Below, in pieces: positions 1-37,488 of a DNA stretch of 37,488 bases. Source of the DNA: Thermoplasmata archaeon (GTDB taxonomy: Archaea > Thermoplasmatota > Thermoplasmata > RBG-16-68-12 > JAFNFQ01). Numbering within the stretch: position 1 is the first letter of the stretch; each line of letters begins with the position of its first letter. Location: positions 1 to 37,488 of the forward strand of contig JBGPQV010000024.1 of assembly GCA_041489255.1 (NCBI GenBank). Reading direction: 5' to 3'. The translations under genes and the position numbers were made by a program. The notes under the pieces are model-generated. The model saw only the letters and a program-made list of their open reading frames with translations. It made no database searches and was not told where the DNA came from.

Positions 1-3000
1 GAGGACGCCCTCGGTGAGAACTGGATCGCGTACACCCAGACGGTGAACCTCGGCGTCTCGTGGACCGGCCTCGTGCAAGTCGACGATGTCCCCGCGACCG
101 TGGCATATATGCCAAGTGGCGTGAGTATCATGCAGTCATCCGGTGTCCTCTACGTCGTCTGGTCCGACAACAGGAACGGCGACGGCGATGTCTTCGCCTC
201 CTGGTCCGAGGACAACGGCGCGACCTGGGGCGACGGAGCCCTCAACAACAACGATGTAAGGGGCGACGACACTGACGAGAACGCTCCGGGCGATGACAGC
301 ACCGACCAAGTGGCGCCTACAGCGATAGCAGGACCCGTTGGCATCTACGCGATATGGAGCGACAGGAGGAGTCCGCCGGCCTACCACGCGTACTTCGCGA
401 GTTTCGAGATAAGCGAGCTGATGATCACCGAGGTTCGCGACAGCCCCAACGGCTTGGAGCAAGTCGAGCTTTTCAACCATGGCGGGCGGACAATTGATAT
501 GACAGGCTGGCGACTGATCGTCGACGGCGTGACCGTTATCTTGACTCCGCTGGCCTCGTTTCCGGCAGGCGCGTACCGGACGGTCGGCGACCCTCCCGCC
601 TCCAATCTGGTAATTGACATCACTATCGGTGACGAGGGAGGCTATTTGCAGCTTCAGAACCCGAGCGCGGCCATCAAGGATTCGGTCTACTACGGTCAGC
701 TCGGACCAGCGCCGGATCCCTTGGACACGGAGTCGGTGGCGCGAGTGCCCTCGGGCGGCGGCTACACCTCGAACTGGGCGCGGGCAGCCATCCCGACGTT
801 CGGAGCGCCGAATGGCGGCATCGAACCGATTGTCAATCCCCCTCTCGTGCTCAACGAAGTGTTGTTCAACGCGGCGAACCCCAACAACCGCTTCATCGAG
901 CTCTATTTCAAGTCCCTCGGATCTCTCGGCATAGGAGGATATACTCTGGTCGGTGACGCAGCGTTCACCCTGCCTCCCGTGATCCTCTCGGCGGCGAACC
1001 CATTCTACGTAATCCGGCCTTCGCAGGCGCCTGCGCTGTTCAGTCAGATGACCGCCAGCGGGGACAACCTCTACCTCTACGAGCCGGGAGGCGCGCTCGT
1101 GGACATGGGCGGCTGGTCCTCTGCGCACAATCAGGACTTCAGCATGGTACGCGTTCCGGATGGATTCGGCACGGCGAACGGCTACGACGACCCGACCTCG
1201 ATTGCAGCGGGCTGGCGGTTCAACATGGCCCCATCGCTCCCGCTCGTCCTCATCGGCCCCAGGCAAACAAAAGGAGGGGACTTGGGCACACGCGTATTCT
1301 TCGTCCTGACCATCACGAACAAGGAGCCTGTCAATTCCTACGCGAACGTGCAGGTTCAACTCGGGCCGCAATCGTGGACCACCACCCTGTTCATGGCAGA
1401 CGGCATCACGCCTCTTGCCGACTCGCCCGGTGATCCCGATTCGATTCCGGACGCGGGACTTCTGGCTCCAGAGGCACAAATGAACATCCAGGTGGCTGTC
1501 GATGTGCCGCCGGTCCCGCAGGTCCAGGACTGGGAGTCCTGCAACATCGTCGCGACGATCGCCGGGGATCCGATGGCGAGCGCGAGCGTCCAGATCACAA
1601 CGAACATCTATCCCTATGAGTCACCAGCCGCATCGGTGAACCCCACGACGATATGGCTTGAGACTGCGCCGCCAGCCTACCTCCCCAAGGAAACAACGGT
1701 GACCCTGACCATCACGGGCCGCGGCACGGCGATGTTCAGACAGAGGCCGCAAGACACTGTGCTGATGATAGACAGTTCGGGGAGCATGACGACCAACGAT
1801 CCGACCAACCGCAGGCAGGCAGCCGCCAAGCATTACGTCGACCTCCTCGCGGTCCCTGACAGGGCGGCGGTGGTCGATTTCGACGAGGACGCGATCCTCG
1901 TCGGGAATCACCATCTGAGCTCGAACTATCCGCAAATCAAGACGGACATCGATACGATCAACAGTTTCGGCTCCACGAACCTCTACGATCCGATCAGGAT
2001 AACCGTGGACGAGCTAGTCGCATATGGCAACCAGTCGCACATATGGGTCGGGATAATGATGACCGACGGCGATGAGCAGCAGGGTCACACCGACGCACAG
2101 ATACTCGGGCAGGCTCAAAGGGCCGCCGACAACGGCATAGTCATCTTCACGGTCGGGCTCGTCGACTCCGGCGGCGGGATGAACGAACCCCTGCTCCAAC
2201 AGATAGCACAGATAACCGGCGGCGTCTACATGAGGGCCCAGACCGCGAGTGACCTTGACGCGATCTTCGCGCTGATAGGCCAGATAGTGAAGAACATGGC
2301 CGGTTACGACGATGATGTCACCGACAACATCCCGATGCTGAGCGTCCTTCTCCCCAACTACATCCATTACGTCGGGGCCACGGCGAATCCCGCGCCGAGT
2401 TATTCGGGTCTGATTAATGGGCAGATGAACCTGCAGTGGAACGTGTCGAAGCTGACGATAAACGAAACTTGGACCGCCACGTTCAGGGTCACATCGGGGA
2501 TGAGCGGTTCGGGCCTCGCTGGCCAGGTGCTCCCTGACAGCAGGGTCACGTACATGCGGTATGACGACACGCGCATCAGCATACCGTTCCCGCAGATCTA
2601 CATCGATGTCCTCGAACCGCCCCCGCCACCGCCGACGCCGGTGAACTGCACGATCTCCCGCAATCCGCTCATGGGAAACGTCACCGTGGACGGTTTCAAT
2701 TACACCGCTGGCACGATGTTCCCGTGGCTGTCCGGCCAGATCCACAACATCAGGGTTTGGGATCCGGACATGGTCGGGGGCGGCTCGCGGTGGGTCTTCG
2801 ATGAATGGGACGACGGCGGGGCCATCGCCCACGACATCACCATAGGCACATCCGACCGCACGATCACCGCCAACTACTCGCAGCAGCACCAGCCAATCGT
2901 GAACCTCCTCGGACTCGACAGCTTGCACGGAGTCGCCGCGCATTTCACCTCGAGAGGACTTCCCGTCGACCAGCCGGGATTGTCGGGCACGTGGTCCGAC

Positions 3001-4623
3001 TGGGTGGACAACGGCACCGCCTTATCATTCGACACCACCGGCGCGAACAGCAACGCGACCGAGAAATGGGTCACTCAGACAACGTTCAACATCGCCCCCT
3101 GGGACCCGGTGACCACGGCGTTCACGGGCAATGTCCGCTACTGGCACCAGGTCACACCCACCGTCATCATCCAAGGACTCCCGTTATTCTTGTACGTCCC
3201 CATCGCATACACGGTCTTCGGCTCCGTGAAGACTGCCGGCACCGCGACAGCCTGGACTGACTGGGTCGACTACGGCACGGCGGTCAGCGTGGGCGGCAGG
3301 GTGGATGTCCCGCCATCAACGAGGTACATCAACCTGATCTCAACGGGGGCGACGAGCCTCCAGTTCACGATGACCAGTGCGCGGACCATCGTGGTACCGT
3401 TCATGGCTCAATTCAAGCCGACGGTGTGCCTCATAGGGACGAATCCGGAGCACACTGTCGACGTCCGCTTCAACGACAGCACGGCAAGCCCTGTCCGCAG
3501 GGTCGCCATCAACGTCAGCGGCATCTGGACCGACTGGGCCGATGATGGTTCTTTCACCGTATTCTCGAGCAACACCAGTGGCATCCCGCCGCGGCGCGCG
3601 ATCAACGCCACGCAGCTCCTAGTCGATTCCGCGTTTTCAGCCTGCATCATCTACGAGCCGCCACCGCCGGTCAACCCGGAACCGAACTACAAGCCGCTGA
3701 TATCGCTGGCGTTCGTGGCTCTGCTACTGATCCTGGGCCTCTTCTGGGGTAACAGGAAGCCGTGGGACCGCCACATCCCAGACCCGCTGCAGCCGATGAA
3801 GCCCGAGGAGCTGGCGAAGCGGGAGGCGGAGCTCAGGAAGATGCCCATCGCCGAGAAATTCAAGGTCCTCAGCCTAGCTGAGCTGGAGGAGAAGTTCGCG
3901 CATGACAGGCACTGGACAATGACGACCCTCGCGATGCCATTCGCGGTGGTCGAGGGCATCATCGGTGTCGCGTCGCTGGCGACCGGCATCCTAAGGGTCC
4001 CCGATACCGGCAACTGGCTTTCTGCGGGGCTCATCGTGAACACGCTCCTGCTCTTGGCGGGAATAATCTACGACGCGTTCATGCAGAGCCGCGGTTACAG
4101 AGTCCCCAAAGAGGCGGACCTCGCAGCGCTTAAGGAGGAAAACCTTCCGTGGAAGGATGAGAAGCCTGCGCTCGGAAAGTCGAAGGAAACCAAAGGCGGG
4201 GCGAAGACCGAGACAATCCTTGGCACATTCTCTGGGATGGAGGGTCAGATTGGCGGCTTCGGAATCCCCCGGCTCTTCGATATGGTATTCACCGACAAGA
4301 GGCTGGTTTGCATCGTTCGCGCGACTATCGGGATGAGCCTCGAGGGCGCGGTGGTGACATTAATCAGAGAGTCCAAAATCAAATCCAAGCCCACTGAGTA
4401 CATGGCGGATGACCTCGACCGGATGTTGAGCGAGAAGAGGGGGAACTTCGAGCTGCCATATGACTCGATCGAGAAGCTGACGTTGAGTGGGATTCTGGGG
4501 AAAACCCTCAAGATCAAGGCACCGAAGAGACCAGTGAAAGAACTGTACGTCCATGTGCCCAAGGCCGACTTGCCCGAGATGACCAAGACGCTCAAAGAGG
4601 CGGTCCCTAAGTTCGAACCTTAA
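1..4623 (+). CDS. Large cell-surface protein, 5'-partial: Asp-box/BNR remnant, 2 lamin-tail domains, Ig-like domain, vWA domain, beta-sandwich repeats, 3 TM helices, C-terminal PH-like cytoplasmic domain
   Basis: Frame is open from base 1. Motifs: Asp-box SEDNGATW; LTD starts LMITEV..EQVELFN and LVLNEVLFN..FIELY; vWA MIDAS DSSGS (1771-1785) with GSTN and MTDG; Pro-rich linkers; hydrophobic segments after NYKP (about 3685-4075); charged tail. Confidence 0.85.
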   Translation, partial: EDALGENWIAYTQTVNLGVSWTGLVQVDDVPATVAYMPSGVSIMQSSGVLYVVWSDNRNGDGDVFASWSEDNGATWGDGALNNNDVRGDDTDENAPGDDSTDQVAPTAIAGPVGIYAIWSDRRSPPAYHAYFASFEISELMITEVRDSPNGLEQVELFNHGGRTIDMTGWRLIVDGVTVILTPLASFPAGAYRTVGDPPASNLVIDITIGDEGGYLQLQNPSAAIKDSVYYGQLGPAPDPLDTESVARVPSGGGYTSNWARAAIPTFGAPNGGIEPIVNPPLVLNEVLFNAANPNNRFIELYFKSLGSLGIGGYTLVGDAAFTLPPVILSAANPFYVIRPSQAPALFSQMTASGDNLYLYEPGGALVDMGGWSSAHNQDFSMVRVPDGFGTANGYDDPTSIAAGWRFNMAPSLPLVLIGPRQTKGGDLGTRVFFVLTITNKEPVNSYANVQVQLGPQSWTTTLFMADGITPLADSPGDPDSIPDAGLLAPEAQMNIQVAVDVPPVPQVQDWESCNIVATIAGDPMASASVQITTNIYPYESPAASVNPTTIWLETAPPAYLPKETTVTLTITGRGTAMFRQRPQDTVLMIDSSGSMTTNDPTNRRQAAAKHYVDLLAVPDRAAVVDFDEDAILVGNHHLSSNYPQIKTDIDTINSFGSTNLYDPIRITVDELVAYGNQSHIWVGIMMTDGDEQQGHTDAQILGQAQRAADNGIVIFTVGLVDSGGGMNEPLLQQIAQITGGVYMRAQTASDLDAIFALIGQIVKNMAGYDDDVTDNIPMLSVLLPNYIHYVGATANPAPSYSGLINGQMNLQWNVSKLTINETWTATFRVTSGMSGSGLAGQVLPDSRVTYMRYDDTRISIPFPQIYIDVLEPPPPPPTPVNCTISRNPLMGNVTVDGFNYTAGTMFPWLSGQIHNIRVWDPDMVGGGSRWVFDEWDDGGAIAHDITIGTSDRTITANYSQQHQPIVNLLGLDSLHGVAAHFTSRGLPVDQPGLSGTWSDWVDNGTALSFDTTGANSNATEKWVTQTTFNIAPWDPVTTAFTGNVRYWHQVTPTVIIQGLPLFLYVPIAYTVFGSVKTAGTATAWTDWVDYGTAVSVGGRVDVPPSTRYINLISTGATSLQFTMTSARTIVVPFMAQFKPTVCLIGTNPEHTVDVRFNDSTASPVRRVAINVSGIWTDWADDGSFTVFSSNTSGIPPRRAINATQLLVDSAFSACIIYEPPPPVNPEPNYKPLISLAFVALLLILGLFWGNRKPWDRHIPDPLQPMKPEELAKREAELRKMPIAEKFKVLSLAELEEKFAHDRHWTMTTLAMPFAVVEGIIGVASLATGILRVPDTGNWLSAGLIVNTLLLLAGIIYDAFMQSRGYRVPKEADLAALKEENLPWKDEKPALGKSKETKGGAKTETILGTFSGMEGQIGGFGIPRLFDMVFTDKRLVCIVRATIGMSLEGAVVTLIRESKIKSKPTEYMADDLDRMLSEKRGNFELPYDSIEKLTLSGILGKTLKIKAPKRPVKELYVHVPKADLPEMTKTLKEAVPKFEP

Positions 4624-4671
4624 ATCCCAACGGCGGGAGAAGTGAGAACTGCGGAAGACTGCGCTGTCTCG

Positions 4672-7600
4672 CTATACTTGGCGCTTGCGTGTGAGCTTTC
4701 CGCGTCGCATCACCAGAATGGACAGCAGCATAATGACCGTTGGCAATAAGGCGTCGGAGAACTCCGGAATCGGCGTGAGTATGTACACCCTGCCGTCCTT
4801 CGTCGAGCCGTCCCACCACGGGCAGCCCATCGCTGCCTCCGCATAGTAGACTGAGACTAGGTCTCCTGCCGCGATCGACCAGCCGCGCCTTTCGTTCAAT
4901 TCTCCGTCCGAGCTGAACCTCCAGCGGATGCTCGAGGTGGGCCCGTAGTGCCAGTAGACTGCGCCCATGTTGCTGTTGTTGGCAGGCGCGCCGACCATGA
5001 GGTCATCGTATGTGTCGCCGTTGACGTTCCCAGTGGCGAGGGACCATCCGAACTTGCCGTTCGTTGTGAACGGGCCATAGAGCTTCTTGGTCGGCGTGCT
5101 GATCGTGCCGCCGTATGCGGTTGCGCGAATGGTCGCCCCAGAGTAGATGTAGGCCGCACCCGTGTCGTTCGTGTCGCTGTAGAAGGGTGCGCCGACCACC
5201 GCATCGTCTAGGTAGGATGAGTCCCCATCGAGGTCGCCCGTCTCGACCGCATGTCCGAAGCGTTCGGTGTTCACTTGGCCGGCGAGGGTGACGTTGGCGA
5301 ATTGCTGTCCCCTCAGGGCGAGGTAAACCCAGACATAGTCCCAGTCGACTGCTTGCGATCCTCCGGGGTCGTAGCTCCGGAAATACGCCTGGACGGCACC
5401 CGCCCTGGCCCTGGTGTTCATACCGAGAGAGTAGACGTTGTACCAGCCGTAAACGCCGTTTCCGCTGCTTGGCGTGATGTTGGTGTTCGCCCACCCGATC
5501 CCGGTGGTTTTCCACATCAGGCTACTATTCCCGCCGTACGTGGCGACCACAGAGTATTGGACTCGAATCCAGGCGCTGACTATCGATCCATATGAGGTCA
5601 TGCCTCCGATGTACGTCTGGTCGAACCACATCACGCTTCCCTTGTCAACTTGATAGAAACCATCCTGGGCAACGCCGCCATTCGGGGGGCTACCGTCGTT
5701 CGCGTTGTCGGTTTGAGCGTCGACGAGGAAATCGGTGGTCGTGTCGCCAGCGTTCTTCCGGCTCACGTAGGCGGTGTAATAGAAATCCGTGTCCGGATCC
5801 CTGAAGCAGTTGCCCCAGTTGCTGCACCCGTAGTAGATGTAGCCCGCTCCCTTGCTGGAGCTATTCGTCGGTGCGCCGACGAGGATATCCTCGTAGCTGT
5901 CCAAGTTGAAATCACCGATTGCCAAAGACGAACCGAACGCCTCCGTGTCCCCGCGATAGAGCTTGACGCTTGGGGTGGAAACCAGCGAGGCGAGCGATGT
6001 CGAGCCGAAGTAGATGTAAGCGCGTCCTTTCCCGGTGCCGTTCTGCGGCGCCCCGACGACTATGTCCTTGAGCGCCTTTCCACCCGAGGAATCTCCGTTG
6101 ACGTTGCCTGAGGCGACATCCCAACCGAACATCTCCCCCGCGGACTGGCCCGCGATGTCCACGTCCACGACCGTGTTCATCGTGCTGCCGCCGTAGAAGA
6201 CGTACGCCCTGCCTATGTCGGTGCCGCCCTCGTCGTTGTAAGGCGCGCCGATGATCGCATCGTCATAGCCGTCGGCGTTGACGTCGCCCACGGAGACGTT
6301 CCAGCCGAACATCTCTCCCGTGTATTGGCCGGGCAGCATCAGGTCGGGGCCGTAGTGGCCGTCGAGGAACGGCTTCCCGAAGTAGACGAATGCCGCGCCA
6401 GTGTTCGCCGTACCGCCATAGGCGTTGGCGGGCGCACCCGCGAGCACGTCGAGCTTGCCATCCCCGTTGAAATCACCGGTCGTCACGGAATAACCGAGCA
6501 TCTCCGCGGTCGTACTACCAGGGTCCCTGCTGAGTATCTGCACGTCCGGCGTCGTGTCGAATGTCCCCGGGTTCTCGCCGTTGAAGACGTAGACCTTCCC
6601 GCTGTTCGTGCTGTCCACGACATCGAAGTCGATAGCGCCCACGATCAGTTCCCCGAAGGTGCTGTTGCTGTTCACGTCTCCGATAGCGAGCGCATACCCG
6701 AAGTGATCGTAGTCGTTGTCTCCATTCCTAGAGACGAATGAACCTGAAGTCCCATTCCAGAAGAGGTCGAACCTGCCGTGCTCAATCGGAGCGATGCCCT
6801 CTCTGTAGAGCTGCGCGCCGACCGCCACCTCCGGCAGGCCGGTCGAGCCGATTTTGCCCTTGGCCAGAGCCATCCCGAAGTATGTGAAGGTGGCTGGCGA
6901 CGGCAGAGAAGCGTCCGTGCCCCCGTTCATGCTCGAACCGCCGTAGAAGATGCTGACCCTCCCGTTGTAGTTTGGAAAGCCGTAGTAGGGGCCGCCCGCG
7001 TACAAGTCCTCGTAACCGTCCCCGTCGAAATTTCCCGACGTGACCGATGTCCCGAGCTCCTCGTTGCTGTCTCCATTATTGCAGTTCACGTCCTGCGTCG
7101 TGTCCATGTTGGCCCCGCCGAAGAATATTCCCACCCTTCCGTCCGCCGGGTGGCCTGGACCGGCTACCATATACTCCGGGGCTCCGACCGCCGCTTCGTC
7201 GTAGCCGTCACCGTTGAAATTCCCAACGCCGACGGCGTACCCGAACTGCTCGCCGCCGTTCGCCCCATGGAGTGTCTTGTCAGAGTCGGTGTCGAAGGTT
7301 GACCCGCCGAAGTAGATGTATGCGCTACCCACATTCCCGCCGCCCGTGTCGTTCAACGGAGCGCCGACAATCAGGTCCTTGTAAGAGTCGCCGTTGAAGT
7401 TGCCAACCGCAAGGGAGTAGCCGAATTTCTCTACTGCCTGCTTGGAGACCAGCATGGCGTCGATGACGGAGTCGAGCGTCGAGGCGCCGAAGTTTATGTA
7501 GACGCGGCCGTCGCCGCTGTTGTAGTCGGGCGCGCCCACTATCATGTCGGAGTAGCCGTCGTTGTTCAGGTCGCCCGCGGCAACGGACCATCCGAAGTGA

Positions 7601-10600
7601 CCGCCAGGCGATGGGCCGGGAATCTCCAGGTCCACGACGGTGTCCATGGTCGCACCACCGAAGTAGACGTATGCCCTGCCGCTCCCCGAACCGCCGAGGT
7701 TGTTGTATGGTGCACCCACAAGCAGGTCGGCCTTGCCGTCCCCGTTGAAGTCCCCCGTGGCGAGCGAGTATCCGAAATTCTCGCCCCTGTAGCCGTTCAT
7801 CAGTATCGTGGGATCGATGGTCACCGGATACCTCGCCGAAGAAAGCCAATCCGCCGGACACCCTATCCTCAGATCAGATTGTTCGACCCTGTCGACGAGC
7901 GAGTAAGCGCATTGGATTCTCGAGCCGCCCGTGTCGACTGCATACGGGGCTGCCAAGGTGAACGCGGGGACTTGGCCGATATGGAACACCAGTTCGCCTG
8001 ATGTGGTGAACCTGTACGCGCTGCCGGAACCCTCCGGCGACCATGAGCCGATGCTTCCCGCCAACTCCGGCGAAACCCCGCCGAGGTACGCGACTGCGAA
8101 TTCGAAGGCGAGCGTGTCAGGACCGCCAATGAGGAATGAAGGCGGGCTCGAGAGGATGATTTCCTCCTTGAGCCTGTCTGCATCAAAGGAATATCCGACC
8201 GAGATGTCCATGGCGGGAGTCTCGTAGGAGAGCCCGAACCCCGAGGTCACCAGCGAGAACGGTCCGACCGGGTAAGAACCCAGCTCGCTCTGCCCGTGGA
8301 TCATCTTCGCGCCGGTCAGCCGCCACTGCAGGCCGAATCCCTGCAAATCGCGGAAAATGACGTCGCCGTCGGACATGCTCTCCGGGAACGTCACCGTGTA
8401 GAGATCGCGCTCGATCGACAGGCCGCCATCCGCCGATTTCGTCATCGACCTCGTCCCGGCGGGGGACGTATCGTCGTAGTTTCCGCGCCAGTCCCTCAGG
8501 TCGAACACGACAGACACGTTCGCCGTTGGCGGGAGCCCTGCGATGTCGATCTGCGCCTCCAGCTCGGAGCCGCCCGCCGCGAGGGAAGCCTGACCCACTT
8601 CGGCCCACTGCCACGTGAATGGTGTGGCGCCCGTGAACCGCCACTGCTTCTGGCTCATGGCACGACCGTTCTTTCCAGTGATTTCCACCATGCGGTCGGC
8701 GTACACGCCCTTCACCCAATATCCGGAGTTGGGCACGCCGTCCGTGTCCACGAATACGCGGAGCTTGTCCTCGCCGAGCTCTGGCGGCGGGATCACCGCG
8801 GGCCCTATGTAACGTGAGACAAGGCGCCCGGCGTAGGGAGGTACGTACCAATCCGGGATGGTGGTGTTCAGCCACTTGTCCTGGCCCCACGGCCAGTCCT
8901 GGACGCCGTCGCCGTCCAGGTCGTGGTTGGTCATCGCGTCGGAGACGTTGTCGTTGTTGAAGTCGAATGGGAGGATGCTGTTGATCGCCGCCTCGACGGA
9001 ATCGGGAACAGAGTCCATGTCGGAGTCCAGGGCCGGCGGGGCCTGTTGGCGGCCAGGTAGCTGGACAGCCGCGGAGATGCCCTTCATGATCTTGCCGTCC
9101 ACGCGGGCATAGAAGGAGACGAGCGAACCGTCTCTGTGCGCGTCGTAACCCCTGAGGTCCACGGACTTCGCGCCCTTCGTCGACTGCTCGCCGGCGGCAT
9201 CCGGGTTCGCGCCGGTCCATTCGGAGAAGGCGCCGTCGATGACGACGCCGGTCGGGATGGAACCGAGGTAGCTCATCTCTCTTGCCGATTGCCCTTGGAA
9301 TACGGAAACGGACGCACCTGGAGCAACTATCGAGTTCGCGTCGGCCAGCCAGAGGCCGAGGGTCGCGCCGTCGGAGGCGGTGACAGTCGCCTCGATCGTC
9401 ACGTTCTTCCGGCCACTGTCAATCACGAGGGGAGTGGCGAATGTCATCTGTCCGGTGCCGCCGCCATAGGTGAACGAGCCGAGCACACTCCCCAATCCGT
9501 CTCGCGCGGTGAATGTGGAGATATCTCCGGCCGCCGCTGTCCCGCGCACCTGGAGATCCACGCCCTGGACGGAGACCGCTCCGCCCGCTGACCTGAAGCT
9601 GAGTTCGAGCAGGCTCACTGTCCCCGGGCTTGAGGCCTGCGGAGCGACACTCGTCTGCATGACCTCCAAGCTCGGCCTGGTCGAGGACAGAGCGAAATCG
9701 GAGTAGTCCTCCTGGTTGTTCCAGCCCGCGGCGTGCAGGAGTACCCTGCCGCCGGCGAGGTATGCCGCGTCGCCCGTCGACCCGCCAGGGATGTCCACCA
9801 TCGCCTCCATCTTCCCCGAGTCCGTGCCCGTGCCCGGCACCGCGCTGACTGCCCATCCGTTCTCCCAGTTTGACCAGTCGTTGCCGCTCTGAGACGACCT
9901 CTGGGACCAGGCCAGGAGGCCCGACCTGAGGACGGTGTGCCCCTGTCCGAACACCTGCACCAGGTAGTCGGCGCCAATCCCTTCCACGAAATAGCCGGTG
10001 TTGGCGTCGCTGTCAGCGTCGATGTATGCCTCGAAGATGTCCGACGACAGGCCAGACGGGTCGCCTGTGAGGATCGTCCCAGCCACTTCAAAGTAGACGC
10101 CCAATCTCCCGTCCTCGGACTTGACGCTCCCTCCGACGAGATCCAAAGAAGCATCAATAGACGTGTCGCGGTCGAGGCCGATGGCGCCCGACCATTCGCC
10201 GAAGGACCCGTCCGGATCCAAGAAGAGGGCCTCCTTGAACAGCGCCCCCGGCATCATCACGGGGGCCATGAGGAGAATCGCCGCGATCATCGGAACTATG
10301 AATAGCTTCCATCGGGAGTACTCGGCCTGTTTCTGGAACCTCTTGGATCCGAGTCCGTTGGTGAACCCGCTGCCGTTGGTCAGGCCGTTGGTCATGCCCG
10401 TGCGCGCCTTCCTGAGCCCGTTCACCAGGCCGTTCGTCCGGCCGGTCCCGTTGACCTTCCCATTTGTGCGGCCGAGGCCGTTCACGAGCCCCGTCCCCCG
10501 CTTCAGGCCGTTGGTCAGTCCGTTCGTCAGGCCGTTCGTGCGGCCCGGCGCCTTGGGAACCTTCCTCGGTACCGCCCTTGATCGCGCCAGAGCCTTGAGG

Positions 10601-17455: not shown

Positions 17456-18229
17456 CTATGCCACCACCCTGGTCCCGATGAACCTCTTCCCCTTGATCGC
17501 GTCGCTGAGACGGCCGGGGACGAGGCCGTTCAGGATCCAGAATTCGTCGCCGGACTCCATGACCTTGAACATCTTCCTCAGCTTCCCCTCGATCCCCCCG
17601 GTGACGTCCTTCCCCGCGCGGACGGACAGGTTCAACCTGCCCATGTCCCCGATCCTGACCTCGCGCAACAGCTCGCGCCTCCCCTTCTTCTTCGGATCGC
17701 TCGTGAAGACGCCGTCCACATCGGTCACGAGGATTGTCTTGCTCGCCGGAAAGTAGCCATGGAGAAGCCCGATCAGGTCGTCGCCCGAGCAGATCCCGAA
17801 CCTCCTCTCCGAGTCGAAGACGACGTCGCCGAACGTCACGGGGGTCATCCTGAGGCCGAGGCACTGGATGAAAGGCCTGGTCTCGATGTCGTGCAGCCTG
17901 CCATCGGCGAACCTCACGACGAGGCTCGGCGGTATCGGCATGGGGTTCAGGCCAGCCCCCAGCAGGGCATCGTCCACCATGAGGTTCAGTCGCCTGACGT
18001 CCCTTTGGACCTCACTCACTCCGCGCAGTTGAGACTCATCGCGGTACCCTTCGTGCAATCTGTATCTCTTGGCGAGGATGTGACCGAACGAGCCTGCGCC
18101 GTGCACGAGGATGATCTGCTCCTTCGTTGCAGACACCTCCCCCGCCAGGCGTTTCAGAACGGATGGGCGGGCGGTCCTCAGTCTCGACTTGTCCGTGATC
18201 ACGCTCCCGCCAAGTTTCACCAGAAGCAT
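17456..18229 (-). CDS. ipk: Isopentenyl phosphate kinase
   Basis: LVKLGGSVITDK, VHGAGSFGH (IPK His), SGDD, DVDGV, DVTGG; clustered with fni and idsA. ATG 18229 lies about 30 nt after TATAAATA (minus strand, 18258-18265). Confidence 0.93.
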   Translation of the reverse strand: MLLVKLGGSVITDKSRLRTARPSVLKRLAGEVSATKEQIILVHGAGSFGHILAKRYRLHEGYRDESQLRGVSEVQRDVRRLNLMVDDALLGAGLNPMPIPPSLVVRFADGRLHDIETRPFIQCLGLRMTPVTFGDVVFDSERRFGICSGDDLIGLLHGYFPASKTILVTDVDGVFTSDPKKKGRRELLREVRIGDMGRLNLSVRAGKDVTGGIEGKLRKMFKVMESGDEFWILNGLVPGRLSDAIKGKRFIGTRVVA

Positions 18230-18318
18230 GCTTCTCGGCGGCAAAGCTGGGGCGCTCTATTTATAGATTCTCGGCAAGCGAGCGGCATCCTCCATGTCAA
18301 GACTCGACCCGAACTTTT

Positions 18319-18560
18319 TCTCAGCCCGAATGGATGGTGTTCCAGCCTGAACGGTGCTCATTCCACGCGGAATGGTGGTCTTCCAGCTGAGAAGGCAGCT
18401 ATTCCAGCCGGAATGGTGTCTGTTCAGCCCGGAATGGCTGTTGTTCTAGGCGGAACGGCGAGTATTCAAGTCGTGATGGGTTTGTTCCACGTGGAAGGTG
18501 GTCGCTCCCTCGTGAACGGTCCCTGTTCCGGCCGGAATGGTGTCCATTCCACGTGGAATC
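18319..18560. repeat. Tandem array of about 12 degenerate palindromic units (TTC-N6-GAA-YGG) with 20-21 bp period
   Basis: 12-bp cores start at 18319, 18340, 18361, 18382, 18402, 18423, 18444, 18465, 18485, 18505, 18526 and 18547, e.g. TTCCACGCGGAA, TTCCAGCCGGAA, TTCCACGTGGAA (twice), TTCCGGCCGGAA. Confidence 0.85.
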
Positions 18561-18718
18561 ATATTCATTCTGAAACGACCCGACAGCGGGACTTGACCGC
18601 CGAAAGGATGGCAATTCCCTCGGAAACGGAACGGCCGGGACCGCGCGGCCAAGCCAAGATACTCATTGCGAGGATTCTTAAGACAGTCCATCTCTTGACT
18701 CATCGTTCGAGTGATTGC

Positions 18719-20164
18719 ATGAAGACTTCGAGCATCCTCGTCTCACTACTGCTCGTCGTGTTGTTCGCGATACCTTCAACGGCGTCAGCGGGTGCCGCGT
18801 CCGCCTCGGCGGTCCAGCCACAAACCCCCGCCCCCAAACCCTCGATCCTCGCAATCGTGCCCACCCCCGTGCCCCCTGGCATGCTCAACGTGCCTGGCCA
18901 GGACATACGCGTGACCTACAGCGACAAAGACCAGAACGAGGTCACTGTGGCAATCAATCCCTTGAACCCCGCCAACATCATCGAGGGCGCGAACGACTAC
19001 AGGGGCTGGGATGGCACTGGCGCGGCTGGTTCGTGGTGCGGCATCTATACTTCATTCGATAGTGGCGGGCACTGGAACATGGGTCTCGTTCCACATTCAG
19101 GGGCCCTCAGCTGGAGCAGCTCGGCGGGGGATCCGAGCGCGGCATTCGACCTCATGGGCAACGCGTACTTCACATGCCTGGGATTCGTCCGCGCGGGTCC
19201 CTTCATCACCAACAACACCATAGCGGTCACGAAGAGCACGGACGGGGGAATGACGTGGCTTCCTCCGGTGAACGTCGTCTCCACCGCCAGCACGCCGCCG
19301 TTTCACGACAAACCTTACATGGCGGTGGACACCTCCATCGGCAGTCCCCACAAGAACAACATCTACGTGAGCTGGACCAACTTCTCCAGCCTCTCCGGCG
19401 GTGCGAGCCCCATCTATTTCTCCAGGAGCGTGAACGGAGGCGCCAGCTTCTCAACGCCGATGAAAATCAGTGGCACGCAGTCGTACTGTCAAGGCTCGCA
19501 GCCCTCCGTCGGGCCTGCTGGCGAAGTCTACGTCTCATTCATCAGCTACTCAGGCTCTCAGAGCAGGCTCTACGTGACCAGGTCCGACGATGGCGGTGTT
19601 ACTTTCAACACGCCCGTCTTTGTGTCCAATGTCGTCGACCCGGGGGATTTGCCGGAATACTACAGGACGCCAACGATCCCGAGCAGCGCCACGGACCACT
19701 CATCGGGCCAGTTCAGCGGCTCGATCTACGTCGTCTGGCAGGATGGGAGAAATGGCCATTCAGACATCTTCGTCTCCTATTCGCGCGACAGGGGAGTGAC
19801 GTGGTCCGCCGCGAAGAAGGTGAACGATGACGCGACTACGAATGCGCAGTTCTTCCCATTCGTCTCGGTCGCCCCGACCGGCCGCGTCGACGTTGTGTTC
19901 TATGACCGGAGGCTGGATCCGAACGATATCCTGCTGGACGTCTACGCCGGCGTTTCGTCTAATGGCGGGGCCACCTTCAAGAATCGCCGCATCACCGATA
20001 GGCCGATTGTCGCAAGGTCGGGCCAGCCCTTCATCGGGGACTACATCGGTGTCGCTTCTCTCGACTGGTCTTTCTATCCGGGGTGGTGTGGTTTCGTCGG
20101 CTCGGACGAGGAGATCTTCACGGAGCAGTCGCCAATCCTCCACATAGTCCTCGTCCCGCGATGA
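18719..20164 (+). CDS. Secreted BNR/Asp-box beta-propeller protein (sialidase-like fold, function unknown)
   Basis: Signal peptide MKTSSILVSLLLVVLFAIPSTASA; QNE..AINP.NP; Asp-boxes SFDSGGHW, STDGGMTW, SVNGGASF, SDDGGVTF, SRDRGVTW, SSNGGATF; C-terminal FIGDY. True start lies inside the 17144..20164 ORF. Confidence 0.88.
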   Translation: MKTSSILVSLLLVVLFAIPSTASAGAASASAVQPQTPAPKPSILAIVPTPVPPGMLNVPGQDIRVTYSDKDQNEVTVAINPLNPANIIEGANDYRGWDGTGAAGSWCGIYTSFDSGGHWNMGLVPHSGALSWSSSAGDPSAAFDLMGNAYFTCLGFVRAGPFITNNTIAVTKSTDGGMTWLPPVNVVSTASTPPFHDKPYMAVDTSIGSPHKNNIYVSWTNFSSLSGGASPIYFSRSVNGGASFSTPMKISGTQSYCQGSQPSVGPAGEVYVSFISYSGSQSRLYVTRSDDGGVTFNTPVFVSNVVDPGDLPEYYRTPTIPSSATDHSSGQFSGSIYVVWQDGRNGHSDIFVSYSRDRGVTWSAAKKVNDDATTNAQFFPFVSVAPTGRVDVVFYDRRLDPNDILLDVYAGVSSNGGATFKNRRITDRPIVARSGQPFIGDYIGVASLDWSFYPGWCGFVGSDEEIFTEQSPILHIVLVPR

Positions 20165-20306
20165 CCTGATTCCATCGCTGAGCCCGCGCAGTCCGTGGCG
20201 GCATGTCCAAGCCCGGATTGAAATGTGGCTGCGAATGCGCAAGGGTTAATAATTAGGCATACCTAACGTTGAGCATCCGCCAACCTAATGAACGGGAGTA
20301 GATAAC

Positions 20307-21428
20307 ATGGAAACAAGACTGAAGTCACCTTTGATAGCGATTCTATTGGTGAGCATGCTTGTGGGAACCGTAGCAGTGGCCGCCGTGCCCGGAGTGCGCG
20401 CCGCCTCCGTGAGCCTCAATTTGTATGGAACCATGATGGGGGGCTGGGGAACGTCGCCGGGTTCCGAGACGATACCCGGACCGCAGATATCCGTGAACAA
20501 GGACGATGTGGTCACTCTGACATTGCACTCGGAGGACGGGATACCCCATAAGTTCCTTCTGGACTACAATGGTAACCTCATCGCCGACGCCGGCGAGCCT
20601 GTTTCGCCAGTATTCACTGGCACGACGACAATCACCTTCACAGCTTCTCTGGCTGGCACATTCAACTACATTTGCACGATACACCCGGGCACAATGCACG
20701 GCACGTGGAAGACAGTGGCGCCTCCACCACCGACGGTCCACGATCTCGCGGTAACTAGTGTCTCCGCATCTCCTCTGACGGTCATCAAGGGAGCAACAGT
20801 CCAGATCACAGTCACAGTAAAGAACCTCGGGACAGTCAGCGAGACCTCCACCGTCCAGGCATTCACGGGAGCGAGCCTTGTGGGCAACCAGAGCGTGAGC
20901 CTCGGAGTCGGTGCGACCGCCAACGCAGTGTTTTCATGGAACACGACGCCCGTGACGCCGGGCACATACCTGACCAGCGGCAAGATCATCCAGGTGACGG
21001 GGGAGAACAACACCGCCAACAACCAGATGAACGACGGGACTGTCACGGTGAACCCGCTTCCGCCCGGAAACCTGAAGGCGGAGCTTGTTGGCCACAGCGC
21101 ATGGCCCGACTTCCACCACCTGGCAATCCATAGCAGGAGTAGCACTCAGACGCTCTATGGCAAGGTCGCGAACGTCGGACCCGGACCTGTCGCCGCCAAG
21201 GTTGTCTTCCAGATATTCGACGCCAACACCGGGATCTTGAAGGCAACTATAGAGTCGAACGTGGCGACCATACCCGTGGGCGGCATCGTGGTCGTTTCAG
21301 GCGCATGGACAGCGGTCGTCGGCTCATACTCCGTCAGGGGGCAGTGTTGGTTCGACACGAACAACGACGGCATATTCGACGGGAGCGACCCGGGCGTGAA
21401 GATTTTCTCGTTCAAGGTAGTCCCGTGA
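20307..21428 (+). CDS. Secreted cupredoxin (type-1 copper) domain protein with CARDB/Ig-like domains
   Basis: Signal peptide; PH..YICTIHPGTM supplies His/Cys/His/Met ligands; PPPP linker; HDLAVTSV..V.VKNLG..NTANN CARDB pattern. Confidence 0.85.
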   Translation: METRLKSPLIAILLVSMLVGTVAVAAVPGVRAASVSLNLYGTMMGGWGTSPGSETIPGPQISVNKDDVVTLTLHSEDGIPHKFLLDYNGNLIADAGEPVSPVFTGTTTITFTASLAGTFNYICTIHPGTMHGTWKTVAPPPPTVHDLAVTSVSASPLTVIKGATVQITVTVKNLGTVSETSTVQAFTGASLVGNQSVSLGVGATANAVFSWNTTPVTPGTYLTSGKIIQVTGENNTANNQMNDGTVTVNPLPPGNLKAELVGHSAWPDFHHLAIHSRSSTQTLYGKVANVGPGPVAAKVVFQIFDANTGILKATIESNVATIPVGGIVVVSGAWTAVVGSYSVRGQCWFDTNNDGIFDGSDPGVKIFSFKVVP

Positions 21429-21543
21429 GCGCGAAGGGGGGCGATGTCCCCTCCCTCCCGAGGGGCTTCTGCTGTTTCGGCGAAATCACTCACCAGACAA
21501 GCCTTAAATAGAACTCGAAGGTTAGGATTCAACTCCGATAGCC

Positions 21544-22077
21544 ATGGTCCGAAAACCCAACTGCATGTATCGTCGAATCATGGGGCAGGCCTACACCCGC
21601 AAGAAGTACATGGGCGGCATCCCCGCCAACAGGATCACCCAGTTTGACATAGGGGACGCGAAGACCAAGTTCCCCGTGGCGGTGCACCTCGTGGCGAACG
21701 AGCCCTGCCAGATAAGGCACATCGCCCTGGAGTCCGCCAGGATAGCGGCCAACAGGTACATCGCCAAGATGGCGGGGACCAACTACCACCTGAAGATGAG
21801 GCTCTACCCGCACAACGTCCTGCGCGAGAACAAGATAGCGGTCGGTGCGGGAGCGGACCGGATATCCCAGGGGATGAGGCGCGCTTTCGGATCCCCCGTC
21901 GGCACGGCGGCGCGAGTGAGGATTGGGATGCGCATAATCACGATATCCACCACCGATGCGAACATACCGCACGCGAAGGAAGCGCTCAGGAAGGGCGGTT
22001 CGAAGCTGCCGACGCCGTGTCACATGGAGATCGAGACGGGCGGCAAGCGCGCCCAGTACCACCCCATGGGGCAGTAG
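21544..22077 (+). CDS. rpl10e: 50S ribosomal protein L10e/uL16
   Basis: RKP..MYR..QAYTR, QIRH.ALESARIAANRY, LRENK..GAGADRIS.GMRRAFG.PVGTAARV, KLP. Confidence 0.97.
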   Translation: MVRKPNCMYRRIMGQAYTRKKYMGGIPANRITQFDIGDAKTKFPVAVHLVANEPCQIRHIALESARIAANRYIAKMAGTNYHLKMRLYPHNVLRENKIAVGAGADRISQGMRRAFGSPVGTAARVRIGMRIITISTTDANIPHAKEALRKGGSKLPTPCHMEIETGGKRAQYHPMGQ

Positions 22078-22126
22078 CCGCGGGGCACAGGCCTGATATA
22101 TCCGCTGTTCTTTTCACTTGACCCCA

Positions 22127-23275
22127 ATGTGGAAGTACGGCAGCTCCAAGCAGAAAGTCCTCCAGGAACTCCGCAAGGCGTGGGAGGAGGACCTCCACTT
22201 CTCTGATCAGAGGATCCTAGGTTCCATGTGCACCGAGCCGCTGCCGCTCGCGGCCGAGGCCCACGCGCAGTTCCTCGAGGTGAACCTCGGCAACCCCGCC
22301 TACTACAAGGGGACATGGCGGCTGGAGAGGGAGGTCATCAAGCAGCTCGGCGAGATGCTGCACAGCAGGGGTGGCGGCGGTTTCACGATCTCAGGCGGGA
22401 CCGAGGGGAACATCACCGCGCTCTGGCTCGCGAGGAACGTGACCAAGAAGAGGAAGGTCGTCTATGGAGAAAATGCCCACTTCTCGGTCCTCAAGGCCGC
22501 AGACCTTCTAGGGCTGAAGCCGGTGCCGGTCGGCCTCGACAAGGAATACCGCATCAGGGTTGACGAGGCCCGGAAGAAGATAGACAGGGACACCGCCGCC
22601 GTCGTGGCGGTGGCGGGGACGACGGAGCTTGGCCAGGTCGACCCGATTGGCGAGCTTGGGGAGATCTGCAAGGACCGCGTGCCCCTCCACGTGGACGCGG
22701 CCTTCGGCGGGTTCGTGCTGCCTTTCCTTGAGGAGATTGGCGTCAACGTCCCTCCTTGGGACTTCAGGGTGTCCGGCGTGAGCTCGATAGTCCTCGACTC
22801 GCACAAGATGGGCATGGCCACCATCCCCGGTTCGGCACTGCTGGTGAGACGGGCCGACCATTTCAACAAGATAGCGGTGGAGTCGCCATATCTCACTAGC
22901 ATTTACCAGACTTCGCTCCTGGGGACCAGGAACAGCGCGGGGGTCGCCGCCACCTACGCCGCGATGCGGCTGACAGGCCGCGAAGGATACATCAAAGTCG
23001 TTAGGCGGTGCGTGAAGGCGACAGAGCTGATAGCGAAGCGAGTCCAGGAAGCGGGCCTGAGAATCGCCGTCAAGCCGCTGATGAACGTGCTTGGCGTCAT
23101 GGTCAAGGATGTCGGCGCCGTGCAGAGGCAGCTCGAGAAGCACGGGTGGAGGACATCCGCCGCCCGCCATCCGAGGTGCCTCAGGATTGTCGTGATGCCG
23201 CACATCTCGCCGAAGGCCGCCGAGGCTTTTTCCGAGGATCTGGTGGAATGCTGCAGGAAACTCGGTGAAATCTGA
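22127..23275 (+). CDS. mfnA: PLP-dependent L-tyrosine/L-aspartate decarboxylase (MfnA/Adc)
   Basis: ILGSMCT.P, NLGNP, SGGTEGN, AHFS, GTTELGQVDPI, HVDAAFGG, DSHK (PLP Lys), LRIVVMPH. Confidence 0.9.
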   Translation: MWKYGSSKQKVLQELRKAWEEDLHFSDQRILGSMCTEPLPLAAEAHAQFLEVNLGNPAYYKGTWRLEREVIKQLGEMLHSRGGGGFTISGGTEGNITALWLARNVTKKRKVVYGENAHFSVLKAADLLGLKPVPVGLDKEYRIRVDEARKKIDRDTAAVVAVAGTTELGQVDPIGELGEICKDRVPLHVDAAFGGFVLPFLEEIGVNVPPWDFRVSGVSSIVLDSHKMGMATIPGSALLVRRADHFNKIAVESPYLTSIYQTSLLGTRNSAGVAATYAAMRLTGREGYIKVVRRCVKATELIAKRVQEAGLRIAVKPLMNVLGVMVKDVGAVQRQLEKHGWRTSAARHPRCLRIVVMPHISPKAAEAFSEDLVECCRKLGEI

Positions 23276-23335
23276 GCTTTTCGGCCGCGCGAAACCGGTC
23301 AAGCTGAAATAGAAGCATGGCGTAGGTTGCACACA

Positions 23336-24319
23336 ATGGAGCGAGAAGACCTGGAGTTCGACAGGTGCGTGGAGGCCATACTGCACAGTGGAGCGAAGAT
23401 TGTGGGCTTGCAGTTCCCCGCCGGCTTAAAGACGAGGGCCGTCGAGATCGCGAGGAAGCTGCAACTGGAGTCGGACGTCCCGGTGATCCTGTCGGCAGAC
23501 CCGTCGTTCGGTGCTTGCGACGTGAAGCAGATGCCCGTCGACCTGATCGTCCACCTCGGGCACGCGCCGATCCCTGACCTGCACTATAAGAACGTGTTCT
23601 TCTACGACAACCCGCTACCGCCGCCGGAGAACCTCGCCTTCCTCGACAATGCCCTGCCCCTACCAGGGATGAACGTCGGACTGCTCACGACCACGCAGTT
23701 CCGCGGCTGGGTGCCGAAGGTCAGGGAATACCTGGAGCAGAAAGGCTACACGGTCTTCGTCGGAAAGACTGGCGGTCGCGTTGCGTACGAGGGACAGCTC
23801 CTCGGCTGCGACTACTCCGTCGCGAGGGTAGTGGAGAAGGACGTCGACTGCTTCCTCTATGTCGGCTCGGGTGATTTCCACCCGCTCGCGGTCGCCCTCA
23901 TGACGCCGAAACCGGTCGTCGTGGCTGACTTCGAGAAGGGAACGGCCAGACGGCTAGACGAGGAAAGAGACCGGACGATAAGGCAGAGGCACGGTGCGAT
24001 AACGATCGCACAGTCCGCCGGCACTTTCGGAATCCTAGTCTCCACGAAGCTGGGACAGCACAGGATGGAGCTGGCTCAATACCTCCTCAGCCTCGCGGAG
24101 AAGCACGACAAGCTCGCGCAGATATTCATCATGGACCTCGTGAGCCAGGACGCCCTCGACGGCTACAAGATCGATGCATGGGTCAACACAGCCTGTCCGA
24201 GGGTCGCGATAGAGGACTACCTGATGTTCAAGAAGCCGATATTGACCCCGCAGGAGTTCGAGATAGTCCTGGGCGAGAGGCAGTGGAAAGACTACGAGAT
24301 GGACGAGATCAAGTCCTGA
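23336..24319 (+). CDS. dph2: Diphthamide biosynthesis protein Dph2
   Basis: LQFPAGLK, GACD, GQLLGC, GDFH, STKLGQ, TACPR (three Fe-S cysteines). Confidence 0.95.
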   Translation: MEREDLEFDRCVEAILHSGAKIVGLQFPAGLKTRAVEIARKLQLESDVPVILSADPSFGACDVKQMPVDLIVHLGHAPIPDLHYKNVFFYDNPLPPPENLAFLDNALPLPGMNVGLLTTTQFRGWVPKVREYLEQKGYTVFVGKTGGRVAYEGQLLGCDYSVARVVEKDVDCFLYVGSGDFHPLAVALMTPKPVVVADFEKGTARRLDEERDRTIRQRHGAITIAQSAGTFGILVSTKLGQHRMELAQYLLSLAEKHDKLAQIFIMDLVSQDALDGYKIDAWVNTACPRVAIEDYLMFKKPILTPQEFEIVLGERQWKDYEMDEIKS

Positions 24320-24389
24320 CGCCCCCGACTGGTCTCGAATTGTAGCTTCGTAAGATTCAATAGGTTCCAGACTTCTCATTCTACCGCAA

Positions 24390-25088
24390 ATGGCGACGAA
24401 GAAGTGCCCGGTCTGCGGCGTTCCCGTGAAGCTGGAGAACCTCGAGGGGCACGTGAAGAGGCAGCACCCCCGCAAGAATATCGACCTCAAATCTGTCCTG
24501 ACAAAGGAGGAGACGACTCAGGCGAAGGCTGCCAAGGCATCGAGCAAACCGAAATTCGAGATGAAACGTGCCTGGCCGCTTGCGGTCCTTGCGATCATAA
24601 TCGTCGTTGTCCTCTTCATCGCCCTTCAAAAGCCAACCGCCAACGCCACCGGGATTGGCGTGGGCCAGACGGCGCCAGAAATCACTTTGACAACCTCCGA
24701 TGGCAACCCAATCAAGCTGTCCGACCTGAGGGGCAAGCCGACACTACTCGAGTTCATGGATGTCGATTGCGGCCACTGCGATGCCGAGGGGTACGTCCTC
24801 GCGCAAGTTTACAACGACAGGGTTTCCGTGGCTAACTTCTTCACTGTCGATGCCAACTCCTATCTTGATGCCGACACTAATGCAAGGATTGAATTGTTCA
24901 AGCAAGCTCACAATACATACTGGCCATATGCCCTCGATACCGACGGAAGCGTCTCCAAGCAATACGGCTTGGCAGGGACGCCGAGAACATACATCCTCGA
25001 CAAGGTAGGTGTAGTCAGGAATGTCTTCGAGGGCCAAGTGTCGGGCGGCAAGGCCACCTACGAAGCCGCCATCGATGCGCTGGTGTGA
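24390..25088 (+). CDS. Membrane-anchored TlpA/redoxin-like thioredoxin with N-terminal C2H2 zinc finger
   Basis: CPVC-x11-HVKRQH; TM AWPLAVLAIIIVVVLFIAL; VGQTAPEITL..LSDLRGKP..EFMDVDCGHC; GTPRTYILDK.G. Confidence 0.85.
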   Translation: MATKKCPVCGVPVKLENLEGHVKRQHPRKNIDLKSVLTKEETTQAKAAKASSKPKFEMKRAWPLAVLAIIIVVVLFIALQKPTANATGIGVGQTAPEITLTTSDGNPIKLSDLRGKPTLLEFMDVDCGHCDAEGYVLAQVYNDRVSVANFFTVDANSYLDADTNARIELFKQAHNTYWPYALDTDGSVSKQYGLAGTPRTYILDKVGVVRNVFEGQVSGGKATYEAAIDALV

Positions 25089-25152
25089 GCGCTCACGTTC
25101 GGTTAGCCTCGTCAAAGTAAAGACTTATCAGGAAGCCTCCCGTTCAAGCATC

Positions 25153-25839
25153 ATGGCCGGAAAGGCGGTGGTTCTTCTCTCCGGAGGATTGGACTCTGCA
25201 GTCGCGGCTGCAATCGCATTACACGAAGGTTTTCATGTCCATGCGCTCACTGTCGACTACGGACAGAGACACCTCCGGGAACTGGATGCAGCGAAAGGGG
25301 TTGCCACAGCTTTAGGCGTCAAGGTGCATAGAATCCTCCGAGTCGACTTGGCGGGATTCGGCGGCTCGGCGCTGACGGACAAGAGCATCAACGTCCCCGA
25401 GGGGTGTCCAAGCGAAGCCATCGGAACGGACATCCCCGCCACCTACGTTCCGGCGAGGAACACCGTCCTCCTCGGCCTTGGTCTGTCGTGGGCCGAGGCC
25501 CTCGGCGCGGACGCAGTCTTCATTGGCGCTCATTCCGTCGACTATTCGGGCTATCCGGACTGCAGACCTGAGTTCCTTGACGCGTTCAGGAGAGTGTCGG
25601 CCCTCGGAACGAAGCGTGGCGTGGAGGGCAAGCCTGTCAGCATCGAGGCGCCTCTGATCCGCATGGGCAAGCGGGAAATAATCGAGCGCGGGAAGGAACT
25701 CAAAGTCCCGTTCGAACTCACATGGTCCTGCTACCTCGGCGGGAAGAAGGCCTGCGGTAAATGCGACTCCTGCACGATCAGGCTCAAAGCCTTTGCCGAG
25801 GCGGGAATGGAGGACCCGATCGAGTATGAGCGAGAATAA
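25153..25839 (+). CDS. queC: 7-cyano-7-deazaguanine synthase
   Basis: SGGLDS, DYGQRH, TYVPARN, YSGYPDCRPEF, TWSCY..CGKCDSC. Confidence 0.97.
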   Translation: MAGKAVVLLSGGLDSAVAAAIALHEGFHVHALTVDYGQRHLRELDAAKGVATALGVKVHRILRVDLAGFGGSALTDKSINVPEGCPSEAIGTDIPATYVPARNTVLLGLGLSWAEALGADAVFIGAHSVDYSGYPDCRPEFLDAFRRVSALGTKRGVEGKPVSIEAPLIRMGKREIIERGKELKVPFELTWSCYLGGKKACGKCDSCTIRLKAFAEAGMEDPIEYERE

Positions 25840-26506
25840 ACCGTTGATGCCCAAGTTGCCCAGTGACCCGAACAAGATGCTCATCTGCGAGATCTACCAG
25901 TCCATACAGGGAGAGGGGCCGCAGATGGGTCTGCCCTCCGCGTTCGTGAGGGTGACCGGGTGCCCCCTGAGGTGCAAGTGGTGCGACGAGAAGAGGGCGC
26001 TCTACGACGGCACGGTGATGACGATAGACGATATCGTGGAGAAGGTCGCTTCCTTTCCTCCCAGGAACGTCTGCCTGACCGGCGGGGAACCGCTCGCGCA
26101 CAAGCAGGCGGGGACCCTGATGGAGAGACTCGCCATGGCGGGCTACAACGTGCTCCTCGAGACGAACGGCGCGATGCCGCTGGACGGCGTCCCCCGCCTT
26201 CCCGGGATCGAGATAAGCATGGACATCAAGTGCCCCTCATCGGGGACGGAAAAGCGCATGAGGTTCGAGAACCTGAAACAGCTGAGGAAGGAGGACCAGG
26301 TCAAGTTCGTTGTCGCTGACCGCCGCGACTACATCTACGCCAAGGAAATCATGGGCAAGTACGAGATACCGTGCGCGGTAGTCCTCCAGCCCGAGGGCGG
26401 CAGGAACATGTTGCCCTTGGTCTCGTGGGTCATCGAGGACGGTCTGGACGTCCGAGTCCTGCCCCAGCTCCACAAGATCATCTGGGGAGATAAGAAGGGC
26501 GTCTAG
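25826..26506 (+). CDS. queE: 7-carboxy-7-deazaguanine synthase (radical SAM)
   Basis: EIYQSIQGEG, GCPLRCKWCD, LTGGEPL, ETNG, DIKCPSSG, PQLHK; overlaps the end of queC. Confidence 0.93.
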   Translation: MSENKPLMPKLPSDPNKMLICEIYQSIQGEGPQMGLPSAFVRVTGCPLRCKWCDEKRALYDGTVMTIDDIVEKVASFPPRNVCLTGGEPLAHKQAGTLMERLAMAGYNVLLETNGAMPLDGVPRLPGIEISMDIKCPSSGTEKRMRFENLKQLRKEDQVKFVVADRRDYIYAKEIMGKYEIPCAVVLQPEGGRNMLPLVSWVIEDGLDVRVLPQLHKIIWGDKKGV

Positions 26507-26543
26507 ACGAACATTCATCTACCCGCCATTTCTACCGCAATCC

Positions 26544-26957
26544 GTGGCGAGCAAACGCTATGAGCAGATTGCCCACACCGCTGACGTCGGGATTGCCGCA
26601 TACGGCAAGAGCATGAACGATCTCTTCGCGAATACCGCGGCCGGCATGTTCAGCCTCATCACCGACCTGAGGGGCGTCAGGACGGTCGGCGAGTACCATG
26701 TCAAGCTCAAGGCAGACACGCCCGAGGACCTGATGGTGGCATGGCTAAGTGAATTGCTGTATTTGCATGAGACACAGAGGCTGCTTTTCAAACGGTTCGA
26801 CGTGAAGGTAAAGAGGAACGCCTTGGATGCAAAGATAGACGGCGAGGTCATGGACAGGGGCAGGCACCACCTGCACATGGTCGTTAAGGCGGTTACCTAC
26901 CACATGATCGAGGTGAACCCTAGGAAGGGCATCGCGCGAGTGATATTCGACATCTGA
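26544..26957 (+). CDS. Archease
   Basis: HTADV..AYG, WLSELLY, VKAVTYH, terminal FDI. Confidence 0.95.
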   Translation: MASKRYEQIAHTADVGIAAYGKSMNDLFANTAAGMFSLITDLRGVRTVGEYHVKLKADTPEDLMVAWLSELLYLHETQRLLFKRFDVKVKRNALDAKIDGEVMDRGRHHLHMVVKAVTYHMIEVNPRKGIARVIFDI

Positions 26958-26965
26958 GGTGAGAA

Positions 26966-27706
26966 ATGCTCGAGGCCGTGACTTTCGACTGGTGGTTCAC
27001 GATCACCAACATGCCGGTCCAGTCGGATGAGTTCGCGAGGTGGGCGAAGGATTACAGGCTGAAAGGCATGGACGACATCCTGCGGGAGGCGGGGATGGAC
27101 ATCAGCCCGGAGAAGCTCTCCGATGCGTACGAGATGCTCTCCGGGCACCTGAAGGATGTATGGGACAGGGACATGGACCTCTCGGGCGAGGAGCAGATCG
27201 CGCTATTCCTTCAATACGCAGGCGCTGGGCGAATGGCCGACGGCGGCCTCATCGCGAGGCTCGGAGTGCCGTTCAGCAACGCCGTCCTCGACAGGCCGCC
27301 CGCGCTCAACCCGGGAGTCGTCGATTGCCTGTCGACCCTCAAGAGAGACGGCTACAAGATAGGGGTCATCTCGAACACGGGCCGCACGTGGGGCAGGGCC
27401 CTGATCGGGCTCCAGAAGAAGTATGGAATCCAGGACTTCTTCGATGTCCTTTCGTTTTCCGACGAGATCGGTGTGCGGAAGCCCCATCCGGCGATCTTCA
27501 AGAAGACCCTCGAGGGGCTGAAGCTGCCCGCCGAGAAGGTCCTCCATGTCGGCGACAATGTCTTGGATGATGTGAGCGGTGCGAAGAGCGTCGGCATGAG
27601 GGCTGTATGGTACAACACCGGCATATGGCCTGGCGCGAAGACGGACCAAGCTGACGCGGAGATACACCATTTCTCCGAGTTGCCCGCCATAGTCAGGAGG
27701 CTCTGA
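26966..27706 (+). CDS. HAD-superfamily hydrolase
   Basis: Motif I VTFDWWFT, II ISNT, III RKPHPAIF, IV HVGDNVLDDVSGA..GM. Confidence 0.9.
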   Translation: MLEAVTFDWWFTITNMPVQSDEFARWAKDYRLKGMDDILREAGMDISPEKLSDAYEMLSGHLKDVWDRDMDLSGEEQIALFLQYAGAGRMADGGLIARLGVPFSNAVLDRPPALNPGVVDCLSTLKRDGYKIGVISNTGRTWGRALIGLQKKYGIQDFFDVLSFSDEIGVRKPHPAIFKKTLEGLKLPAEKVLHVGDNVLDDVSGAKSVGMRAVWYNTGIWPGAKTDQADAEIHHFSELPAIVRRL

Positions 27707-27707
27707 G

Positions 27708-28673
27708 TTGTCGAGGAAGGCGTCAGCCAAAGCTCACCCGATCCAGGGTCTGATCAAATACCACGGGCTCAAGGACCCCCTGCTCAGGCTGCCGTACCAC
27801 GACTCCATATCGGTCTGCACAGCCCCGTTGATCACCCGCACGACGATCGAGTTCGGCGATTTCGAGAGGGACGATGCGGTCGTCGACGGCATGCCGCTCT
27901 CCGGCCACGAGATGCAAAGAGTCCTGGCGGTTGTTGACCCGGTGCGGGCGAAGGCGGGGATCCAAGACCGGTTCCGGATGGAATCGGTCAACGGCTTCCC
28001 GTCGAACGTGGGCCTCGGGGCTTCGGCGTCGGGTTTCGCCGCGCTCGCGCTCGCTGCGTGCGATGCGGCGGGACTGGACCGCAACCTCCAGGAAGTCTCC
28101 AAGCTCGCGAGGCGAGGGGCAGGCTCGGCCACCAGGGCGGTGACCGGCGCCTTCTCGAAATGGCGGATGGGCAATAGAGACGAGGACAGCTACGCGGAGC
28201 AGCTAGCGGGCGAGGACCTGCAGATGGGGATAATTGTCGCGCTAGTCCCCGCCTACAAACAGACAGAGACCGCTCACAGGGAGGTCCTCACCTCCCCGTT
28301 CTTCAGGGCACGCCTCGCGGAGATGCCTCGCTCGCTGATGGAGATGGAGCTCGCGATAAGGCAGCGGGATATAGGCAAGATCTGCACTCTCGCGGAGAGA
28401 GACACGCTCATGCTCCACGGCATCACGATGACCGGCGAGAGGGAGATGCTCCTGTGGCGGCCAGAGACCGTACAGGTCATGCTCAAGGTCAGGAAGCTGC
28501 GCGAGCAGAACGTCCCCGCATTCTTCTCGATCGACACGGGCGCGACGGTCTATGTGAACACTTTCCCCGATAGAGTCGAGGAGGTCGAGAGGGAGATACA
28601 GGAGCTGGGACTCGAGACCGTCAGGTGCTGGGTCGGCGGTCCGGCGAAGGTCACCGACGAACACCTGTTCTAG
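27708..28673 (+). CDS. mvaD: Phosphomevalonate decarboxylase, haloarchaeal type (GHMP family)
   Basis: AHPIQGLIKYHG..LPYHDSISVCTAP, GLGASASGFAAL, ARRGAGSATR, FSIDTGATVYVN; TTG start with AGGAGG upstream. Confidence 0.88.
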   Translation: MSRKASAKAHPIQGLIKYHGLKDPLLRLPYHDSISVCTAPLITRTTIEFGDFERDDAVVDGMPLSGHEMQRVLAVVDPVRAKAGIQDRFRMESVNGFPSNVGLGASASGFAALALAACDAAGLDRNLQEVSKLARRGAGSATRAVTGAFSKWRMGNRDEDSYAEQLAGEDLQMGIIVALVPAYKQTETAHREVLTSPFFRARLAEMPRSLMEMELAIRQRDIGKICTLAERDTLMLHGITMTGEREMLLWRPETVQVMLKVRKLREQNVPAFFSIDTGATVYVNTFPDRVEEVEREIQELGLETVRCWVGGPAKVTDEHLF

Positions 28674-28728
28674 CGTCGCGCGCGGCGCTACTGCTAGCTA
28701 TATTATCGACCGGCGGTTACCGCCAATC

Positions 28729-29364
28729 ATGCGTCTGGTCCTCCTCGGTCCACCGGGCTCAGGCAAGGGAACGCAAGCTGTGAGGATCGCACAGCACTTC
28801 AAGCTCCCTCACATCTCCACGGGGGACATCCTCAGGGATAACGTCTCCCGCAACACGGAGCTTGGGAAGAAGGCGAAGTCTTTCATGGACAAGGGTCTCC
28901 TCGTGCCCGACGAACTCGTCGTCGAGATGACGAAGCACAGGCTCGCTCAAAAAGACTCCCAGAAAGACTGGATCCTCGACGGCTTTCCCAGGACAGTCCC
29001 TCAGGCTGAGGCCCTGGACAAATTCGCACCGCCAGAGGTCGTCCTGAACCTGTTCATCGAGTCAGCTGAGCTCATTAAGAGGTCCGCGGGACGTCGCATC
29101 TGTGCAAAGTGCAAGGCCGTCTACAACATCCACTCCAACCCGCCTAGGGCGGAGGACGTCTGCGACAAGTGCGGCGCGGACCTGATGCAGAGAGACGACG
29201 ACAAGGAGGACGTGGTGAGGCACCGCATAGAGGTCTACGAGGAGCAGACGAGACCTCTGGTGAAGTTCTACACGCAGAAAGGCATCCTCCGCTCGGCGTA
29301 TTCGGCTGGAACAATCGACCAGGTCTTCGAGCGCACACTCGAAGCCCTGAAACACTCGCCGTGA
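28729..29364 (+). CDS. adk: Adenylate kinase (bacterial-type, zinc LID)
   Basis: GPPGSGKGTQA, HISTGDILR, LVPDE, LDGFPRT, CAKC..CDKC, QRDDD. Confidence 0.96.
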   Translation: MRLVLLGPPGSGKGTQAVRIAQHFKLPHISTGDILRDNVSRNTELGKKAKSFMDKGLLVPDELVVEMTKHRLAQKDSQKDWILDGFPRTVPQAEALDKFAPPEVVLNLFIESAELIKRSAGRRICAKCKAVYNIHSNPPRAEDVCDKCGADLMQRDDDKEDVVRHRIEVYEEQTRPLVKFYTQKGILRSAYSAGTIDQVFERTLEALKHSP

Positions 29365-29417
29365 GAAAGTCAGACAAGCTTTTATATTCGGAGACCAGGA
29401 TAGTTACTCGGCCCCTC

Positions 29418-29717
29418 ATGGATGAACTGTCCTGGAAAATAATCAACCTTGTCGCTAAGCGCGGTCATATAGGCGCGACCAGGGAGGACTTCTTCACCGA
29501 GGTCAGGGGACTCGTCTACGAGAGCCTCGAGAAGGCCCTGCTGTCGCTGGAGAGGGAAGACATCATCAAGATCGAATGGATGGGGCCGAACAAGTTCCTC
29601 GTCCAGATCACGGAGAAAGGGAGCAATCTGGTCAAGGACGAGTACGAGAAGCGGCTGGACGTCTACCGCAAGCGCATCGAGGAGCAGGCGGGGGTCGGCG
29701 GGCTGGAGAGGATCTAG
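29418..29717 (+). CDS. Small hypothetical protein, probable winged helix-turn-helix (99 aa)
   Basis: ATG about 30 nt after TTTTATA; host-like codon usage; LEKALLSLEREDIIKIEW..LVQITEKG resembles a wHTH wing. Confidence 0.65.
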   Translation: MDELSWKIINLVAKRGHIGATREDFFTEVRGLVYESLEKALLSLEREDIIKIEWMGPNKFLVQITEKGSNLVKDEYEKRLDVYRKRIEEQAGVGGLERI

Positions 29718-29718
29718 G

Positions 29719-30612
29719 CTACTTGTAGACCTGCTCCAACGCCTTCTCCTTCTCCCACTTCGACTTGACCCAGTCCTGGATCTTCTTGATGTCATCAGGC
29801 GTGAGGTGCTTGAACCTCCCCTGGGCCTTGATGTATTCCTCGACAGGGGAGAACTTCGGCGTGCGGTTGACCGTGTACTTGCCGTCCTCGTATTCCATGA
29901 GCGTCCAGATGCCCGTCTCCACCGCCATCCTCGCCAGCTCGACCATCTTGCTGGACTCCGCCTTCCACCCGGTCGGGCATGGGGCCAGGACCTGGAGGTA
30001 TCGGAACCCCTTCTTCGCCTTCGCCTTCTCCAGCTTCTTGATGAAATCGGTCGGGTAGGCGATGCTTGCTGTGGCGACGTACGGCACGTCGTGGGCCATC
30101 ATGATGCGGGGCACGTCCTTCTTGAACTCGACCTTGCCAGCGTGCACTGACCCGACCGGCGTCGTCGTCGTCCATGCGCCGAATGGCGTCGAACTTGACC
30201 TCTGTATGCCCGTGTTCATGTAGGCCTCGTTGTCGTACATGATGTAGATGATGTCCTCGTTCCTCTCCGCGGCGCCGCTCAGCGCCTGGAGGCCGATGTC
30301 CGCGGTCCCGCCATCTCCGGCGAAAGCGACCACGTTGACGTCGCTCTTGCCGAGCCTGTTCAACGCCCTCTTGATCCCGGCGGCGCACACCGCCGAGTTC
30401 TCGAACAGCACGTGCAGGAAGGGCACCTTGAACGCATTGTTCGGGTATGTAGAGGAGAATATCAGCATGCACGATGCCGGGTGGTACACCACAGTGTTGG
30501 GGCCGAAGACCTTCATCGCTATGCGCGCGACCATCGCGCCGCCGCAACCCGGGCAGGCCGTGTGGCCCGATGTGAAGTAGTCCTGGACCGGGAGTTCCTT
30601 CACCGTGGTCAT
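29719..30612 (-). CDS. porB: Pyruvate/2-oxoacid:ferredoxin oxidoreductase beta subunit
   Basis: GHTACPGCG, GDGGTADIG, YDNEAYMNTGIQRS, PCPTGW; ATGA overlap with porA. Confidence 0.93.
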   Translation of the reverse strand: MTTVKELPVQDYFTSGHTACPGCGGAMVARIAMKVFGPNTVVYHPASCMLIFSSTYPNNAFKVPFLHVLFENSAVCAAGIKRALNRLGKSDVNVVAFAGDGGTADIGLQALSGAAERNEDIIYIMYDNEAYMNTGIQRSSSTPFGAWTTTTPVGSVHAGKVEFKKDVPRIMMAHDVPYVATASIAYPTDFIKKLEKAKAKKGFRYLQVLAPCPTGWKAESSKMVELARMAVETGIWTLMEYEDGKYTVNRTPKFSPVEEYIKAQGRFKHLTPDDIKKIQDWVKSKWEKEKALEQVYK

Positions 30613-31811
30613 GGCTCGACCCCCCTGGTGCCGATCCAGCTGACATGCGGCATACCTTGACCCTTGGCCAGGCCGAGCAAGCTGTCGAACATCATGCCCA
30701 CGTTCTCCGGGGTCACGTCCCTCCCGCCGAGACCGGCGAGGAAGCCCGTGACGGGTATGTCCGTGTGCCCGTAGAGCGCGTGGCGTGTCTCGATCCACGA
30801 GGGACCGCCAGAACCGAAGGATATGGCCCTGTCATAGACCCCGAGCGCCTTCAATCCCTTCGTGGCCTCGATGAGCTCCCTGGCGGGGAACGGGCGGAAG
30901 AACCGCAGCTTGATCAGGCCGACTTTCTTCCCGTTCGCGCGGAAGCTGTCGACGACGTCCCTTGCGGTGCCCGTGACAGTGCCCAGGGTCATGAGCGCGA
31001 CTTCGGCGTCATCCATCCTGTAGGTGTCGATGAGCCCGCCGTAGTCCCGTCCGAACTTGTCGGCGAACTCCTCCGTGACCTCGCCGATGACTTCCCTCGC
31101 CGCCTGCATGCTCATCTCCGTCTGGTACCTCGCCTCCATTATGTACTCTGGCGGGGCGAAGCTGCCCACGACCATCGGGTCGCTGGGATCCAGATAGGCA
31201 TGCTTGGGCTTGTATGGCGGGAGGAAGGCGTCGACCATCTTCTGGTCCAGCAGGTCCACCGGCTCGACGGTGTGGCTGAGGATGAACGCGTCCAGGTTCA
31301 CCATGATTGGGAGCAGGACCCTCTCGTCCTCAGCGATCTTGTACGCCTGGATGACCATGTCGAGGACCTCCTGGTTGTCCTCGCAGTAGACCTGGAGCCA
31401 GCCGGTGTCCCTCTGGGGCATCGTGTCGTTGTGCTCGCACCAGATACCTATAGGCGCCGCGAGCGTGCGGTTGACGACCGGCATGACTATCGGCAGGTGC
31501 AGTCCGGCAGCGACGAACAAGGTCTCGTGCATCAGCGCGAGGCCCTGACTCGACGTCGCCGTGTACGTCCTGATGCCCGTGGCCTCGGCGGCAATGCACG
31601 CGCTCATCGCGCTGTGCTCGGATTCCACCGCCATGTAGTCGGCGTCGAGCTTCCCGTCCGCTATGAACTCAGACATGTGCTCGACAATGAACGTCTGCGG
31701 GGTGATCGGATACGCCGCGATCAACTTCGGCCTCGCGAGCAGCGCTCCGTGCGCCGCCGCATAATCGCCCGTCACGACCCTCTTCTCGGTCTGCGTCTTT
31801 GCCTGCATCAT
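30609..31811 (-). CDS. porA: Pyruvate/2-oxoacid:ferredoxin oxidoreductase alpha subunit
   Basis: [44 protein letters not shown]. Confidence 0.95.
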
Positions 31812-32734
31812 GCCACCGCCTCCGAGGTGAGCTTCTCATCGACTTCCTCGGTCCTCACCCACTTCAGGGCCTTCGGCGCGCACACCTCGACACAGACCCC
31901 GCAGCCCTTGCAGTAGTCGTAGTTGACCGAGACATGCTTCTCGCCGCGGACGATCGCTCCGTCCGGGCAATAGAACCAGCAGATGAGGCAGTTGGTGCAC
32001 TTCGCGTCATCGAGGACGGGGGCGAATGTCCTCCAGCTCCCTGTCTTGTTGACGTCGAAGCTTCCCGGACCGACTCTCCCTGCTTCCGTCATCGTCACCC
32101 TGAGGCCGAGTGACAGCGGCAGTTCCTTGTAGTCGGGCAGCCACTTCTTCACCGGCTTGAACTTCCTCCCGCCGACGCTCATTCCGGCGGTCGTCTTTTC
32201 GAACGCCTTGCGGGCTGCGTCGGCGTTCTTCCTCCCGCCCTTCTCGCCCAAGCGGGCTCCGAAGACATCCATGATGCCCTTCTCGACAGACTCCAGCTTG
32301 ATCTGGCCCGTCGCCTTCGCGAACGCACCGAGGATCGCGCTATTCGTCACAGGGGCGCCGAGAACCTCCAACGCCACGCCGGTCGCGTCGACCGTCGCGC
32401 ATTTCACAGGGCGCTCGGTGACGATCTTCTCCGGCGGGAGAGGGGAGTTCACGACGAGCGTCCCGCCCTCCTTCAGTCCAGCCGTCACGTCCACGTAGCC
32501 CATCAGCTTGTCGTCAAGGACGACCACGTAGTCCGGCTTGTAGACCTGGGTCCTCTGCCTAATCTTCTTCGAATCTATTCTAGCGAACGCGAGGACAGGC
32601 GCCCCGCGCCTCTCCGCCCCGAAGAACGGGAAGGCCAGCGCGTGGTTGCCCTCACGGAATGCCGCGGCCGCGAGGGCCTGGGCCGCCATGACAGCGCCCT
32701 GACCACCACGACCATGAAAACGGACTTCGTACAT
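31808..32734 (-). CDS. porG/porD: Fused gamma-delta subunit of 2-oxoacid:ferredoxin oxidoreductase
   Basis: [21 protein letters not shown] (gamma), then [31 protein letters not shown] (delta, 2x4Fe-4S). Confidence 0.92.
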
Positions 32735-32937
32735 CTTACCACCGATTCAGGCGAAGCCACTCTGGATACCGGCATCAAGATTGAGTGTGTAGAATACTGT
32801 CAATACTTTCAGTGCCAGATTCCGTTCTCACCGGTAAGGATGGAGCGGCAGTTCAACCGGTGGGATCAATCGTGCAATTTCGCTTCCACGCGCGCGGCAT
32901 CGGGATATTCATGTCGCGAGGATCGTGAGGGCGGGCG

Positions 32938-33003
32938 GTGTCATCACTCGAAGGCGCTATCAACAACCGTCGGAGCGTGCGCGAGTTCACGAGAGAAGTT
33001 GTG
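32938..33003 (+). pseudogene. Possible remnant of a nitroreductase/SagB-family gene
   Basis: Short stretch SLEGAINNRRSVREF matches the FMN-binding RRSxRxF start of nitroreductases; similarity ends immediately afterwards. Confidence 0.4.
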
Positions 33004-33077
33004 GACCGCGACGCCAGACAAGCACGAGCTCGCCCCGGCGAAAGGGAATTAAAGAGCCGCCCTTTATGCCCTGACGC

Positions 33078-33151
33078 GCCCGAGTGGGGTAGCACGGATA
33101 TCCTAACAGGTTGCGGACCTGTTGACCCGGGTTCGAATCCCGGCTCGGGCG
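33078..33151 (+). tRNA. tRNA-Arg(GCG), intronless, CCA not encoded
   Basis: Acceptor GCCCGAG/CTCGGGC, anticodon stem ACAGG/CCTGT with loop TTGCGGA, T arm CCGGG-TTCGAAT-CCCGG; AATTAAA box about 25 nt upstream. Confidence 0.95.
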
Positions 33152-33364
33152 CTCTCAGTCAGGCGTACGCAGAGCATGAGAAGGGAGAATAAAGAATCGC
33201 TCAGTGCCGCGAACAAGGCGCATTCACAGAAAAGAGTCCGTCGGATGAGGGGCTTCGTGAAAGCAATGTTCGAATTTGCGAATCTCCTCTCCGTCGGTTG
33301 GTTTGTCTTCGCGAGTTGTGAGCGTTCCCCACTCGCGGCTTGAAGTATCGGCCTCCGGTCAAGG

Positions 33365-34633
33365 TTATTCGGTTCGGGATTTTCGAACAAGCAACAAGCT
33401 CCCCCGACTCTGTCCCCATCTTCTAATCATCTCGCGTGGCCACCCGAGCTGCCGGGCGATTCCTCCCAATCCGGAATCCTCTTTCGCGAAGCTCAACGGA
33501 TCGTCCCAACGCTTTTCGACGGATTCGAAGGGTATGTGGAAGGGACGTCGCTCTCGCCAGTCCCAGCCAATGAACAACGGGCCCAGAGCATCAGCATAGA
33601 AGGCGGTCGCTACGACAACGCCCCTTCTTTCGCCCCCACCAGAGAGCCATGAGGAGACGTTGTAAAGCGTGGGGCGTTTATCGCCGAGTCGCACGACGGA
33701 TTCATTGAGCCGTGACTCAGCTGGTTTCATGGTACGATCATACCGCTTTTCTCCACCGAGTTCTAGCCAGTCCATGTAGTGCGTGTGGCCGAATACGATT
33801 CCGACGTCCTTCGGGATCTCCTTGCCGCGACGGACGCTGGCCCACCATTTAACAAAGCCCTTCAGTGCCAAGTCCCGGTTGTATCGAAGTCCACCTAACA
33901 GACGCTGCGACCGCCAACCAAGTTTCATGTACAGCCGAGGGAACCATAACAGCGGAAGCACCAGCATCATGAGCCAGTCAACGGGCAGAGACGGGTAGAT
34001 GATGTACACGAGCAGGCTCGCAATCCACAGCGCGGCGAACACCCAAGCATAGTCCCCCAAGGCCGCGCCAGCCTGTCGTACCGGGGCGAGCAGGGGCCAG
34101 AACTCACCAATGCGGCCATGGAAAACCGGATCGAACTGGTGGCCGTGGATGAAGATGTAGTTGCGATCGCCGATTCGAAGTGGCTGGATCTCGCCGGTGT
34201 CGCTGGTCGGGTAGGCGTCCCCGACCACCGTAAGATTCTCCGCTCCGAGTGGGTACAGCCCCGTCAGCCCTTGGAGGATGTTGTCGTGGTTCCCAAGCAC
34301 GTATATCTTCTGACAGGGCACGCGCGACAGCACGGAACTCACGGTGGCCACGGAGAGGAGGACGGCCTGGTTCTCGGCCTCCCAAAGCTCCAAGATATCG
34401 CCAAGCAATATCAGCCGGTCCGGCCGGTGGAGCACGCGCGTGGTCAGGGCCTGACCGTCCCATATCTGCAGAGGATAGCCCCCCTCAGGCAGGGCGCTCA
34501 GCCAGCGAAAGAAATCTGCCAAGAGGAGCGGCCGCGCTCGATGGCCTTTGGGACCCCACTCACGGAGTCCGAGGTGAGTATCGCCAATGGCGTACACGAC
34601 AGGTTCTTTTGTGGGATCGACTGTCGCGCTCAT
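33365..34633 (-). CDS. Calcineurin-like metallophosphoesterase (LpxH-like) with internal TM hairpin
   Basis: GDTHLG, LGDILELW, GNHD, HGH, FGHTH; hydrophobic segments YAWVFAALWIASLLVYII and WLMMLVLPLLW. Confidence 0.85.
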   Translation of the reverse strand: MSATVDPTKEPVVYAIGDTHLGLREWGPKGHRARPLLLADFFRWLSALPEGGYPLQIWDGQALTTRVLHRPDRLILLGDILELWEAENQAVLLSVATVSSVLSRVPCQKIYVLGNHDNILQGLTGLYPLGAENLTVVGDAYPTSDTGEIQPLRIGDRNYIFIHGHQFDPVFHGRIGEFWPLLAPVRQAGAALGDYAWVFAALWIASLLVYIIYPSLPVDWLMMLVLPLLWFPRLYMKLGWRSQRLLGGLRYNRDLALKGFVKWWASVRRGKEIPKDVGIVFGHTHYMDWLELGGEKRYDRTMKPAESRLNESVVRLGDKRPTLYNVSSWLSGGGERRGVVVATAFYADALGPLFIGWDWRERRPFHIPFESVEKRWDDPLSFAKEDSGLGGIARQLGWPREMIRRWGQSRGSLLLVRKSRTE

Positions 34634-34658
34634 CCTCGAGGCCGAAAGCACGCTAGCA

Positions 34659-34670
34659 TTTTATAGATAA
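34659..34670. promoter_or_regulatory. Candidate bidirectional TATA element
   Basis: TTTTATAGATAA lies roughly midway in the 54-bp gap between two divergent start codons (34633 and 34688). Confidence 0.45.
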
Positions 34671-34687
34671 CGAATTCTGCCCGTCAC

Positions 34688-35422
34688 GTGCCCCCCGACA
34701 AGCGAATCGTGCCGATTCAAGACTTCGGATTGGGATTCAGTCGGGTCGAGGCCGTGCATTTCTGGATTGCCGTGGCGGTGATGACGTTCTCATTCGCGAT
34801 CGCCTACATCGGCGGCGCACGGAACCTCGTGGCCTACTTCCGACTCGGTGGCGGCCTTCTGGTCCTGCTCGTCCTCACCGGCTCCTTCGTCGCGGTCGTG
34901 ACCGCGTTCTTCCTCCACGAGCTTGCGCACAAAGCGGTTGCCCAGCGATACCGCTGCATTGCGGAATATCGCTACTCGCCCATGGGCCTCATCGTGGGGC
35001 TCGTCACCGCCTCCATCGGCTGGATGATCGCTGGGCCAGGGGCCACGGTAGTTTCCAGACGCATCACCCCCGAACACCAAGTGCGAATCAGCGCGGCGGG
35101 CCCTGTTGTGAACTTCGCCTTCGCGGCCGTGTTCATAGGCCTCTCGGTCGCGCTCGGCACGGCTCCCGGCCGGTTCAGGGAGCCCATACCGATCTTCATC
35201 GGCAACATTGCCTTCGTGAACCTGCTCCTCGCGGGGTTCAACCTCATTCCGGTTCCACCCGTCACCTTCCGTCGCAAGATCGCCGAGAGACTCCCTGTGA
35301 ATGTGAAGGTCACCGCGAGTGACGGATTCCTGATTCTGGTGTCCAGCAAGGCTGTGTGGGCCACAGCGGTCGCGGCACTCTTTGCACTGGGCATCGGGGG
35401 CTATATGCTCGCAGTCTTCTAG
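34688..35422 (+). CDS. Site-2 protease (peptidase M50) family membrane metalloprotease
   Basis: HELAH within a TM helix, ISAAGPVVN, FNLIPVPP..SDG. Confidence 0.85.
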   Translation: MPPDKRIVPIQDFGLGFSRVEAVHFWIAVAVMTFSFAIAYIGGARNLVAYFRLGGGLLVLLVLTGSFVAVVTAFFLHELAHKAVAQRYRCIAEYRYSPMGLIVGLVTASIGWMIAGPGATVVSRRITPEHQVRISAAGPVVNFAFAAVFIGLSVALGTAPGRFREPIPIFIGNIAFVNLLLAGFNLIPVPPVTFRRKIAERLPVNVKVTASDGFLILVSSKAVWATAVAALFALGIGGYMLAVF

Positions 35423-35526
35423 GTCGTATTGACCTCGCCGCCAAGTATCCCGTGCCGTTACAGTTGTCCATGTTCGCGATACACTGACCGGGGAACGTGC
35501 GTTGGGGATCGCTCATCTTTCGGAAA

Positions 35527-36207
35527 CTAGGCGGCCGGTGGTGCAACGGAAGTCGAAGAAGGTTTCGGCGACCCCGCAGGGACTCTGCGGCAAGCGTCGA
35601 TATAGGCGACTATGAGTAGAGCATAGGTCGGTGCGAGATAGGATTCAGGGCCGGCAATCGATGCACTGAGGGTTCCATCGGCGAGCGTGCGAGTCTGAAG
35701 GACTAGGACGATCGCGCCGAAATCCTGGGCAAGGACTTGCCCGATCCAGAAGGATACAACTGCGGCCCACCCAAGGGCGACGAGGAGGAGGAATCTACCG
35801 ACCATTGCCGTTAGATGAAAGGCGATCAGGACATATGTCGCGAAGGTGAGAAGCAGTGAAGCCATGACCGCAACGCCGAATCCCCAGGACACCCACTAAG
35901 ATATAGGCGCGGCAGAGCCGTAACTGCACCAGACAAGCAGTGCGACGGCACCGATGAGAGCTAAGAGGCTGAACCCGAACGCCCAATGAGCGTGCCTAAA
36001 TCGCCGACTGAGGAGATCGTTCCACTCGTGGCGTCCCAACCATAGGACAAGGATTCCGGCCAGGGTAATGAGGGGCCCCAGGATGAAGAACGAAGCTGCG
36101 TAGGGCAGCCGGTAGCTGCGGCTTAGATAAGTGTACGCCTCAATCGCCCCTTCGATTGCGAATCCTAATGACAGAATCGCAAGGGTGAGGCGGAGCTTGG
36201 ACACCAT
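35527..36207 (-). pseudogene. Multi-TM membrane protein gene interrupted by one in-frame TAG at 35896-35898
   Basis: ORFs 35896..36222 and 35527..35892 share a frame; the junction reads APIS-TAG-WVSWGFG and the hydrophobic pattern continues across it. Confidence 0.7.
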
Positions 36208-36282
36208 AGGCGATCGCCCCACGCCTCCGGGCCCTATTAGGAGACCAACACCGCAGCAAGCGATACAGGCATTTCCATCACC

Positions 36283-36402
36283 TCACGTCTTCATGATGTC
36301 TCGGCCTGCTTTGCGCTCTCGGACACGACCGCGTCCACCCGGGGACCCAGCGGCACGTCCCTTGGCCGCGGTCATCCTACCGCCTCTGCTCTTCTTTGCC
36401 AT
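36283..36402 (-). CDS. Putative 39-aa basic protein MAKKSRGGRMTAAKGRAAGSPGGRGRVRERKAGRDIMKT
   Basis: ATG preceded by GATGTGA-AAAAAC; same strand as its neighbours; below the ORF-track cutoff. Confidence 0.35.
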   Translation of the reverse strand: MAKKSRGGRMTAAKGRAAGSPGGRGRVRERKAGRDIMKT

Positions 36403-36470
36403 GTTTTTTCACATCTACAGCTTTTTTTCTCCTTGTCGATCGTCATTCGCCCTTCGCGAGGCAGGCTTGG

Positions 36471-37190
36471 TCACGGCTTGGTCACGGTATTGGCGTCTAG
36501 TGTAACCGCGCCAATCCGTGCCATCGCCCTGCCTTGCAGCGTTGCGCCGTTGTTCAGCGAGACGGACTGATCCGCCATGATCGTTCCGATGAAGGTCGAG
36601 TTCGTTCCGAGAGTCGCGGAAGTGCCGACCTGCCAGAAGACGTTGGAAGCCCTCGCGTTGCCAATCAGAATCACGTGGAGGTTGGCTGCCGTGTCGAGGG
36701 TGGACGCCATCTGGAAGATGAATACCGCGTTCCCGTTGCCCTGGGCGTCCAGGGTTAGATCCCCGGAGGATATCTGAAGACCGGACGTGGACTTGTAGAG
36801 ACCAGGCGTGAGGGTTTGTCCTCCAAGGTTTCCGGCCACGCTCACGGGACACAGGGTTCGTCCAGCGGCATCGTTGTACGCGGTGGTCAAGTCAGCAATG
36901 GCCCCGGCAGCAACCGTATCGGTTATATGACTCGTCCCGACCACTGTTCCGGGCGGGAATCCGGTCACCGCGCTGCCTGGAAACACGCCGAGATCCCCGT
37001 TGACCGTGGTCGGACCGGTGTTGGTCACCGTCGCGCCCGCCAGGACGGCGAAATTGGCGGCCGTTCCGAGGGCTACTGCGCTTTGGCTGCATGCGGATTG
37101 CGACTTGGTCAGCAAGATGTAGCCTGCCCCAAGTACCACCGCCACGAGGGCAATCGCGACGATCGCAACGACCATTTTCTTTCGAACCAT
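36471..37190 (-). CDS. Ice-binding-like protein (DUF3494), N-terminal membrane anchor
   Basis: LGTAANFAVLAG..VTNTG.T.V.GDLGV.PG, AYNDAAGR, LGGQTLTPGLY, FIFQ, NVFWQVG.SATLG, VTLDANTVTKP; AGGTGAT SD. Confidence 0.92.
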   Translation of the reverse strand: MVRKKMVVAIVAIALVAVVLGAGYILLTKSQSACSQSAVALGTAANFAVLAGATVTNTGPTTVNGDLGVFPGSAVTGFPPGTVVGTSHITDTVAAGAIADLTTAYNDAAGRTLCPVSVAGNLGGQTLTPGLYKSTSGLQISSGDLTLDAQGNGNAVFIFQMASTLDTAANLHVILIGNARASNVFWQVGTSATLGTNSTFIGTIMADQSVSLNNGATLQGRAMARIGAVTLDANTVTKP

Positions 37191-37246
37191 ACTATCACCT
37201 TCTCCGATGTCGGAAGTCGTCCTTCCTTGCCATTCTTACTTCACCT

Positions 37247-37390
37247 CTACCTGATCCTGATTATCCCCATCAGCACCAAGACTATAACGGCTATTATTAT
37301 GGCTCCAAGAAGGCCGAAAATAAACCAGCCTATCAGGAATGCCACGACTGAGCCCAATCCGATGTGAGACCACTGCACGGTTACTGCCAT
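37247..37390 (-). CDS. 47-aa membrane protein MAVTVQWSHIGLGSVVAFLIGWFIFGLLGAIIIAVIVLVLMGIIRIR
   Basis: Clean ATG..TAG ORF with a hydrophobic hairpin and basic end, tightly packed in a minus-strand cluster; not in the ORF track. Confidence 0.7.
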   Translation of the reverse strand: MAVTVQWSHIGLGSVVAFLIGWFIFGLLGAIIIAVIVLVLMGIIRIR

Positions 37391-37400
37391 GCGTCCCACA

Positions 37401-37488
37401 TCACAGAGGACCCACAATCGTGGGCAGGAACCAGCCTACGACGATCGCGACGAGCCACACCACGACCGCGACCGCGAGCGCTCTGAGC
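37401..37488 (-). CDS. 3' end of a membrane protein running off the window (..LRALAVAVVVWLVAIVVGWFLPTIVGPL)
   Basis: Open hydrophobic frame ending in TGA 10 nt before the next ATG. Confidence 0.6.
   Translation of the reverse strand, partial: LRALAVAVVVWLVAIVVGWFLPTIVGPL

Follow-up and report, generated by a model that had tools for sequence, protein, structure and literature searches.

What is a row of a dozen phased palindromes for, set between two divergent genes of a sediment archaeon? The window, a stretch of 37,488 nucleotides from a Thermoplasmata archaeon (GenBank assembly GCA_041489255.1, contig JBGPQV010000024.1), carries such a row between an isoprenoid operon and two genes for secreted proteins. 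A first-pass annotation, made from the letters of the window, took it for a cooperative protein-loading platform (centromere-like, chromatin-organising or iteron-like), with a multi-hairpin RNA or a decayed heptad-repeat gene as alternatives. What that annotation missed is that the array is a gene-less member of a family dispersed through the genome.

Structure and setting of the array

The array occupies positions 18319-18570 (unstranded) and consists, by sequence reading and pattern scan, of 12 units of 20-21 bp, which start at 18319, 18340, 18361, 18381, 18402, 18423, 18444, 18465, 18485, 18505, 18526 and 18547. Its consensus is TTC(C)-N4/6-(G)GAA-Y-GG with a variable linker of ~6 bp (~6-9 bp over the array). 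Eight of the 12 cores match TTC-N6-GAA exactly and four have at least one mismatch; units 4, 8 and 10 are degenerate. The number of cores, their span of 228 bp start to start and the mean period of 20.7 bp agree with the first-pass annotation, as do the three perfect 12-bp palindromes, TTCCACGTGGAA at 18485 and 18547 and TTCCGGCCGGAA at 18526. We read the spacings as 21,21,20,21,21,21,21,20,20,21,21; the annotated series holds in all but one step, the placement of the first 20-bp step, where the two readings differ because unit 4 is degenerate. Two weaker sites of the same type, TTGACCGCCGAA at 18593 and TTCCCTCGGAA at 18615 (18593-18625, unstranded), were also noted correctly and have one mismatch each. 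They lie outside the stretch that is homologous to a second genome of the genus (G001), where the alignment decays after ~18577. Tandem Repeats Finder reports periods of 21 and 41 at the array. Exact TTC-N6-GAA occurs 804 times in the 2,740,437 bases of the whole assembly (0.29 per kb), and the window array is the sole cluster in this 2.74-Mb genome (G000) of at least four exact hits spaced no more than 45 bp.

Gene calls and domain matches bear out the annotated position in a divergent gap. The array fills most of the 489 bp between a gene on the minus strand (17456-18229) and one on the plus strand (18719-20164). The former encodes a protein of the amino-acid-kinase family, isopentenyl phosphate kinase-like (IPK; PF00696, E 6.9e-34); it starts 90 bp to the left of the array and heads the isoprenoid operon, with IDI2-like and polyprenyl synthase genes next. 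A TATA-box-like hexamer read from the sequence, TTTATA (18261-18266, unstranded), lies ~32 bp upstream of the kinase start codon and 55 bp from the array, and is probably the promoter of the isoprenoid operon. On the other side, 149 bp to the right of the array, starts the gene for a secreted BNR/sialidase-like protein (18719-20164, plus strand; BNR_2, E 1.4e-8) with the signal peptide MKTSSILVSLLLVVLFAIPSTASA, preceded by a TTAAGA-type TATA-like element ~100 bp from the array. It is followed by a gene for a secreted CARDB/cupredoxin-like protein (20331-21428, plus strand, alternative start 20307; CARDB, E 3.9e-5). The window also encodes giant surface-type proteins, one of 1526 aa with LTD and VWA domains (43-4623) and one of 2296 aa with at least nine FG-GAP repeats (4672-11562); proteins of 700-1800 aa are found near many other 21-bp arrays of the genome as well. 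At 36471-37175 this sediment archaeon encodes a protein with an ice-binding-like domain (PF11999, E 1e-65).

Contigs from 4/4 other sediment metagenomes carry the array intact, with zero indels. The only difference among them is 18365 A>G, seen in 3/4, which converts unit 3 from TTCCACGCGGAA to the perfect palindrome TTCCGCGCGGAA. The strains compared are only ~1% diverged, and they show stability of the array rather than selection upon it.

A period of 21 bp is also seven codons, and one plus-strand frame is open through the array, within a stop-free frame of 1006 codons in GC-rich DNA. A coding heptad repeat, decayed or real, is nevertheless effectively refuted. The 20-bp steps shift the frame, and do so at different units in G000 and G001; a gene caller based on codon usage finds no coding sequence in the gap; the BNR gene proper starts at 18719 with its signal peptide; and the DNA words are conserved in both orientations. 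Thus the annotation was right that this is not a maintained coding repeat, and the heptad-repeat gene that it kept as an alternative can be dropped. It was also right about CRISPR: the whole period is 21 bp with linkers of ~6-9 bp, too short beside the repeats of 24-48 bp and unique spacers of similar length in CRISPR arrays.

The homologous array in a sister genome

Comparison with G001 shows both the loss of this array and the survival of a relative. Around the window array the two genomes are 97.5% identical up to 18290, a region that includes TTTATA and is retained in G001, and the identity resumes at 21368 (blastn). The 3,077 bp between them (18291-21367, unstranded), which hold the array, the BNR gene and most of the CARDB/cupredoxin-like gene, are absent from G001. 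Since the last 60 nt of the CARDB-like gene are kept there, as a remnant beside IPK (locus L004), the segment was deleted in G001, and the array is therefore dispensable. A homologous array with 71% identity lies on another G001 contig (C22), among genes unrelated to those that flank the window array, and blastn homology between the two covers window positions 18316-18577 only. The arrays are collinear unit for unit over 12 units, with units 4 and 8 degenerate in both; the G001 spacings are 21,21,21,20,21,21,21,20,21,21,21. The G001 array is found 255 bp downstream of a gene for a 126-aa protein, which we call gene A, with a terminator-like hairpin and T-run between them. The window array is thus an orphan copy, of which the complete module form survives in G001, and it marks the turnover of genome islands, being lost at this locus in G001 and present there elsewhere as a complete homologous module. 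In the rest of the order we found no TTC/GAA array, by blastn (2/41 genomes) or by a three-unit pattern (2/79), the positive genomes being G000 and G001.

The two arrays also show what has been conserved. Positions T1 T2 C3 G10 A11 A12 G14 of the unit are identical between G000 and G001 in 73/84 cells, compared with 104/180 cells (58%) for the other positions (Fisher p = 1.3e-6). The YGG that was said to follow GAA is borne out over the 24 units of both arrays, with T or C at position 13 in 21/24, G14 in 20/24 and G15 in 16/24. Of the 24 units, 9 have complementary bases at inner pair 4-9, 10 at 5-8 and 12 at 6-7, where column shuffles predict 11.6, 10.2 and 8.9. Because the inner positions pair no more than the shuffles do, the perfect palindromes are by-products, and the conserved object is a pair of inverted words of 3-4 bp. 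Conservation of the words only, with no covariation, speaks for recognition at the level of double-stranded DNA rather than of an RNA hairpin.

The position of the array in a divergent promoter gap, 55 bp and ~100 bp from TATA-like elements, would suit an ordinary operator array, through which a transcription factor of the host regulates the flanking isoprenoid operon or the secreted-protein genes. We consider this very unlikely. Outside the array, 11/89 copies of TTCC-N4-GGAA are non-coding (12%) vs. a non-coding fraction of 14%; the motif is thus not enriched in non-coding DNA and behaves much like control palindromes, so that no regulon is evident. The homologous array in G001 stands beside unrelated genes, and in genome G039, where a BNR homologue also lies next to IPK, no 21-bp array is present. 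Furthermore, arrays of this kind follow gene A regardless of the orientation of the next gene, as described below. In G039 (locus L018, ~700-1360) the gap between IPK and BNR holds, as read by eye, an AbrB/SpoVT-like and PIN-like pair of the VapBC type.

Arrays of 21-bp period and their linkage to gene A

We scanned the whole genome for similar arrays by Tandem Repeats Finder and autocorrelation. At an autocorrelation of at least 0.6, there were 23 non-coding regions at lag 21 and 22 at lag 42; at the same cut-off lag 11 gave 6 regions and lag 22 gave 3, and lags 19, 20 and 23 gave none. Period 21 is therefore special in this genome. The 23 lag-21 regions merge into 19 distinct non-coding arrays, all of which lie in unusually long gene-free gaps (430-1400 bp); a super-period of 42 bp is seen in many arrays of this class. 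They differ in their words, with families built on CCAGAC-N4-GTCTGG, AACATGTTGCGGG, CAGCG-N7-CGCTG, GGACGGAGTCCGTCC, GCACAG...AATGC and TTC/GAA, the last represented in this genome by the window array alone. A word and its reverse complement in each unit, with free linkers, are common to the TTC/GAA and CCAGAC/GTCTGG arrays and to the bacterial GGTCAG/CTGACC and TTACC/GGTAA arrays; in several sister families, among them AACATGTT and GGACGGAGTCCGTCC, the palindrome is contiguous and has no loop. Two of the arrays in G000, C3:52427-52891 and C9:69890-70206, are homologous and in opposite orientation, and each is split by a common unique central piece with a GCGCGTATATGCGCG-type palindrome and a TATA-like centre. 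We dropped the idea that terminal inverted repeats bound the two TTC/GAA arrays, as palindromic units set in a row make the ends look alike in any case.

The arrays are linked to gene A. An array lies no more than 700 bp downstream of 11/19 gene-A genes or fragments, vs. 10/2305 other genes (Fisher p = 1e-19). In G000 the array is always 3' of its linked gene A, at 50-600 bp in complete modules, and this order holds whatever the orientation of the next gene. The annotation had proposed a scan of the genome and its relatives for further arrays beside ParB/SegB, SMC or Orc1/Cdc6 genes; the arrays were indeed there, 19 of them, but the neighbour of 11 was gene A, and none of the proteins named stood beside any of them. 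Six of the 19 arrays, the window array included, are orphans with no gene A, and two more are at contig ends. A six-frame profile search found no gene-A remnant within 1.5 kb of these six and two arrays at E up to 10, and no gene-A member within 1.5 kb of the window array in any of the six frames.

Gene A encodes a family of small helical proteins of ~105-140 aa (114-138 aa in this genome, with the conserved motif AV.KDS..AKNFRR[IL]RS), and its profile has 14 matches in G000, of which 12 are full-length. The closest G000 counterpart of the 126-aa protein of G001 reaches 43% identity among 12 aligned paralogues. Searches of Pfam, NCBIfam and PADLOC gave no family for gene A, and its look-alikes in the ESM Atlas are all 'hypothetical'; the family comprises ~330 clusters among 1.84 billion representatives, with 'hypothetical' as every source name seen. 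An AlphaFold2 model of gene A is all-helical (mean pLDDT 86), with a central helix of 57 residues and a short basic C-terminal helix. Foldseek against the PDB returned nothing with E below 2, and VIA-align reached at best Z 6.9, a value typical of generic helical matches; neither search found a recognisable DNA-binding fold. As a homodimer, gene A is predicted with a score of 0.72, compared with 0.00 for the best control. Among solved proteins, 20/30 pairs of one chain attained that mark and 1/23 single chains did, counts that hold only roughly here, as the prediction used its own alignment. The dimer runs agreed in at least 87% of contacts, with a partner pLDDT of at least 82, and the modelled contacts, at i+j ~118, indicate an antiparallel dimer. 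A helix of 57 residues would measure ~85 Å, comparable with ~71 Å for 21 bp of B-DNA, and the two lengths may be commensurate.

In 7/12 full-length modules a second gene, gene B (127-157 aa), is directly upstream of gene A. Its matches to the PadR, MarR and HTH_Crp_2 winged-helix models reach the thresholds or fall just short of them. Complete modules have an 11-bp tandem repeat between gene B and gene A, possibly an operator. These repeats run to 3-6 copies, 45-140 bp upstream of gene A, with a unit that differs per locus; examples in G000 are C9:71005-71067, C36:8800-8840, C2:254422-254462, C3:109710-109768 and C15:32037-32076. Orphan 11-bp arrays with the identical unit TGGTACGAGCG occur in G000 at C1:235914-236002 and C13:1609-1723 (locus L024), and the one on C1, upstream of a Zn-alcohol-dehydrogenase gene, is at the site that in G001 holds gene A and the TTC/GAA array.

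A transcribed element has to be weighed here, whether a multi-hairpin small RNA or a promoter/terminator array like the BrickBuilt repeats, with gene A as an RNA-binding protein. The archaeal gene-A proteins have in common an arginine-rich motif, RR[IL]RS.I.R, as well as an arginine-rich C-terminal helix, and bidirectional promoters are described for BrickBuilt repeats in the portion of the report cited here (PMC4596501). Folded as RNA, the window array gives z = -4.4 (plus) and -6.1 (minus) against shuffles. Such values are expected of any row of palindromes, however, and Rfam at the gathering threshold, over the whole window, finds only a tRNA at 33078-33151 and nothing at the array. It is the sequence of the words that is conserved and not their pairing, and the inner stem positions do not covary. 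The palindromes of the sister families leave no loop, the words have a two-fold symmetry that RNA does not need, and in G001 the terminator-like hairpin with its T-run stands between gene A and the array. We therefore regard a transcribed element as quite unlikely, and the multi-hairpin RNA offered by the annotation is weakened, although the strongly negative folding scores remain.

A proposed platform of phased binding sites

The reading that we favour, with modest confidence, is that the array is a non-coding platform of double-stranded DNA with phased candidate sites for protein binding, and a gene-less copy of a module made of gene A and an array. In each 21-bp unit the TTC and GAA words are inverted, and successive words would be about one helical turn apart (9 and 12 bp). 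Successive units would be two turns apart and so present their sites on the same face of the helix. In the complete module an all-helical gene A, a predicted antiparallel dimer, comes first and the array second. The likeliest binder would be a protein of the gene-A family, or a partner recruited by gene A, that loads cooperatively along the array; the complex might anchor DNA or handle it in a partition-like way, silence or insulate locally, or titrate the protein. Here we infer that protein binds at all, as well as the identity of that protein and the task of the complex. What stands of the platform that was first proposed is thus a non-coding array, in which only the words are conserved and which is linked to a protein family; its named analogies fail, as set out below.

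Gene A, gene B where present or another protein may read the words. A rod-like gene-A dimer with its basic C-terminal helices far apart is not obviously suited to half-sites 9 bp apart, and a winged-helix dimer such as that of gene B would fit them better. Gene B is absent from the TTC/GAA module of G001, however, and reading by eye found none among the upstream ORFs of six metagenome loci. As G000 has no close cognate gene A, either a paralogue serves the window copy in trans or the copy is a relic in slow decay.

The second of these options, that the module class is functional but the window copy has lost its gene A, has no role now and persists through slow decay, seems to us unlikely, though a good deal speaks for it. 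No gene A or remnant is found within 1.5 kb of the array, no aligned gene-A paralogue of G000 exceeds 43% identity to the G001 protein, three units (4, 8 and 10) are degenerate, and G001 has deleted the whole segment. The window array is also not alone, since 6/19 arrays of the genome are likewise orphan and two more abut contig ends. On the other hand, TTC and GAA are intact in most units, and the words match G001 in 73/84 cells when other positions match in 58%. Some of this conservation could be due to the G001 lineage only. Across 4/4 metagenomes a single SNP is the sole change to the array, but the strains are only ~1% diverged.

The platform can also be seen in a wider frame. In a two-part system shared by Archaea and Bacteria, an antiparallel gene-A dimer would polymerise on its own phased palindrome array of 21/42 bp into a defined nucleoprotein body, and orphan arrays would serve as additional sites in trans for the network of paralogues. 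The 19 arrays and 14 gene-A matches (12 of them full-length) would then make up a scaffold for chromosome anchoring or silencing, concentrated in islands of surface-protein genes. We put this forward tentatively, as a possibility that we doubt; if true, it would be a new kind of chromatin element in prokaryotes, made of a protein and a satellite.

Comparison with known systems

Phased arrays of binding sites are a hallmark of centromeres, origins and silencers. With plasmid and phage iterons (of the R6K, RK2, F and P1 types), the ~20-bp direct repeats phased at two helical turns that are bound by a Rep initiator, the platform would share its repeat length, its two-turn phasing and presumably its cooperative binding. 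In contrast to iterons, its unit is palindromic rather than asymmetric and there is no adjacent rep gene. No initiator gene is found beside the array; the Cdc6_C matches in the genome are only C5:138200 and C1:251884, and neither of these two Orc1/Cdc6 genes shares the contig of the window array or lies near another array. A marked AT-rich unwinding element is missing too, as GC is 0.53-0.60 across the array, with a minimum of 0.46 at 18650-18749. Membership among the iterons of replication origins is thus rejected for lack of an initiator gene and an AT-rich element, and with it the iteron-like reading of the first-pass annotation.

Two archaeal systems, AspA-ParB-ParA of the Sulfolobus plasmid pNOB8 and SegAB of the Sulfolobales, use a site-specific or small winged-helix protein that attaches to palindromic sites and spreads from them. 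Gene B is similar in that it encodes a small winged-helix protein of PadR/MarR-like type. Unlike in those systems, however, no ParA/SegA ATPase is linked, the sites form long phased arrays, and gene B is present in only 7/12 G000 modules and missing from the TTC/GAA module of G001.

The centromere sopC of plasmid F is built of 12 direct 43-bp repeats, and SopB binds a 16-bp inverted repeat within each of them (in the portion of PMC3177203 cited here). The array resembles this type Ia partition site in its ~12 tandem direct repeats with a short inverted repeat in each and, in complete modules, in lying downstream of the gene of the presumed binder; the 42-bp super-period of many arrays of the class is a further likeness. 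It differs in that no ParA/SopA ATPase and no ParB-family protein is beside any array of the genome, that there are 19 arrays and not one per replicon, and that the linked protein belongs to an unrelated small helical family. A domain search found no parA-parB or segAB operon linked to an array. Two CbiA/ParA matches, C6:110154 and C2:69565, exceed the cut-off, and each is either separated from every array by tens of kb or on a contig that has no array; of three weaker matches one is a RadB-like gene in the window (11929-12186), ~6 kb from the array. No SMC gene is beside the window array or any other array. We therefore reject membership among ParABS/sopC-type centromeres, despite the tandem build with inverted repeats, for want of a linked partition operon; nor does the earlier centromere-like reading survive 19 arrays per genome with no ParA, ParB or SMC gene beside the array.

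As far as analogy goes, the closest published dispersed element is BrickBuilt of Porphyromonas gingivalis, a 23-nt minisatellite/MITE with 19 copies per genome and promoter activity (Klein et al., 2015; PMC4596501, here and below in the portion cited). Both are dispersed and strictly intergenic, with a period near two turns and imperfect units that combine conserved and non-conserved positions, and both count 19 copies per genome, often beside genes related to the surface or to secretion. BrickBuilt, however, is described as one family of sequence whose copies have a leader and a tail segment in common as well as terminal inverted repeats, which the arrays here are not: their unit differs by family, and the homology of the TTC/GAA arrays ends at the array ends. 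The arrays are, moreover, linked to a protein gene, a link that the cited portion does not report for BrickBuilt. We reject a MITE of this type, as homology is confined to 18316-18577 and the TTC/GAA unit is at one locus per genome.

The module in other archaea and in bacteria

The gene-A profile has matches in 5/301 genomes of the class, namely G000 and G001, with 14 matches apiece, and three members of a single further genus (g6). Downstream of gene A in G001, lag 21 or 42 is the top lag at 9/10 loci, two of them weak (0.48); at the tenth, only 15 nt follow the gene. For genus g6, 5/9 loci have their top lag at 20, 21 or 41-43, and by eye two arrays are clear, two weak and one absent.

The same geometry is found in bacteria. 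Relatives of Draconibacterium protein P0173 were recovered from Bacteroidota and from the cable bacterium 'Ca. Electronema', and lags 21 and 42 are the top two downstream of the gene at 14/14 of these loci and at none of their upstream controls. The bacterial units are GGTCAG-N9-CTGACC (12 units), CAACC-N3-GGTTG and TTACC-N4-GGTAA. Bacterial and archaeal gene-A proteins are homologous (hhalign probability 97.6%, E 4e-12, 103 columns). Thus Thermoplasmata-type archaea, Bacteroidota and a cable bacterium all keep the geometry of 21 bp, with inverted words once per turn, and vary freely in the words themselves, a pattern that points to an unstudied protein-DNA machine with two helical turns as its ruler and a protein family that the databases do not name. 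Our literature search found nothing relevant on such arrays or on the gene-A family, and Subirana and Messeguer (2019), in the portion drawn on here, survey prokaryotic satellites in general terms; the module of gene A and array is best read as undescribed but widespread. Sunxiuqinia dokdonensis DH1, Draconibacterium aestuarii Z1-6 and Carboxylicivirga linearis FB218 are cultured carriers, which makes the system directly testable.

In JGI metagenome contigs, whose gene-A subfamily is only 26-34% identical, the array is downstream at 7/14 loci (5 distinct) and upstream at 4. In L085-L087, six perfect 21-bp copies followed by degenerate ones (~1560-1690) lie upstream of a distant gene-A relative, a sign that the array may have expanded recently and that its placement varies. 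At L077, L080 and L082 the position of gene B, upstream of gene A, is taken by a different small conserved ORF (starting MALAESFLDLLTRN...), and L077 has a second gene-A-like ORF in tandem.
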